This document shows, in pieces, positions 1-64,000 of a DNA stretch of 64,000 nt. The translations under genes were made by a program, and so were the position numbers. Origin of the DNA: Polyangiaceae bacterium (GTDB lineage Bacteria; Myxococcota_A; Polyangia; Polyangiales; Polyangiaceae); assembly GCA_965222375.1 (NCBI GenBank), contig CBDCTZ010000013.1, positions 704,001-768,000 of the forward strand, given 5' to 3'. The notes beneath the pieces were generated by a model. It saw nothing but the letters and a program-made list of their open reading frames with translations. It ran no database searches and had not been told where the DNA came from. Numbering within the stretch: position 1 is the first letter of the stretch; each line of letters begins with the position of its first letter.

Positions 1-1
1 C

Positions 2-1288
2 GGCAAGGCCCAGGGGTTGCTTGCGGAAGGCAAGGGCGAAGAAGCCCTCGCCATGTTCCGCGAGGCGTTCAACAACGGGGGTGCAGGTGTCTCGCGCTCG
101 CTCTTGAACCACGCCTCCGTCGCTCTACCCAAGAGCGACGGTCCCTGCACCGTGACCGGGCTATCGCGTCCACGCCCCTTCGACGTCGTCGTGATGACCT
201 CGCGCCCGACCTTGGCGTTGAACGCCCTCGGCCCCATCGCCGTGTGGGTCGACAACAGTCAAGACAAGGCCAAGCGTCAGGCTTTTTCGGCTGTCTTGGA
301 CCAACCGCTGCGACGTGTCAGCCCGTTGCGCTCGGTGACGCCTGAAGCGGACTCGGTGCGCCACCCGCAACTCCTGGCAGCTGGCGACAAGCTCGCGCTA
401 ATCTACTGGGACGGCGCGGGCAAAGAGCCTGGTGTGTACGTGCGCATGCTCGAAGGTGATGGCCGCATCGCGAGCCGCGCACGACGCCTCTCGGGCGTGC
501 ACCGCCACGAGTTCTACCCGGCTTTGGCGCGTGCGAAGGACGGCACGTTTTGGGCAGTGTGGGAGGAGAAGCTCGACAAAGGGGCAGACCTCGTCGCGCG
601 GCACCTCAACGCCGCGGGAGAGCCCTTGGGCGGGGCGGTGCGCTTGACGGCGCTGGCTCCGGGCAAGCTGGGCGCCAGCGAGGCGAGCAAACCCGACATC
701 GCCTTGGACGGCACCCACATGAACATCGTGTTCAGCTTGGAACGCTCCAAGAAGAAAAAGCGGATCATGCTGCTGCGGATCGCGACGGACGATCCCGCTC
801 TGAAATCCGGCGTCAGCACCAAGCCAGATCCGAAGAAGAGGCGGCGAAGGAAGGAAGACCGCATCATAGGGAAAATGACGCCCGTGAGTGCGAGCCACGG
901 CAAGAACGCACAGCCCCGCATCAGTTGTGGCAAGGAGGGCTGTTTCGTCGTTTGGGACGACGAGGCCGCGGGTGCTCTGGCAGCGTTCATCAACCCGGCC
1001 AAGGGCGATGTGCTCTGGCACAAGGAGTTTTCCCGCAAGGGTGCCCGACCCGCGGTCGCCAGCGGAGACTCGGGCACTGCGGTTGCCTGGTACAAGAAGT
1101 CCCGAGTCAAGCTGGCTCGAATCAACCGTGACGGACTCTCCAACCCGACGACCATTGCCCGCGTCGGGGGCTACCAACCGTACCCGGCCATCGTGGCGGG
1201 TGACAAACCTGGGGACTGGTACGTATCCTGGCGCGACTACGAAGCGGGCCATCTGGAAGCCTTCATCGTTCGGGCGAGATGCGAATGA
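2..1288 (+). CDS. Hypothetical protein, 5'-truncated by the window edge; repeated beta-strand/propeller-like segments
   Basis: Frame is open from position 2. Repeated 'P-x-hydrophobic...VVW' blades (HPQLL, YPALA, KPDIA, QPRIS, RPAVA, YPAIV). Confidence 0.6.
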   Translation, partial: GKAQGLLAEGKGEEALAMFREAFNNGGAGVSRSLLNHASVALPKSDGPCTVTGLSRPRPFDVVVMTSRPTLALNALGPIAVWVDNSQDKAKRQAFSAVLDQPLRRVSPLRSVTPEADSVRHPQLLAAGDKLALIYWDGAGKEPGVYVRMLEGDGRIASRARRLSGVHRHEFYPALARAKDGTFWAVWEEKLDKGADLVARHLNAAGEPLGGAVRLTALAPGKLGASEASKPDIALDGTHMNIVFSLERSKKKKRIMLLRIATDDPALKSGVSTKPDPKKRRRRKEDRIIGKMTPVSASHGKNAQPRISCGKEGCFVVWDDEAAGALAAFINPAKGDVLWHKEFSRKGARPAVASGDSGTAVAWYKKSRVKLARINRDGLSNPTTIARVGGYQPYPAIVAGDKPGDWYVSWRDYEAGHLEAFIVRARCE

Positions 1289-1914
1289 GTCGGTCAGAAC
1301 CAGCGCCCGCCCAGGGCGCGGCGGAAAGCATGCCTGCGCCGCAGATGCTGAGCATTCCTTCGCGAGCGGAGCTGCGTCGTGCCCCGTTAGAAACCCACCG
1401 CCTGGTACTCCTACCGATAGAACCCGTGGACGGCCCGGAACTGTGGGAGGCCGTCGACGGTTCGCGTTGGCACCTGGAGCGTTGGCTGCCCTGGGTACCG
1501 TTCAGCAACACGCCCGAGGCGAGCCTGCGCTATGCCGAAGCATGTGTTGCGGACTGGGACACAGGACGCGCAGTGCGTTTGGCCATCCGAGATCGCCAGA
1601 CCCGGCAGCTCCACGGCGTGGTTGGCCTGGACTCCTGCATTCATCTGCATCGTTCCTGCGAACTGGGCTACTGGCTACGCCGGGAGGCCACGGGTCGCGG
1701 TTTGATGACGGAGGCAGCTCGCGCGTGCATGGAGTTCGCATTTCGGCGCATGGGTATTCACCGGATGCGCTGCGCGGCGGCAACTGACAACCATGCAAGC
1801 CTGCGAGTGATTGCGCGACTTGATTTTCGCTTCGAGGGAATTGCACGCCAGGCCGAATATGTCGGCAGCCGCTGGCTCGACCACGCCGTGTTTTCGCGGC
1901 TGGCCTCGGATTGA
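1285..1914 (+). CDS. GNAT N-acetyltransferase, RimJ/RimL family
   Basis: LETHRLVL, ELGYWL, GRGLMTEA, NHASLRV, FRFEG motifs; ATG overlaps the upstream stop codon. Confidence 0.85.
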   Translation: MSRSEPAPAQGAAESMPAPQMLSIPSRAELRRAPLETHRLVLLPIEPVDGPELWEAVDGSRWHLERWLPWVPFSNTPEASLRYAEACVADWDTGRAVRLAIRDRQTRQLHGVVGLDSCIHLHRSCELGYWLRREATGRGLMTEAARACMEFAFRRMGIHRMRCAAATDNHASLRVIARLDFRFEGIARQAEYVGSRWLDHAVFSRLASD

Positions 1915-1927
1915 AAGGCGGGCAGCC

Positions 1928-3373
1928 GTGGCCCCGGCCGCCCACCGCGAGCGTGCATCGAGCTTCGTCACGCCTGCGCCACTCATCGTGGTCAGCGTCG
2001 CGATCTTCGCAGCGCTCGCAGTCACTGGGATGGGGCTGCTGGAGCTTCAGAGTGCCAGCGACACGCAGCTAGCGCTGCGAGCTCAGGCGCTGAGCCAGAG
2101 CCTCGCTCCGCGATTGGCTGCGGCCACCACGAATCGCGCCGATATCGTGGCCCGCAGCGCGGCGCGCAGCAACAGTCGCCTGTGGCTGCTGAGCTCTGAC
2201 CGGCAAGTGCTTTCGGGCAAGGAACCCCTCAGTGACGCTCAGGTCGCTCGCATGCTGCGAGAGGCCCAAGGAGAGATTGATCTCGGCGGCACCACTCACT
2301 TTTTTGGAAGTGCCCCCGTGGGCCGCCACGACACGGTCGTCGCCGCAGTGGCGGCAGCGCGACCGCCACCTGCGTCGCAGTCGCTAGTCGGGAGCGTCGC
2401 CGCCCTCGCCGCGCTACTCGTGGGCATGGCGGGGCTGGTTGCCCTTGCGGTGGTGCGAGACGTACGCGCAGACGTGGGCTACTTGCAGCGGCGCGTGAGC
2501 GACATGTCCCGGGCGGGGAGTGGCCCCACGGGGGAACTCATTTCCGTACGCTCCGTGGATCAGGTCGGGTTGCTCACGAGCGCATTCAACGCACTCGTCG
2601 AGCGCTTCTCCGCGGCAGGCCGCGCCTATCGCCAGGACCTGGAACTCGCCGTCACCGCCGATCGACAACGCGCTACCTTCTTGGCGGCCCTGAGTCACGA
2701 GCTGCGCACGCCCCTAAACGCCATTCTCGGCTTCACGGACGTCCTTCTGGCAGAAGTCGACGGCCCACTCTCCGCAGACGCCCAAGAGAACCTGTTGGTC
2801 GTGCGCAATAGCGGGCATCACCTTCGAGCGTTGATCGACGACATCTTGGATCTTTCCGCGCTGGAGTCCGGTGAGTTAGAGCTCGCGCCCAAGGAGATCG
2901 ATCTCTTTCCGATCGCCGAGGAAGTGGTCAAAGAGCTCGGCGTCACCGCCCAGGCCAAAGGCGTCGCCTTGATCTTGGAGGGTGAACCGACGACCGCCTG
3001 GGCGGATCCGAAACGCGTCCGCCAGATCCTGACCAATGTGCTGAGCAATGCCGTCAAGTTCACCAACGAAGGAACCGTGACCTTGGATATCTTCGGCGAA
3101 CCCAGCTGGGCGCGCCTGTGTGTTACCGACACGGGGCCGGGCATCGCGTCTGAGCACCAGAGCGCGATTTTCGACGAATACAAGCAAGTAGGTGATAGCC
3201 GCGCCCGGGGCTTCGGAACAGGACTCGGCCTAGCGATCACCCGCCGCCTGGTTCAGATGCACAGCGGCAGCATCGAAGTCGAAAGCTCCGTCGGAGTCGG
3301 CAGCTCCTTCACTATCTTCTTGCCTCGTGCGCCTCAGGCCGAAACAACCACAGCCGAGGAGGATATGTGGTGA
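1928..3373 (+). CDS. Membrane sensor histidine kinase (HAMP-HisKA-HATPase)
   Basis: H-box SHELRTPLNAI, N-box NVLSNAVKFT, DTGPGI, GTGLGL; two hydrophobic segments. Start codon uncertain (GTG at 1928 chosen). Confidence 0.9.
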   Translation: MAPAAHRERASSFVTPAPLIVVSVAIFAALAVTGMGLLELQSASDTQLALRAQALSQSLAPRLAAATTNRADIVARSAARSNSRLWLLSSDRQVLSGKEPLSDAQVARMLREAQGEIDLGGTTHFFGSAPVGRHDTVVAAVAAARPPPASQSLVGSVAALAALLVGMAGLVALAVVRDVRADVGYLQRRVSDMSRAGSGPTGELISVRSVDQVGLLTSAFNALVERFSAAGRAYRQDLELAVTADRQRATFLAALSHELRTPLNAILGFTDVLLAEVDGPLSADAQENLLVVRNSGHHLRALIDDILDLSALESGELELAPKEIDLFPIAEEVVKELGVTAQAKGVALILEGEPTTAWADPKRVRQILTNVLSNAVKFTNEGTVTLDIFGEPSWARLCVTDTGPGIASEHQSAIFDEYKQVGDSRARGFGTGLGLAITRRLVQMHSGSIEVESSVGVGSSFTIFLPRAPQAETTTAEEDMW

Positions 3374-5247
3374 AGACTCCTCTGCGGCGCATGACAACAC
3401 TTGTCGTCGGCTGGCAGGCGCTGTTCGCTCTGGGCACAGCCATGGCGATGGCGCTGGTGCCTCGTCTCATGCTGCTCGAGGGCGCTCCCGCGTCCCAGGC
3501 CGCCCGCGGACTGCTTTCGGCAATCGCCTTGGGGAGCTTGGTCAGCATCGCGCACACGGTGTGGCTGCTCAGCCGACACCGAGCACTGCTCGACGCGTTG
3601 GCGGCGGAAGACACTCCCTCGCCTCGTGACCAAGTTCGCGCGCTGTCTGAAGACGTTTTTCGAATCACTTTCGGGTTCTTGATGCCACCCCTACTGTTGC
3701 TTACGGGGTTCTGCACGATTCTGAAGCCACCTCTGCTGGATCCACGCACCGCCTGGAGCGTCGGACTGCTCGGAATCGTGTTCGTAGCCGCTACGTCGCT
3801 GCCGCTTCACGTGGTGCTCAGGGGTGTGTTCTTTAGGGCCGTCGAATTGGCGGATCCAGACGCCCTGAGTCGCGATGTTGCGGCTCTCGAGCGTAGCGGG
3901 CTACCGCGCCGGCACACTCAGAGCCGCCTACTTCTGGCGGTAGCTCTGCCAGTCGCTTTCGTAACCGTGGGCGCAGCACTGATCGTCAATTCCCACGTGC
4001 ACCGCGCAGAGGAACGCGTGCGGCAGCAGACCGCGAGAGCGTTGGCTCAAGTCGCTTTCGATTTACCCACAGAAGCGCCTGGGACCGACCAAGCAATCGA
4101 GCGCGCGCATTCTCTCGGCTTCAACGTGCGCGTGTTCGAAACGTCACGACCCGATCGCACCATCAAGAACGAACACGGCATCGTGGCTGTTTCCTTGCCT
4201 CTGGAGAACGGCGGCGCACGCGTTCACTTCGAGGGTTCGAATGTGGAAGTGTTGTCTTGGCCCTCGGTTGCTCTAGTGGTACTGGCATTGCTCATGGCGA
4301 CGGTGCTGGGCGGACTGTTTTCCCGCGCGGTCAGCCGCGATCTGGCAGTCGCGACCCGCGGTATCCGCCTGCTCGGCACAGAAGCCATCATGAGCGGCGG
4401 CACGCGCGTCATGCGCCCGGCCCGGTTCCGAGAGATCCGTAGCTTGGGCCTCGCAATCGACAAGGTGGCCGATCGCTTCCGCGTATTCGCGCGGGCCCAA
4501 GAGCGAGCCATTGCTGCGCGAGAACGCGCCGCACGTATGCGCGGCATGTTTTTCGCGAGTGTCAGTCACGACTTGAAAAGCCCCCTCAATGCCATCTTGG
4601 GGTTCACGGAAATCGTGCGCCAAACCGAACCTTTGACCGAAGAGCAACTCGAAAGCGTCGAGGTCCTGAACAGCTCCGGACGCGAACTACTCGCGTTGAT
4701 CGAAACGATCCTCGACGCCGCGAGGGTCGAAGCAAACCAGCTGGAGCTGCAACGCGAACGGCTCAAGATGTCCGAACTGATTTCCGACAGCGTGACCAAG
4801 GGTGATGACCTGGGTGGCGGCCGAGCCGTTGAGGTCGTAACCCAGGTTCGGGAAGACTTGCCCGACGTGTACGTGGACCCGACTCGCATGTCCCGCGCAC
4901 TCGCTACATTGATTGGACACGCGGTGCGCAGCGCGGAGCGCGACTACGCCCGCATGCGGGTGTTGCCAAGTCGCACTGGAGGCGTCCGCATCGACCTCGA
5001 AGTCCCGAGCACGCGGGTGCGGTCGAAAGAGCTGGCCTCTCTGCTCGACTCCAAGCGCGCACCCGGCCGAAGTGAGCACCGCGGCCTGGCCCTGGGCCTT
5101 GGCTTGGCCCGGGCTATCGTCGATCTGCACGGCGGCAGCATCGTTGTTGGCGATCGAGGTGAAAAAGGAAGCGTGCTTACGGTACGTCTGCCACCGGCCG
5201 ACGAGCACGAGCCGTCGGCCGCAGCCGAGCCAAAGGAAGACAACTAA
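3367..5247 (+). CDS. Multi-TM sensor histidine kinase with a degenerate ATPase domain
   Basis: SHDLKSPLNAI H-box and GLALGL; N-box altered to TLIGHAVRS; no clear G1 box. Confidence 0.8.
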   Translation: MVKTPLRRMTTLVVGWQALFALGTAMAMALVPRLMLLEGAPASQAARGLLSAIALGSLVSIAHTVWLLSRHRALLDALAAEDTPSPRDQVRALSEDVFRITFGFLMPPLLLLTGFCTILKPPLLDPRTAWSVGLLGIVFVAATSLPLHVVLRGVFFRAVELADPDALSRDVAALERSGLPRRHTQSRLLLAVALPVAFVTVGAALIVNSHVHRAEERVRQQTARALAQVAFDLPTEAPGTDQAIERAHSLGFNVRVFETSRPDRTIKNEHGIVAVSLPLENGGARVHFEGSNVEVLSWPSVALVVLALLMATVLGGLFSRAVSRDLAVATRGIRLLGTEAIMSGGTRVMRPARFREIRSLGLAIDKVADRFRVFARAQERAIAARERAARMRGMFFASVSHDLKSPLNAILGFTEIVRQTEPLTEEQLESVEVLNSSGRELLALIETILDAARVEANQLELQRERLKMSELISDSVTKGDDLGGGRAVEVVTQVREDLPDVYVDPTRMSRALATLIGHAVRSAERDYARMRVLPSRTGGVRIDLEVPSTRVRSKELASLLDSKRAPGRSEHRGLALGLGLARAIVDLHGGSIVVGDRGEKGSVLTVRLPPADEHEPSAAAEPKEDN

Positions 5248-5270
5248 CCCTCGGGAACTGCACGCGTGAT

Positions 5271-6704
5271 ATGCAGGCTGGCATGAGCGTGTTCGACGAA
5301 AACGACCTCACCGCGCTGGCGCAGTTGGTTCGCAGCAAGGCTGTATCCCCGCTGGAACTCGTAGACGAGAGCATACGGCGCATCGAAGAGCTCAACCCGA
5401 AACTCAACGCCGTCATCATTCCGATGTACGACGCCGCGCGAGAGGCGGCTCGAGCGCCGGTCACCGGGCCCTTCGCCGGCGTGCCCTATCTAATTAAAGA
5501 CATCTTGGCACAGATCAAGGGCGTTCGTTACACCGGCGGCTCGCGCCTGCTGAAAGACCACGTCTCGAGCGATGATTCCGAGCTGGTCGCCCGATTGCGA
5601 CGCGCGGGGCTGATCTTCGTCGGCAAGACGAATACGCCGGAGTTCGGTTTCCTGCCCACGACGGAACCCATTCTGCACGGCGCATCCAAGAACCCGTGGT
5701 CCCTGGAGCACACCACGGGTGGTTCGAGTGGCGGCAGCGCAGCCGCCGTGGCCGCGAGGATACTGCCCGCCGCCCACGCCAACGACGGCGGCGGTTCCAT
5801 TCGCATCCCTGCGTCGTGTTGCGGGCTGTTCGGTCTCAAGCCCACCCGTGGACGCAACTCTCTCGGCCCCGATCTCGGCGACATCATGGGCGGTTTAGTG
5901 TGCGAGCACGCAGTGACGGTGTCGGTCCGGGACAGCGCCCTTTTGCTGGACTGCACTCATGGCCCGAGCCCCGGGGACCCCTACTACGCGGCCCCGCCGA
6001 AGCGGCCTTACGTAGGGGAGCTCGAGACCTCGCCGGGAAAGCTCCGCATTGCAGTCAGCACTAACGCGCTGAACGGGGTCGACGTGCATCCTGACTGCCT
6101 AGCAGCAGTCGAAGACGCGGCGAAACTCTGTACCGAGCTCGGACACGAGGTCTTCGAAGCCGAGCTGCCCGTTTCCGGCGACATGTTCGCGCACGCCTTT
6201 GGCGTCTTGTGGACCGCAGGCGCTGCGCTCACTCTCGACGGCACTGCGATGCTTACGGGTCTTTCCCCAACCAAAGAAAACATCGAGCCCCTCAGCTATG
6301 CCTTGGCCGAAGCGGGCCGCGCGCATTCGGCGTCCAGCTACCTCATGGCTGTGGCGCTCCTCCAGCGACTATGCCGAGCCATCGGACGTTTCATGGAAGG
6401 CCACGACGTGCTGCTGTCGCCCGTGCTTGCGGAGCCACCCGTTGGCCTCGGCAGCTTCGACGTCACTGAGGACAACCCCATGGCAGGACTGGTGCGTGCC
6501 GCCCAGTTCGCACCCTTCACGCCGGTCCAGAACGCGACGGGAGAGCCAGCCATGAGCGTGCCGCTGTATTGGAATTCGGAGGGGCTGCCCATCGGCGTGC
6601 AGTTTGCCGGCCGTTACGGCGACGAAGCCACACTGTTTCGTTTGGCGGCTCAGCTGGAACAAGCCCGCCCCTGGGCCAACAAGAAACCACCGATCAGCCT
6701 GTGA
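5271..6704 (+). CDS. Amidase (amidase signature family)
   Basis: [48 protein letters not shown]. Confidence 0.95.
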
Positions 6705-7717
6705 CCGAGTACGCCGGACCCCTGCCCTGCCTGGGCTGCATGGGCGCCAAGCCCGAAGCCTCGGCGCGAGCCGTGGCGCAGCAAGGAGCATCGCCCCACA
6801 GCGGCGGCCTCCTCGACGCACCGCTGCCGGCCATCGACGACGAAGAGGGAGCCCGCATCCCCGACGGCTTGCCGCCGGTGGTCGACGGCCACGTACATGT
6901 ATTCCCGGACCGACTCTTCGAAGCCATCTGGGCATGGTTTGGCCAGTATGGCTGGCCCATTCGCTACCGCCTCCGAGCCCTGGAGGTCATCGACTTCCAA
7001 CTCAGCCGAGGAGTGGAACATGTCGTCGCCCTGACCTACGCGCACAAACCCGGCATCGCTCGAGCGCTCAACGATTTCGTGGTCGAGCTGTGCCGACAGC
7101 GATCCCAGGTGCTGGGCTGCGCCACGGTTTTCCCGGGGGAGCCGCACGTCGCGGAGATCCTCGGCGATGCTTTTCGCCAGGGGCTGCGCGGGGTGAAGCT
7201 TCACTGCCATGTGCAGTGCATGAGTATCGACGACCCGAAACTGGCGCCGGTATTCGAAACCTGCGTTACCCACGACCGTCCCCTGGTGGTGCATGCCGGC
7301 CGCGAACCCGCGAGCCCAGGCTATCGCTGCGACCCCCACGAGCTATGCAGTGCAGACCGGGTCGATCGCGTGCTTCGCGAAAACCCCAAGCTGAGACTCG
7401 TCGTTCCCCACCTGGGCGCTGACGAGTTCGACGCATACTCGTCGCTGATGGAGCGCCATCCGAACCTATTCCTCGACACCACCATGGCCATCGGCGGCTA
7501 CTTCCCGACGCGCGTGCCCTGGGATCTCGTCGAGGCATTTCCCGGACGCATCGCGTACGGAACAGATTTTCCAAACGTGCCCTTCGCCTGGGATCGCGAA
7601 CTGCGTTGTCTCTTGGAGCGCAAGCTCTCGCCGGAAAGTCGCACTGCCTTGTTGGGGGGCACAGCGAAATCCCTGTTCCTTGCCTTGGACGAGACCGGCG
7701 CCCTGGGGCCAGAGTAG
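6701..7717 (+). CDS. Metal-dependent amidohydrolase (Amidohydro_2-like)
   Basis: DGHVH, GVKLH, VVHAG, VPHLG, YGTDFP; GTG overlaps the amidase stop codon. Confidence 0.85.
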   Translation: MTEYAGPLPCLGCMGAKPEASARAVAQQGASPHSGGLLDAPLPAIDDEEGARIPDGLPPVVDGHVHVFPDRLFEAIWAWFGQYGWPIRYRLRALEVIDFQLSRGVEHVVALTYAHKPGIARALNDFVVELCRQRSQVLGCATVFPGEPHVAEILGDAFRQGLRGVKLHCHVQCMSIDDPKLAPVFETCVTHDRPLVVHAGREPASPGYRCDPHELCSADRVDRVLRENPKLRLVVPHLGADEFDAYSSLMERHPNLFLDTTMAIGGYFPTRVPWDLVEAFPGRIAYGTDFPNVPFAWDRELRCLLERKLSPESRTALLGGTAKSLFLALDETGALGPE

Positions 7718-7904
7718 CTTGGGTTTGGATGGCAACAGAGCTGCGTATGCGTCTCACGGCCGCGGCGCGAGGGCTCTGGCCCGTGGGGGCGCGGGGGTGC
7801 GCTCGGACGCGGGCTCAGCTGTCGTTCCGTGTTGCCAGCGCGTGAATGAGAGTCCTTGAGAGGTGCACTTGCCGGTTGAGCCCTCGGGATCCGTGGCGCC
7901 GTGT

Positions 7905-9362
7905 TCAGCGCGAAACGACGATGTAGGTGCCCTTGCCGAGAGGGCCGAGGGGCGCGGCACCGTTCCAACCCTTGGGCAACTTGGGGTCCGTCCAGCCAAA
8001 CAAGTAGCGCCCGTCCTCCGGTGACAAGTTCACACAACCCGCACTCATCGGCTGTCCGAAATCCTCGTGCCAATACGCGGTATGCAACGCGAAGGGCGCA
8101 TTGAAGTACTGAGTGTAGGGAACGTCGGCGATCCAGAAGCTGCGATTCTCGCCAGTCTCCGGGCTCATGGTCGCAGCGTGGTGCTTGAAGGTCACCCGGT
8201 ACACGCCCATGGGCGTGGTGCTCATCTTCACGGGGTTCTTGCCTTTGATGGGTACGCCGCCGGCCCCGGGGGATTGCAAAGTAGCATAGACCGGATTGAG
8301 CCCTTCATAGGCAACCAAAGTGCCGTTAGTGATGCTGATGAGAACCCACTTGGTCCCCGGCGCCACGCCGATCGGCAGTTTCTCGCGCTGGCGAATCACG
8401 GTGGCGTCCGTCTCCTTGGTCCATAGCTGCCGGCCTCTGGCGTCCTTGGTCCGAGTGGGCAGGTAGCTGCTGCGCCCGGCCCGCACGGACTCCGCGCCAT
8501 CCTGCAGAGCTACGAACGAACGCACCGGGAACTGCTCGGAGGTCGCTTCGAACCGGTCCTCGGCGACGCGCACGAACTTGGGGCGAGCCTTCGCCCGGAA
8601 AAAAGCGATGGGAAGTTGGACGCTCTTGCCCAGTGGAGTGCCCCGGAACTGACTGACGCGAAAGGGTCGGATGCGATCCGCAGGAACTGCCGTGCCGTCC
8701 GCGCTGAGCACGAAGGTGCGACCCGCGTGGGAAAAGGCCCGCGTGTACGCCAGCATGGATCCGTGCGGGATCATGCGGCGCTTGAGGCTCAAGGCTTTTT
8801 CGCGGCCAATGGAACCGCCGTCTGCGAAAAACCACGGCTTGGGATGGCTCGGAGCGATGTTGCGCACCTCCGCCAGCTTTTCGTGGCCGCGGTTGCCCCA
8901 GGATTGGGGTCGGAAGCTGCCGGCCTTGCCCAGGAAGCGCTCCTGTTTCTCCCACTCGGATCGACTGGGGAGACGCCGGTACATGGGCGTGCCGTTGGAC
9001 AGTGCGAAGGAAAAGGGCATCAAACCCGGTCGGGTCTGGGCGAGCTGCATACCCTTGAGGTAGCGACCGGTGCGCTCCAGGGAAACCGTGCGGTCTTTGC
9101 ATACCCAGCCGAAAGGCTCCACGGGCAGAAACTCTTCAGCACACCCAAGCCCCCGCACGGGTGCCTCCTTTCGAAGGCGCACGGCTTCGCCCACGCGTAC
9201 GTAGCCCAAACGACGCTTGCTACGAGCGGGCTTGGCGTAGATCCAGGTCGTGTACCCCTTGCTGAACAGCTCCTGAGCGCCTGCCTTGGGCTTGGCGGTC
9301 GCAACGCAGGGCACTGCGGCGACGAGAGTCGCCAAAAGCGCCGCCACGGCCGTCGTCCGCAT
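7905..9362 (-). CDS. L,D-transpeptidase family protein (YkuD), secreted
   Basis: Signal peptide; C-terminal ALHTAYWHEDFGQPMSAGCVNLS catalytic motif. Confidence 0.85.
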   Translation of the reverse strand: MRTTAVAALLATLVAAVPCVATAKPKAGAQELFSKGYTTWIYAKPARSKRRLGYVRVGEAVRLRKEAPVRGLGCAEEFLPVEPFGWVCKDRTVSLERTGRYLKGMQLAQTRPGLMPFSFALSNGTPMYRRLPSRSEWEKQERFLGKAGSFRPQSWGNRGHEKLAEVRNIAPSHPKPWFFADGGSIGREKALSLKRRMIPHGSMLAYTRAFSHAGRTFVLSADGTAVPADRIRPFRVSQFRGTPLGKSVQLPIAFFRAKARPKFVRVAEDRFEATSEQFPVRSFVALQDGAESVRAGRSSYLPTRTKDARGRQLWTKETDATVIRQREKLPIGVAPGTKWVLISITNGTLVAYEGLNPVYATLQSPGAGGVPIKGKNPVKMSTTPMGVYRVTFKHHAATMSPETGENRSFWIADVPYTQYFNAPFALHTAYWHEDFGQPMSAGCVNLSPEDGRYLFGWTDPKLPKGWNGAAPLGPLGKGTYIVVSR

Positions 9363-9454
9363 GCCAACCACCGTGCCCTAGGGCCCAGCGCGGTTCAAGG
9401 GTGGGGCCTGACGACCCGACCAGGACGCCTCGATTGTTGTAGAGTCCGCGCGAG

Positions 9455-10513
9455 ATGGCAGCATCAAAACAAGGAGCCGCGGAGCCAGCCGACCTGGGCC
9501 GAGTGATCGGAGGCGGCCCCGGCGGTGACGATGAGCGGTTTGATCGCTTGTTCCGCCCCAAGACCCTCGACGACTTCGTGGGCCAGGCGAAACACAAGGG
9601 GAACCTAAAGGTCTACGTGGAGGCGGCCAGACGGCGCTCGGAACCCCTCGACCACCTGCTGCTGTGCGGCCCACCGGGCCTGGGCAAGACGACTCTGGCC
9701 CACGTTCTTGCCAACGAAATGGGAGTCAATCTGTCCATCACCAGCGGCCCCGCCGTGGAGCACAAAGGCGCACTCACGGGCCTGCTGACACGCCTCGAAC
9801 GCGGGGACATCCTTTTCATCGACGAGATCCATCGCCTGAGTGCCGTCGTAGAGGAGTCTCTGTATCCAGCCATCGAGGACTTTCGCATGGACCTCATGGT
9901 GGGAGATGGTGCGTTCGCCGAAAGCATCCCCATGGACCTGAAGCCTTTCACCCTCGTGGCGGCCACCACGCGCACGGGCCTGCTCACCAAGCCCCTGCAA
10001 GAGCGCTTCGGAATCACTCTACGCTTGGACTACTACCCGGTGGACGACTTGAAGCGCATCATCCTGCGCAGTGCCAAGCTCCTCGGCGTCCCCTGTGAGG
10101 AGCAAGGCGCTCGGGCGCTCGCGGAGCGCGCTCGGGGCACACCACGCGTGGCCAACCGACTATTGCGTCGGGTTAGGGATTTCGCGGAGGTGCGCGGTAG
10201 CGGATCCATCGACACGGAAATCGTTCGGGTGGCGTGCGATCACCTCGAAGTGGATTCCGGAGGCCTCGACGAAATGGACCGCCGCCTGCTGATGGTTCTG
10301 ATCGAGCACTACGACGGCGGCCCCGTTGGCGTGGAGACCTTGGCCGCGGCGTTGGCCGAGCCCCGGGACACGATCGAGGATGTCTACGAACCCTACCTGC
10401 TGCAGCAAGGCTTCCTGGGGCGAACGCCGCGGGGCCGCGTGGCGACGAAGCGCGCCTACGAGCACCTCGGTGTGAACGAGCCGACCAACGGCCCCCAAAA
10501 GAGTCTGTTCTGA
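9455..10513 (+). CDS. ruvB: Holliday junction branch migration helicase RuvB
   Basis: GPPGLGKTTLA, FIDEIHRL, ATTRTGLLT, RGTPRVANRLLRRVRDFA, EPYLLQQGFLGRTPRGR. Confidence 0.97.
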   Translation: MAASKQGAAEPADLGRVIGGGPGGDDERFDRLFRPKTLDDFVGQAKHKGNLKVYVEAARRRSEPLDHLLLCGPPGLGKTTLAHVLANEMGVNLSITSGPAVEHKGALTGLLTRLERGDILFIDEIHRLSAVVEESLYPAIEDFRMDLMVGDGAFAESIPMDLKPFTLVAATTRTGLLTKPLQERFGITLRLDYYPVDDLKRIILRSAKLLGVPCEEQGARALAERARGTPRVANRLLRRVRDFAEVRGSGSIDTEIVRVACDHLEVDSGGLDEMDRRLLMVLIEHYDGGPVGVETLAAALAEPRDTIEDVYEPYLLQQGFLGRTPRGRVATKRAYEHLGVNEPTNGPQKSLF

Positions 10514-10588
10514 CCGGCACGCACATCCACTGACATCATTGGACCCACGCCCGGCCCTGCGCTCGTACGGTTCGAGCGACGCGGTGGC

Positions 10589-11809
10589 TTGCATGCTATC
10601 TTGTGCGGGATGTCTTCACGCAGCTTCATGTTCGTCGGCCTGGTTGGGCTCGTGGCATGCAGCAACGTGCTCGGCTACGACGACCTGAGCTTCGACGACT
10701 CGGCGGGAGCTGACGCGGGCGCATCCGGGGGCAGCTCGGGCAGTGGCGGGGGCGCCCTCGGGGGTAGCGCTGGACTTGCGGGCGCAACCGCAACCGGGGG
10801 CAGCGCGGGCAGTGGCAGCGGTGGAGCACCTGGCAGTGGCGGCGCCACGAGTGGTGGAGGGCCCGGCAGTGGCGGCGCCACGAGTGGTGGAGGACCCGGC
10901 GGCGGCGGCGCCGCAAGCGGTGGCGCGCCAGCGGGCGGCGCGACGGGTTCGGGCGGCGGAGTGAGCACCGGCGGTTTGTCGGCAACCGGCGGGCAGGGCG
11001 GCGGCACGAGCGTCGCAGCAATTTGCTCCCGTTGGAAGAGCGACCGTCAGAACTTGGCGGAGGGCACCTGGACGGGTTCCGTCAGCAGTTGCGTTGCCGG
11101 CGACGTCACCGGCGACGGGCGCGCCAACGCGCTCAAGTTGGTCAATTTGTATCGTTGGCTCTGCGGCCTGCCCGCCGTGGGCACCGACGCCAACAAGGAC
11201 AGCAGCGCCCAAGCTTGCGCGCTGATCATGGACGCCAACAACAAGCTATCCCACTCGCCTCCCTCCACCTGGGCATGTCACTCCGCTTCGGGTGCCGCTG
11301 CCGCCGGCAAGAGCAACATTGCGTCCACCGCAGGCGTGAAGGCCGTGGACCTGTACATCGCAGATCCCGGAAACGAGACCACGATGGGTCATCGGCGATG
11401 GATCCTGAACAACAAGCTGGGCCCGATTGGGCTAGGAAGCACCAGCAGCTACTCTTGCATGCACGTGATTGGCGGCAGCGGCTACGGCAACAACGTTTGG
11501 ACGGCGTTCCCACCGCCGGGTCCCGTTCCCGCAGGGCTCTTCACTGCGTCCTATGCATCCGTCGACTCGACGGGGTGGACCATCCAGAGCGAGAGTATCA
11601 ATCTCGCCTCTGCGAAGGTCACCATCACCGAAGGGGGCCAGAACAAGCCCGTAACCGTCGCGACGCTGCAGAGCGGCTACGGCAGCAAGTACGCCATCGT
11701 GATCAGGCCGCAAGGCTGGACCAGTACGGCCGGCAAGACCTACAAGGTGTCCGTCACGGGCATTAGCCAACCCATCAATTACGACGTCCAAGTCGTAAGC
11801 TGCAATTAG
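10589..11809 (+). CDS. Lipoprotein with Gly-rich linker and CAP/SCP-like domain
   Basis: Lipobox LVAC; long Gly/Ser linker; NLYRWLCGLP, LSH, MGHRRWIL motifs. Start may be 10610. Confidence 0.8.
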   Translation: MHAILCGMSSRSFMFVGLVGLVACSNVLGYDDLSFDDSAGADAGASGGSSGSGGGALGGSAGLAGATATGGSAGSGSGGAPGSGGATSGGGPGSGGATSGGGPGGGGAASGGAPAGGATGSGGGVSTGGLSATGGQGGGTSVAAICSRWKSDRQNLAEGTWTGSVSSCVAGDVTGDGRANALKLVNLYRWLCGLPAVGTDANKDSSAQACALIMDANNKLSHSPPSTWACHSASGAAAAGKSNIASTAGVKAVDLYIADPGNETTMGHRRWILNNKLGPIGLGSTSSYSCMHVIGGSGYGNNVWTAFPPPGPVPAGLFTASYASVDSTGWTIQSESINLASAKVTITEGGQNKPVTVATLQSGYGSKYAIVIRPQGWTSTAGKTYKVSVTGISQPINYDVQVVSCN

Positions 11810-11843
11810 TTGCATCGGATTCTGTCGAATCGATGCAACTAAT
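11805..11843. terminator. Long hairpin at the CAP gene stop codon (possible terminator; overlaps repeat copy 1)
   Basis: attagttgcatcg(g)attc-tgtc-gaatcgatgcaactaat, a 17-bp stem with one bulge; no U-tract. Confidence 0.45.
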
Positions 11844-12046
11844 CCCGCTTGTCGGAAGCACAGCTCCCGCCCCGCTGACGTGAAGTACGCGCTTGTGACG
11901 CGCTTCGTGATACCCGACGGGGTAATACCCGACGGGGTGCAGCGGGGCCCCACCCTCTGGTTTCGGGGCCCCAACCCCGAAACTGATCGGTTCAACAGAA
12001 TCGATGAGACAAGCCCTCCTTCTCGGGAGCACAGCTCCCGCCCCGC
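11827..12046 (+). repeat. Two diverged 49-nt direct repeats (11827-11875 and 11998-12046) upstream of amtB
   Basis: Ungapped alignment with 40/49 identical positions, including gaatcgatg and agcacagctcccgccccgc. Confidence 0.85.
11903..11980. repeat. REP-like dispersed GC-rich repeat with twin taccc-gacg-gggt hairpins
   Basis: cttcgtgatacccgacgggg (11903-11922) matches 31280-31299 at 19/20 positions. Confidence 0.6.
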
Positions 12047-12322
12047 GGAAATGCAAGCGGAGGAGTGGTCGCGAAATGGTTTTTGGGGGATGTGCCGGAG
12101 GCTGTCGTCATCGACAGTTCATCGCGGTCCGAGCTCAGGCGCCGAAACGCAATCGGGTCGACCTGCGCTGCGCTTCTGCCGCCTCGGTCCCCTTGGCGAC
12201 CACCCATCGGCCGGGTGCGGAAACATCCTACCTGTCTGACGCGATGCGTTGTTCGGAAAGGCTTCCGAAATCTGTGTGAAACAAAGGCCTGCGAGGTTTC
12301 CGGCGAAGGAGACCACTGCCGC

Positions 12323-13762
12323 ATGAGAAACCTCGTCCGCTCCGCCTCGTTCCTGTCGGTGTTTGCTGCACCCGCCGTCGCTCTGGCAGAGGAAGCAACC
12401 TCGCCCCCCGTGGCCGCGCAAACCACCGTCGATACAGTGTGGGTCCTGCTGTGCGCCTTCTTGGTCTTCTTCATGCATGCGGGCTTCGCTCTGCTCGAGA
12501 GCGGGCTGATTCGGAAGAAGAACGTGGTCAACGTTCTGGCCAAGAACTTCATGATCGTCGCGGGCACCTGCCTGGTCTTTTATGCCTGTGGCTTCGCGTT
12601 CATGTTTGGCAACGGCAACGCCGTCATCGGCACGACTGGCTTCTTCGTGCCCAACGACGCAGGCGTATTCGAGTCCCTGTCGTGGACCTCAGTTCCGGTC
12701 AGTGTAAAGTTCTTTTTCCAGATGGTGTTCGCTGCGACCGCCGCCACGATCGTGTCCGGCGCCGTCGCGGAGCGGATTCACTACTCGGCCTTCATCATAT
12801 TCGGCTTGCTCATGGGAGCAGTGATTTACCCTGTCGCAGGGCATTGGATTTGGGGCGGCGGCTTCTTGGCGGAGGCCGGCTTCCTGGACTTTGCGGGTTC
12901 GACGGTGGTGCATTCCGTCGGCGGCTGGGCCGCCCTCGTTGGCGTTTGGATGTTGGGCCCACGCCAGGGCAAATACGCCAAAGACGGCACATTGAAGCCG
13001 ATTCCGGGCCACAACATGTCCAGCGCCGCGCTGGGCACGTTCGTGTTGTGGCTGGGTTGGTTCGGCTTCAACGCAGGTTCGACCATGGCGGCAGATCCCA
13101 ACGCGATCGGACACATCGTGCTCGTCACGACGCTTGCCGCCTCCGCAGCAGCCATCGCGGCGACCTTCTACACTTGGTGGCGCGTCGGCAAACCCGATCT
13201 GGGTCTCACCCTGAACGGGGCCCTCGCGGGTCTGGTCGGCATCACCGCGCCCTGCGCCTTCGTCGGTGGCGCGTACTCGCTAGTGATTGGCTTGGTTGCC
13301 GGCGTTCTGGTGGTAGAGGGCGTCATCCTCTTCGACAGGAAGCGCATCGACGACCCCGTGGGCGCCACCAGCGTTCATCTTCTGTGCGGCACCTTCGGAA
13401 CGCTCGCAGTAGGCCTCTTCGCCGACCCGGCCATCGCAAAGTCCGTGGCCGGGGTGGAGCTCAAGAGCGCCGGGCTGCTCCTCGGTGGCGGCAGCGCGCA
13501 ACTATTGGCGCAGATCTTCGGCGTGGTCGCCGTGGGCGCATTCACGTTGGTCGTTTCCGGCATTGCTTGGAGCGCGCTGCGCGCCGTGACCGGACTCAGG
13601 GTCAACGAAGAGGATGAGCATCTGGGTCTGGACCTGGCCGAGATGGGCATGGAGGCCTACCCGGATGAAATGGCGCGCGGTTGGGCACTTCCCGGCGATT
13701 CCTTGGCGCCCCAGCGACAAAACGCCGTAGCCTTGGAAGCCGCCGAAGAGCCTGGCTCCTGA
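12323..13762 (+). CDS. amtB: Ammonium transporter (Amt family)
   Basis: RBS aaggag then ATG 12323; FFQMVFA, SGAVAER, DFAGSTVVH, WFGFNAGS, NGALAGLVGIT, DDPVGA-SVH. Confidence 0.95.
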   Translation: MRNLVRSASFLSVFAAPAVALAEEATSPPVAAQTTVDTVWVLLCAFLVFFMHAGFALLESGLIRKKNVVNVLAKNFMIVAGTCLVFYACGFAFMFGNGNAVIGTTGFFVPNDAGVFESLSWTSVPVSVKFFFQMVFAATAATIVSGAVAERIHYSAFIIFGLLMGAVIYPVAGHWIWGGGFLAEAGFLDFAGSTVVHSVGGWAALVGVWMLGPRQGKYAKDGTLKPIPGHNMSSAALGTFVLWLGWFGFNAGSTMAADPNAIGHIVLVTTLAASAAAIAATFYTWWRVGKPDLGLTLNGALAGLVGITAPCAFVGGAYSLVIGLVAGVLVVEGVILFDRKRIDDPVGATSVHLLCGTFGTLAVGLFADPAIAKSVAGVELKSAGLLLGGGSAQLLAQIFGVVAVGAFTLVVSGIAWSALRAVTGLRVNEEDEHLGLDLAEMGMEAYPDEMARGWALPGDSLAPQRQNAVALEAAEEPGS

Positions 13763-13918
13763 TTTTGCGGGGCTTTTGGCACTACAGGCGCGAGTTTCTC
13801 CAGCCTCTCGCTTGCACCCGCTATTTGGGGCAAACTAACCTGTACAAGTGGCACGGGGATCCGCCCGTGCCGTGGACCGCGCGAGGACGCCTCGAACCCG
13901 AGTAATACCGGAAAAACG

Positions 13919-15547
13919 CTGGGGAAATACCGGCTCCTAGCCCGCCTGGGTCAAGGTGGCATGGCGGAGGTGTATCTAGCTGTCGTTGCAGGTCCAGGCG
14001 GCTTCAACAAGCTGCAAGTCGTCAAAGTGATGAAGCCGGAGCTGCTAGAAGAGCCCGAGCATCGCACGATGTTTTTGGATGAGGGTCGCCTGGCGGCGCG
14101 CCTGAACCATCCTAACATCGTTCAGACCAATGAGGTGCAGATCGAGGGCGACAACCACTTCATCGCTATGGAGTACCTCGATGGGCAGCCGCTACACCGC
14201 ATTGTGCGGCGCTCCAAGAAGGCCGGTGAGGGACCGCCGATCCAGTGGCACCTGCATATCTTCTGCGAGGTCCTGAGCGCACTGGAATACGCCCATACGG
14301 TTACCAACTATGACGGGTCGCCCCTCGCCGTCGTGCACCGGGACGTAACGCCGCACAACGTCTTCGTGACCTACGCCGGCCAAATCAAGCTCTGCGACTT
14401 TGGCATCGCCAAAACCATGAGTTCGTCGATCGAGACGCGGCATGGTGTGTTGAAAGGCAAAGTCAGCTACATGGCGCCAGAGCAGGTCCTCAGTACCCGA
14501 GTGGACCGACGCGCGGACTTGTTTGCTGTTGGGATCATGCTCTGGGAGGCAGTCACCGGGCAGCGTATGTGGCACGACCAGTCGGACCTGCAAATCATGC
14601 AGGCCCTGAGTCAAGGTCAGGTACCAAAGGCTGCGGACGTCAACCCCTCCGTAGACGCCGAAATGGAGCGGATCCTCGACCGCGCCCTGGCAGTGGACCC
14701 GGCGGGTCGCTATGCCACGGCATCGGAGTTCAAGAAGGAGCTGGAAAACTACCTCTTCAGCCAGACGGCGCGCATTCGACCAGACGCCATTGGCAGCTGG
14801 ATAAGCGGGCTCTTCGAGCAGGAGCGATCCAACCTCCAGCGCGTGATCCAGGATCAACTCAGCGGATCGAGCAGTGCACCCCCGCTACTCGATCCCCCAC
14901 GTCCGGCAGCCGCAGATAGCAGCCCGTCGCGCTCGGGCCTCGCAGGTAGCGCGCAACCCGGACGCTCACTCACCATCCCCTCCGTCGAAGTCAGCGGGCC
15001 GGCGCGCAAGCCCAAGCGCTCCCGAGGGACCCTCGCGGCCCTGGTCGGCGCCCTCGCCGCGAGCGTCGTCTTCCTGCTCGGCATCGTAATCGTTCTGACC
15101 CTTCGGGCGCGCAACGCAGAGCCCACGATCACCGGCGTCGAGCAGGTTAGTGGAGCCACCGGACTTGCTCCGACCCCGCCGCCACCTGAAACCAAGCCTA
15201 TCGAAGACAAGCCGAAGAAGATCAAGATGTTTGTGAGCGTGACCCCAGCGGACGCCACCTTGACCTTGGACGGCAAGAAGCTGAGCGAAAACCCGTGGAA
15301 GTCCGACCTCGAGGTAGACGACGAGGAACACGAATTGGTGATCTCAGCCGAAGGTTATGAAAGCCAGACTCGCAAGTTGCAGTTCGACATCACGCAGCGC
15401 ATTGAAATCACCCTCAAGAAGTCCAAGCCCAAAGTGGCAACGCGCGTCTACGTCGCGCCCAAAAAGAAGCCCGAGGAAAAGAAGACGCCGGAGTCACCCC
15501 CAAAGAAGCCCCCAGGCAAAGCCCTCGACCCCGACGACCCATGGTGA
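13919..15547 (+). CDS. Hanks-type Ser/Thr protein kinase with TM segment and PEGA-like C-terminus
   Basis: GKYRLLARLGQGGMAEVY, HRDVTPHN, DFG, YMAPE. The Gly-rich loop lies upstream of the first ATG, so the start is probably the CTG at 13919 (inferred). Confidence 0.88.
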   Translation: MGKYRLLARLGQGGMAEVYLAVVAGPGGFNKLQVVKVMKPELLEEPEHRTMFLDEGRLAARLNHPNIVQTNEVQIEGDNHFIAMEYLDGQPLHRIVRRSKKAGEGPPIQWHLHIFCEVLSALEYAHTVTNYDGSPLAVVHRDVTPHNVFVTYAGQIKLCDFGIAKTMSSSIETRHGVLKGKVSYMAPEQVLSTRVDRRADLFAVGIMLWEAVTGQRMWHDQSDLQIMQALSQGQVPKAADVNPSVDAEMERILDRALAVDPAGRYATASEFKKELENYLFSQTARIRPDAIGSWISGLFEQERSNLQRVIQDQLSGSSSAPPLLDPPRPAAADSSPSRSGLAGSAQPGRSLTIPSVEVSGPARKPKRSRGTLAALVGALAASVVFLLGIVIVLTLRARNAEPTITGVEQVSGATGLAPTPPPPETKPIEDKPKKIKMFVSVTPADATLTLDGKKLSENPWKSDLEVDDEEHELVISAEGYESQTRKLQFDITQRIEITLKKSKPKVATRVYVAPKKKPEEKKTPESPPKKPPGKALDPDDPW

Positions 15548-16521
15548 AGAAACGACTCTGCTTTGTCGTCTTGGCAGCGATCTGCCTGAGCTCCTCGCCC
15601 GGGCTCGCCGCGGGCCCAACCGCTGCGGAGGTCGCCAAGGCCAGGCCCCACTACAAGCGTGGTGTGGCTCTGTACCAGGACGGAGCCTTCGACGCCGCCC
15701 TGGTGGAGTTGGAGAAGGCCTATGCCATCGCCCCGTCCTACAAGATTCTGTACAACGTGGGGCTGGTCTACGTGCAGCTCAACGATTTCGCCGGTGCCCT
15801 CAAAGCCTACCGTCAGTACCTGGAAGAAGGCGGAAAGAAGATCGACGGAAAGCGACGAGCAGAAGTCGAGAAGGACATCCGGAAGATGGAGCTCCGGGTG
15901 GGGACCGTCACGCTGAAGGTCAGCGTGGACGGGGCGGACGTGTTGGTCGATGACGAAGTAGTCGCCAAGTCGCCACTATCCGAGCCACTGATCGTGAACG
16001 CCGGCAAACGCAAGATCGCAGCCTCGAAGCCTGGCCACACACCCATGGCTCGGGTTCTCGTGATTGTGGGTGGGGACGAAAAGGACCTCAAGCTAGACCT
16101 GCGCTCCCTGACGGAAAGTTCCAAGAAGAAGCCCGACGACAAGCCGGACAAGCCGAAGAAGCCCGCCAAAGTGGAGGAACCAGGAGCGCCGGTGCCTTGG
16201 TTGTGGTGGGGCATCACGGGGGCGCTCGCCGCGGGGACCACCGTTGCCGGGGTGTTGACGCTGTCGTCCCAGAGCGACCTCGACGACAAGAAGAATGCGC
16301 CCTCTAGCGGCGACGATCTGCAGAGCAGCGCGGACAAGACTCGCACCCTAGCCATCGTGACCGACGTGCTGCTGGCAGGCACCGTCATCGTCGGTGGATA
16401 CGCGACCTACAAGACGTTCATTTCTCCCGACGAGCCGGAGAAAGACTCTGCCAGCGCCCGGCGTCCTCCGGTCGACGTGCAGCTGGGGCCGCGCAGCGTC
16501 TACCTGACCGGAAGCTTCTAG
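15541..16521 (+). CDS. TPR/PEGA domain-containing secreted or membrane protein
   Basis: Signal peptide, TPR-like helices, PEGA-like GADVLVDD segment, two C-terminal TM segments. Confidence 0.8.
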   Translation: MVKKRLCFVVLAAICLSSSPGLAAGPTAAEVAKARPHYKRGVALYQDGAFDAALVELEKAYAIAPSYKILYNVGLVYVQLNDFAGALKAYRQYLEEGGKKIDGKRRAEVEKDIRKMELRVGTVTLKVSVDGADVLVDDEVVAKSPLSEPLIVNAGKRKIAASKPGHTPMARVLVIVGGDEKDLKLDLRSLTESSKKKPDDKPDKPKKPAKVEEPGAPVPWLWWGITGALAAGTTVAGVLTLSSQSDLDDKKNAPSSGDDLQSSADKTRTLAIVTDVLLAGTVIVGGYATYKTFISPDEPEKDSASARRPPVDVQLGPRSVYLTGSF

Positions 16522-18278
16522 CCGCCGGTGCCGCCAGCGCCCGCACTCCCACCGGTACCACCGCCCACGCCGCCCGCCCCCGGCGCGCCGACCAAGCCGG
16601 TGCAGTTGGATCGCTTTCCGGTCACTGCGTTCTGAACAGCATCGTAGAACTGCCCCGAGTCCCGGAACTCCGCCTTCGAGTTGGCATTGAGCCCCGTGCA
16701 CCAGACGACGATATCCGCCGGTGCCTCCCCGGTGGACACGTCGAAGTCCAGAGGCCCGGAGATCCCATCGTAGTCGATACTCTTCTTCTCCAGGAGCAGC
16801 TTGAGCGCCAGGTTGATACCCGTCGTGCCTCCTGTGACTTTCGTACCACCCACCATCTTCTTGAGACCGTCATTGAACTTCGGCCCGGTCATTATCGGCT
16901 CGTTGATGGCAACGATGGAATAGGCCAGCAAGTAGGCAGCGTCGTAGGCCGTGTCGGCAAACGACCCGGGCGCCTTTTGATTGTGAAAGCCCTTGAACTC
17001 GGATTCGAACTGGGCGAAGAACTTCGTGGCTCTGCCTGGCAAGGTACCCACAACCCGCTGGCTGAAAGCGTTGTTCGCAGTAACCAACTTGAGCAGCTCG
17101 TTATCTCGGCCACCGTCACCCACGATGTAGACCGGTTTGTTGACCCCCGTGGAACCCATTTCCACCCCTGAAACCACCTTCGTGATGCTCTCCGTGGTGC
17201 CAAACGCCAGGACAATGTCCGGCGGGTCCGGGGCGAACTCGGCAAGAATGGGCTGGACGACCCCCTTGTCGAAGTCAAAGTTTGGTTGCTCTGCGGGGTC
17301 CGGGTAATCCACACGGACGAAGAAGGTGGAGTTGGACGTGTCGAGCGCCGGTTTGCCGTTGAACTTGACTCGCTCGAGAACCGCCGTAGTGAGTCCGAGA
17401 CCATAGGGGTCGCTCTTCACGGCAACAGCAACCCGAATTGGATCATTGAGGGAGAGGCTGCGGGCGGAACGAATATTGGTTTCCACATCCGTAACCAGCT
17501 GAGCCAGAGGCACCGCCTGCAACGCGTCGCTCGGGGCCGTGCGCCAAACCAAGCCGTTGTCCTTGAGATCCGTGATCGCCGTACTGGTCGCGGACGGCGA
17601 AATCAGCAACGCCTTTCCACTAACTGACACTTTGGTGGCCACTTCCAAGGTCACACCGCTGAACGCCGGACCGATGATGGCGGGCACCCTCAGCGTCTTG
17701 ACCAGGTGGCTGGCGGCACGCACCGCCCCAGAGTCCTGCCCCCCTGGGGTCTCGGCAAGGTCGTGACAGGCTACGAAGGCCACGCGGCGCCGGTTGATCC
17801 CATCCGGCAGTGGCAGGCCCTTCGCAAAGGTATCCAGCTGGTTGACAGCAAGCTGAACGCCCTCCCAGGGCGGAAGCCCATTGCCGACGAACTCTCCCTC
17901 GAGAGGTCCCATGTAGCCGAGAACGACAGTGCCGTCCTCGGCCACCGCATCCTCCGGGAACACATCCTTGCAATCCTGCGACTTGAGGGCCACACACACT
18001 CGATCCGGCTGCCTGCAGATGGCCAGCTTGCCCTCGAACCGGTCGATGCACTCCTGATTCGTGTCGCAATCCCCGCCGAGAGTGCAGATCTTGTCCGGGC
18101 CGCACACGGAGCCCGCGAAAGCAGCGCCCTTGGCCACGCAGTCGTCCGTGGTCTGGCACTGTTCGACGTCCGTATCCACGATGGCGTTGCACGACGCCGA
18201 AGACAGCACAGCTGGCAGCGTGAGCCACACTGCCCGGATAAGCCGAAAACCCCTCAAGCGTGTCTTCACAAGACCCAA
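16518..18278 (-). CDS. Lipoprotein with Cys-rich N-terminus and a type I periplasmic-binding (LivJ-like) domain
   Basis: AIIGPAFSG, ISPSATS, WRTAPSD, YDAAYLLAY, YDGISGPLDFD. Confidence 0.8.
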   Translation of the reverse strand: MGLVKTRLRGFRLIRAVWLTLPAVLSSASCNAIVDTDVEQCQTTDDCVAKGAAFAGSVCGPDKICTLGGDCDTNQECIDRFEGKLAICRQPDRVCVALKSQDCKDVFPEDAVAEDGTVVLGYMGPLEGEFVGNGLPPWEGVQLAVNQLDTFAKGLPLPDGINRRRVAFVACHDLAETPGGQDSGAVRAASHLVKTLRVPAIIGPAFSGVTLEVATKVSVSGKALLISPSATSTAITDLKDNGLVWRTAPSDALQAVPLAQLVTDVETNIRSARSLSLNDPIRVAVAVKSDPYGLGLTTAVLERVKFNGKPALDTSNSTFFVRVDYPDPAEQPNFDFDKGVVQPILAEFAPDPPDIVLAFGTTESITKVVSGVEMGSTGVNKPVYIVGDGGRDNELLKLVTANNAFSQRVVGTLPGRATKFFAQFESEFKGFHNQKAPGSFADTAYDAAYLLAYSIVAINEPIMTGPKFNDGLKKMVGGTKVTGGTTGINLALKLLLEKKSIDYDGISGPLDFDVSTGEAPADIVVWCTGLNANSKAEFRDSGQFYDAVQNAVTGKRSNCTGLVGAPGAGGVGGGTGGSAGAGGTGG

Positions 18279-18461
18279 GTCGTGAAGCTACCGCGGCCAA
18301 GACGGAAGTGCCAATCCCAAGGCGCTGGATTTTCGGCGAATGGCCCAAAAACCAGCTCGAACCCTGCGTTGGCGTACGGGTCCCGGCAGTCGTCATGGGG
18401 CCAGTGGTGACCACCGGGTCGCGATGCTAATGGGCAAGTAGACTCGGCGTCGGAGGAAGGC

Positions 18462-20141
18462 ATGGACAATATCGCGCGCGGCCGGCAGGACCTTCTGGAC
18501 TGGGAGAACGACAAGCCTGGCAACTACTTCACATGGGACGAAAACCTGGGCCGCATGCTGGCAACCCGCATCGGCAAGGAGCAACTAGCCGAGGAGCGTC
18601 CGCGTTTGGAGCGTGCCGGAGAGATGGTGGCAACGCAGCTGCGGCATCTAGCCGTGGACACGAATCACGACGCCAACCTGCCCCGGCTGGAGCGCTTCGA
18701 CGGCCTGGGCGTGCGCCGAGAGCAAGTGGTGTTTCACCCGAGCTACCACGAAGCAGGCCGGCTGATCTGGGACACCGGCGTGCTCGCGGACTACGCCACC
18801 CCTGGCAAAGAAGTGGTGCAGATGTCGCTGCTGTACATGTTCGCCCAGGTGGGAGAGTACGGCCATCAATGCCCACTGGCGTGCACGGCCGGGCTGATCA
18901 AGCTGATCCAACGAGTCGGCTCTGAAGAGCAGAAGACGAGGTATCTACCCGCGCTACTCAACCGGGACTACGAAAAGCGGCTGCACGCTTCCCAGTTCCT
19001 GACGGAGGTCCAGGGCGGCTCGGACGTGGGCAGCAACGCCGTCGTTGCCCGTCGCGACGGCGACCACTGGCGCCTCCATGGCGAAAAGTGGTTTTGCAGC
19101 GTCATTGACGCCCAGGCCTTCTTGATGACCGCGCGCCCCGAGGGCGCGCAGGATGGAACCAAGGGCCTTGGTCTGTTCATCGTGCCGAGGGAGGTGGACG
19201 GTCAGGTCAACAACTTCTTCGTGCGCCGCTTGAAGCAGAAGCTGGGCACGCGCGCGATGGCATCCGGGGAAGCCGATTTCGAGGGCGCCCGCGCCGAGGC
19301 GATTGGCGACGTGGAGCGCGGTTTCAAGAACGTGGTCGAGATCGTGCTCAACACGTCTCGGATCTACAACGCGATCTGTTGCGCCGGCGGCATGATGGCA
19401 TCGTATCGAGAAGCGCGCACCTTCGCCATGCGCCGGCGTGCGTTTGGCAAGAGCATCTCGGAGTACCCGCTTGTGCAGGAGTCCCTCGCAGGGCTTCGAG
19501 CCGAAGCCCTCGGCGCAGCAGCGAGCAGCTTCCGTCTGGCAGCGGAGGCCGATCGCCTCGATGCCAAGGGTGGCAGCGATGAAGAAAAGCTGGCTTGGCG
19601 CGTGGGCGTGAACGTCAACAAGTACTTTACCGCGATTCGCAACACTCAGAGCGCTCGCACGGCGGTGGAGGTCCTTGGTGGCAACGGCACCATCGAAACC
19701 TTCTCGCCTTTGGTTCAATTGTACCGCGACGCTCTCGTGCTCGAGAGCTGGGAGGGCACGCACAACGTGTTGGTGCAGCAGGTGCTGAAAGATGCAGCGC
19801 GCTACGGTGCACACCTGGCGTTCCTGAAGGACCTGACGCAGAGCCTGGGCCAGCTGAAACTCAGGGATGACGCCGAAGCCTTGGTCGAGCGGACAGGTCA
19901 GGGCATTGCGGCGCTTTCGAAAGGTTTCGAACGCTTGGCCGCCGGCGAGGGCGATCAGCGCTTCGGGCGGCGACTCGTGGATCAGGCGGCCGTATTGCTG
20001 CAGAGCGTGGCGCTACTCGAAGAGCTGAACGTGGACCCGGCAGACTCCGTGAAGGGCGCTGCCGTGGCTCACCTTCTGCAACATTTCGTGCGCTCGGAGC
20101 TCACACCACCCCCGAGCATCGCGCCAGCGTTGCTTTCTTGA
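18462..20141 (+). CDS. Acyl-CoA dehydrogenase, AidB-like
   Basis: TEVQGGSDV, GEKWFCS, LKQKLGTR, RRAFGK, SWEGTHNV; RBS ggaggaagg. Confidence 0.9.
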   Translation: MDNIARGRQDLLDWENDKPGNYFTWDENLGRMLATRIGKEQLAEERPRLERAGEMVATQLRHLAVDTNHDANLPRLERFDGLGVRREQVVFHPSYHEAGRLIWDTGVLADYATPGKEVVQMSLLYMFAQVGEYGHQCPLACTAGLIKLIQRVGSEEQKTRYLPALLNRDYEKRLHASQFLTEVQGGSDVGSNAVVARRDGDHWRLHGEKWFCSVIDAQAFLMTARPEGAQDGTKGLGLFIVPREVDGQVNNFFVRRLKQKLGTRAMASGEADFEGARAEAIGDVERGFKNVVEIVLNTSRIYNAICCAGGMMASYREARTFAMRRRAFGKSISEYPLVQESLAGLRAEALGAAASSFRLAAEADRLDAKGGSDEEKLAWRVGVNVNKYFTAIRNTQSARTAVEVLGGNGTIETFSPLVQLYRDALVLESWEGTHNVLVQQVLKDAARYGAHLAFLKDLTQSLGQLKLRDDAEALVERTGQGIAALSKGFERLAAGEGDQRFGRRLVDQAAVLLQSVALLEELNVDPADSVKGAAVAHLLQHFVRSELTPPPSIAPALLS

Positions 20142-20157
20142 GCGCAGCTCGATCGAG

Positions 20158-20931
20158 TTACCTGCGCAACGCGAGGGCGGGGGTCGGCTCGGGTAGTGTC
20201 AACACGCGGCTCAACCGTCTCAGCGCAGCAGGCGCCTCCCGTTTCAAAGCGTGACCCAAGGCCCGGGTGAGCTTGTTTCGAGTGTCCGCACGAAGGCGGC
20301 GGGATAGCGGTGCGTCCTTGCCATCGCTCACGACCCAGATTCGAGTCTGGCACAGTCGCTCGCCACTTTGGCCATCGTGCAGCGCTAGCCAAGTTTCCAG
20401 ATAGCCACGAACCCATTCGGGCTTCTTGTGATCCAGTCGCCAGATCCAGCGCGGCAGCCCGAACTGGGTCACGTGGAACACGCCTACGAAGCGGCGCTTG
20501 CTCAGAGCCGTGGAGCGCTCCAACGCTTCGCGCGAGGCTTCTTCGCCATGCACCCCGGACAGCGCGGCTTCCAGCAACGGCAGCCTCGGGAGCTCCAGGG
20601 GCTCCGTAACGGTCATGGGCAGCAAGGCCTTGGCGACCAGTCGCGCTTCGGCGAAACGCGTCGTAATGACCCGAGCGGGCTCGGTCGGAGCTGCCGCCGA
20701 AAGCTCCGCGTCGTTGCAGGCTTGCTCCCGGCGTTTCAGAGGATCGAGTTCGATGCTCCCGAGTGCCCGCACCGCCAACCGCGCGCGCTCCATATCGCGA
20801 GAGAGTACGGGTTTGTCTTCGGACACTTCGACGCCCGGCTCGCTGGCGCCGAGGGGTACGGGCGGGGTCGACTTGCCACTCGTCTGGCAACCGATAGCGA
20901 AGAGCGCGATGGCCCACAGTCCTGGCTTCAC
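20158..20931 (-). CDS. Hypothetical lipoprotein
   Basis: Lipobox-like ALFAIGC after GTG 20931; this start avoids overlap with the divergent gene. Confidence 0.6.
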   Translation of the reverse strand: MKPGLWAIALFAIGCQTSGKSTPPVPLGASEPGVEVSEDKPVLSRDMERARLAVRALGSIELDPLKRREQACNDAELSAAAPTEPARVITTRFAEARLVAKALLPMTVTEPLELPRLPLLEAALSGVHGEEASREALERSTALSKRRFVGVFHVTQFGLPRWIWRLDHKKPEWVRGYLETWLALHDGQSGERLCQTRIWVVSDGKDAPLSRRLRADTRNKLTRALGHALKREAPAALRRLSRVLTLPEPTPALALRR

Positions 20932-21020
20932 ACGAGCAAACAAACCTGTCTGGCCCGCTCTGGCCAAAAAACCGACCAAAGGAACGCCAAGAAGAGGCCG
21001 TGCTACGCTGGCGCCAGAGC

Positions 21021-22823
21021 ATGACGCGCCGTCTTCGAGTTCTTCTGCTCTATCCACCCCCCTGGAAGATTGCCGCGCCGGGGCAGCCGCCCCACGGGCG
21101 GGATGGGCCACCGTCAAACTACCAGGACGGCGACCTAGACCCGGATTTTCATCAGACGCCCTATGGCCTCTTCACCCTGGGGGCCAACGCCGTCCGCGAC
21201 GGCCACTCCGTCAAAGTACTAAACCTATCGAGCTACCCGTGGTCGGAAGTGGACAAGATCGTCGCCAACCTCGAGTCCGACGTCGTGGGTTTGTCTTGTT
21301 GGACCGCCAACCGGCGAGGCGTGGCGCTCACATCAGAGTTGATCAAGCGACACCATCCCGATGCGACGGTCGTCGTCGGTGGCCCCCACGCCACCCCTCT
21401 AGCCAAGGAGATGCTGCAACATCATTCGAGCATTGACGCAGTGGTCACTGGTGAGGGGGAGCTCAGCTTCGCAGAGCTCCTCAATCGCATCAGCCAAGAC
21501 AGCCCCCTGGTCGGCGTTGCCGGAACCTGGACCCGAGGCGATAGCGGCCCCGTTGCCGGCCCGCCACAACGCAACATCGATGACCTCGACAGCCTGGCGA
21601 ACCCCCACGAGTTGTACGACACCCACATCGTGATGACCTCTCGGGGCTGTCCCTGGCAGTGCACCTTTTGTGGCGCCGAATCGAGTTGGGGACGAGGCTT
21701 CAGAGCCCAATCCATCGACTACGTCCTGGATGGCCTGGAGCATGCTCTCCGGCGGCTTTCGGTTCGCATGCTTCAGATCAAGGACGACACCTTCACCACC
21801 AACAAGAAACGCGTGATCAAGCTCTGCCAAGGCATGCGCCAGCGCAAGTTGCGTTTCGTGTGGAGTTGCGACACCCGTGTCGATGTTCTGAACGAAGAGC
21901 TACTCAAGGAAATGCGCTTGGCAGGCTGCGAGCGGCTGTCCTTGGGCGTGGAGAGCGGCAGTCAACGTATCTTGGACGCGATCCAGAAGAAGATCAGCGT
22001 GGACGAAATCGTGGAAGCGACCCGGATGGCGAAGAAGTTCGGGATCAGGGTGCGCTTCTACATGATGCTGGGCAATCGGGGAGAGACTCGCGAGTCGTTC
22101 CGAGAGACCCTCGAGTTCCTCGACCGCGCCGCACCGCATAGCTACATCTTCTCGTGCCTGAGCATCTACCCGGGCACGACGGACTTCGTCGACGCCGAGG
22201 CCGCCGGCAGCGTCAGCCGGAAGGACTACTTCGAGAAGACCTTCCAGGAACTGAAAGTCCCCTACGACGCGAGCCCGGCGCTGACTAAGGAAATGAATGA
22301 GTGGTTTGCGGCACACCGCGGCGTACGCGAGTGCTACAGCCCGACGGCGGCAGAGTGCAGGCAAGTCGTGGCCGAGCTAGGTGATCACGCCCCTGCGGAG
22401 CTGGACCTGGCCCGAGCTTTGTTCGTGGAAGGCAACCTGACAGCCGCTGAAGACCACGCCAGAAGAGCCATAGAATTGGAGCACCCTACCCCCGGCTTGG
22501 TGCTCAACTTGCTGGCGTGCATCGCCCATGCTCGCGGCGATCTCGAAGCCATGAAGGAGCACTTCATGACCGCCGCGAAAGCCGATCCGCAGCACTACGT
22601 ATTGATCGAGAACGTGCAACGTACGCGGCTTTGGTTCAAACAGCGCGGCCCCGAGACCGGCAAGGTATTGGAACTCAGCTGCCAGCATGACTTCGCGTTG
22701 TTCGAGAAGAACCAACAGCCCGCCTTGCCCGGACCTCTGAGCGAGGGCTGGCAGAGTTGGCCCGAACCCAAGCCTGCCGCCGAGCCACCAGTCGAGGCCA
22801 AGCGCCTCCGCGTCTTGCCCTGA
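21021..22823 (+). CDS. Cobalamin-binding radical SAM protein with C-terminal TPR-like region
   Basis: VVVGGPHAT (B12-binding domain), SRGCPWQCTFC (CxxxCxxC), DDTF, GVESGS. Confidence 0.9.
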   Translation: MTRRLRVLLLYPPPWKIAAPGQPPHGRDGPPSNYQDGDLDPDFHQTPYGLFTLGANAVRDGHSVKVLNLSSYPWSEVDKIVANLESDVVGLSCWTANRRGVALTSELIKRHHPDATVVVGGPHATPLAKEMLQHHSSIDAVVTGEGELSFAELLNRISQDSPLVGVAGTWTRGDSGPVAGPPQRNIDDLDSLANPHELYDTHIVMTSRGCPWQCTFCGAESSWGRGFRAQSIDYVLDGLEHALRRLSVRMLQIKDDTFTTNKKRVIKLCQGMRQRKLRFVWSCDTRVDVLNEELLKEMRLAGCERLSLGVESGSQRILDAIQKKISVDEIVEATRMAKKFGIRVRFYMMLGNRGETRESFRETLEFLDRAAPHSYIFSCLSIYPGTTDFVDAEAAGSVSRKDYFEKTFQELKVPYDASPALTKEMNEWFAAHRGVRECYSPTAAECRQVVAELGDHAPAELDLARALFVEGNLTAAEDHARRAIELEHPTPGLVLNLLACIAHARGDLEAMKEHFMTAAKADPQHYVLIENVQRTRLWFKQRGPETGKVLELSCQHDFALFEKNQQPALPGPLSEGWQSWPEPKPAAEPPVEAKRLRVLP

Positions 22824-22844
22824 TGCCCCAGCCGGCCCGAGCGC

Positions 22845-23477
22845 CTACTCGGTCCGGCTCACCACTTTGGATGCGTCTTGGAGATTCCGAAGCGCTTGGC
22901 CGTCGCCGTAGGCCAAGCCGAGAAACAACCCCCGAAGCACTGTCATCGCCGACTGCACGGGTTCGCTCTGAGTAGTTTCCAGCAGCATGGCCGCCGCCTG
23001 CTCGGCTTGAGCCAGCGAGGCCAGCAGCGCTTTGTGTGCCGGCGAGGCCAGTGACAGACTGGTCCAAGCCTTCCAATCCGCCGCCAGCTCTTCGGCGCCG
23101 GCAGCCGAAAGCCCCAAGCGCTCCATCAGTGCAGCCAAATAGTGGAAGTGCGTCTGCTCGCCCTCCCCGGCTTCCCGCCAGAGTTTCAGCGCCTTGGCCA
23201 CGTCGTCCGGAGAAAGCTCCTTGGCCAGATCCGCGCGGCGGGCGGCAAATGCTTTCACGACTGCCTCGGGGCTCGACCGCTCACGAAAACCGTCATGAAT
23301 GGCGTCCAACAGCCAGATCCGAACCAAGCGACCGTCCGGCCAACCCAAAAGCGCCGACCACAGTTTCTCCGAGCCCGGCGTCTTGAAGCGCTCCGCAGAC
23401 GGGCGCGATGCGAAGTTCTTGCCAGCCCCTGAGGTCTTGCCGCGCCCCTTGCGCTTCAGCTTTCGGCGAGTGGACAC
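22845..23477 (-). CDS. Hypothetical protein with a basic N-terminus
   Basis: 210-aa ORF filling the gap between neighbours; no recognised motif. Confidence 0.55.
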   Translation of the reverse strand: MSTRRKLKRKGRGKTSGAGKNFASRPSAERFKTPGSEKLWSALLGWPDGRLVRIWLLDAIHDGFRERSSPEAVVKAFAARRADLAKELSPDDVAKALKLWREAGEGEQTHFHYLAALMERLGLSAAGAEELAADWKAWTSLSLASPAHKALLASLAQAEQAAAMLLETTQSEPVQSAMTVLRGLFLGLAYGDGQALRNLQDASKVVSRTE

Positions 23478-23489
23478 GGCTATGTTCGC

Positions 23490-23882
23490 TCAGCCCAACT
23501 CGGCGATGAACTGCTCGAAGGCGCGGTCGGCGGTTGACTCGTGGCGCTCGACGGAATGCTGCAGAAAGTCGAGCAGCACCGGAGCCAATTCCGTCTGTTT
23601 GGCTTCGCACTGCCCACGCAAGGACTCCACTTGCTGAAGGATGGCGACATGCTGTTGAACATGCTCTTTGAGGTCGGGATACTCCCGAGCTTCCATCAAC
23701 GCTTTCTCGTCGGAGAAGTGGTCGCTCAGCACCTTGATCGCCTCATCGAGCTGCACAACCAAAGCGGACCAGTCGCCACCCTGCTCCAGGGAGTGCCGCA
23801 CCGTGGCGATGTGCTGAGCCAGCCGTGCATGCTGGTGAGCCACATCGGCTAGTGCCTTCCCGGCCGAGGACGACTCGAACAT
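23490..23882 (-). CDS. Bacteriohemerythrin-like protein
   Basis: HQH...HFSDEK..M...YP...HVQQH...H...D pattern. Confidence 0.8.
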   Translation of the reverse strand: MFESSSAGKALADVAHQHARLAQHIATVRHSLEQGGDWSALVVQLDEAIKVLSDHFSDEKALMEAREYPDLKEHVQQHVAILQQVESLRGQCEAKQTELAPVLLDFLQHSVERHESTADRAFEQFIAELG

Positions 23883-24022
23883 GAAGCACAATTCGTAGCC
23901 CCTGTGAGATAGGTCAACAAGTGTGGCCTCCCGAAACTCGCTGAAGTCTCGCAAGAAAGTCCAACGATTTCAGCAACCTCGCGCCCGGCGCGAATGATCG
24001 CTATGCTCTCGCCGCTCTTGCA

Positions 24023-25762
24023 ATGCGGGTCCGAGCCGTCGCCATAGGCACCGAGCGCAGCAACGCGATCGGCAGCGTAGAACTCGAGTGCACACCACCC
24101 GGCTTGGTGGTGGTCTACCTTGGGGTGGGCACGTTCAGCGAGGGCTACGCTCCTGGCGCCTTGACCCAGGGGACGCGAGTGCTGGTGCCCTGGTCCGAAG
24201 TGCTCGAAGCTCGGGTGGAGGGGCCGCAGGTCTTTCTTTCGGTCACTCCGGCACTCACTCCCCACCACAAGCTGTGTCTGACGAACTTTTCGAGTGGGGA
24301 TCTCCCTCCCCTGACCGCGAATCGGCAGCGCGCAATCCTGTGGGTCGGCGTCGTCGCGGCAGCTTTGGTGACCACCTTACTCCTGGCCCTCACCTTGCCA
24401 AGGGTCGCGCCTCGCGCTGGTGCGGGCGTCACCGTGGGAGTCGGCGCGCTCGCCGCGGTGGTCATCTTGGTGCTTGGATTCCTCTCGGAGCGGCGGGTGT
24501 TGTTTCGGGGATTAGACGATGGTCCCTCACGAGACGCCTTTGCGTCCGAGCTCTCGCACTACCTACCCACGCTAGTTCGCTTGCCCCGAGCCCCGGAGCC
24601 GCGACCGCGGCCGCCGGTGTTGCCGGACTTGTCGGGGCTGATGCCGCGCACGACTGCTGCGGTCGCGATCGCACTCACCGCTGGGCTTTTGGGCTTGGCC
24701 TTGACCGGCAAGTCGCTGCTGTTTCCGGCTCAAGACCGACAAGCCCAGCGCTCCATGGAAGAGGACGAGCGACCCATGGGCCCGATGCTCGAGCCCCAGG
24801 CGCCGGCGGTTGCCCCCGCCGCAGCGCCCGCACCCAAACCAGCGGCGGTCGCGAAAAAAGCAGAGCCGCCCGCGCCGGCACCGGCGGCAGGTGACTCGAA
24901 TGCGAGCCGCGGCGGCCGCTGCAGCTGTGCCCGGGCGGACTCGGTTCTATGGCGGAAACCTCTGCCAAAGCTGAGCATTTTGGTGTTTGACCGCAAGCTG
25001 ATGACGGGGCCCACCCGAAAACGGTTGGGGCTCAACGTCGCCGTAGTCAACAACAGTGAAGAGGATCTGCGCGAAGTCGCCATGCGCATCGGCTTCACTG
25101 AACCCGTCGCGCCGGGCTCCAAAGAACGCGACGCGGTCTCCCACGAGGCCGTCTACTTCGAGGGTCCCCTAAAGCCGGGCAAAGCCATCAAGTGGAACAT
25201 CGAATCTCGTGGTTCGGACATCCGCATTGAAGAAGCCCCCGCCCCAGGGGACATCGGCCCAGGTGGCGACGGTGCCGCAAGCTTGAACAAGCTGGCGGAT
25301 CTGCTCAACGCCAACCACCGCCCAGTGCGCCTGCACGGCGCAATGATGCTCGCGTACCTGGGGGACAAGCGGGCTCGAGAAGCCGCGCTGAAGCTCAAAG
25401 AGGCACTGCGCGAAGACGAAGCACCCGTTCTCGACCGAATCATTCGAGCACTCGCCGACCTGCGAGCATGCGAGTTTTCCGTCACCGGAAAGAGGCGCAC
25501 CCGGCAGGTTCAAGCGTGCATCTTCAACGCGGGCAAGAACGCGCGCGACAACATAGGCATGCGCCTGCGGGGGCTAGATGGCCCGGTGTCCACCCTGGAG
25601 TTGACTCGGGCGCCGCCGCAGATCGTTAGTGAAGCCACCTGGAGCCTACCCGGAGCCCTTGAAGCTCAAGAAGGCACCCGGGTGCGCGCTACCCTGGTGC
25701 TTGACAGCGACGAACCCGCGGAGTTCGAACTCGTCGTCGATCGCGAAGACCTGCTGCCCTAG
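24023..25762 (+). CDS. Hypothetical membrane protein (3 TM, Pro/Ala linker)
   Basis: 579-aa ORF with hydrophobic segments. Confidence 0.7.
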   Translation: MRVRAVAIGTERSNAIGSVELECTPPGLVVVYLGVGTFSEGYAPGALTQGTRVLVPWSEVLEARVEGPQVFLSVTPALTPHHKLCLTNFSSGDLPPLTANRQRAILWVGVVAAALVTTLLLALTLPRVAPRAGAGVTVGVGALAAVVILVLGFLSERRVLFRGLDDGPSRDAFASELSHYLPTLVRLPRAPEPRPRPPVLPDLSGLMPRTTAAVAIALTAGLLGLALTGKSLLFPAQDRQAQRSMEEDERPMGPMLEPQAPAVAPAAAPAPKPAAVAKKAEPPAPAPAAGDSNASRGGRCSCARADSVLWRKPLPKLSILVFDRKLMTGPTRKRLGLNVAVVNNSEEDLREVAMRIGFTEPVAPGSKERDAVSHEAVYFEGPLKPGKAIKWNIESRGSDIRIEEAPAPGDIGPGGDGAASLNKLADLLNANHRPVRLHGAMMLAYLGDKRAREAALKLKEALREDEAPVLDRIIRALADLRACEFSVTGKRRTRQVQACIFNAGKNARDNIGMRLRGLDGPVSTLELTRAPPQIVSEATWSLPGALEAQEGTRVRATLVLDSDEPAEFELVVDREDLLP

Positions 25763-25855
25763 TCGCTCGATGGCCGGGGGGTCTCGCGCCCCTCGCCCGT
25801 CGCCCGCCGCCGAGCTGACGCGCCGGGCCCCTTCTGCCAAGAGGGACCGCTCGAC

Positions 25856-27415
25856 CTACGGCCGCACGAAGACGACCGTGCCGCGGTCTTTGTTCAGCAC
25901 CGAGTGCCAGCCGTCGGGAACGATGGGGTCGGTCCACTCGAACAGCCACGCGGCGTCGATGGGTGAAAGGTTGACGCAGCCATGGCTTCGCACCTTGCCA
26001 AACTCGTCGTGCCAATAGGTCCCATGCAGAGCGTAACCCTTGTGAAAGTACTGCACGAAGGGCACGTCCAGCAGGTTGTAGGAGTCGCTCTTGTCCTCGC
26101 TGCCATCCATGGTGGCAGAAACGTGCTTGCTGTGAATCATGAAGCTGCCCCGCGCCGTGGCGTGCACCTTCTCTGGGTCCCCCAAGCCACCACGCCCAGT
26201 ACTCACCAAGGTCACGTAGACGGGCTTCTTGCCGACGTAGGCCACCAAGGACTGCTGGCGGATCGAAATGTCGATCCACTTGCGAGTGCCCACGGCGAAG
26301 CTAGGAAAGCTCGTTCGCGCTTTGATGATGCGCAGCCCCTCGACGGGAATGTAGCTGCCGTCCCGGACCTCGAAGAAGCCCAGCCGGCGCTTGCCGGTCA
26401 GTTTCAGGGCCTGACGGTGGCGCAGGTTTTCCTTGGGAGACATCTGGCCCGCGTCGTTGGCCTTGAAGCTCTGGGAATAGTGGGATTCCAAGAAGGCGAC
26501 GGGCAACACTTCGCCTTCGGTCAACTCGGCGCCGTGGAACTCCGACGGTTTGACCACTCGCGTTCGATCCAGGGCGATCACGTCGAGCTCCGTAGTGAGG
26601 CCAAAGACTCGACCTTCGTGCTCGAAGACCTTCATGATCGCGAAACCACTATCCGGGGCCGCGCGACCGGCGTGCACGGCAAAGTGCAGATGACGGGGCA
26701 CGCCGTAGGCCTTCTGGATCTTCTCTTTGGTCGACAAGAAATCTGGAGGCGCGCCGGGTTCGCCCAAGATCTTCATGACCCCCTTCGCGGCCAGGCGCTC
26801 CTTCCAGCGGATCACGCGAGCCAAGATCCCCTTGCCTTCCACCTTTTCCATCTCGGCTTTGCTGACCAAGCGGAAGTAGCGCAGAGGAGCCACCTCTCCC
26901 GCCAGGGCGTAGAGATAAGGCAGACCCTGACCACGAACTGGTCGCACGGAGTTGGACACGACAACGGGGTTGTCGATCTTCAGCGTAGCGCCCTTGCCCA
27001 AGCATACGAAGCCGCGGGGATTGACCCGGTACCAACCGCCTTTGCAGCCGTCGTTGACTAGCGCCGGCCCACGGGCGTCGATGATGGCGCCAGCCCGCAT
27101 GTAGCCATAGCGCGTGCGCTTGGGTCCCGTGTCCGTGTAGATCCAGGTTCGCCAGGCGATGGAGGCGACGCGGGTTCCATCGGGCTCGAAGGGCAAGTTA
27201 TCCCGAACGGTGCCCAACACGTCCTTGGCCAGAGTGGCACCCTTGGCCGTGCGCTTCACTCCCTTGGGGCCGACCAGCAGGCCGCCGCCAGCCGAACCCG
27301 CGGCGCGCACCGTGGTCGCGGACGAGTCTTCCGCGGTGGCCCCAGGCGGTTCCCGCCGTTCGACGCAACCGGCGGTCAGGACGCTGATGGCGATGAAGGC
27401 GAACACCTGGCGCAT
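25856..27415 (-). CDS. L,D-transpeptidase family lipoprotein
   Basis: Lipobox LTAGC; ALHGTYWHDEFGKVRSHGCVNLS. Confidence 0.88.
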   Translation of the reverse strand: MRQVFAFIAISVLTAGCVERREPPGATAEDSSATTVRAAGSAGGGLLVGPKGVKRTAKGATLAKDVLGTVRDNLPFEPDGTRVASIAWRTWIYTDTGPKRTRYGYMRAGAIIDARGPALVNDGCKGGWYRVNPRGFVCLGKGATLKIDNPVVVSNSVRPVRGQGLPYLYALAGEVAPLRYFRLVSKAEMEKVEGKGILARVIRWKERLAAKGVMKILGEPGAPPDFLSTKEKIQKAYGVPRHLHFAVHAGRAAPDSGFAIMKVFEHEGRVFGLTTELDVIALDRTRVVKPSEFHGAELTEGEVLPVAFLESHYSQSFKANDAGQMSPKENLRHRQALKLTGKRRLGFFEVRDGSYIPVEGLRIIKARTSFPSFAVGTRKWIDISIRQQSLVAYVGKKPVYVTLVSTGRGGLGDPEKVHATARGSFMIHSKHVSATMDGSEDKSDSYNLLDVPFVQYFHKGYALHGTYWHDEFGKVRSHGCVNLSPIDAAWLFEWTDPIVPDGWHSVLNKDRGTVVFVRP

Positions 27416-27480
27416 GCAGAGCCGAGGGCTACCACAAGTTGTGCCTTGGGAAAGCCCCCGACTGCGGGCTACGGTCAGGC

Positions 27481-27945
27481 ATGGGCCTCCCAGCGGGTTT
27501 GTTCGTACTGATGAAGGAGGTGGCGCGCCACGTGCTCCGCCGCCCGGTGGTGGGGATCGTCGCCGTGGCCCGCACGCCCAGCGACAAGATCGTGCTGATT
27601 CGACGCACGGACACGGGCCAATGGGCACTGCCGGGCGGCACGCTGGAGTGGAACGAAAGTCTTCGAGATGCCTGCGAGCGGGAGCTGCGAGAAGAAGCCG
27701 GAGCGGAAACCATCGAACTCGGCGATCTAGTCGGGGTCTACTCCGCGCCCTGGCGCGATCGACGCTTTCACGCCGTCACCGTCGTGGTGCGAGCAACGGT
27801 ACGGGAGCCGTCGGGCAAGCCAATGAACCCTGCGGAGATCTCCGAGGTCGGAAGCTTCGCCGAGGAGTCGCTGCCTGAGCCGCTGGCCCACGGCATGAGC
27901 GAAATGTTGGGAAGTGCACTGAGCGACAAAACCCGATGGGAGTGA
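27481..27945 (+). CDS. NUDIX hydrolase
   Basis: WALPGGTLEWNESLRDACERELREEAG Nudix box. Confidence 0.9.
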   Translation: MGLPAGLFVLMKEVARHVLRRPVVGIVAVARTPSDKIVLIRRTDTGQWALPGGTLEWNESLRDACERELREEAGAETIELGDLVGVYSAPWRDRRFHAVTVVVRATVREPSGKPMNPAEISEVGSFAEESLPEPLAHGMSEMLGSALSDKTRWE

Positions 27946-28013
27946 CGTTTTCCCGAGGCCGATCCCGACCGGTCAGACAATCCCCTTGTCGCCGCAGGTC
28001 CCTCGGCTAGAAA

Positions 28014-29255
28014 ATGAGCGTACTGAGGAACATGCACTCGTCCGCTTCGAATCGTCCCGACCGCGATCCTTGGCTCGCCCACGTCGTCATCCGCGTGATC
28101 GGAATCACTATCGCCCTGACCGCCACCGGTTGCGGCGTGATCGGTGGCATCTTCGGCGGACTGAAGGCGGACGCGGTGGCCACATCCGCCGAGCCTCCGG
28201 CCAACGTCGCGGTTTACCTGTCAGTACGAGACGGCAGCGACCCCATCACCGACTTGTCGGCCGCGAATTTCAAGCTGCTGGAGAACGGTCAACCCCTGAG
28301 CAGCAAGACCTCACAGCTGGTGCTGCTGGACCGGGACGCCGTCGCGCTGCACCGCGTGCTTTTGCTCGTCGACGTCAGCAAAGCGGAGAGCGGCGGCGTG
28401 CGGCGGGAGCTTGCCCGAGGGGTCGCCAGCTTCGTACAGTCCGTGCGCAAACGGCAGGCGGTCACGGTCATGGCCTTCGACGGGCGTGCCGAACCGGTCC
28501 TGGTGGCCGACTATCCGGTAGGTACGACAGACAAGCCGGAGCCCCTGGTTTTCGTGGAGCCAAGAGACGCGTCCCGCAACCTCAACGGCGCAGTCATGCA
28601 CGGTATCAAGCAGCTCAACGCTCGCCTGATGACGGCCAAGAAGCCGATTCGAGTCGGCACTCTCGTGATCTTCACCGCCGGACCGGATCTGGCCGCCCGG
28701 GTTACACGCGCAGAAGCCGAAGAAAAGATCCGCACGTCACCCCACCACGTCGTGGCCGTGATCGTGGCGAAGGAGGAGCAGGAGGTCGATCTCGGTGAAG
28801 CGGCCAAGGACGGCCTATTCCGCGCGCCAAGCTTGCAGATGGCGGGCATAGGGCTGGATGAAGCCGCCCGAGGCGTCAACGCCCTCGAGCAGCAGTACTA
28901 CCTATTGTCGTATTGCTCGCCGGCCCGCGCGGGAAAGCGACGGCTATCCATCGAGGTGACGCGCACCACTCTGGAAGGCAAAGAGCAGAACGCCACGGCG
29001 GAAGTGGACTTCGATGCTTCGGGCTTCGGCCCCGGCTGCGATCCCCAACGCACACCCCGCTTTGCCAGCGGCACGGCGCCGGTCCCCGTCGAAGCTCCTC
29101 CTCCGCCCGAGGAGCCGCCGACTGAAGAGCCGCCCAAGCCCGTCAAGAAAGCCCCCCCGAAGCCTCCGCCGACGAAGAAGCCTCCACCCAAGGATGAGGC
29201 CGCGCCTCCGCCGGACTTGCCCGGCTACGCCCCCCTCTCCGACGACCCCAAGTAA
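28014..29255 (+). CDS. Lipoprotein with a VWA-like domain and Pro-rich tail
   Basis: ALTATGC lipobox; FKLLENG, LLLVDVS, YYLLSYCSP. Confidence 0.65.
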   Translation: MSVLRNMHSSASNRPDRDPWLAHVVIRVIGITIALTATGCGVIGGIFGGLKADAVATSAEPPANVAVYLSVRDGSDPITDLSAANFKLLENGQPLSSKTSQLVLLDRDAVALHRVLLLVDVSKAESGGVRRELARGVASFVQSVRKRQAVTVMAFDGRAEPVLVADYPVGTTDKPEPLVFVEPRDASRNLNGAVMHGIKQLNARLMTAKKPIRVGTLVIFTAGPDLAARVTRAEAEEKIRTSPHHVVAVIVAKEEQEVDLGEAAKDGLFRAPSLQMAGIGLDEAARGVNALEQQYYLLSYCSPARAGKRRLSIEVTRTTLEGKEQNATAEVDFDASGFGPGCDPQRTPRFASGTAPVPVEAPPPPEEPPTEEPPKPVKKAPPKPPPTKKPPPKDEAAPPPDLPGYAPLSDDPK

Positions 29256-29611
29256 TGGGCCAGCGCTCGGTCAGCGTCGAGTTGCGAGAACACGGCGTGG
29301 TCCGAGGGCGCGGCGAGCAAACGCTTACGTGGTGGGTCAAAGATCGCGACCTGTGGCGGCGCGTCACGGAAATGCCGGGAGCCACCCTCACCTCCGAAGA
29401 TCCGGGCCCGGGCACGATCTGGCAGCGCCGCATCGAACTGTCTCTCAGCGTCGGCACGGCCCTGGAGCGGGTCGTCGCGGAGCCAAAGCCCGACGCGTCC
29501 CGGGATGTGCTGATGCACTTGGAGCAGGGCAAGAAGGCCGGACGCACCGTTCAACGCACGCGCTACCGAGTGAACGCTCGCGGAGGTCTCGCACACATCG
29601 ACGACGATTGA
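29255..29611 (+). CDS. Hypothetical protein
   Basis: ATG overlaps the upstream TAA, suggesting translational coupling. Confidence 0.6.
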   Translation: MGQRSVSVELREHGVVRGRGEQTLTWWVKDRDLWRRVTEMPGATLTSEDPGPGTIWQRRIELSLSVGTALERVVAEPKPDASRDVLMHLEQGKKAGRTVQRTRYRVNARGGLAHIDDD

Positions 29612-29678
29612 CCGGAACGCCTGGGCCTGCTCTCCTGCCGTTGGCTGGGCTCCCCACGGCTCCGCCAGAGGAGGACGT

Positions 29679-31256
29679 TTGAGACACTGGGCGGCAATCG
29701 GGTGCATGGGTATGGTGCTTTCGCTAGCGAACGCTGCCGCCGCCTCGAGCGCCGTGGAGTTTCCAGACAACGGCGTGGCGCAGTTTTCCCGGGGCGGCGC
29801 TTGGCTCGCCACGGCCACGGATCCCATCGCCGGTTTCTACAACCCAGCGGCACTAGCGACCCAAACCAATAGCTTCGGCGTCGGCGTCAACATCGCGATC
29901 CAGAAGATCTGCTACACGCGCCACGGCCCGGGAGACACGGAGATCGGCCCGAGCGCGGGCTTCGAAGCCAACGGTCTCACCTACGAAGAAGTCTGCAATT
30001 CGAACTCGGGCCGCGCCAATGCCATCCCCAACCTGGCCGGGGTTTGGCGTCCTCATAGCCGCTTCGCCCTCGGTTTGACCATTACGCCGCCCGCCTCCTA
30101 CGGCACGACCAAATGGCCTGACCGAGCGTCGTCCTCGGGTCGAAGCGAACCCATCCCCGCCGCCCAGCGTTACCTGTCCCTCAAGGTCCAAGGCACCGTG
30201 CTCTACCCGACGCTATCCGCCGCCTATTCCATCACCGATCGCTTGCACGTGGGTGCAGGTTTCGTGGCGGGTCTGGCGTTCTTGGAGCTTGAGAGCATGT
30301 CTATCAGCAACGTGCAAGAGACCAACCAAGTCGACAACCACGAGCAAGACACGCGCAGCAAGATCACGGTCAAAGACATCTTCGTGCCCGGTGCCGTAGC
30401 GTCCGTGCTCTTCGAGGCGAATGACAACCTCGACTTTGCAGCTTGGGGGCGCATCAGCGACTCGATTCGGGCCAAGGGCGATCTGGAAGTCATTGCCCCC
30501 TACTTCACCGCAACCGGCTTGCCCCGCACCCAATGCGACTACCCCGGCCAAACCCAGGATGATCCTGGCGCCAAATGCGCAGACACGACGCAGAGCAAGA
30601 CCCAAGCGGGCGAAGATGCCGCCGAAGTGACCGTGGCCGTGCCCATGGAGCTTCGCATTGGCGCCCGCTTCCATGTGCCCCGCCCTGCCGCCACGGGCAT
30701 CGCTCTGGAAAAACAGCGCAAAGATGCGTTCCGAACCCGAGACCCGCTGCGCGACGACCTCTTCGATGTCGAGCTGGATCTGACTTACGCCAACAACAGT
30801 CAAGCAGACGTGATCGAAGTGCGTTTCCCCAGCGGCATCAACGTGCTCGGCCTACCCGGCACCGTGCCCGAAAACGCCGATCGCCCCACGGGCTACAAGA
30901 ACAGCTTCGGCGCACGGCTGGGCGGCCAGTACAACCTGCTGCGCAACCGCATGGGGATCCGCGCTGGCACTTGGGTCGAGACCAGCGCGGTCGACGACGA
31001 ATACTTAACCGTAACGGGAGTACCGGCTCTGCGAGCAGGCTTGGCCACAGGCTTGGTCTTCCGCGCCCACCGCGTGGATTTGGAGCTCGGCTACATGCAC
31101 GCCTTCAACGCCGGTTTGGACAACGGCGGCGACGGCAAGCTGCGAGCCATCGCCGGCTCGGGCTCGCAGGACAATCGCAGCTACCACGCCGTCAACGGCG
31201 GCAGCATCACTCAGAACGCTGACGTGTTTTCGGTCGGCGCAGTGACTCGGTTCTGA
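29679..31256 (+). CDS. Outer-membrane beta-barrel, FadL/OmpP1-like
   Basis: Signal peptide; SRGGAWLA..D...FYNPAAL hatch motif; terminal Phe. Confidence 0.75.
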   Translation: MRHWAAIGCMGMVLSLANAAAASSAVEFPDNGVAQFSRGGAWLATATDPIAGFYNPAALATQTNSFGVGVNIAIQKICYTRHGPGDTEIGPSAGFEANGLTYEEVCNSNSGRANAIPNLAGVWRPHSRFALGLTITPPASYGTTKWPDRASSSGRSEPIPAAQRYLSLKVQGTVLYPTLSAAYSITDRLHVGAGFVAGLAFLELESMSISNVQETNQVDNHEQDTRSKITVKDIFVPGAVASVLFEANDNLDFAAWGRISDSIRAKGDLEVIAPYFTATGLPRTQCDYPGQTQDDPGAKCADTTQSKTQAGEDAAEVTVAVPMELRIGARFHVPRPAATGIALEKQRKDAFRTRDPLRDDLFDVELDLTYANNSQADVIEVRFPSGINVLGLPGTVPENADRPTGYKNSFGARLGGQYNLLRNRMGIRAGTWVETSAVDDEYLTVTGVPALRAGLATGLVFRAHRVDLELGYMHAFNAGLDNGGDGKLRAIAGSGSQDNRSYHAVNGGSITQNADVFSVGAVTRF

Positions 31257-31264
31257 GGTTTGTT

Positions 31265-31326
31265 TTTGGGGTCAACGCCCTTCGTGACACCCGACGGGGG
31301 GCGGCGTTGGGCCGCTACTCTCGACT
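31265..31326 (+). repeat. Copy of a dispersed REP-like repeat (tttggggtc...hairpin...ggccgctactctcgact)
   Basis: Matches the reverse complements of 61152-61196 and 33590-33621, and directly matches 11903-11922. Confidence 0.7.
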
Positions 31327-31341
31327 TAGGCACGGCTTTGT

Positions 31342-31370
31342 CGACTTATATGCATATTGCATATAAGTCG
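31342..31370. promoter_or_regulatory. Perfect AT-rich 13-bp inverted repeat (operator-like or recombination-site-like)
   Basis: cgacttatatgca-tat-tgcatataagtcg. Confidence 0.55.
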
Positions 31371-31608
31371 CGGGCGTGAACTCGGGAAGCGCTGGCGACT
31401 CTCGAGTTCGCTGAAGCCCAGGGGCTATGCGCCACCCGTGTCTCCCGAGTTGCACGCTCGCTTCAACCACATCATCGGAAGCCTCGTCAGAATCGTGCAC
31501 CGCCCATAGCACTATGCTGGGAGAGCGCGCTCACGACGCGTCAGCCCTGCCGCAGCCACCGTCAGAAGCGGAAAGACAACCAGGGCCAGGCCCTCTGCCA
31601 GCACCAGG

Positions 31609-32316
31609 TTATTGCGCCAGGGCTTGGTCGATCTTGCTCAACACGGCGCTTTCGTTCATGCCGTGGGCTTTGTAAGTCACGACTCGGTTGGCATCAAGGA
31701 TGGCGCTGGGCGCGGTGTAGTTGGAGGTTTTGAGCTTGCTCCAGGCAGCGCCGGTGGGATCTTCGTACACGCGCACGTTGGAGATCCCAGCGAGCTCGTA
31801 GGCGTCCCGCCAGGTCGCACAGCTCGTGCCGTTGTCGTTGTACAAGATGTGCGCCACGGCAACGTCCTTGGACGCGACTTTTTGGGCCACGGAACTCGTG
31901 AAGCCCGCGGTGGCCTTGCAGGTGGGGCAGTGGCTGTGCGCGACGAAGATCCAGGTGGCCTTGGCGCCGCAGAGATCATCGATCGTGGCAGGCTGACCCG
32001 TATCGCAATCCACCACGCCCAGGTCGCCGATTGAATCCCCGACGTTGAAGCCCACATTCCCAGCGGGTGCGGAGCAGTGCTCGGGGCCCCAGTTGTTCGT
32101 CGACGTGCCACCGGCGCCTGCTGAGGAGCCCGCGGCGCCTGCTGAGCCCCCAATCGCGCCAAAGCCGCCCGTGCCGGTGGCGGCGAATCCGCCGCTGCCG
32201 GTTGCGGCCGTTCCCCCACTGCCCGCGCCGGCGCTGCCCGAAGGGCCACCGGACGAATTGCTGCTGCAGGCTGCCAGGAAAAACAGGCTGACCAAGGAGA
32301 CGATGGAACTTCGCAT
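31609..32316 (-). CDS. Gly-rich lipoprotein with a thioredoxin-like (CxxC) domain
   Basis: Lipobox FLAAC; HCPTC; P-x-A-hydrophobic-D motif. Confidence 0.75.
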   Translation of the reverse strand: MRSSIVSLVSLFFLAACSSNSSGGPSGSAGAGSGGTAATGSGGFAATGTGGFGAIGGSAGAAGSSAGAGGTSTNNWGPEHCSAPAGNVGFNVGDSIGDLGVVDCDTGQPATIDDLCGAKATWIFVAHSHCPTCKATAGFTSSVAQKVASKDVAVAHILYNDNGTSCATWRDAYELAGISNVRVYEDPTGAAWSKLKTSNYTAPSAILDANRVVTYKAHGMNESAVLSKIDQALAQ

Positions 32317-32491
32317 GCCGTGCGTACGCGCCCCACGGGCTGAGGTTTCAGCGAAAACGCTTTTTCTTCGGCTCCGCGGCCCGGCCGAGGGCAAATCCGG
32401 CGGTTCGCAGGCGTCCCGCACCCCGGGTTTCCGCATCGTGGCCTCAGCAAGCCCGTCGAGGCCTGGAGTCGTCGGCGTCGAGAGACCGCAG

Positions 32492-32927
32492 TCACAGGAG
32501 TTCGGGGTGGTTTGCTTTGACCCAAGCCAGCGCGCGGTCGCGCAGACTCGTAGCAAAAGCGATCATTTCTTTTGCCTCCTGATCGGATACGGCGCCAACT
32601 TGATCGTAGACGTTTGTGTGGCGCTTGCGGCGGCAACGGTCCAGGAAGGCTACTTGCTTGGGGTCGAGGCCCAGGGTGAACTCCAAGCATTCGATGGTTC
32701 TCATATGCTTGTTCTGTCGTTCGGCCTGAAACCCCGCGACAGCTAGGGCCATAGTCGCCAGCTGCAGCGCTGCGTTGTACGCGATCGCGAACCGCCACTC
32801 CGAGCTGAGACCGGCGGTTTGGCTCTGCGCGATGTCGCGATCGACGATCGCGCGCACCTTCGACTTCCTCGCGCGACGTCGAGTGCGGGCGAATCCAGCT
32901 ATTGTCGAGATAACGCTGCAAACTCAC
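32492..32927 (-). pseudogene. HEPN-like toxin partner gene, frameshifted near 32856
   Basis: N-terminus MSLQRYLDNSWIRPHSTSREEVEG (GTG 32927) continues in another frame as RAIVDRDIAQS...AYNAALQLA...RRKRHTNVYD. Confidence 0.7.
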
Positions 32928-33510
32928 GTTCGCCCCCGATCAAGAACAGTTTTTCACGCGCGGAAACCTTGGTCAAAAAATGGTTTCGCGGAGCGAGCTT
33001 GGCGGCTAACTCCGCGGGCGTGTACACCACTGCGTTCACCTCGCGGCGAGTTTCTTCCTCCGCGCCGCGTATTGCGTCGACGACTTCCGCAAACGTTACG
33101 TCTCCAACAACGAGCAGGTCGATGTCACTGTGTTCGTTCTCGGTGCCTCGAGCCAACGATCCAAAAATGAAGGCGACCTCGATGCGATCGGTCAGCGGCA
33201 CGAGTGCTTGCGCCAAGACCGCCGCAGCTCCCAGTGTCTTGCGCACGATCGTCCGCAACTCTTCGAAGATGGGGCATGCAGCGTCAGCTTGAAAGTAGAC
33301 GTGCTGGCCATCGCGGGTTCGTCGGATGATGTTCGCGCGAGAAAGCCGCTCGAGTTCTCGCTGGATGCTGCCGACGCCGAGTCCCGTCAGCGACACGATT
33401 TCCCGCAAGTAGAAGCGCCGATGCGGTTGACCGAAGAGCAGCCCCAGCACGCCCTGCCGCGCCTTGGGGAAAAGGGCGGCCGGTATCGCACTGGCGACGA
33501 ATGAACCCAT
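32899..33510 (-). CDS. HTH + minimal nucleotidyltransferase (MNT) antitoxin-like protein
   Basis: Winged-HTH YLREIVSLTGLGVGSIQRELERL; FGSLARG...SDIDLLVVG. Confidence 0.88.
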   Translation of the reverse strand: MGSFVASAIPAALFPKARQGVLGLLFGQPHRRFYLREIVSLTGLGVGSIQRELERLSRANIIRRTRDGQHVYFQADAACPIFEELRTIVRKTLGAAAVLAQALVPLTDRIEVAFIFGSLARGTENEHSDIDLLVVGDVTFAEVVDAIRGAEEETRREVNAVVYTPAELAAKLAPRNHFLTKVSAREKLFLIGGEREFAALSRQ

Positions 33511-33541
33511 TATGGGTACATTTGTACTCGAATTGAGTACA
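33505..33541. promoter_or_regulatory. Overlapping palindromes at the MNT gene start (putative autorepression operator)
   Basis: acccat-t-atgggt; gggtaca-tt-tgtactc; tgtactc-gaatt-gagtaca. Confidence 0.65.
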
Positions 33542-33589
33542 CCTAGCAACCTTCGCCAGTGCCGGGGCCTGGCCCCGCACTAGACTAGG

Positions 33590-33621
33590 GGCCCAACGCC
33601 GCCCCGGCGCCACGACCCCAA
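33590..33621 (-). repeat. Inverted copy of the REP-like repeat
   Basis: ggcccaacgccgcccc is the exact reverse complement of 31298-31313; gaccccaa matches 31266-31273. Confidence 0.7.
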
Positions 33622-33657
33622 CCAACCAACACCATCAAACGCCGGGCTGATTCGACT

Positions 33658-34686
33658 TCAGGGCTTCCAGTCCGGAGGCGGGCTGGGGACGGGGATGCAT
33701 TTCTGCTCGGTGGCCAAAGCGCTGTAGGCGCTTTCAGCGGGATAGGAATAGCCGAAGAGCATGCACATTTCGTTGTCGCCAATGCCTTCGACGATGGTCT
33801 TGTTGTGGGTGTTCTTCCAGGTGCAGCCAAAGCGCCAGCCGTTGCCTTGGGAAAGGTCGATGGCGGGCTCGTAGGAGTAGATGTCACTGGCTTCGTCGAA
33901 ACCGGTGTCTTCGAGGAAGATTTCGCCGTCCTTGTCGCCGCCCACGTAGCTGATGAAGAAGCGCTCGCCCAGGGCATGCATGTGCGGCATCGCGTCGACG
34001 ATCTTCATGGGCTCGCCGATCCAACACTCTGTTTCGACGGAATGCTCACTCTTCGGGGGAATTTCGAAGTCCTGAATCGCCCAGAAGAATGGCGCGATCT
34101 CCTGAGTCACGTCCTCCTCAGGCACGGTGAACCACTCGTACTTGGGGGCGACGGTGATGGGTTTTGCGGACGTGTTCAGGTAGTGCAGCCGGGCAACGAT
34201 CTCGTAGCCATCCTTGATGCGATAGGCCTGACCTGGACTGAAACGACGCCACTCGGTGCCGACCAGCTGCGTGGAAGAGCCGAAAAGGACGCTGCCCCCA
34301 CCAAGCACGTCCCCGGCTTCGCCGCCGAAGACTCCACCCTTGCCCTTTTCGCAGGGGCGGATCCCTTCACCGGTCTTCTTGCGAGTGGTCAGATTGCCGT
34401 GATGGAGGCCAGCGGTGGTGGTCAGGCTGGCTCCGCCCACGAAGCGACTCGGCCCGTTCAGCTCGAGGGGGAAAACCCAACACGGAGTCTTTTCGTCCCC
34501 GGGCTGCAGCGTGATTTCCGGGACCTGAATCGAAAAACCACCGATCGCGTTCGGCGGCGGTCCCTGCCCAGGCAGGGTGCCCGGCATGCCAGCGCCGCCG
34601 CCAGGCGTCGTCGGCTCGGACTCGGACCCACAACCCGACAGCAACGCCAGGCAGACAGCCGGTAGAAAAGGAATCAAGTAGCGCAT
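33658..34686 (-). CDS. Lipoprotein with a copper type II ascorbate-dependent monooxygenase (PHM/DBH)-like domain
   Basis: LLSGC lipobox; GLHH, RLHYLN, MPHMH, NEMC copper-ligand motifs. Confidence 0.8.
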   Translation of the reverse strand: MRYLIPFLPAVCLALLSGCGSESEPTTPGGGAGMPGTLPGQGPPPNAIGGFSIQVPEITLQPGDEKTPCWVFPLELNGPSRFVGGASLTTTAGLHHGNLTTRKKTGEGIRPCEKGKGGVFGGEAGDVLGGGSVLFGSSTQLVGTEWRRFSPGQAYRIKDGYEIVARLHYLNTSAKPITVAPKYEWFTVPEEDVTQEIAPFFWAIQDFEIPPKSEHSVETECWIGEPMKIVDAMPHMHALGERFFISYVGGDKDGEIFLEDTGFDEASDIYSYEPAIDLSQGNGWRFGCTWKNTHNKTIVEGIGDNEMCMLFGYSYPAESAYSALATEQKCIPVPSPPPDWKP

Positions 34687-34796
34687 GACTCAGCAGGCGA
34701 CGCCGCCTGCATCCAGTGTGACGCATTTCGGCGCTGCCGCGCAGTTCTATACGTTCTGCATTTACAGAATGCAAGTCGCGAAAAAAACCCGACCAC

Positions 34797-34838
34797 AAAA
34801 AGGGTCCAGGGCGACCCGGTCACCCGGATCGCCCTGGA
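34797..34838 (-). terminator. Intrinsic terminator on the minus strand
   Basis: Minus strand reads tccagggcgatccgg-GTGA-ccgggtcgccctgga (15 bp, one U-G pair), then ccc-ttttt and a further T7 run. Confidence 0.8.
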
Positions 34839-36600
34839 GGAAGTTTACGTTTTGCCGATGGTGGACGTCTGTCCCGACATTTCTGCCTCGCATGCATCAG
34901 CCTCCCTCGACACGCTTGCTGCGTTCCGAAGGCATCATCATCTCAATGTGGGCTCTCTATCCCCAGGACCCGCCAATTCGCGCTGGCTTGATCCGGGCAG
35001 GGAGCAGAGTCGTTAGCTCGTGCTCGCTTCGGCGAAGAGCGCCGACGATGCACCTCTGTTTCTACATCCGCCACATTTCTGCGACGGCGCGTGTGCTGAC
35101 CTCCCGCGTCGAATCGACTGGAAAAGCCTTTACCGCCATAACCGCTCAGCCTCTGACGTTTTATGTCGCCTCACAGACACCGCAGGCAGCGCTTCAGTCG
35201 CTGCTCACAGCTGGCTAATTCGTCGTAAACGCTTGCGCGCTCCGTCTCGAACTTCGCATTCACCTGCTTGGCCAGAGCTGCGCTGACACCGAACGGATTA
35301 AGATCAGTGCTGCTCACAACTCAAAACGCCTCGAACCGTACTAGACAGGAACCCCGCAGGTTACCCCGCGGATCGACACTTATCGTTCGTTGTTCACGAA
35401 TTAACAAGCATCGCGCACCCGTTCGCCTGACTCGCACCGCGACAGTTCTTTCAAAACTGCCTCGGCCACCATCGTGCTAGACCGCATGTTACGTGCGCCT
35501 TACGGCACTCGCTCACACGGCCAAAGATGCGTCCGGCCGGTTCGTGCAACCCACATGTCAAAGAAGAGCACCCGAATTCATATGTGAAAATCTTCCCGCG
35601 CAAGGCGAGAGATGAGCGCTTTCACTTCACGGCAAGAAGCGCCCGCTTCGGTCGGCAATGAATAGATTTGTTTTTACCTCTCCGAGTTCAACCAACCGCT
35701 TTTTAGGCGTGTTGAATCCGGCGACGTAGAGGGCCGACCTCTGACGCCTTCGTCACCGCCACTTCCGAACCCCGATCTCTCGAAAGCCCTTCCGTGACGA
35801 CCAAGACCGCCTCCACGACCCATCCGTGAAGATGAACCGCTTGCAGCAACCCAAGGCGCCTTCCACCGACGAGGAGACTTTCTAGGTCCCTTTGCGAGCT
35901 TAAGGTGAGAACTCACGTCCCCTGCCCGCTCACGACGCCATTTCGCTCGCCCCGATGTTTCCACCCGGGTTCGCTAGATTCTGCCACTCGCCCTAGCCGC
36001 AACCAGGGTTTGCGTCCGAATCCGACGCCGCTCGTCAACTTCTGCTTTCAAAACACATGATCGAGCACACCAACTCAGCTCGACTCCTCACACGGAACCA
36101 CGCTTTAACGCATCCCGCTGCCCCAAGCCCGAGGGCTTGTTGCCGTGAGCGACACGACACCGGAGTTACCCCCGGCTGGCCCGCGAAGGACCTGCCGCAT
36201 CGGCCGAGAACAGTGGAGCCAGCTGTGCGTACTGCGACGCAGAGGCCGACTCGTGCCGTTCTCGAACACCTCTTTGTCGCGAGTCATCTGCCGGTCCGGG
36301 GCTGAAGTTAATTCATCCGGCGGCCAGGATGCTCGCCAAGGCCCCTCCGCTTCACCGTCCGCGCGAACGGAACAGGCTGGCCGAGAGACCGAGGTGTCTG
36401 ACTACTCTAGGGGGCCAAGCCGAGGGCAAGCTCGGCAGGACCGGGACCGCCTATGAACCCCCACCCGCGCTCACGCGCTCAGTCGTTCGGTTTAGGTGGG
36501 GAGGTCAGTCCGCACGCCATTTTTCGCTCGGATGCTGGAGGGCGTTGAAGCGCCCAACTGCCCACTGGGCAGTTGGTCCCAACTGAAATCCGGCGGTGGT
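34797..36600 (-). ncRNA. Candidate large (~1.8 kb) structured non-coding RNA of unknown class
   Basis: No credible CDS; several minus-strand GNRA hairpins with G-U pairs; two segments with shared ordered motifs; terminator at the 3' end. The 5' end is approximate. Confidence 0.65.
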
Positions 36601-36779
36601 TCTACCGTGTCGGTGGAAAAGGCTTGCGACCTTTCCGAACCCGACCGGTGCTCCACGGCGCCCCTGGGTTGTCAACGAACCGTTCGCTTGTTGGCAGATG
36701 TGCCGCGAACTTCCGAAAACAGTTATGCCTCGAAGGGCCCATGCTGCGCAACACAAAACAACTTTCGTTTCGGAATTTG

Positions 36780-36799
36780 TTATCCACAGGCTATCCCCA
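36780..36799 (+). promoter_or_regulatory. Perfect DnaA box TTATCCACA plus an adjacent 2-mismatch box
   Basis: ttatccaca at 36780-36788 and ctatcccca at 36791-36799. Confidence 0.45.
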
Positions 36800-37049
36800 G
36801 GTTGATGATGAGCGCCTCGACGTGGGCGCGGAGCTATTGATTCAAGTGCTTGAAGTCATTGCTAATTGTAGCGAGTCGCAGAGTTCCGCCGAGCGCCATT
36901 AGCTGCACTGTTGCATTTGTTTATATCATTTGTTTATCGTGTCTTAAGTCAATAAGAAAGCGTGTTTGATGCTTCGTCTGAGCAGAAGCTTGGCGCCGGC
37001 TGACGGCATCGCGCTCAAGGATCTCCAAACAGCACCGTTCAGCTGATTC

Positions 37050-38324
37050 ATGGTGGCCCACGCTCCGAGCTATGCCCTCACACCCCAAACAGCAGTGACC
37101 GAACGACCCCGGAGTGAACGGACTACATCCGCCCACCCTGCGCCTCACAGCATCAGCTCCGTTTCCCGCACGGCCAAGCGTGGCTCGGTGCTTGTCGTGG
37201 ATGACGATGCCATGCTGCGCCGCAGTCTCGATCGCGCTCTGTCCGCGGAAGGCTACGAAGTCGTGACATGCCCAGACGGTCACTCCGCCATCGCGCGCCT
37301 GATTGAGCGGCCCGTGGATGTGATCGTGAGCGATATCGCGATGCCGGGAATGGACGGGATCCAGCTGCTCCGCGAAGTACGCACCCACGACCTTCACGTA
37401 CCGGTCGTCCTGATCACTGGCGAGCCTGCGGTGTCGACCGCAGTTCAAGCGCTCGAGTACGGAGCGTTCCACTACTTGACGAAACCGGTGGACCCCCACG
37501 AGCTGGACAAGGTCATCGAGCGTGGCGCACGCCTTCACCGAATGGCCCAAGTCAAAGAGCAAGCGGCCGAGTTGCTCGGAAACCGTGGGGGCAGAGCGGC
37601 GGATCGTGCGGGCCTGGAAGCCAGCTTCGAGGGCGCACTGGCCACGCTCTGGATCGCCTACCAGCCCATCGTTTGCGCGCGAAACCAGACCATCTTCGGC
37701 CACGAGGCGCTGCTCCGCAGCGATGAGCCCAGCCTACCTCACCCGGGTGCCGTCATCGACGCGGCCGAACGCCTGGGGGAACTGCAAAAACTCGGCCGCG
37801 CGATCCGAGATCGTGCAGCTGTGCCTGCGCAGGAGCGGCCCCATGCTGCGAGAACCCTATTCGTCAATTTGCACGTCCACGACCTGCTTGACCCGACACT
37901 GGTCAACCCAGACGCGCCCCTGTCGAAGATCGCTGACCGAGTCGTGCTGGAGATCACCGAGCGCTCGAGCCTCGACGAGGTCAAGGACGTGCGCAATCGC
38001 GTACTGGCACTCCGGGAGATGGGTTTCCGAATCGCCGTCGACGACCTGGGTGCAGGCTACGCAGGACTAACCAGCTTCGCTCAGTTGGAGCCGGAGGTCG
38101 TGAAACTCGACATGAGTCTAGTGCGCGACGTGCACCGCTCCTCCACGAAGCAGAAGGTCATTCGGTCGATGGCCAGGCTGTGCCAGGACATGGGAATGCT
38201 CGTGGTCGGTGAGGGCGTCGAGAACGCCGAGGAGCGCGATACGCTGATTGAGCTGGGCTGCGACCTGTTGCAAGGCTTCTACTTCGCGAAACCCGCACGA
38301 CCGTTTCCGAGCGTGAGGTTCTGA
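37050..38324 (+). CDS. Response regulator receiver-EAL c-di-GMP phosphodiesterase
   Basis: VLVVDDD, SDIAMP, YLTKP; HEALLR, LEITE, DDLGAGY, KLD, GEGVE, QGFYF. Confidence 0.92.
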   Translation: MVAHAPSYALTPQTAVTERPRSERTTSAHPAPHSISSVSRTAKRGSVLVVDDDAMLRRSLDRALSAEGYEVVTCPDGHSAIARLIERPVDVIVSDIAMPGMDGIQLLREVRTHDLHVPVVLITGEPAVSTAVQALEYGAFHYLTKPVDPHELDKVIERGARLHRMAQVKEQAAELLGNRGGRAADRAGLEASFEGALATLWIAYQPIVCARNQTIFGHEALLRSDEPSLPHPGAVIDAAERLGELQKLGRAIRDRAAVPAQERPHAARTLFVNLHVHDLLDPTLVNPDAPLSKIADRVVLEITERSSLDEVKDVRNRVLALREMGFRIAVDDLGAGYAGLTSFAQLEPEVVKLDMSLVRDVHRSSTKQKVIRSMARLCQDMGMLVVGEGVENAEERDTLIELGCDLLQGFYFAKPARPFPSVRF

Positions 38325-38325
38325 G

Positions 38326-39405
38326 ATGGCTTTGCGCTCCTATGCGCCACCGTCCTTTCAGCCTGAGTCCGGGGCGCGCTCCGCCCTCTTGCCGGAGCCG
38401 CCGCCCTCGGCTGCCTACCCAGCCTCGAGTACGGGAACGACCACGCCAGAAATGGCCGCTGTGCGCGTGCCCGCTTCGGACATTCCTGGCGACAACCTCG
38501 ACTCGTGGGAGGAAATCACGGACGTCGCGCGCCTCACGGAGGTTGGAGAGCCCCCGGCGGCAGTGGATGGCCGGGATCGGGCAGTGCTTCTGCGCGCTGA
38601 CGGCGTGGGTGCGGGACAGGTCCTCTCCCTAGGTGCAGGAGGCGCCGTGGTGGGGCGAGCACCGGACGCAAGTATCCACCTCGATGACGCAGGAGTGAGC
38701 CGCCGCCACGCCCGCTTGACGCCCACACTGTCGGGACGCCACTTCATCGAAGACCTCGATTCGAGCAACGGTACCTTCGTGAGGGGTCAACGTGTCGAAC
38801 GCGCCTGGCTTCAGGATGGCGACATGATCCAGCTGGGGCCGCGCGTCAGTTTTCGCTACGTCGTAGTCGATCAATCCGGCGAGGCGCTGTTTCGCCAGCT
38901 CTACCAGTCCAGCGTCCGGGATTCTCTGACGGGAGCGTACAACCGCCGACACTTCGACGAGCGCCTGACCGCGGAGCTCGCCTACGCGGATCGGCACAGC
39001 ACTGATCTATCCCTGGTCTTGTTCGATATCGACCACTTCAAGAAGGTCAACGACAACTTCGGTCATCCTGCCGGCGACGCCGTTCTGTGCCACGTCGTCA
39101 AGCTGGCTCAACGCGAACTTCGAGCGGAGGACGTCTTTGCCCGCTACGGTGGCGAGGAGTTCGCGATGTTGCTGCGAGGGGTTGGGCCGTCAGGCGCCGT
39201 CCGCGCAGCAAGTCGCATTCGAACGACGATCGAGGCAAACGCGAGCCAACACGAGGGCCGCATGATTTCTGTGACCGTGAGTGGCGGTGTCGCGTCGTTG
39301 AGCGAGACCGCAGAGCGCTCGGCTCAAACCCTGGTCGGGCGGGCAGATGCACGGCTGTATCGGGCCAAGCACGAGGGCCGCAACCGCATGATTTCGCGGG
39401 GCTAG
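38326..39405 (+). CDS. FHA-GGDEF diguanylate cyclase
   Basis: FHA motifs GR, SRRH, SSNGT; DIDHFKKVND; RAED (I-site); RYGGEEF. Confidence 0.92.
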   Translation: MALRSYAPPSFQPESGARSALLPEPPPSAAYPASSTGTTTPEMAAVRVPASDIPGDNLDSWEEITDVARLTEVGEPPAAVDGRDRAVLLRADGVGAGQVLSLGAGGAVVGRAPDASIHLDDAGVSRRHARLTPTLSGRHFIEDLDSSNGTFVRGQRVERAWLQDGDMIQLGPRVSFRYVVVDQSGEALFRQLYQSSVRDSLTGAYNRRHFDERLTAELAYADRHSTDLSLVLFDIDHFKKVNDNFGHPAGDAVLCHVVKLAQRELRAEDVFARYGGEEFAMLLRGVGPSGAVRAASRIRTTIEANASQHEGRMISVTVSGGVASLSETAERSAQTLVGRADARLYRAKHEGRNRMISRG

Positions 39406-39534
39406 GGCGCTCCCGCCAATCGGAGGCGCAGGGTCTGCGCCACATTGAAGGAGCGCTCTGAGGGAAATCCATTTCTCGGTGGTCTTTTCTACGGATTCTG
39501 GGTACACGCTCAGAAACCGGAAGGAAGCGACGAC

Positions 39535-39726
39535 GTGGCCCTCGAACTAGAAGCACTGAAGTCCGAGCGTGATCAGCTGAAGAGCAAGCTGCGAGAACTC
39601 GAGACCGAGCAGCGCAAGATAGAGGCGGAACTCAAAGGCCTGCGCCAGAAAGAGATCCAAGCCAAGCGCGAAATTGAAGCGCTGAACACGCTGATCGACA
39701 TCCACGACGTTCGCAGCGACGACTAA
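39535..39726 (+). CDS. Small coiled-coil protein
   Basis: Heptad-rich 63-aa ORF after a purine-rich RBS-like sequence. Confidence 0.65.
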   Translation: MALELEALKSERDQLKSKLRELETEQRKIEAELKGLRQKEIQAKREIEALNTLIDIHDVRSDD

Positions 39727-39807
39727 AGAGCGGCCGGACAGGTTCACGCCTTTCAGGGACGCGCACTCACGTTAGTACGGCACGCCCAAGAACCCGATGG
39801 CGCCAAC

Positions 39808-40221
39808 TCAGAGCTTGGTCTTGCCTAGAGCCAAGATGCGCCGGAAGTGCGCGGCGCTCAGAGGAACCACGCTGAGGCGGCTCTGCTTGACCAGAGCGAT
39901 GTCCGCCAAGCGCGCGTCGCCCTTGATCTGCGCTAACGTGACGGGCTGACCGAGCGCCTTTACCGGTGCAACGTCCACGACGGACCAATCGCCTTTTTTG
40001 GCGGTTGGGTCGGGATAGGCTGTCTTGGCGACTTTGGCGACCCCCACCACCTCCTTGCCAACCACGGAGTGGTAGAAGAGCAGCAGGTCGCCCTTTTTCA
40101 TCGCACGGAGGTTGTTGCGAGCGGTGTAGTTCCGCACGCCCTCCCACATCGTTTTCTTGTCGCGGACGAGATCCGCCCAGGAATAGGTGTTGGGCTCGCT
40201 CTTGACGAGGAAGTACGCCAT
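39808..40221 (-). CDS. EVE domain protein
   Basis: MAYFLVKSEP, WEGVRNYTARN, FYHS, RLSVVP. Confidence 0.92.
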   Translation of the reverse strand: MAYFLVKSEPNTYSWADLVRDKKTMWEGVRNYTARNNLRAMKKGDLLLFYHSVVGKEVVGVAKVAKTAYPDPTAKKGDWSVVDVAPVKALGQPVTLAQIKGDARLADIALVKQSRLSVVPLSAAHFRRILALGKTKL

Positions 40222-41606
40222 CAGTCGCTGCCTGCGTCTGCGGGCGTGCCGCCGCTGCCACCGGATGCGCCCCCAGTACCGCCAGACGCGCCACCAGTGC
40301 CACCCGATCCGCCACCGCTGCCCCCGGATGCGCCGCCAGAGCCGCCGCCGGTGCCCCCGCTGCCTGAGCTGCCCCCGAGCCCGCCGTCTGCGCCGCCCTG
40401 CCCGCCGGTGCCACAACCCGGGAGGGGGGTCGCGGCCACTTTCGTTTTGGCGACCGTGGCCTGCCTGGCGTTGAACCCGATCCCCACGCTCACCGAGTCG
40501 CAGGTCGCCTCGGGACTGACAGCGCCCGTCGCGAGGGAGTCGGCGCCACCGTTCACGAAGAAGGTCACCGAGCTGTAGAGGGGGTGGCCGGAGCACACGC
40601 CCAGGAGTTCAAAGCCGTCGATCATGTCTGAGACCTTGGCCGCCCCAGCAATGGTGCCGTCCTCGATCACGTACTTTCCATCCTTGTTCAGGATTCGACC
40701 CGCGAATACGCCGCGCTGAATCGTGAGGGGGTACGCACGAGCCGCGGACTCCCCGGGGAACCAGAAGAGCGCATCCGACGGCAACTGGCCCACGATATAG
40801 CCCTCTCGCACGTAGGCGCTGGGGTCGTTCAGCACCGCACTACCGGAGATGGGGTCGGCACCCACGACGCCGGTGTCTTGCACGACCCACTCATCATCCT
40901 CGGTCCAGCAGGGGTTCTTCTTCCACGACCCTTCGGGTGAAGTCAGGTCACACTTCCACGTGGGCTTGTCCGAGAGGCCCGGGGAAGGGAAGAGGTCGAT
41001 GCGCACGTTCGAATCGTTGTCAGTGCCGTTCCACTCCGAGATCCGGATGACGAAGTTATAGTCACCGCGACATAACGCGCAGTTGAAGCCATCGTTGTTC
41101 AGGCCGAACTCTTTGCCGATGCCTTGGAGTTGAACCGCCTCGTTTTCCAGCTTGCCAAAGCTGTTGTCCCGACAAGAGCGTCCGTCCGGCGGGGACGCTC
41201 CGATGCTCTTGCAAGGAACTTCGAACTGAGGCGTTTCACAACCCTCGGACGCTGAACACAGGCCATCGAGATCGAACCCGAGGTCTTGCCACGCGTCTTC
41301 GCTGGCCGTCTGATTTCGGTCCAGAGACCCGAGGGCCATGCTGCTGACGGCCACGAAGATGGGGTCAATGTCGTCGCCGCCCGCATTCTTCGGCCGTTGC
41401 TCGGCGGTGGGGACGCCAGCGCTGAGGCAACCCTCGGGGGTCTTGCTGGACCACCAGCCGATGCCACTGCCCCATTGGTCTTTGGGCACCGACGACGGCG
41501 CTGGGCCTTCCAGCAGAGACTCGTCGTAGATCTGGCAGGCAAACGGCGTCATCGCCAAACCCACCGCTCCAGACACAGCTGCGATTGCAAGAGCCCGACG
41601 GCGCAT
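40221..41606 (-). CDS. Hypothetical myxobacterial-type lipoprotein with a Gly-rich tail
   Basis: TPFAC lipobox; GFDLDG..S, DNSFG, CDSVSVGIGF. Confidence 0.7.
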   Translation of the reverse strand: MRRRALAIAAVSGAVGLAMTPFACQIYDESLLEGPAPSSVPKDQWGSGIGWWSSKTPEGCLSAGVPTAEQRPKNAGGDDIDPIFVAVSSMALGSLDRNQTASEDAWQDLGFDLDGLCSASEGCETPQFEVPCKSIGASPPDGRSCRDNSFGKLENEAVQLQGIGKEFGLNNDGFNCALCRGDYNFVIRISEWNGTDNDSNVRIDLFPSPGLSDKPTWKCDLTSPEGSWKKNPCWTEDDEWVVQDTGVVGADPISGSAVLNDPSAYVREGYIVGQLPSDALFWFPGESAARAYPLTIQRGVFAGRILNKDGKYVIEDGTIAGAAKVSDMIDGFELLGVCSGHPLYSSVTFFVNGGADSLATGAVSPEATCDSVSVGIGFNARQATVAKTKVAATPLPGCGTGGQGGADGGLGGSSGSGGTGGGSGGASGGSGGGSGGTGGASGGTGGASGGSGGTPADAGSD

Positions 41607-41699
41607 CAGCTTCAGGATAGCCAAAGCGCCGACGACAATCCTGTTTTTTTCTTCCACAGGCAAGGCACGCCGGAAACGGGGCGATCGGTGGCGGCAGGC

Positions 41700-42863
41700 T
41701 CAGGGTTTCTTGGGGGTCGTCGGTGCCGGGTCCGCATCAATGTCGTTCAGGTCGAGCAGCACCGGGCAGTGGTCAGAAAGTCGCTGGCGGGCCGCGGGCC
41801 GGGGGCCATCGAAACGGCAGGAGCTCACCGCACAGAAGCCTGAAGCCCGCGCGGGTGTCGTGGTGGCCAATTCCGCCCGGTCGAGGCGCACGATCAAATG
41901 ATCGAGGCTTCCGGAGGAGCTGCGATAGGCGTGGGTGCATGCGGGTCGTGCCACCACGCGCCGTCCGAGGGGTGAAACGGCTTGATCCAGAGCTGCCAGT
42001 TCGTCCTGGGCTGTCACTGGCGGCGAGCAGCGCCCGCAGCCCATGGTGTTGAAGTCACCGGCGAGCACGACGTCGAGATCGCCGCTTTTTGCGGCGAGCT
42101 GTGACCACAGGCCGCGGATGCGCGCGGCGGCGCGCTGGCGCAAGGAGTAGTCCCGGCGCTTGGCGCCGCTTTTGGCGTGCAAACTCACCAGGGTGAAGTC
42201 GATGCTCCCGGGCCGAGTCAGATACACGGCGAGCCCGGGCCGAAGTTGGTCCCTGCATGCTCTCCCGTGGGGATTGAGCTCACGGACAACCTGGATCTTG
42301 CTGGCCTTGAGGCGATCCGTGCGCCACAGCACGCCAACGTGCTGTCCGGCGGAGTTGGGGCAATCGTCGAGGCGGAGCCGCCACGTTGCGCTTGTCTCTC
42401 GCTTCAGAATCGCTAGCAATTCGTCGATCCGAGCGCGAGCGCTGGCCGTGGCCTTGAACTCCTGGACCGCGAGGGCGTCCAGGGCCATCCAAGTCAAAGC
42501 GCACCCCAGCCAGGGAACGTCCGTGCCAGCCGCAGGGCGCTTCCCGGGCTTTCCGTCTGGGAACCACCGCACATTCCAGGTCCCAATTCGCACGACGTCG
42601 GCGGCGCGCGGTAGACGAGCACCTCGCCGCAACGCAGCTGCGCAACCTCTGCGAGATCCCCACACTTCCCGAGCGTCGAGCTCAGGCTGCTCGGCTCCGC
42701 GCGCCGCGCTGGATGGATGCGGGGCAGCCGAAATGGCACCAGGTGGGCGCGCGGCTTGGGCGACCGTCCCAGTGACGGTCGGCGCTACACCACCGGGCTC
42801 CCCGCTCCGCTCGGCACAGCCAGCGAGCGCGAGTATCGCTCCGTACTTCAGCAGGCGCCTCAC
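41700..42863 (-). CDS. Endonuclease/exonuclease/phosphatase (EEP) family lipoprotein
   Basis: IGTWNV, AVQE, LHAKS, AGDFN, LDH, SDHCPV. Confidence 0.88.
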   Translation of the reverse strand: MRRLLKYGAILALAGCAERSGEPGGVAPTVTGTVAQAARPPGAISAAPHPSSAARGAEQPELDAREVWGSRRGCAAALRRGARLPRAADVVRIGTWNVRWFPDGKPGKRPAAGTDVPWLGCALTWMALDALAVQEFKATASARARIDELLAILKRETSATWRLRLDDCPNSAGQHVGVLWRTDRLKASKIQVVRELNPHGRACRDQLRPGLAVYLTRPGSIDFTLVSLHAKSGAKRRDYSLRQRAAARIRGLWSQLAAKSGDLDVVLAGDFNTMGCGRCSPPVTAQDELAALDQAVSPLGRRVVARPACTHAYRSSSGSLDHLIVRLDRAELATTTPARASGFCAVSSCRFDGPRPAARQRLSDHCPVLLDLNDIDADPAPTTPKKP

Positions 42864-43048
42864 GCACTGACCCTACCCTCCTGGCTGCTCCGCCGTGTGG
42901 CACGGCGGCAACACGAGCTGACGCCGACGGGTGTGCCTCCGGGCCACGGCTGCACCTTCACAGACCTCGGTGAGCCAATTGGTTCAACCACTTAAGACAT
43001 TGAATTCAAAGAGGTTTGTTGGACAGCCCCCGCCTCGAATCCATCGCT

Positions 43049-43064
43049 TGGCACGGGGAATGCT
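43049..43064 (+). promoter_or_regulatory. Putative sigma-54 promoter
   Basis: TGGCACG-ggga-ATGCT with correct GG-N10-GC spacing, upstream of ATG 43078. Confidence 0.55.
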
Positions 43065-43077
43065 CCCAAAGCACGGC

Positions 43078-43944
43078 ATGAAAAAGACTGCGCTCAAACT
43101 TGGTCTCTTGATGACTTTCGCGACTGCCATCACCGCATGCGGCACGGCGAAGGACGAGCCCCAACCCGACAAGCCGTTGGGTCCAGTAGCGTCCAACGCT
43201 CAAGAAGCCTGGCCCGAAAAGCCTGCAAGCGTGCCGGCCATTACGGCGGAACAGATCGCACAAGCCTGCGTGATGCAGGCTGCATGCATTCCGGCGAGCG
43301 AAGGACACGACCGCAAGACCCTGCAAGGCCTCGTAGACCTATGCGCCCACGACGCAGCGTTCTCCGCGGAGCGAGCGATCCCGCTGAGCGGTTTCGGAAA
43401 ACGCAACGAGCGGGCGGAATTCTTCGTGGACTGCACCCTCAAAGCGGCGAGCTGCGATGCCGCGCGCGCTTGCACGACAACTCGCTCTGAAGACGTTCAT
43501 TGCGAAGAAGACGGCTGTCGCCTCACCAGCAACGCCAGTCCGTCTGTGAGCTGCAATGGGAGCGTTGCGTCAATCACGACGGGCAGCTCCAGTATTCAAC
43601 GCGATTGCGCACGCGCCTTCGCGCAATGCTCCGAGCAAAGCCCGACGGGGTGCACGGATCGGGCGTTTTCAGCCTGCGACCAGGGCGGAATCGAGCAGGG
43701 CGACCGCTGCGATGGCGACATCCGCCTAGGTTGCGACGGAGGCAATCAGGTCAGCTACCGCGACTGCACACGCCTAGGAGGCAGCTGTCAGCAAAACGGT
43801 AAGGGTGCTTGCGTATATCCGGATGCGGACGCGCTGTGTGGCGGGGATTCGCCATCGCCGAGTGAGTGCACGGGCAGCCAGCTCTCGCTCTGCGTGGGAC
43901 ATGCTCGGATCAGCGTCGATGCGCCCGAGATCTGCCCCCTCTGA
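43078..43944 (+). CDS. Cys-rich lipoprotein
   Basis: MKKTALKLGLLMTFATAITAC lipobox; many Cys residues. Confidence 0.75.
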   Translation: MKKTALKLGLLMTFATAITACGTAKDEPQPDKPLGPVASNAQEAWPEKPASVPAITAEQIAQACVMQAACIPASEGHDRKTLQGLVDLCAHDAAFSAERAIPLSGFGKRNERAEFFVDCTLKAASCDAARACTTTRSEDVHCEEDGCRLTSNASPSVSCNGSVASITTGSSSIQRDCARAFAQCSEQSPTGCTDRAFSACDQGGIEQGDRCDGDIRLGCDGGNQVSYRDCTRLGGSCQQNGKGACVYPDADALCGGDSPSPSECTGSQLSLCVGHARISVDAPEICPL

Positions 43945-43979
43945 TCCCAGCAGCAACAAAGGAATGCTACGCCTGAGCG

Positions 43980-46103
43980 ATGAGTTCGGGCGTAGCTAGC
44001 TATGTGGGTCGACAGGATCGCGATGGAGTCCGCATCCTCACCATCGACAACCCCCCCGTGAACGCCCTCGCGGCACCAGTGGTTGCCGAGCTGTGCTCCG
44101 AGCTGGACGCGGCGTTCGACGATCCAGCCGTGCTCGCTTTGGTGATCACTGGCGCGTCAGGCTGCTTCGTTGCCGGCGCGGATATCACTCGACTCGAAAG
44201 TATCGCGCGAGGCCAGCACCCGGCCGTTGGCGACGGCCCAACCTTGCTCGATGCCATCGCCCGGCTGGAGCACAGCCCCAAGCCTTGCGTAGCAGGCATC
44301 GACGGTTTCGCCCTGGGTGGTGGCCTGGAGTTGGCGCTGGCATGCCACGCATGCGTTGGCACCAAGCGGGCACGTCTGGGCTTGCCCGAACTCAAGCTAG
44401 GTTTGATTCCAGGAGCGGGAGGCACTCAGCGACTTCCCCGGATCGTGGGCGTGAGGACGGCGCTGGAGATGACGCTCAGTGGCAAAGAGCTGCGGGGCTC
44501 AGCGGGCAAGGACGCTGGCTTGCTAGAGGCCATCGTCGACGACGACGCACTACTGGATGACGCATGCAACCGAGCGCGGTCACTTCAAGCCAACACGGAA
44601 CCCTGGGTCAGCAATCTGACTCGCGAAGATCGAATCGAGAGTCTCGACGGCGCCGAACGCTGCGCACAGGAAATGCGGAAGCGCGTCGCCAAACGCTACC
44701 GCAACCAGGGACAAATGAACGCCTGCGTCGAGGCGGTACTTCACGGCCTGAGACATGGACCGGCAGCGGGGCTAGAACGCGAGCGGCAGTTGTTCGTCCA
44801 GCTTCTGGACTCGGACGCAGCACGGGGGCTGATTCACGTATTTTTCGCCGAGCGCGCCCTGGGCAAGGCCGACCTCCCGAAGCCACGAGAGCTGAAGCAT
44901 GTCGGCGTGGTCGGCGGCGGAACCATGGGTCGCGGCATCGCGACGGCACTTCTGACCGCCGGCCTCGAAGTCACGCTGGTGGAAAGCGATGGCGCGAGAG
45001 CCCGAGGCGCAAAAACGCAAGTTCACGAGCAACTCGATCGTGACGCCACGCGGGGGCGCGCCACGGCCGAGCAATCTGACGCGCGAAAGCAGCGGCTGAG
45101 CGCAAGCTCGGAATTGTCGTCCCTGAGCCGCGCAGAGTTCGTCATCGAGGCGGTCACCGAGGACGTGGAGCTCAAGCGTACTCTGATCGGGGGACTCAGC
45201 GGCATCCTGGGCGCGGACGTGCCCATCGCCACGAATACGTCGACTCTGTCTCTGACTCGCCTGCATGACGCCGGTGTCGAGGCAGAGCGAATCCTCGGAA
45301 TGCACTTCTTCAGCCCGGCGCACATCATGAAGCTCGTGGAGGTGATCCGCGACGACCGGAGCTCTCCGGCCGCCCTCGCAGATGCGGTTCGACTGACCAA
45401 GCGCATGCGCAAGACGCCAGTGCTCGTGCGCAGCTGCCCGGGATTCCTGCTCAACAGGATCTTCATGCCCTATTCCCAAGCCTGTGGGTTGTTGATCGAT
45501 CGCGGCGTCGACCCCTACGCAATCGACTCGGCCCTGGAGGAGTTCGGTATGCCCATGGGCCCTTGTCGAGTCAGTGATCTCGCGGGCATTGATGTGGGAG
45601 TCAAAGCGGGGGCCGTGCTGGATGCGGCCTATTCGGGTCGCGCGTATCGCTCGGCACTGCGACGGCTGCTCGCCGAAGCCGGCAGGCTGGGCGAAAAGAG
45701 CGGCGCGGGGCACTACCGCTACGACACTGGCCGCGCAGAGCGGGACGACGCTCTGCAGGGCTTCGTCGAGCAGGCTCGGCAAATCGCCGGCAGACCTGAG
45801 CCGATCGAGCTCTCTGCAGAGGACATCGTCGACCACCTGTTGTTTCCGGTGGTCAATGAAGCGCTGCGCGCACTATCCGAGGGCATCGTGAGTCGTCCCG
45901 GCGACGTGGATGTAGCCGCCATTTTGGCATACGGATTCCCCGCCTATCGCGGCGGTCCGCTAAGGTGGGCGGAAAGCCGCGGTTTGCCGGTGGTGCTGCG
46001 GCGGCTCAGCAAATGGCACGCTAGCTACCAGGCCGGCCTATTTGCTCCAAGTGACGCTCTGCAGCGTGCGGCGGAGGCTGGCTCGATGGATTGCCTACTT
46101 TAG
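43980..46103 (+). CDS. Enoyl-CoA hydratase / 3-hydroxyacyl-CoA dehydrogenase (FadB/FadJ-like)
   Basis: NPPVNAL, AGADI, GGGLE, PGAGGTQRLPR, GGGTMG, TNTST, GMHFFSPA. Confidence 0.93.
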   Translation: MSSGVASYVGRQDRDGVRILTIDNPPVNALAAPVVAELCSELDAAFDDPAVLALVITGASGCFVAGADITRLESIARGQHPAVGDGPTLLDAIARLEHSPKPCVAGIDGFALGGGLELALACHACVGTKRARLGLPELKLGLIPGAGGTQRLPRIVGVRTALEMTLSGKELRGSAGKDAGLLEAIVDDDALLDDACNRARSLQANTEPWVSNLTREDRIESLDGAERCAQEMRKRVAKRYRNQGQMNACVEAVLHGLRHGPAAGLERERQLFVQLLDSDAARGLIHVFFAERALGKADLPKPRELKHVGVVGGGTMGRGIATALLTAGLEVTLVESDGARARGAKTQVHEQLDRDATRGRATAEQSDARKQRLSASSELSSLSRAEFVIEAVTEDVELKRTLIGGLSGILGADVPIATNTSTLSLTRLHDAGVEAERILGMHFFSPAHIMKLVEVIRDDRSSPAALADAVRLTKRMRKTPVLVRSCPGFLLNRIFMPYSQACGLLIDRGVDPYAIDSALEEFGMPMGPCRVSDLAGIDVGVKAGAVLDAAYSGRAYRSALRRLLAEAGRLGEKSGAGHYRYDTGRAERDDALQGFVEQARQIAGRPEPIELSAEDIVDHLLFPVVNEALRALSEGIVSRPGDVDVAAILAYGFPAYRGGPLRWAESRGLPVVLRRLSKWHASYQAGLFAPSDALQRAAEAGSMDCLL

Positions 46104-47048
46104 CGCGACTTTCGCTTCGAAGTAGCGACCCGACGCGAGCAAGAAGTAGGCACGCCCGGAGTGAGTTGCCGTGGGGGGATCGAAGCCGAGAGTCACGGCC
46201 GCGTGGGGATTGTCCTCATCCTCTGCGCGGGGGTCGTCTCGAAGCAGGACGTCGATCGATAGTTCGATCTTGCCGGCACCGTGCCCGGACGGGACCGCAA
46301 AGCGACCCCGCAACAGCATGGCGCGAGTCCGTTCCAGCAGACGGGTCATCGCCTCGACTGGCGTCTCGGGCTCCGTGATGATCTCACCGAGCTTGCCCTC
46401 CTCGTCCACGGACAGGCGCACCTGCACCGATCCTACGGGCCCCGCCGGCAGCTGACGCCAGTATGGATCGCGGTGGGTTGCAGCTGTGATTGCTCGCACG
46501 AAGGCTTTGTCCAAGCGGCGCACGCCAGGTGGCAAATCCGTCACGCTCCCGCTCTTGGGCGCAGCCCCCGCATCACCATCCGCGGCGGGTTCGGGTTGGT
46601 CAGTCGAGGCGCTTGCGGCGGCCGGCCCACTCCTGGGGCGAGGCATATCCACCGGTGGCTGCGGGGACTTGGGACGCTGCGGAGGTGGGTCCGCTTGTGG
46701 TTTGGACGGCGCTTCCGCCAGCTTGGACTCTGACTGGGCGGGCCCAGGCGGGCGCTTCGGCTTGGGTTCCTTTTCCACGGCGGGCGTCGGCTCGGGTGAG
46801 GGCGGCGCCGCCGGTTTGGCAACAGCGTGAGCGGGGAGTGACGGGCGGGTACCGGGGGCCTGGCTCTTCAGATCGGACTGTTGGGCCAGCAGGGTCTCTA
46901 CGTCGACCGTGTCGCCCCGCCAGTTGTCGCGGCTCTCGGCAGAGCGTGCCGCAGATTGGGCGACTGCGGGAGCTCCGGAAAGCACGCTCAGGACGGCCAG
47001 GTGCAGCCCAATCGAGCTGAAAACGGCGAGCATCGAGCGAAGGCCCAT
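46095..47048 (-). CDS. Pro-rich membrane-anchored protein, TonB-like architecture
   Basis: SIGLH TM anchor, Pro-rich linker, GSVQVRLSVDEEG. Confidence 0.55.
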   Translation of the reverse strand: MGLRSMLAVFSSIGLHLAVLSVLSGAPAVAQSAARSAESRDNWRGDTVDVETLLAQQSDLKSQAPGTRPSLPAHAVAKPAAPPSPEPTPAVEKEPKPKRPPGPAQSESKLAEAPSKPQADPPPQRPKSPQPPVDMPRPRSGPAAASASTDQPEPAADGDAGAAPKSGSVTDLPPGVRRLDKAFVRAITAATHRDPYWRQLPAGPVGSVQVRLSVDEEGKLGEIITEPETPVEAMTRLLERTRAMLLRGRFAVPSGHGAGKIELSIDVLLRDDPRAEDEDNPHAAVTLGFDPPTATHSGRAYFLLASGRYFEAKVALK

Positions 47049-47130
47049 GGCAGAAAGACAGCATAGCGCCCGGGGAGTTCCGCCGCCCCTCGGGAATCTG
47101 CCCGCGGGCCAAAGGCGTTTTCATTTCGAA

Positions 47131-48333
47131 ATGACCCATTCTTTCCGATGCTTCGCAGTTTTTTGCTGCGCACTGCCACTGCTCTGCTGCGACGACGCGC
47201 CCGCGGGCCGGAGCAGCGCGACCACAGGCTCGGCGCCCACACGGGTGCTGAGCACCGCCTCATCCGCCCCGAGCGCAGCTGCGGCTGAGCCGAAGGCGTC
47301 CAAGCACGCGCTGTCCAACGCGCAGTTCGCGAAGCTATTCGAAGAAGCCTCCGAGACCGGTCAATACTTCTTCAGTGACAATCACGTTTCGAACGAGACC
47401 AGCTATCTGCAGGTCGCACCCGCCCTCGACAAGCGTAGCAAGCACGGCGGCGCGTATCTGGGAGTAGGACCGGAGCAGAACTTCAGCTACCTGGCGCTGC
47501 TTAAACCAGAGCTGGCCTTCATCATTGACATCCGTCGCGCGAACGCGCTACAGCACCTTTGGTACAAAGCGCTATTCGAGGGTGCGAAGGATCGCTTCCA
47601 GTTCTTGGCCGCACTCACGGGTCGAGCCTCGAGGGATACGGCGGCCGAGGGTGAGAATCTCAAGGGGATCCTCGAGAAGGTCGCTGGGCTGCCCAAGTCA
47701 GAAAAGGGATTCGTCCAAAGCGTCTCCACAGTTCGAAAGCGCATTTCTTCCTGGGGCGTGAAGCTCTCCGCCGCTGACCACAAATCCCTCCAGATCGCAC
47801 AGCGCGCTTTCTTCGATCAAGGGCTCTCGCTGGCTTTCGAGCTGCACGAAGAGAATGGACGGACGTACCCGACTCTGCAGGCGCTACTGCTTCAGAAGGA
47901 CCCGAAGGGCAGGCTTGGTGGCTTTCTTGCGAACCATGAAAGCTTCGTCTTCGTGAGGCAGATGCAGAAAGAAAACCGCATCGTGCCAGTGGTCGGAGAC
48001 TTCGCCGGCGACCACGCCCTGCCCCGCATCGCCGAAGAGCTAAAGCGACGAAAGCTGCCAGTAAACGCGTTCTACGTTTCCAACGTCGAGCAGTACTTGC
48101 TCAAGCCGGAGGTTTGGCCGAAGTGGGTTCGCAACATCGGCTCACTTCCGTCCAACGAGACGAGCGTTTTCATTCGTTGTTACCTCGACCAGGGCAAGCG
48201 CCACCCCGCTCAACTCGAGGGGCACCGCACTGCAACGGTGCTCAGCAGCTTCGACCACTTCAAGTGGCGCTCGAAGAAGAAGGCCTACCGAAGCTTTTAC
48301 GAAATCTCGACCGAAGGCACGCTCGAGAACTGA
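47131..48333 (+). CDS. Conserved hypothetical lipoprotein
   Basis: Signal peptide with Cys; SDNHVSNE, YLGVGPEQNFSY, FYVSNVEQYL motifs. Confidence 0.7.
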   Translation: MTHSFRCFAVFCCALPLLCCDDAPAGRSSATTGSAPTRVLSTASSAPSAAAAEPKASKHALSNAQFAKLFEEASETGQYFFSDNHVSNETSYLQVAPALDKRSKHGGAYLGVGPEQNFSYLALLKPELAFIIDIRRANALQHLWYKALFEGAKDRFQFLAALTGRASRDTAAEGENLKGILEKVAGLPKSEKGFVQSVSTVRKRISSWGVKLSAADHKSLQIAQRAFFDQGLSLAFELHEENGRTYPTLQALLLQKDPKGRLGGFLANHESFVFVRQMQKENRIVPVVGDFAGDHALPRIAEELKRRKLPVNAFYVSNVEQYLLKPEVWPKWVRNIGSLPSNETSVFIRCYLDQGKRHPAQLEGHRTATVLSSFDHFKWRSKKKAYRSFYEISTEGTLEN

Positions 48334-48354
48334 AGCTTCGGCTCACCGAGTCGC

Positions 48355-48831
48355 TTAGCTCTTGTCGTCTGGTTTCGCACGCACGACAAGCACGGCGCAG
48401 CCGGCGTGCCGCAGGAGCCACTCCGCCACTGAACCCAACACGGCGCGTGACAATTTGCTTCGATTGCGACTCCCGACCACGACTGTGTCCGCATCGTGGC
48501 GTCCCGCCGCGCTGGCCAGAGCCTTTCCGGGAGGACCTGCCAGGACCTCCGTGATCAACTTGGGTGCGCCAGCGGCGCGCTCCTCTTGCCAGGCTTGAAC
48601 CAACTGCTGCACGCGCTCCTCGAACCGCCTTGCTGCTTCCGTCGTATCGACGAGCTGCTCGTGGACGCCGTATTCGATCGTCTTGAACGGGTCGTAGCCT
48701 CCGCCGACAACGTGCACCGCGACGACCTGAGCCCCGCGGCTCGCCGCAAGTTCCAAGGCTTGCAACAGTGCTGCCTCGCTGGCAGCACTCTCGTCCAACC
48801 CCACCAATACGTTCTTCACCGCCTCAGCCAC
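48355..48831 (-). CDS. Universal stress protein (UspA family)
   Basis: NVLVGLDES, VVGSR, LGSVAEWLLRHAGCAVLVV. Confidence 0.9.
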   Translation of the reverse strand: MAEAVKNVLVGLDESAASEAALLQALELAASRGAQVVAVHVVGGGYDPFKTIEYGVHEQLVDTTEAARRFEERVQQLVQAWQEERAAGAPKLITEVLAGPPGKALASAAGRHDADTVVVGSRNRSKLSRAVLGSVAEWLLRHAGCAVLVVRAKPDDKS

Positions 48832-50749
48832 TGGCCACGCCCCCCTGGACAAGGGTGGGCTTCTCGGGTGGGTCCTGCAAGCACTCTCCCAGGATCTCGG
48901 TCAGCTGCTCGCGCTCCAGAGTCTCCTCCCGAACTAGAGCCTCGATCAGCCGGTCGATGGCATCTCGCTGTTCCCGCACGATACTCTTGGCACCCTCCAC
49001 CGCACGCGCCAGAAACTCCCGGGTCTCTTGCTCGATGACATGCACGGTTGCGTCGCTCGTACCACCTTCGGTTGCGAGCACCTGACCCAAGAAGGGGTGT
49101 TCGGTCTTGTGCTCATGGTAGACGGGACCCACGCGGTCGCTCATTCCGAAGTGCGCGACCATCTTGAAGGCTAGTTCCGTGGCCTTTTGCAGGTCGTTGG
49201 CGGCGCCGCTGGAAATGCCGTCCAATACGACACTCTCCGCCGCATACCCGCCCATCAGAACTCGAAGTCGGCTCTCCAGTTCTTCCTGAGTCATGATGTG
49301 GCGCTCGCCAGCTGGGGTTTGCTGAGTCACACCCAAGGCCATGCCTCGTGGAATGATGCTGACGCGCCGAAGGGGCTCGGCGCCGGGTGAAAAATGGGCG
49401 ACGACTGCGTGCCCAGCTTCGTGCACGGCAACGCGGTGTTTTTCGTCGGGATCTAGCTTCGTCTCCCGAGGATCTCCCAGCACGACCTTGTCAAAAGCCG
49501 CCCTGAAATCCGCCTTCTCGATGGTCTGCGCGCCGCGCCGAGTCGCGCCGAGGGCAGCTTCGTTGACCAGGTTCGCCAGGTCTGCGCCGGAGAAACCTGG
49601 CGTCGAGCGAGCCATTTCCGCCAGGTCCACTTCGTCCCCCAGAGGTTTGTCACGAGTATGGACACGCAGGATAGCCTCCCTGGCCGCTAGCTCCGGGCGA
49701 TCAACGATAACGCGACGATCGAAACGACCTGGCCTGAGTAGCGCCGAATCCAAGACATCCGGACGGTTGGTGGCAGCCAAAACGATGGTTAGGTCGTTGC
49801 GAGAAAAACCGTCCATCTCGGATAGAAGCTGGTTCAGGGTTTGCTCGCGCTCGTCGTGCCCGCCGCCGAGGCCCGCTCCGCGGGAACGCCCCACCGCATC
49901 TATCTCGTCGATGAACACGATTGCTGGCGCGACCTTCTTGGCTTCTTCGAACAGCTCCCGAACACGGGAGGCTCCAACCCCGACGAATAGCTCGATGAAT
50001 TCAGAGCCATTGATGGAAAAGAACGGCACTCCGGCTTCACCAGCGACAGCACGGGCGAGAAGGGTCTTACCGGTCCCGGGCGGCCCGACCAGGAGCACGC
50101 CGCGGGGCACTTTCCCTCCCAGCCGCCGGAAGCGGTCGGGTTCCTTCAGGAATTCGACGATCTCCCTCAGATCCTGCTTGGCCGGACCGAGGCCTGCAAC
50201 GTTCTCGAAGGTGACCTGCACCTCCCCTTCTTGCTCGAATCTGCGCGACTTGCCCTTCAACATTCCGCCAAGGGGGTTGGCGCCTCCCATCATCTTCTGG
50301 GCGCGCCTGGAGAGCCACACCCACACACCGATGATCAGTACCCAGGGCAGAATGCTGAGAATCAACTGCAAGGCGAGAGGCTGCTCTTCGCTGCGGGCCT
50401 CCACCTTGACACCTTTGCCGCGCAGCAGGGGAAGTAGTTCGTCATCTTTGACAACGGGCAGAGTCGTTTGGAACTTCTTGACGCGGGCACCATCGACGGA
50501 CTGCTCACTCTTGAGCACACCGGTGACTCGATTGCCTTGGAGCACAACGCTTTCCAACTGCTCCTGCTCCGCGAGCCTGTAGAAGGCTGAGTAGCTAACC
50601 GTCGGTTGAGATACCTGGCGATTGGCGAAGTACTGCCACCCCCAAAACGACGCCAGCAGGACCGCAAGCGTCAGCCAGCCACGCCACGACGGCGAGCGGG
50701 GATCCGGCTCGGGAGTCGGGCCAGGCGGGCGAGGTGCGGCTTGCGGCAT
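48824..50749 (-). CDS. ftsH: ATP-dependent zinc metalloprotease FtsH
   Basis: Two TM segments; [30 protein letters not shown]. Confidence 0.95.
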
Positions 50750-50860
50750 GCCCGCTCAACTTAGTGATGGCGAGCGGGGTTGTCGACGGCCTCGATGGCG
50801 GCCACCATGAGCGATTGTCTTCGCAATCTCCGCTCAATCTCGCCTAGATTGTAAGAATCT

Positions 50861-51475
50861 GTGAAAAAGCATGTCCTCGCCCAACCCACCGGAGCGCCCA
50901 CGCCGCCTCCAGCGGAGTGCCTGGAGCAGGAGCTCACGCGGCGAATTCTCGAAGCGATGCCGGGGGGCGTCGTACGCGTCGCCGCCGACGGGGCGATCTT
51001 GCACGCCAACCCCGCGGCCTGTCGGGTGCTCGGGCTTCGACTGGACGAGCTGACGCAGCGCTTCACGACGGACTTCGCCGTAGAGACGATCAACGAGGAT
51101 GGCAGCACTGGCACCGGGGTGGCGGCGGAAACGGCGGCGCGGGTATTCGACCCATTCTTCAGTACCAAAACGAATGGGCGGGGACTGGGGTTCGCTGCCA
51201 CTTTGGGAATTGTTCGCTCCCACCGGAGCGCAATCGAGCTTTCGTCAGAGTTGGGTGCAGGAACGAGGTACCGGGTGTACCTGCCGGTCTCCGGGCGATC
51301 GCGTTTTGTGTCTCAACCGCCGGCGCTAGTGGCTGCTGACCTACAGGGTGGTCGCTTGCTGGTGATCGATGACGAGCCCGCCGTCCTCGACATCGCATGC
51401 AGCCCTACAGAAGCCCTACAGCCCGGCTGCTCTGGTCGCGGCAGTAGAAGCCGCTCTGAAGCGCAGCTGAGCTAG
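50861..51475 (+). pseudogene. Internally deleted PAS-histidine kinase-receiver hybrid remnant
   Basis: A PAS half is joined directly to the F/G2 boxes (FDPFFSTK..GRGLG) with no H-box. REC start LLVIDDE; REC end LQKPYS...AALKRS lies in another frame (51405-51470). Confidence 0.75.
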
Positions 51476-52017
51476 TCGGACCCCGCGTCTTGGGGCGCGC
51501 CGCCGGTTCCGCTTCCGCCACTGGTGCCGGAGCTTCCTCCTGTCGCACCACCGCCCGTGCCGCCGCTGCCACCACTGGTACCGCCGGTTCCGCCAGTGGC
51601 GCCTGCGCTGCCGCCTGTGGCGGCATCCGCCGCCGCGTCGTTGCCCGCGTCCATGCCTCCGGCTCCACCGGTGGTGCCACCGGTTCCACCCGTTCCACCA
51701 GTACTGCCGCCACCCGTGCCACCCGTGGTTGGGACGCCCGCATAGCCACCGCCGCCGCAACTGGCTGAATAGCCATCCGGGCAGACCTTGCCCCCGCTGC
51801 AGATGGCCTGCACGACTTCGCCCTGGTCATTGCAGCACACCACGCCCGGGCAACCATTGATGCCGGCCACATTGCCGAAGCCGCCGAAGTTCAGACTGCC
51901 GCCGCTTCCGTTACCGCCTCCGTTGCCGTCGCCGCTGATTTCACCCGCACCGCAGGCGAGCAACAACCCCGCGAACGCCCAGTAACCCCTCCGCAATCCA
52001 ACTCCAGTTCGACGCAT
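51472..52017 (-). CDS. Small Gly-rich lipoprotein
   Basis: LLLAC lipobox, short Cys cluster, Gly/Thr repeats. Confidence 0.6.
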   Translation of the reverse strand: MRRTGVGLRRGYWAFAGLLLACGAGEISGDGNGGGNGSGGSLNFGGFGNVAGINGCPGVVCCNDQGEVVQAICSGGKVCPDGYSASCGGGGYAGVPTTGGTGGGSTGGTGGTGGTTGGAGGMDAGNDAAADAATGGSAGATGGTGGTSGGSGGTGGGATGGSSGTSGGSGTGGAPQDAGSD

Positions 52018-52157
52018 GGACGCCGAGCTTACCGCGAAACCCATCGTGGCGCGAAGTGTGGGCAACTGTCCTACCTTCTCCGCCTCGGTGTTGTGGTAGC
52101 GGAAGTAGATGCACCGGATGGGGTGGCAGCTTGGCGACTTCTCGATACTATCGAAGG

Positions 52158-55100
52158 ATGAGCAATACTGTCCGCATAGTCGTCGCTCTTGGTGGAGCCC
52201 TTGCCCTAGCCATCCCGGCTTGTGGCGGCGACCCTGAAGTCTCAAACGGAAGCGGTGGCGGCTCCGCCGCAGCGGGAGCCGCGGGCGCATCTGGCAGCGC
52301 AGGCAACACTGGTGGTACGGGCGCAATCATCGACACCGACGGCGGCGCCGGTGACTCCGGTGGCGGCTTCGACGCCGACCTATGCGCCACTCAAAACTGT
52401 CCAAAAGAACAGCACTGCGAAGTCGTGGATGGGTCCGCTGGTTGCGTGCCCAACGACTGCACCTCCCTGGGCTGCAAAGCGACTGAGAAGTGCGTCATGG
52501 TCGACGGTGGCGCCTTCTGCGAGGACATCAGCTGCAAAGACGACGTCGAATGCCCGGAGAGTCAATACTGCGACGGCACCATCTGTGTAGATGACGCCTG
52601 CACGCCGGAAACCCGCCAATGCTCGGGGCAAGACCTCTTGGAATGCGAGCAGAACGGCAGCGGCTTCACCAAGAAGTTCAGCTGCCAGAGCGGCTCACCC
52701 TACTACCAGAGTGTCTGCGCGGACGACGGAAAGGGCGCAGCCGACTGTCCCTGCGAAGACGACTGGGATTGCCCCGCGTTTACGGAATGCGAAGCCGGGG
52801 TGTGTCAGGGCACCGGCGTCGCGCCGACTTGCTCCCTCCCCCCGGAGCCCTTCGCCAACGTCCTACCGACCAACGAAATCACCTGGGGCGGCACTTTCGC
52901 CAATCCGAAAGCGGTGGGAAGCCCCTTCGAAAACTCCACTCAGGTTGTGATGGTGCCCCTGGTGGCGAACTTGGATGACGACAACGGCGACGGGCTAATC
53001 GACGAACGAGACTTCCCTGAGATCATTTTCACCACCTTCTGCAACCATGACTTCACTTCCAATGGCGTGCTGCGCGCTATCCATGGGGGTGGCCCCAAGA
53101 AAGGTGACGATTTCTTCGCGAACTGCGGCGGCACCCTGTGGAGCGAAGGCGACGCACTGCCCGCGAATTGCAGCTGCTCCAGCGCCGACCTGGACTCGAC
53201 GGCGAGCGTGGCCGTGGGTGATCTGGACAACGATGGCACGCCCGAGATCGTCACCATCACCGAGGGCAGCGGGCACAATGGGGCGGTCAGGATCTACTCG
53301 AACTTGGGCGTGCTAGTCGCAACGAGCGCCTCGCGAAACCTCGGCGGCTCCAACCCGGCGCCGACGCTAGCCAACATTGACAATGCGGGCCTGTCGGAGA
53401 TCGTGGTCGGACGTACCGTGTTCACTCTCGAGAAAGACGCGACCACCAAGCAACTCAAGTTCTTGGACGTCTTCGAAGGCACGGGCCAAAACGGCTCCAA
53501 CGGGCAAGGCCCGGTGTCATGTGTCGCAAACTTGATTGGCGACTCGAAACAAGAAATTGCCGCGGGCACCACGACCTATCGCATGCCAATTCCTTCGGCC
53601 GGAATCACCAAGCGCGCTGACTGCGTCGGCGGGGAGACGGGCGAAACCAAGACCTTCTGCGATGGGCAGCTGGTCACGGTTTGGGATGGACAGACCGTCA
53701 ACGGCGCAACGAAGATCCCGAATGCCAACCGACGTGGCTTCTGCGCGGTGGCGGACGTATTGGGGACGGACCAAACCAAGGAGCCGGGACCCACCAACCC
53801 CTTGGATGGCGTGGCAGAGGTCATCAGCATTTCCAACGGCCGGCTCTACGTCTTGAACGGCCAGACCGGCGCGTTGAGGGTGGACATCGCCATCGGGCAG
53901 GGCTCCAACGGAGGAGCACCCAACGTCGACGATTTCGACGGCGACGGGTTTCCGGAGATCGGCAGCGCCTTTTCCGCGGCCTACGTCGTGGTCGATTTGC
54001 AAGCGACGGCCACGGAATGCCCAGCCTGGACTGCCACTGGGGATGACAACTCCAACAAGCCCCGAACCCCACCCAGCGCAAGCTGTCTCAAGGACTCGGA
54101 TTGCGGCGACACGACGAAGTTCGCCTGCAACGAGAGCACCAGCGCATGCGTGTGTTTGCAAAACGGTTGGCGGCGCAAGACCGAAGATGACTCCAGCCGG
54201 GTCACAGGGTCGAGTGTCTTCGACTTCAACGGCGACGGTGCGGCAGAGGTCATCTACAACGACGAGTGCAACTTCCGTGTCTACGACGGCCTCAATGGTA
54301 CGGTGTACTTCGAGCAACCTTCCGAAAGCCGCACCCGCGTCGAGTATCCGGTGGTCGCGGATGTGGACAACGACGGCAACGCTGAAATCGTGTTCGCCAC
54401 CACGACCGAGAGCGGTTTCTGCTCCGAGAAGAAGACTAGTCAATACAACGCGGGCATCGAGGTCTGGGGCGACAAGAGCGATCTTTGGGTTTCCGCACGA
54501 CGCATGTGGAATCAGCACGCCTACCACGTGACCAATGTGACCGAGTCTGGCCAGATCCCCGTCTTCGAACCGGAAAGCTGGATGAGCTACAATGGTCGCC
54601 TCTACAACACGTATCGGAGCAACCCGCGCTCCTTCGGAGTCGCGCCAGATCTGACCGTACAGGCAATTCAGGTATCGAGCCCAGACGCTGTTTGCGGCCA
54701 GCTCTCCAACAAGCTCGACATCACTGTCCAGATCGCCAACATTGGAGACTTGCGAGTCGGGCCCGGTATCGTGGTCAGCTTCCACGGCACTTGGACCACG
54801 CCCGCGCTTTCGGAACCGTTGATGGACGGAACGCCTGCGCCGCTGACCCTCACTATTTCAAACAGCTTGGAGCCAGGGGACGTGATCTTGCTGACCGCGA
54901 GCTATGACGCCGTCAACAACTCACCGGGGGTGCTGCCAGACAAGGTTCGAGTAGTTGTCGACGACGGCGACCTGGCCCGAGAGTGCATCGAAACCAACAA
55001 CGAACTCGAGGCTCAAGTACAAGCCCAGGGCAAGCAGCCCGACCTGCGCGTGGAAATCGGCGTGCCCACCGGGTGCCCGCCAGGCGTGGTACCCAAAGTG

Positions 55101-55391
55101 CCCACCAAGGTCTTCAATGATGGGTCTGCGCCCGCGAGCAACGTACTGGTTCGTTATTACGCCGGTGATCCAAACGCCGGCGGACAGCCCATTCACGACG
55201 AAACCATTGCCGGTTCCATCGCGCCGGCAACCAGCGTCAACGTCAACCCGAGTATGAGCAGCTTCCCGCCAGGCCTATCCGTATTGATCTACGCGGTTGT
55301 CGACCCGGATAACCAGATCGCGGAGTGCAACGACGGCAACAACAAGGACGCTGCCGACGCCAAGATTACTTGCGGCGTCGTGCCGCAGTAG
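52158..55391 (+). CDS. Large secreted lipoprotein with Cys-rich repeats, FG-GAP-like repeats and CARDB domains
   Basis: IPAC lipobox; DLDNDGTPEIV, DFDGDGFPEI, DFNGDGAAEV, DVDNDGNAEI; PDL...ECIETNN and ECNDGNN. Confidence 0.85.
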   Translation: MSNTVRIVVALGGALALAIPACGGDPEVSNGSGGGSAAAGAAGASGSAGNTGGTGAIIDTDGGAGDSGGGFDADLCATQNCPKEQHCEVVDGSAGCVPNDCTSLGCKATEKCVMVDGGAFCEDISCKDDVECPESQYCDGTICVDDACTPETRQCSGQDLLECEQNGSGFTKKFSCQSGSPYYQSVCADDGKGAADCPCEDDWDCPAFTECEAGVCQGTGVAPTCSLPPEPFANVLPTNEITWGGTFANPKAVGSPFENSTQVVMVPLVANLDDDNGDGLIDERDFPEIIFTTFCNHDFTSNGVLRAIHGGGPKKGDDFFANCGGTLWSEGDALPANCSCSSADLDSTASVAVGDLDNDGTPEIVTITEGSGHNGAVRIYSNLGVLVATSASRNLGGSNPAPTLANIDNAGLSEIVVGRTVFTLEKDATTKQLKFLDVFEGTGQNGSNGQGPVSCVANLIGDSKQEIAAGTTTYRMPIPSAGITKRADCVGGETGETKTFCDGQLVTVWDGQTVNGATKIPNANRRGFCAVADVLGTDQTKEPGPTNPLDGVAEVISISNGRLYVLNGQTGALRVDIAIGQGSNGGAPNVDDFDGDGFPEIGSAFSAAYVVVDLQATATECPAWTATGDDNSNKPRTPPSASCLKDSDCGDTTKFACNESTSACVCLQNGWRRKTEDDSSRVTGSSVFDFNGDGAAEVIYNDECNFRVYDGLNGTVYFEQPSESRTRVEYPVVADVDNDGNAEIVFATTTESGFCSEKKTSQYNAGIEVWGDKSDLWVSARRMWNQHAYHVTNVTESGQIPVFEPESWMSYNGRLYNTYRSNPRSFGVAPDLTVQAIQVSSPDAVCGQLSNKLDITVQIANIGDLRVGPGIVVSFHGTWTTPALSEPLMDGTPAPLTLTISNSLEPGDVILLTASYDAVNNSPGVLPDKVRVVVDDGDLARECIETNNELEAQVQAQGKQPDLRVEIGVPTGCPPGVVPKVPTKVFNDGSAPASNVLVRYYAGDPNAGGQPIHDETIAGSIAPATSVNVNPSMSSFPPGLSVLIYAVVDPDNQIAECNDGNNKDAADAKITCGVVPQ

Positions 55392-55414
55392 TCCCGCAAG
55401 AAAAGTGCCCGGCG

Positions 55415-55759
55415 TCAGCGCGGGCGGTCGCGCCGCTCGGGCTGCGCGGAGGAGCCAACCACCCATTCCAACTCGGGCACGGCCTCGTCGAACTCAATCG
55501 CCATGCGATGAGGCCAGAGGCCATGGGGGTCCTCCTTGTTGTCTTCCACGCGCACGACACGCCCCGTCACCCGCTTCGGGACGTCTTGACCCGGCAACTT
55601 AATGGCAACCTCGATAGGAGCACCTTCATCCAACGTGCTGGCGGTCAGCATCAAGGCGCCAGTGCTACTCGCATCATGCGTGATGGCAATACCTTCGCGC
55701 AGCGCGTCTACCTTCACGGGCAACCACACTTCGAAACGGTCGTTCGTTCTGCGAGTCAT
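55415..55759 (-). CDS. PilZ domain protein
   Basis: RRTNDR (RxxxR) and DASSTG (DxSxxG). Confidence 0.75.
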   Translation of the reverse strand: MTRRTNDRFEVWLPVKVDALREGIAITHDASSTGALMLTASTLDEGAPIEVAIKLPGQDVPKRVTGRVVRVEDNKEDPHGLWPHRMAIEFDEAVPELEWVVGSSAQPERRDRPR

Positions 55760-55980
55760 GGCGTCAGAGGATAGTCCGGAGCTGCGAGAAATGAGTGTAA
55801 GCGAAGCACATACATCGGCGTTTTCATGACAATTGCATGCGGATAGCGAACAGGCGAGTGTGACGCATGGGTCTCGTTAACTGTGAAATCTTTGCACAGC
55901 AGCAGGGCAACTAGGAATGCATAGGTGTTGGAAATCGTTGGAATGAGCGGCTGGTACGCAAAGTGAATGAAAGGATCCAC

Positions 55981-56364
55981 ATGACTGACGGCGATTCGGA
56001 GTCCAGTGACAATGGCTCGGTCGATCGGCGCAGTCATCGGCGCGCACCCTTGGAGCAGCCGGTGATGGTGGAAGCCGCCGCCCTCTCCCAGCCCGCACCC
56101 GCCCACGACGTTTCTCGCGGGGGGCTGTCCATCCGAGCGGAACTCGCCCTCGAGGTCGGCAGCGAAGTGGAAGTCTATTTCGAATTGCCCATTGGATACG
56201 CCGTCGAGACCAAAGCGGAAGTCGTGCGCCGACAAGACGGCGTGACTGCTCTCAGGTTCTTGGCGTTGAAACGGGAAGACGAGGTTGCCCTACGCTCCTT
56301 TTGTCGCATCAGCGGTCTGCACCGACTAGAGACGGAAGAAGCAACGCCGACTCCTACCGGCTGA
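55981..56364 (+). CDS. PilZ domain protein
   Basis: RRSHRR (RxxxR) and DVSRGG. Confidence 0.8.
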   Translation: MTDGDSESSDNGSVDRRSHRRAPLEQPVMVEAAALSQPAPAHDVSRGGLSIRAELALEVGSEVEVYFELPIGYAVETKAEVVRRQDGVTALRFLALKREDEVALRSFCRISGLHRLETEEATPTPTG

Positions 56365-56376
56365 GCGAGCCGGCCT

Positions 56377-57555
56377 TCACTTCGTTGCGGCTACGTAGGC
56401 GCTCAACTCGGCGGCAGATAGCGCGCGCTTGTACATCGCCAACTCATCGATCGCGCCAACCCAAAACGACGTCCCCGCCGTCGAGGCGTCCCCAGGTACG
56501 CCGCGGCAACCGATGCCGACGCCGGTACTGCGATTGACCAGCGCGCCACTCAGCGTCCGAGTGTAGCCCCCCACTCCGTCCAGGTAGTGACGGACGGTCG
56601 TTCCATCCCAGGTCACGGCCGCATGAACCCACTGCGCAACGGGCATCTTCCCAGTGCCTTCCCAACCCCACGGTGTCGTGGAGGTGTTGATCGCCTCCTG
56701 GAACTGGCTCGTGCCCGCGCAGGTCACGCCGACTTCGTAGGCGTATTCCTTGTTGAAAATGATTCCCCGATCTCCAGAGCAGCCGCCGTCGAAACGGACC
56801 CAGGCCATGATGGTCAAGGTCGTGGCTGCGGCGGCGTCGAGGCTGTTCGAATCGGGTATTGCGACGCAATTGCCGTTGCTGATCTCGACGGCCTGGCCCA
56901 CCTTTCCAGCCGCGAAGGTCGATCCGTAGACCGTGCCGTCGTTGTTTTGAGTCGAAGTGTCTTTGGCGCCACCCTCCAATCGCCAGTACCCAACCAAGTC
57001 GGCGTCGATGGGCGGTGCCGGCCAGCACACGTTTTCTATGCAGCTGAGCGAGCTGCTGCAATCCGACTTGAGCGCGCAAGCCTTCATCGCGCCGCAAGGC
57101 GCGCAGCTACCGCCACAATCCACGTCCGTTTCGTCACCGGTCTTGGCGCCATCGGCGCAGCCACACTTGCCACTATCGCAGATGCCGGCCACGCAGGCGT
57201 TGCCGCAGGTGCCGCAATGGGTCGTGCTTTGGGACAAGTCAGCACAAGCACCGTCACAGTTCGTGGTCCCCGGAGGGCAGGTCGACGAACAGACACCGTT
57301 GCCGCAAACCTCCGAAGGCGCACACGGCACGCCGCAACCACCGCAGTGTTTTGGGTCGTTGGAGAGATCCACGCACTCCCCGAAACAGGGTGACGTGCCA
57401 GCCCAACAGCTGCCGCTGTCGGCGGCCGCGGCGTCGATGGCCGAAGCGTCGGGTTTCGACGCGTCCGGCTTGGGTGACCCGGGCGGCCCGGCGTCGTCGT
57501 CGCTACTGCAGGCGACCACCACGACGGTCAGTAGCGACAAGCTTGTCCATCGCAT
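56377..57555 (-). CDS. Lipoprotein with Cys-rich repeats and a LamG/ConA-like domain
   Basis: VVAC lipobox; CVDL..D..HCGGCG repeats; WVHAAVTWDG, GAIDELAMY. Confidence 0.85.
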   Translation of the reverse strand: MRWTSLSLLTVVVVACSSDDDAGPPGSPKPDASKPDASAIDAAAADSGSCWAGTSPCFGECVDLSNDPKHCGGCGVPCAPSEVCGNGVCSSTCPPGTTNCDGACADLSQSTTHCGTCGNACVAGICDSGKCGCADGAKTGDETDVDCGGSCAPCGAMKACALKSDCSSSLSCIENVCWPAPPIDADLVGYWRLEGGAKDTSTQNNDGTVYGSTFAAGKVGQAVEISNGNCVAIPDSNSLDAAAATTLTIMAWVRFDGGCSGDRGIIFNKEYAYEVGVTCAGTSQFQEAINTSTTPWGWEGTGKMPVAQWVHAAVTWDGTTVRHYLDGVGGYTRTLSGALVNRSTGVGIGCRGVPGDASTAGTSFWVGAIDELAMYKRALSAAELSAYVAATK

Positions 57556-57599
57556 GTTGTGGCTAAGCGTAGCACAGCGGTGTCGGCTAGAGTGCCCGG

Positions 57600-58166
57600 G
57601 TGCTCAGCGTCGAAGACCTGTTCGCCATCGAAGGCGCCCTCGTGCATGTCGTGGAGCGCAGCCGCTCGGGGCAACTCAGCCAACCCATGGCGCGTCTCGC
57701 TAGCATGGCGCCGTGGTTGAACTTCATGGCCGCGCGCTGCAAAGACTGCCCGTGTCCGCGAACGAGCGTTCAGGGCGACAGCTCGCACGGTGAAATCACC
57801 TTCATTGGCCCCATTGAAGGGCGCTTGTTGGAGCCTTTCGTCATCCTCTTGCGTGATCTGGCACGGGGTCATGCAGATCTCGACACGCCCGCCACAGCAT
57901 CGCTCCTGAAAAACCTTCGAACCAACCGCGGGCTTTCAGTCGCTGTCAGCGGCTCCTGCCCACGCTGCCCACGCACTCTGGGCACGGCGCTCTCCGTCGC
58001 ACTCTGCTCGGCGTACATCGACGTTGTCGTGGCTCGCGCCGATCTGGGGCTGGGCCCGAAAGCCACCAGCGTTCCCACGATCTACATTGATGGCAGAGCT
58101 GTCCCTCGCTCCAGGCACTCGGAGTACGCCTTGGCAGAAAGCCTACTGACGCCTCCAGAGCGCTGA
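57600..58166 (+). CDS. Thioredoxin-fold protein (AhpF N-terminal-like)
   Basis: SCPRCP and SVPTIYIDG motifs. Confidence 0.6.
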   Translation: MLSVEDLFAIEGALVHVVERSRSGQLSQPMARLASMAPWLNFMAARCKDCPCPRTSVQGDSSHGEITFIGPIEGRLLEPFVILLRDLARGHADLDTPATASLLKNLRTNRGLSVAVSGSCPRCPRTLGTALSVALCSAYIDVVVARADLGLGPKATSVPTIYIDGRAVPRSRHSEYALAESLLTPPER

Positions 58167-58277
58167 ATCTTCCATGCCCGCCCATGAGGCGCTGCACCTC
58201 GCGCGACGCCAGACCCCAGCCCTGCTCACCCTTGACCACGACCAGGGTTCGGCACAAAGTCCCCCGCTGCCAACCCA

Positions 58278-58350
58278 GCCTCCGTAGCTCAGTGGATAGA
58301 GCAGTGGTTTCCTAAACCATTGGTCGCAAGTTCGACTCTTGCCGGAGGCG
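58278..58350 (+). tRNA. tRNA-Arg (anticodon CCT); CCA not encoded
   Basis: Acceptor gcctccg/cggaggc; D-arm gctcagtggatagagc; anticodon arm gtggt-ttCCTaa-accat; T-arm gcaag-ttcgact-cttgc. Confidence 0.95.
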
Positions 58351-58476
58351 CTGAGATCCCACGGGATGTCGCTGGGTTGCGGCGTTGGAGGCCCAGCCGC
58401 TCCCGCTTGGGTCCGCTCTCCTCGTGAGTAGCTCTTGACTGCTGCCGGATCGTTGGCAATTGCAGTATAATGCCGG

Positions 58477-59493
58477 ATGCTTCGCTTTCTCCCGGTGTTG
58501 TCGATTGGGCTGTGGGTCTGCTCTTGCTCTGGCGACGACTTCACCGCTGCTAACGAAGCCGGGTCGGGCGCCAGTTCCGGCTCGGGCGGCCAGGACGCAG
58601 GCACGGGTGGCCAATCGGGTTCGGCCGGACAGCCTGCGGGCGGCGCCGCCGGCTCCAGTGGGCAAGCCGGTAGCGGCGCGGGCGGTGCAAGCGGGAGCGG
58701 CGGCAGCAGCGGAACAGGCGGGGTGGATGACGCGGGTAGTGATGCAGCTACGAGCGTCTGCGCCAATCCGCCCTGCAAGCTGGGAGAGCCTTGTGTCAAG
58801 TCCGCAGATTGCAAACAGGCCGCATGTGTGGCCAAGGTTTGCTCGGCAGTGCGCAACTGCAACTCGCTGCCCGAGGACGCCAAGTCCGGGCGCTACTTCG
58901 TGGACATCGATGGCCCCGGGCCGAGGAAAGTCATGTTGGCCCAATGTGATGAGTCGCAAGGCGGCGGCTGGATGCTGGTGCTGAACTACGTGCACAAAGC
59001 GGCCACAAATCCACAGTTGAACAACATGTTTAGCAGGCTGCCCTTGAAAAAGAGCTCCACCCTCGGCGTAGACGAGTCCTCGGACCCGGAGAGCTGGGGA
59101 CACGTCGTTCCATCACTGATGAAGGATATTCAGTTCAGTGAGACGCGCTGGTTCGCAAGAACTTCCGCGCACAGTCGGGTCATTCACTTCAAGAACAACG
59201 CCAAAGTCGTGAACGACTACATCAAAGACGGTTCGCTCGCAAAGGGTGCTGGTTGCGATCCAAAAGCCTCTACCAACAGCTCGACAAACTTGAGCACGAG
59301 CGGCGGGTCGGCCAAGCTCCCGCAGAACGCGACTGATGGCTTCTGCGCTCGAGGTGACAAGGCCATGACGGAGTACCCCTTCTTCAAAGACAGTACGTAC
59401 CATTGGGGAGTGCGAGGTACTGGAACTCGTTGGGAGGTTGACGACTACCTGCCCACCAGCCCGGACACGCTGCACCGAGTTTGGGTACGCTGA
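58477..59493 (+). CDS. Lipoprotein with a Gly-rich linker and fibrinogen C-terminal-like domain
   Basis: RNCNSL..SGRYFVDIDG..CDESQGGGWMLV. Confidence 0.75.
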   Translation: MLRFLPVLSIGLWVCSCSGDDFTAANEAGSGASSGSGGQDAGTGGQSGSAGQPAGGAAGSSGQAGSGAGGASGSGGSSGTGGVDDAGSDAATSVCANPPCKLGEPCVKSADCKQAACVAKVCSAVRNCNSLPEDAKSGRYFVDIDGPGPRKVMLAQCDESQGGGWMLVLNYVHKAATNPQLNNMFSRLPLKKSSTLGVDESSDPESWGHVVPSLMKDIQFSETRWFARTSAHSRVIHFKNNAKVVNDYIKDGSLAKGAGCDPKASTNSSTNLSTSGGSAKLPQNATDGFCARGDKAMTEYPFFKDSTYHWGVRGTGTRWEVDDYLPTSPDTLHRVWVR

Positions 59494-59766
59494 ACGACCT
59501 GGCGACGATTCGCACCGAGGCCGCCCGTGGCCCCAGGAGATGTGATGGGGTGGCTCGTGACCTGGTAGGTAGCCGCCGAGGCGTCTTTCGGATGCGGAGG
59601 GCTGCCATGGTGGCCGTTCTGCATACGGTGTTCGCTTGGGCGCCGGACGCGCGAGCGATGGCTTTGCGCGAGGCGACAGTGGCTGTCTCCTCATTAACGA
59701 GGTCACCGGAAACCGGGCCTCAATCAACAGACGCGCTCAAAGGCGCAGTGATTAGAGGAGACAGCC

Positions 59767-60795
59767 ATGGAGCATATTGGAGTCGATCTGGGTGGAAAAC
59801 AATCGCAGGTGTGTGTGCGGGCCGCGGACGAAGGAATTCTGCTGGAGAAGAGGATCGCGACCAGCAGTTTGATGTGCTTCTTTCAGCACCAGCCCAAGAG
59901 CCGAATTGTACTGGAAACGTGTTCGGAAGCATTCCGAGTCGCCGACTGGGCTCTGGAATGTGGACACGAGGTGCGTGTGGTCCCAGCAACGTTGGTGCGC
60001 AGTTTGGGGGTCGGGGCTCGAGGCATCAAGACCGACCGGCGCGATGCGCAGGTCCTCAGCGAAGTCTCGTGCCGTATCGACTTGCCATCGGTGCACATCC
60101 CGGCGGAGCAGGCTCGCGACAGACGCACGATGTGCGCAATGCGCGAGCAACTGCTTGGTGCACGCACGGCATTGGCAAATGCAGTGCAAGGCTGGAGGCG
60201 TACGCAACTGTTGAAAATGTGCTCCGGCGAGCCCACGACCTTGCCCACACGCCTCCGCGCTGCAGCCCTCGCTCATCCCGATGGATTGCCGCAGCACGTC
60301 GAGCGTCTTTTGCAGGCCATCGAAGCTCTCAACGTGCAGATCAAGGAAGCCAACGAGGAGCTCAGGGCCCTGGCGAAGAAGGACCCAGTCTGTCAGCGTC
60401 TCATGACGGTGCCCGGTATCGGTCCGGCAACCAGCATGCGCTTTGTGGCAGCACTCGACGACAGGACACGTTTTCCGAGCGCTCACTCTGTCGAAGCCTT
60501 TCTTGGGCTGACTCCGGGCGAGAAATCCAGCGGCGATCGTCAGCAACGGCTCGGGATCACCAAGGCCGGACCGGCGATGGTGCGCACCAACTTGGTGCAG
60601 GCGGCGTGGACCTTTCGGCGTACACGGCCCAACGACCCAATGTCCAAGTGGGCAGAGCAAATCGAGCAACGCCGTGGCAAATTCATCGCTACCGTGGCGT
60701 TGGCCCGCAAACTAGCTGGCGTGCTCTTCGCGTTGTGGCGCGACGGCTCTGTATACGAGCTCAACCATCGAAAGGCAGCGCAAACCGTGGCGTAG
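59767..60795 (+). CDS. IS110 family transposase/recombinase
   Basis: RBS gaggag; RuvC-like DEDD motifs IGVDLG, LET, KTDRRDA; VPGIG; LGLTPGEKSSG. Confidence 0.95.
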   Translation: MEHIGVDLGGKQSQVCVRAADEGILLEKRIATSSLMCFFQHQPKSRIVLETCSEAFRVADWALECGHEVRVVPATLVRSLGVGARGIKTDRRDAQVLSEVSCRIDLPSVHIPAEQARDRRTMCAMREQLLGARTALANAVQGWRRTQLLKMCSGEPTTLPTRLRAAALAHPDGLPQHVERLLQAIEALNVQIKEANEELRALAKKDPVCQRLMTVPGIGPATSMRFVAALDDRTRFPSAHSVEAFLGLTPGEKSSGDRQQRLGITKAGPAMVRTNLVQAAWTFRRTRPNDPMSKWAEQIEQRRGKFIATVALARKLAGVLFALWRDGSVYELNHRKAAQTVA

Positions 60796-61140
60796 AAAAC
60801 CTCCAGACTCCGGCAGCCCACAAGGTTGACCTGAGAAAGCCAATCAACGGCTGTCCAGAGGCGGTGAGCGCGTTACTCTCGCTCCAGGCGTCCAGCGAAA
60901 GCTGGCCACGACCTTGTCACGGCGATTGCGCCCCGCCAACGGACCTCCACCTATGCGCCATTGCGAGCGCGAATAGTCGATTCAGACAGCCCGTTCTTGG
61001 TTTCCTCGTCTTCCGACAAGCCACGACCGCGAATAGTCGATTCAGACAGCCTGAGCTGGACTTTCTCCCCAACCAACGCGCTGCCGACGAAGAACTCCCC
61101 TCTACCTCAGGGCGACGGACCACTTTGTTCTGGACGGACA
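60796..61140 (+). ncRNA. Putative bridge/seekRNA-encoding 3' non-coding end of the IS
   Basis: Position is typical of IS1111-type guide RNAs. Local stems: gttga/tcaac, gagcg/cgctc, cgattg/tagtcg. Confidence 0.55.
60968..61051 (+). repeat. Two exact 24-nt direct repeats separated by 36 nt
   Basis: cgcgaatagtcgattcagacagcc at 60968-60991 and 61028-61051. Confidence 0.9.
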
Positions 61141-61479
61141 GGCCACCCCATAGTCGAGAGTAGTGGCCTTGGGCCGAGCAGTGAACCGACCCCAAATTCA
61201 AGAGTCCATGGGTGGCTAGCTGCGACTACGGGCCGCAGTACTCGGTAGCATCCTCGGTGCGTAGCGCGAGCTCGGCGTCGCGATGAACGTCGAACCACGC
61301 TGTACCCAAGTCGATGCTCGAGAGCTCGCCGGTAGTGGCATCTACCAAGAGGGGTGTTCCGGCTTGGATCCTGCCGATGACGTGGTGCTCGCCGTCGCGA
61401 ACGCCCAGCAGCTCCAGGGGCGCCGTGCACTTGCGCCAGGATTCGTGTCCAAAATGGGTGGCGCCGCCGGGTGGAAGCG

Positions 61480-61649
61480 GATTTGTCGACGTCGAAGACA
61501 TCACGGAATTCGTCGAGGCGCAGCGACAGCACGCGACCCCGGCACAGTACCAAGATCTCATCTTGCCCAAAGAGCGTGTGTACCTTGTCGCTGACCAGAG
61601 CGTCGCACGGCGCATCGGGCTAAGCGACCCACCGGCTACCACCGAGTAG
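61480..61649 (+). pseudogene. C-terminal gene fragment resembling DUF4291-family C-termini
   Basis: VDVEDITEFVEAQRQH...LILPKERVYLV...VARRIGL, recognised from memory only; no plausible N-terminus. Confidence 0.4.
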
Positions 61650-61686
61650 AACAATTCGGCCACTCCGGCTGTGCTAAACTGGAAAC

Positions 61687-62709
61687 GTGCAAAAGCTCCT
61701 CTCGTTGTGTTTCGTCGCGGTCCTTGGTTGCAGTAGCTCGGGCTCCGGTGGCGGTGGACCTGTCGATGGGGGTGGAGGCGCACAGACCGGCGGCAGCGGC
61801 GGCTCGGGGCTGACGGGCACCGGGGGCGCTGCGACCGGCGGGGCGAATACCGGTGGCGGCGGTGGAGTTGCCACGGGCGGCGTGGGCGGCAGCTTTCCCC
61901 CGGGCTGCGTCACCGACGGAGCCGCGAATGTATGCGCTCGCTGGAAGGCGGACCGGGCAGATCTGAGTGAAGGCACATGGAGCGGCAGCGTTTCGTCCTG
62001 CAATCCCGGGGATATCTCCGCCGAGGGCCGCGCCAACGCCCTCAAGTTGGTGAACCTGTATCGCTACATGACGGGCTTGCCGACGGTCACGACGGATCCG
62101 ACCCGGGACGCCAAGGCGCAAGCCTGTGCCCTGATGATGAAGGCCGAAGGCAAGCTCTCTCATTCGCCCGGCCCGAGTTGGGCTTGCTATAGCGCGGATG
62201 GTGACGAAGCGGCCGGCAAGAGCAACATCTCGAGCGGCCGCGGCGTCGGCGCCGTGGACCGCTACATGCGAGACAACGGCAACCTGACCACCATGGGTCA
62301 CCGTCGTTGGATCATCTCGAATAGCTTGAACAACATCGGGCTGGGTTCGACGGATGGCGCGTCGTGCATGTGGGTCATTGGAGGTGGCGGCAAGGCGCAG
62401 CGCAAGTGGACCGCCTGGCCTCCTGCCGGCGACGTGCCCTTCGAGCACATCGACTACATCAAGGGCACGGGTTGGACCATTCAGAGCAGCGATGTCGATC
62501 TCGACAATGCCAGCGTGAAGATCACCGACGGCGATGGCAACTCAATGCCAGTGACCGTCACCAATCTGCAGCCGAACTTCGGCGCCAAAGACGCGCTGTT
62601 GATCCGCTTGGACGGCTGGCAGGCCCAGGCTGGCAAGGCCTACGCCGTCGAAGTCACCGGAGCGAGTGAGCCCATTTGCTACGTCGTCAACGTCGTCAGC
62701 TGCGGCTAG
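61687..62709 (+). CDS. Lipoprotein with a CAP/SCP-like domain, paralog of 10589-11809
   Basis: VLGC lipobox; RANALKLVNLYR, LSHSP, AGKSNI, TMGHRRWI shared with the first copy. Confidence 0.85.
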   Translation: MQKLLSLCFVAVLGCSSSGSGGGGPVDGGGGAQTGGSGGSGLTGTGGAATGGANTGGGGGVATGGVGGSFPPGCVTDGAANVCARWKADRADLSEGTWSGSVSSCNPGDISAEGRANALKLVNLYRYMTGLPTVTTDPTRDAKAQACALMMKAEGKLSHSPGPSWACYSADGDEAAGKSNISSGRGVGAVDRYMRDNGNLTTMGHRRWIISNSLNNIGLGSTDGASCMWVIGGGGKAQRKWTAWPPAGDVPFEHIDYIKGTGWTIQSSDVDLDNASVKITDGDGNSMPVTVTNLQPNFGAKDALLIRLDGWQAQAGKAYAVEVTGASEPICYVVNVVSCG

Positions 62710-62789
62710 TGGCGCCGCGACCAGCGTCAACGTCGTGAGCTGCGGCTAGTGGCGCCGCGACCAGCGTCAACGTCGTGAGCTGCGGCTAG
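62685..62789 (+). repeat. 40-bp tandem repeat, ~2.6 copies, spanning the CAP gene stop codon
   Basis: Unit cgtcaacgtcgt(c/g)agctgcggctagtggcgccgcgaccag. Confidence 0.92.
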
Positions 62790-62879
62790 GAGCGCGGAGG
62801 CTAGCGCCCACGGCCTCGGAGCGAAGCGGCGCGACGTCTTCTGGTTTCAACGCGCAAGGAGGCGTTGTAAGCCTGCCCA

Positions 62880-64000
62880 ATGGCTACTCCCCAGATCCCC
62901 GAGCGCGCTCGCGTGATCGTGATTGGCGGCGGCATCATCGGCACGTCGGTTGCGTACCACCTGGCTCATGCCGGCTGGAAAGACGTCGTGCTCCTAGAGC
63001 GGGATCGGCTAACCTCCGGCACGACCTGGCATGCTGCGGGGTTGGTCGTCACCTTCGGTTCCACCAGTGAGACCTCCACCGAGTTCCGCAAATACACCCG
63101 CGACCTGTACACGAGGCTGGAGGCCGAAACCGGGCAGTCCACGGGTTTCAAAGCGACGGGGTTCATCGAGATCGCCGCAGACGCCGACCGCCTGGAGGAG
63201 TACCGACGGGTAGCTGCCTTCAATCGCTACTGCGGCGTGGACGTGCACGAGATATCCGCCGAGGAGGTGGGCGAGCTTTTTCCCCTGGCGCGGACCGATG
63301 ACATCCTCGCCGGTTTCTACGTAGAGGAAGATGGTCGGGCCAACCCCGTGGACGCGACCATGGCCCTGGCCAAGGGCGCCCGCATGCAAGGGGCGAAGCT
63401 GATTGAAGAAGTCGCTGTGACGAAACTGCTGACCAAAGGCGGTGCCGTGACCGGGGTTTCGACAGACCTTGGGGACATCGAAGCCGAGTATGTCGTCAAC
63501 TGCACGGGAATGTGGGCGCGTCAGTTGGGCGGCAAGGCCGGCGTGAAAATTCCGCTGCAAGCCGCCGAGCACTACTATTTGATCACCGAAAAGATCGCCG
63601 ACATGAGCGCCGACTTTCCCGTTCTGGAAGATCCGGCGTCTCACGCTTACTACCGAGAAGAGGTAGGCGGGCTGATGATTGGTCTTTTCGAGCCCATCTG
63701 CGCGCCCTGGAGGGTGGAAGGGATCCCCGACGACTTTTCTTTCGGTGAAATCTCGCCGGACTGGGATCGCATGACGCCGTACCTGCAAACGGCGATGAGT
63801 CGAGTGCCCGTCTCGTTGGAAACCGGCGTCAAGAAGTTCTTCTGCGGCCCGGAAAGCTTCACCCCTGATCTGCAACCCCTCGTGGGTGAAGCGCCGGAGC
63901 TAAGGAACTACTTCGTCGCTGCGGGCCTGAACTCCATCGGCATCATCACAGCTGGCGGAATAGGTCGCATGCTCGCCCATTGGATCATGACGGGCCGCCC
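62880..64000 (+). CDS. GcvT-family FAD-dependent oxidoreductase (sarcosine/dimethylglycine dehydrogenase-like), 3'-truncated by the window edge
   Basis: ATG 62880: VIVIGGGIIG, LTSGTTWHAAGL, CGPESFTPD, AGLNSIGI. Absent from the ORF track because it has no stop codon in the window. Confidence 0.92.
   Translation, partial: MATPQIPERARVIVIGGGIIGTSVAYHLAHAGWKDVVLLERDRLTSGTTWHAAGLVVTFGSTSETSTEFRKYTRDLYTRLEAETGQSTGFKATGFIEIAADADRLEEYRRVAAFNRYCGVDVHEISAEEVGELFPLARTDDILAGFYVEEDGRANPVDATMALAKGARMQGAKLIEEVAVTKLLTKGGAVTGVSTDLGDIEAEYVVNCTGMWARQLGGKAGVKIPLQAAEHYYLITEKIADMSADFPVLEDPASHAYYREEVGGLMIGLFEPICAPWRVEGIPDDFSFGEISPDWDRMTPYLQTAMSRVPVSLETGVKKFFCGPESFTPDLQPLVGEAPELRNYFVAAGLNSIGIITAGGIGRMLAHWIMTGR

Follow-up and report, generated by a model that had tools for sequence, protein, structure and literature searches.

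A probable gene for a very large structured non-coding RNA in Polyangiales, with a conserved DnaA-box-like motif upstream

Introduction

To our knowledge only a handful of bacterial non-coding RNAs (ncRNAs) exceed 500 nt. Those studied so far (rRNAs, RNase P, group II introns, OLE, GOLLD, ROOL) each proved to be a machine or to have an unexpected architecture. OLE, GOLLD and ROOL measure ~600–800 nt, and GOLLD and ROOL are found in phage or plasmid contexts. Group II introns are marked by a domain V hairpin, 5' GUGYG and 3' AY ends and host-gene exons, and often by a reverse-transcriptase ORF. Members of the myxobacterial order that hosts the locus described here have, as far as we know, the largest genomes among bacteria, and they show complex multicellular behaviour. 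A cryo-EM report (PMC12286853) presents OLE, ROOL and GOLLD as homo-oligomeric, RNA-only assemblies.

We followed up a preliminary description of a candidate large RNA in a 64,000-nt stretch of a Polyangiaceae genome (the window; all coordinates refer to it). We are confident that its minus strand from 36714 to 34797 encodes, as a single chromosomal copy, a stable and highly structured ncRNA of very large size (~1.9 kb), whose class is absent from Rfam 15.

A gene-free gap with start and stop signals

The gap reported at 34687–37049 was confirmed: only short ORFs lie between the minus-strand gene at 33658–34686 and the plus-strand gene at 37050–38324. Within it the block 34793–36803 is conserved in all five congeners. 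The following features lie in or at the edge of this block.

34797–36714, minus: predicted primary transcript of the large ncRNA, ~1.92 kb, possibly extending to a second U-tract at 34781
36722–36751, minus: putative sigma-70-type promoter, proposed from conservation only (−35-like TTGCGC 36751–36746, 18-nt spacer, −10-like CATAAC 36727–36722)
36780–36788, minus: DnaA-box-like motif TGTGGATAA, exact 9-mer, start 74 bp upstream of the RNA start
34805–34838, minus: intrinsic terminator stem-loop of 15 bp, 11 of them G-C, with a GUGA loop at 34823–34820 and tail CCCTTTTTGT
34781–34801, minus: post-terminator U-tracts (UUUUU 34801–34797, a small extra hairpin, UUUUUUU 34787–34781)

A terminator scan matched the 15-bp GUGA-capped hairpin, previously noted, at 34838–34805. 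On the transcribed strand it has the G+C-rich stem-loop followed by a U-tract that characterises rho-independent terminators. Every full-length homologue keeps the stem with its U-tract, 8 of the pairs covarying; in other homologues the U-tract directly follows the stem. Of the extent first claimed, 34797–36600, the 3' side stands (terminator U-tracts at 34797 or 34781), but the 5' side must be moved out to the conserved start at 36714. A separate conserved palindromic promoter-like motif sits between the terminator and the downstream minus-strand gene (33658–34686).

The primary transcript probably starts at the invariant GGAAGUUCGC. Upstream, 34 loci share a promoter consensus, TTTTttgtTGc ... 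cATAA, whose distance from GGAAG is constant. The window's own copy fell below the consensus thresholds of a sigma-70 promoter scan, and a better consensus match occurs ~210 bp further upstream (36952–36925), outside the conserved block.

The DnaA box consensus of E. coli and many other bacteria is TTATCCACA. The exact TGTGGATAA 9-mer occurs only 10 times in the 10.56-Mb genome; one other copy precedes the dnaA match by ~450 bp. At 36 of 38 homologous loci the interval from −150 to −1 held a box in the same orientation with no more than one mismatch, as against 47 of 2059 background windows. Its usual start among the 38 loci is −74, and a second box is often found at −97. The box thus holds a conserved position relative to the promoter, the sequence mark of a DnaA-regulated promoter, which suggests that DnaA may bind there. 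A positional link of the ncRNA to oriC or dnaA was rejected, dnaA being on a different contig (C15).

Homologues are confined to one order

Homologues of 69–85% identity over ~2 kb were found in 5/5 congeners, and the window's own genome has one copy. Searching with the 5' 21-mer gave 25 further loci, of which 13 come from MAGs whose titles name Polyangiaceae, Myxococcales or delta proteobacterium. Homologues are 1.5–2.4 kb long and occur once per genome; the distance from GGAAG to the terminator stem is 1669–1938 nt. One locus (L034) shares the 5' 21-mer and was left out of the alignment, its 3' end and terminator being unaligned. Two partial contigs (L027 and L032) were kept in the 23-row alignment, L032 being excluded from A1.

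For wider surveys we built a covariance model, R1, on the most conserved part of the RNA.

35411–35580, minus: most conserved core, junction of domains II and III, basis of covariance model R1

Of 151 sampled genomes of the family (Polyangiaceae by MAG titles), 39 had an R1 match, in each case a single one; they represent 28 of 89 genera. In a class-wide sample R1 matched 6/6 genomes of the sister family (f9) and none in 28 other families. The ncRNA is confined to one order, a group of soil and sediment myxobacteria.

Covariation supports a minus-strand RNA

Structure was predicted with RNAalifold from a sequence-based MAFFT alignment of 23 sequences of 48–98% identity, and individual helices that have few covarying pairs could be mistaken. 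Folded as the RNA strand, the alignment scored −941.5, with 589 consensus pairs, 212 of them covarying, and 23 strongly supported helices. Its reverse complement scored −648, with 107 covarying pairs and 7 strongly supported helices, and five column shuffles only −351 to −369, with 30–45 covarying pairs and 0–1 strongly supported helices. The preliminary description had looked to homologues and their covariation to decide the matter; homologues exist, and their covariation is far above controls.

The core was scored separately. It has 33 pairs, 21 with compensatory double changes; 94.9% of cells paired, compared with 34–42% when the partner was slid, and 0/500 shuffles reached any of five measures. 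In 13 held-out homologues, 41–52% identical to the window's copy, 55–81% of cells paired versus 33–47% with the partner slid. Compensatory changes have maintained the secondary structure in two families of the order. Covariation beyond controls together with an absent coding signal is what is generally expected of a structured ncRNA.

The G-U asymmetry first noted in three hairpins extends to the whole RNA: GU/UG made up 16.0% of 12,911 pair cells and AC/CA 2.9%. Single-sequence folding of domain III pointed the same way, with −260.4 kcal/mol on the minus strand (z −3.18, 0/20 shuffles as good) versus −190.9 kcal/mol on the plus strand (z +1.13, 19/20 shuffles as good). The minus-strand assignment is upheld by the agreement of G-U asymmetry, alignment-fold energy and the orientation of promoter and terminator. 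A plus-strand RNA was rejected on the alignment fold, the G-U asymmetry and the domain III fold energy.

Predicted architecture

In the predicted fold, three domains of ~500–630 nt, each closed by a long-range helix, are arranged around a highly conserved central junction, and the whole would be enclosed by two terminal 5'–3' helices, T1 and T2.

36705–36714, minus: terminal helix T1, 5' arm, pairing with 34848–34839
34839–34848, minus: terminal helix T1, 3' arm
36697–36704, minus: terminal helix T2, 5' arm GGCACAUC, partner 34939–34931
34931–34939, minus: terminal helix T2, 3' arm GAUGAUGCC, with one bulged A
36069–36695, minus: domain I, closing helix 36695–36677 / 36086–36069, 18 bp
35568–36068, minus: domain II, closing helix 36068–36053 / 35584–35568, 14 bp
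34946–35556, minus: domain III, closing helix 35556–35546 / 34956–34946, 10 bp, 6 covarying pairs

T1 has 8 pairs, standard in ~20 of 21 rows with letters; its 5' arm is invariant and the partner is C or U. T2, also of 8 pairs, has 2% unpaired cells and is almost invariant on both sides. Neither helix shows covariation, because both are nearly invariant. Inside the domains, the better supported helices are, with numbers of covarying pairs in parentheses, 36390–36383/36347–36340 (6) and 36202–36194/36158–36150 (6) in domain I; 36039–36031/35873–35865 (6), 35860–35853/35750–35743 (6) and 35801–35791/35765–35755 (7) in domain II; and 35330–35323/35162–35155 (7) and 35310–35302/35294–35286 (6) in domain III.

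All seven local hairpins of the preliminary description are present in the sequence where it placed them, and in a comparison with 22 homologues four are conserved with compensatory changes: ccgcggg-GUAA-cctgcgg (35354–35371); ccgggg-GUAA-ctccgg (36160–36175), which is expanded in other clades; gcc-GNRA-ggc (35497–35506), with GNRA in 83% of rows; and caagcc-loop-ggcttg (36124–36139). The other three, the GAAA hairpin at 35068–35087, the GUGA hairpin at 36467–36478 and the 10-bp hairpin at 36554–36576, are limited to the window's own genus or lie in variable regions. A 9-bp long-range complement, 34856–34864 with 35466–35474, had also been proposed. The window does contain it, but it was rejected: just 56% of cells pair when homologues are compared, and both arms are occupied by other helices.

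Representation in RNA libraries

Twenty sequencing runs contained part of the stretch, 8 of them recorded as RNA. In four RNA runs from three studies, contigs of 95–99% identity covered 34883–36705 at summed depths of ~70–1080. This evidence consists of assembled contigs, which are strandless and from which true level is not readable; the last ~90 nt and the terminator are uncovered.

34883–36705, minus: near-identical high-depth metatranscriptome contigs, 5' molecule end at 36704/36705

Run X5 gave a contig of 1798 nt (34903–36697, depth 893). Run X7 covered 34883–36105 and 36170–36704 (depth ~1000–1080), and run X15 covered 34993–36182 and 36153–36704 (depth ~200–233). A divergent relative of 1827 nt, at depth 369, was assembled from run X11. 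In X5, X7 and X15 the Illumina adapter abuts 36704/36705, so that the 5' end in the RNA libraries coincides with the T1/T2 border. The contig stops at 34883–34993, being contig data, do not mark a 3' end. The bins over the flanking genes (33000–34869 and 36740–38600) had depth 0 in X5, X7 and X15, while X11 reached no more than 1; for contig data this is no proof of silence. For the predicted minus-strand transcript ending near 34797, the high-depth, near-identical contigs show a defined end at the predicted 5' side; strand and 3' end lie beyond their reach.

The abundant form would begin 10 nt inside the primary transcript, at the T1/T2 border. This may mean that the terminal stem is processed, much as happens in rRNA precursors, or that the extreme 5' end was lost, as is usual, during library preparation.

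Coding potential, known RNA families and neighbours

All six frames of the ncRNA region are rich in stops, with 8–27 stops per sense frame of the window's copy, and among 24 sequences there was no stop-free frame and no long ORF. Period-3 power was 0.16 for the ncRNA (window maximum 2.7), compared with 110.8 in the adjacent REC-EAL gene. A protein-coding reading, which would have refuted the preliminary description, is rejected by the stops in every frame and the lack of codon periodicity.

An Rfam 15 scan of the 64-kb window matched only a tRNA, at 58278–58350. At E≤10, the region 34400–37300 yielded only sX12, at 19 bits against a gathering score of 106, a 29-nt look-alike on the terminator hairpin. 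Rfam 15 families including GOLLD, ROOL, OLE, HEARO, rRNAs, RNase P, group I/II introns and riboswitches were unmatched. The earlier impression, formed from the sequence alone, that signatures of rRNA, RNase P and group I/II introns are missing agrees with this outcome, and the lack of any match at gathering score supports an unrecognised class. RNase P, 6S and tmRNA were found elsewhere in the genome in canonical form, which rules out the ncRNA as a replacement for any of the three. No description of a large Polyangiaceae or myxobacterial ncRNA was found in the open literature searched.

No recurrent protein family adjoins the ncRNA across divergent lineages. An operon encoding REC-EAL and FHA-GGDEF proteins adjoins it in closer clades only; neighbours in other lineages are MscS, radical-SAM or unrelated genes. 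The minus-strand gene at 33658–34686 is Cu2_monoox_C-like and stands 3' of the ncRNA in the window's genus and at loci L028 and L061. All-against-all BLAST of 84 flanking ORFs and 5 window genes gave small lineage-local groups only. Since no neighbour family is consistent, gene context points to no protein partner; adjacent conserved partner genes of the OLE type were not seen at the ncRNA loci examined. In one genome (G126) a major-vault-protein-like gene (MVP_shoulder, E 2e-32) abuts the ncRNA. A vault link was dropped, an MVP_shoulder search being unmatched in the window's genome, a weak result in that control genomes were unmatched too. A blastn-short search of the ncRNA against its own genome returned only chance-level off-target matches of 16–24 nt, E at least 0.06.

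Discussion

Its own promoter and terminator, covariation and the absence of a coding signal support reading the locus as a large standalone ncRNA, as first suggested. We lean, a little beyond an even chance, towards regarding it as the founding member of an undescribed class of 1.5–2.4 kb, the largest structured bacterial ncRNA besides rRNA: a ribosome-sized RNA or RNP machine of Polyangiales, catalytic or architectural, wired to DnaA and making up an estimated 0.05–3% of letters in four environmental RNA libraries. More tentatively, and at somewhat less than even weight, we propose an architectural role. The ncRNA may be the scaffold of a ribonucleoprotein particle, or a self-assembling RNA-only body like OLE, ROOL and GOLLD, a guess modelled on the assemblies of those three RNAs described in the cryo-EM report (PMC12286853). 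By binding the promoter at about −70 and −93, DnaA would link synthesis of the ncRNA to replication and growth status.

The same gene could instead encode a large ribozyme with its catalytic core at the central junction, rather than a passive scaffold. Conservation is indeed strongest in junction and linker regions at the fold centre and at the 5' end, much as rRNA, RNase P and group I/II introns are most conserved at the fold centre; several conserved GNRA-type loops might serve tertiary docking, and size and domain organisation resemble those of catalytic RNAs. We nevertheless consider a ribozyme unlikely: no Rfam ribozyme family is similar, no associated gene suggests a reaction, and there is no evident substrate or self-cleavage or ligation junction, the contig joints showing only a divergent homologue. 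We are equally doubtful of a regulator that titrates a protein (DnaA, RNA polymerase or a global RNA-binding protein) or base-pairs with targets. High abundance in RNA libraries would suit a titrating RNA and a DnaA-box promoter would permit feedback, but the conserved loops hold no repeated short motif of the CsrB type, extended complementarity elsewhere in the genome is lacking (best 16–24 nt, E at least 0.06), and a covarying three-domain fold of 1.9 kb far exceeds the needs of known sponges. That the class has already been described, though neither Rfam 15 nor the open literature searched contains it, is a smaller chance still. Large-RNA discovery is an active field, and the search covered open literature; on the other side, neither the open literature nor Rfam 15 gave a large Polyangiaceae or myxobacterial ncRNA.

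Two readings that deny a standalone functional RNA seem to us very improbable. One makes it a cis-acting leader or processed 5' UTR of the minus-strand gene at 33658–34686, which is on the same strand and directly downstream in the window's genus, L028 and L061. Against this, a strong conserved terminator closes the RNA, the Cu2_monoox_C-like gene is exchanged for others between lineages while the RNA persists, and a separate conserved palindromic promoter-like motif stands between terminator and gene. The other takes the region for a decayed protein gene or for a mobile ribozyme, such as a degenerate group II intron that lacks an ORF. Size and a multi-domain fold are reminiscent of group II introns, and the region is ORF-free; yet no Rfam intron or domain-V model matched even at E≤10, the RNA begins with GGAAG and has a promoter and a terminator of its own, the locus occurs once and keeps its synteny within the genus, period-3 signal and a conserved frame are both lacking, and purifying selection acts on base pairs. 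A group II intron in particular was rejected on the unmatched intron models, the 5' end GGAAGUUCGC, the lack of a long ORF and the single copy.

If the standalone ncRNA is as large as predicted, it would rank among the largest bacterial ncRNAs apart from ribosomal RNA. A 16S-sized RNA with a covariation-backed three-domain fold is a target for cryo-EM and genetics, as is its promoter with the fixed DnaA box, which makes a direct case for asking whether DnaA controls a non-coding RNA. The ncRNA may indicate lineage-specific cell biology invisible to protein-centred annotation. Genomes can be annotated for the ncRNA with the core model and the 5' signature GGAAGUUCGCGGCACAUC, which can also act as a filter or lineage marker in metatranscriptomes.

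Among known systems, OLE, GOLLD and ROOL are alike in being long, non-coding, multi-domain RNAs with intricate pairing and conserved GNRA-type loops. The preliminary suggestion of a size beyond theirs holds, the ncRNA being ~2–3 times longer than their ~600–800 nt. It differs from them in having no sequence or structure match and in being encoded once on the chromosome, in Polyangiales, behind a DnaA-box promoter. OLE has oap partner genes and this ncRNA has no conserved partner genes; unlike GOLLD and ROOL, it was seen in no phage or plasmid context. The IMES RNAs, credited to Weinberg and colleagues in 2009, are reportedly abundant RNAs of marine metatranscriptomes, small and present in Rfam. 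Both they and the ncRNA are strikingly abundant in environmental RNA libraries, but the ncRNA has no IMES match and can be assigned to a defined bacterial lineage and a defined locus in the genome. Like RNase P RNA, 6S RNA and tmRNA, it is a stable, structured and abundant RNA made from a standalone gene that has a promoter and terminator to itself, although it is 5–10 times larger and taxonomically narrow. Group II introns have a similar length, a multi-domain fold and long-range closing helices, but the ncRNA has no domain V, flanking exons, intron-encoded protein or extra copies, and has its own promoter. With 16S rRNA there is no homology, none of the observations ties the ncRNA to translation, and it is a single gene outside rRNA operons, found in one bacterial order only; yet the two are of comparable size, in the predicted fold the ncRNA, like 16S rRNA, has several domains, each with a long-range closing helix, around a conserved centre and pairs its 5' and 3' ends in a terminal stem inside which the abundant form would start, and both are very highly represented in RNA libraries.

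The gap and its homologues

In our genome set the window is G000:C13:704001-768000, from a genome of 10.56 Mb. The ORF-poor gap that the preliminary description had assigned to a large non-coding RNA was confirmed as 2.36 kb holding short ORFs only, between a Cu2_monoox_C-like gene (33658-34686, minus) and a REC-EAL gene (37050-38324, plus) that is followed by an FHA-GGDEF gene. Between ~35100 and 36300 C is enriched on the plus strand, making the minus strand G-rich.

Homologues of 34793-36803 were found in all five other species of the genus (69-85% identity), and the window's own genome has a single copy. Matches in other genera were patchy and led us to an invariant 5' block, which starts with GGAAG at 36714. 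Scanning for a 21-mer of this block located 12 additional metagenome contigs and, in the genome collection, 13 loci, each of which belongs to a MAG titled Polyangiaceae, Myxococcales or delta proteobacterium. After duplicate removal the alignment set held 23 sequences, two of them partial contigs, with pairwise identities of 48-98%. Measured from GGAAG up to where the terminator stem ends, the 21 full-length homologues are 1669-1938 nt long; the window's own RNA measures 1919 nt to its first U-tract. Locus L034, which has only the 5' block in common with the family, was excluded from the alignment. This 1742-nt metagenome contig begins exactly with the invariant 21-mer, its remainder being unalignable and without a terminator. 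Two readings fit it: a very divergent relative, or the motif used in an unrelated setting.

The region is non-coding, as had been proposed: stops interrupt all frames in 24 of 24 sequences examined, with 8-27 stops per sense frame in the window's own RNA. Three-base periodicity of column variability was absent (normalised power 0.16 for the whole RNA, 2.7 in the top 150-column window). The control, the adjacent REC-EAL gene aligned for nine of the same taxa, had a period-3 power of 110.8 and a window median of 20.6.

Covariation and strand

We call a pair covarying if both sides changed with at most two unpaired rows, and a helix strong if it has at least 5 bp, at least three covarying pairs and at most 10% unpaired cells. 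The homologues do covary, with more covarying pairs than either the reverse complement or column shuffles.

Table. RNAalifold predictions
RNA strand, 23 rows, 1920 well-occupied columns: energy -941.5; 589 pairs; 212 covarying; 23 strong helices
Reverse complement: energy -648; 479 pairs; 107 covarying; 7 strong helices
Five column shuffles: energy -351 to -369; 379-409 pairs; 30-45 covarying; 0-1 strong helices

The most conserved 170 nt (35411-35580), freshly aligned with MAFFT in 22 rows, contain 33 pairs, 21 of them with compensatory changes, and 94.9% of cells are paired; none of 500 shuffles attained any of five measures, and slid partners were 34-42% paired. Thirteen homologues found later by a covariance model of this core, 41-52% identical to the window's RNA, were added to the alignment as an out-of-sample set. 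In these, 55-81% of the predicted pair cells held standard pairs; with slid partners the figure was 33-47%.

The G-U asymmetry first read from individual hairpins extends to the whole alignment, G·U making up 16.0% and A·C 2.9% of 12,911 pair cells. Domain III alone folds at -260.4 kcal/mol on the minus strand (z -3.18, 0/20 shuffles as good) and at -190.9 on the plus strand (z +1.13, 19/20 shuffles as good). By the excess of G·U over A·C and by fold energy, the RNA strand is the minus strand.

Anatomy of the RNA

Two terminal helices, T1 and T2, enclose the whole molecule, with three domains within.

Table. Structural features, all on the minus strand
36714-36705 with 34848-34839: terminal helix T1
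36704-36697 with 34939-34931: terminal helix T2
36695-36069: domain I, long-range closing helix of 18 bp, 3 covarying pairs
36068-35568: domain II, long-range closing helix of 14 bp, 2 covarying pairs
35556-34946: domain III, long-range closing helix of 10 bp, 6 covarying pairs
36108-36103: GNRA-type loop GAAA, 18/23 rows
35632-35625: GNRA-type loop cGUGAa, 21/23 rows
35504-35499: GNRA loop, 83%
34983-34976: GNRA-type loop cGCGAa, 20/23 rows
34838-34805: terminator (terminator scan), 15 pairs, 11 of them G-C, GUGA loop, tail CCCTTTTTGT; loop GUGA/GCGA in 91%

The sequence is consistent with T1 and T2 pairing, which covariation leaves unproven because both helices are nearly invariant. The 5' end and the junction of domains II and III are the regions of highest sequence conservation. 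Every hairpin listed in the preliminary description is present in the sequence; four of them, like the terminator, are conserved and show compensatory changes, and three are genus-specific or lie in variable regions. The 9-bp long-range complement proposed there (34856-34864 with 35466-35474) pairs in 56% of cells, lacks conservation and was given up. A mini-hairpin, GACC-N-GGUC, and a first short U-tract are inserted at 34788-34805 (minus) in the window's genome only, between the terminator stem and a U7 tract with which the other homologues align.

Predicted promoter region

Across 34 loci anchored on GGAAG, the upstream consensus is TTTTttgtTGc at -44..-33 and cATAA at -13..-9. By this conservation the window has:

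36751-36746, minus: -35-like element TTGCGC
36727-36722, minus: -10-like element CATAAC, after an 18-nt spacer

The conserved pattern fits a sigma-70-type promoter with transcription starting at GGAAG; the window's own hexamers fail promoter-scan thresholds. The sole promoter-scan match, TTGACT-16-AATGAT at 36925-36952 (minus), lies in an unconserved A+T-rich spacer ~210 bp upstream of the RNA start, and could be an extra upstream promoter or a chance match.

Upstream of the -35 element is the word TGTGGATAA, the reverse complement of TTATCCACA, which we take to be the DnaA-box consensus. Allowing one mismatch, 36 of 38 loci have this box, always in one orientation, usually starting at -74 and often with a second at -97; the count includes loci that the core model, rather than the 5' block, had brought in. 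The background was 47 of 2059 windows of 150 nt. The 10.56-Mb genome has just 10 exact copies of the word; one is on another contig, where the dnaA match lies ~450 bp downstream of it. The box persists beside the RNA when another gene lies upstream, as in clade B, one lineage of carriers, with its MscS gene; it is therefore part of the RNA promoter. DnaA, whose box is recognised here by its motif, may set transcription of the RNA.

Matching contigs in public RNA libraries

Parts of the stretch occur in 20 public runs, eight of which are recorded as RNA, from marine and sediment metatranscriptomes. We compared four RNA runs from three studies, all as Logan contigs, with window 33000-38600; the contigs tabulated here are 95-99% identical to the window.

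Table. Metatranscriptome contigs matching the RNA
X5: 34903-36697, single 1798-nt contig, depth 893
X7: 34883-36105 and 36170-36704, depth about 1000-1080
X15: 34993-36182 and 36153-36704, depth about 200-233
X11: 35158-36558, depth 184

Illumina adapter letters directly abut 36704/36705 in contigs of X5, X7 and X15, so many sequenced molecules ended there, where T1 borders on T2 and 10 nt inward of the predicted RNA start. Second-strand synthesis in library preparation can lose the extreme 5' end; the observed end reflects either such loss or processing of the terminal stem. Contig depth, a poor measure of expression, together with run size puts the RNA's share of letters very roughly at 2.7% (X5), 0.9% (X7), 0.3% (X15) and 0.05% (X11). 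Another contig of the sediment run X11 (record 3, 1827 nt, depth 369) matches two short patches only, 34977-35038 and 35545-35574, and probably comes from a divergent homologue in another species of Polyangiales.

Distribution

The core model matched 39 of 151 sampled family genomes, each exactly once; among high-quality genomes of the family it matched 29 of 110, and among genera 28 of 89. In the class sample it matched two of eight further family genomes and all six genomes of f9, a sister family in the same order (E 1e-4 to 1e-7), and had no matches in the 28 other families sampled with this core-only model under stricter Infernal filters. Because of those filters and the core-only span, the counts are lower bounds, not evidence of absence. 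At loci found by the model, the core comes 475-1520 nt downstream of the 5' block and is followed ~600-680 nt later by a terminator where one was found, which implies RNAs of roughly 1.5-2.4 kb.

At four f9 loci (L045-L048, in genomes G264, G044, G230 and G296) the putative RNA is shorter, ~1.5 kb in L045, the 5' block reads GGAAG[G/A]TCGC, and an ORF of 750-820 aa without a Pfam match is always directly upstream. L046 and L047 are without a forward DnaA-like box and have TTTTCCACA in the opposite orientation at -57.

Flanking genes

The REC-EAL response regulator and FHA-GGDEF genes form a two-gene c-di-GMP module (37050-39405, plus) divergent from the RNA. This operon is the divergent 5' neighbour in the window's genus, except at locus L005, and in three further clades; it adjoins the RNA in four clades, and is absent there in clade B and more distant lineages. 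Neighbours in other lineages include MscS, FadB-like, radical-SAM and other genes, and an all-against-all comparison of flanking ORFs yielded no protein family common to the RNA flanks across divergent lineages.

In genome G126 an MVP-like ORF of 690 aa (L056:3179-5248, plus) lies directly 3' of the RNA homologue, convergent with it; its domain is the major-vault-protein shoulder (PF11978, E 2.3e-32). G126 is the one genome with such a gene beside the RNA; a search for the domain in the window's genome gave no match, and a vault link was dropped.

Between the terminator and the downstream gene is a palindromic motif, GCATTCTGTAAATGCAGAA...TATAGAAC (TTCTG-N6-CAGAA; 34745-34791, minus), conserved in all congeners. 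It also matches a second site in the window's own genome (C14:739097-739143) and further sites in genomes G001 and G003. The motif probably serves the Cu2_monoox_C-like gene as an operator or promoter element.

Possible function and comparison with known RNAs

The size and abundance of the RNA, its domain architecture and conserved core, and its docking-type loops and paired termini lead us to favour an architectural role, in which it would serve as an RNP scaffold or self-assemble. A ribozyme and a titrating regulator are live alternatives to this architectural reading; no other site in its genome has extended complementarity to the RNA.

The view that it belongs to no recognised class survived comparison with Rfam. 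A whole-window cmscan at gathering scores returned the tRNA gene at 58278-58350 (plus) alone, and at E<=10 the single row on 34400-37300, an sX12 look-alike at the terminator hairpin, scored 19 bits against a gathering score of 106. The genome encodes canonical RNase P RNA, 6S RNA and tmRNA at other loci, so the RNA replaces none of them. We found no description of such an RNA in the openly available full-text literature. The ncRNA-discovery paper PMC8632094 has zero occurrences of the looked-up terms, and passages of a second, 10.64898/2026.10.21.760802, gave no match either. Reserving a slim chance for a description that already exists, we rate this RNA as a new class.
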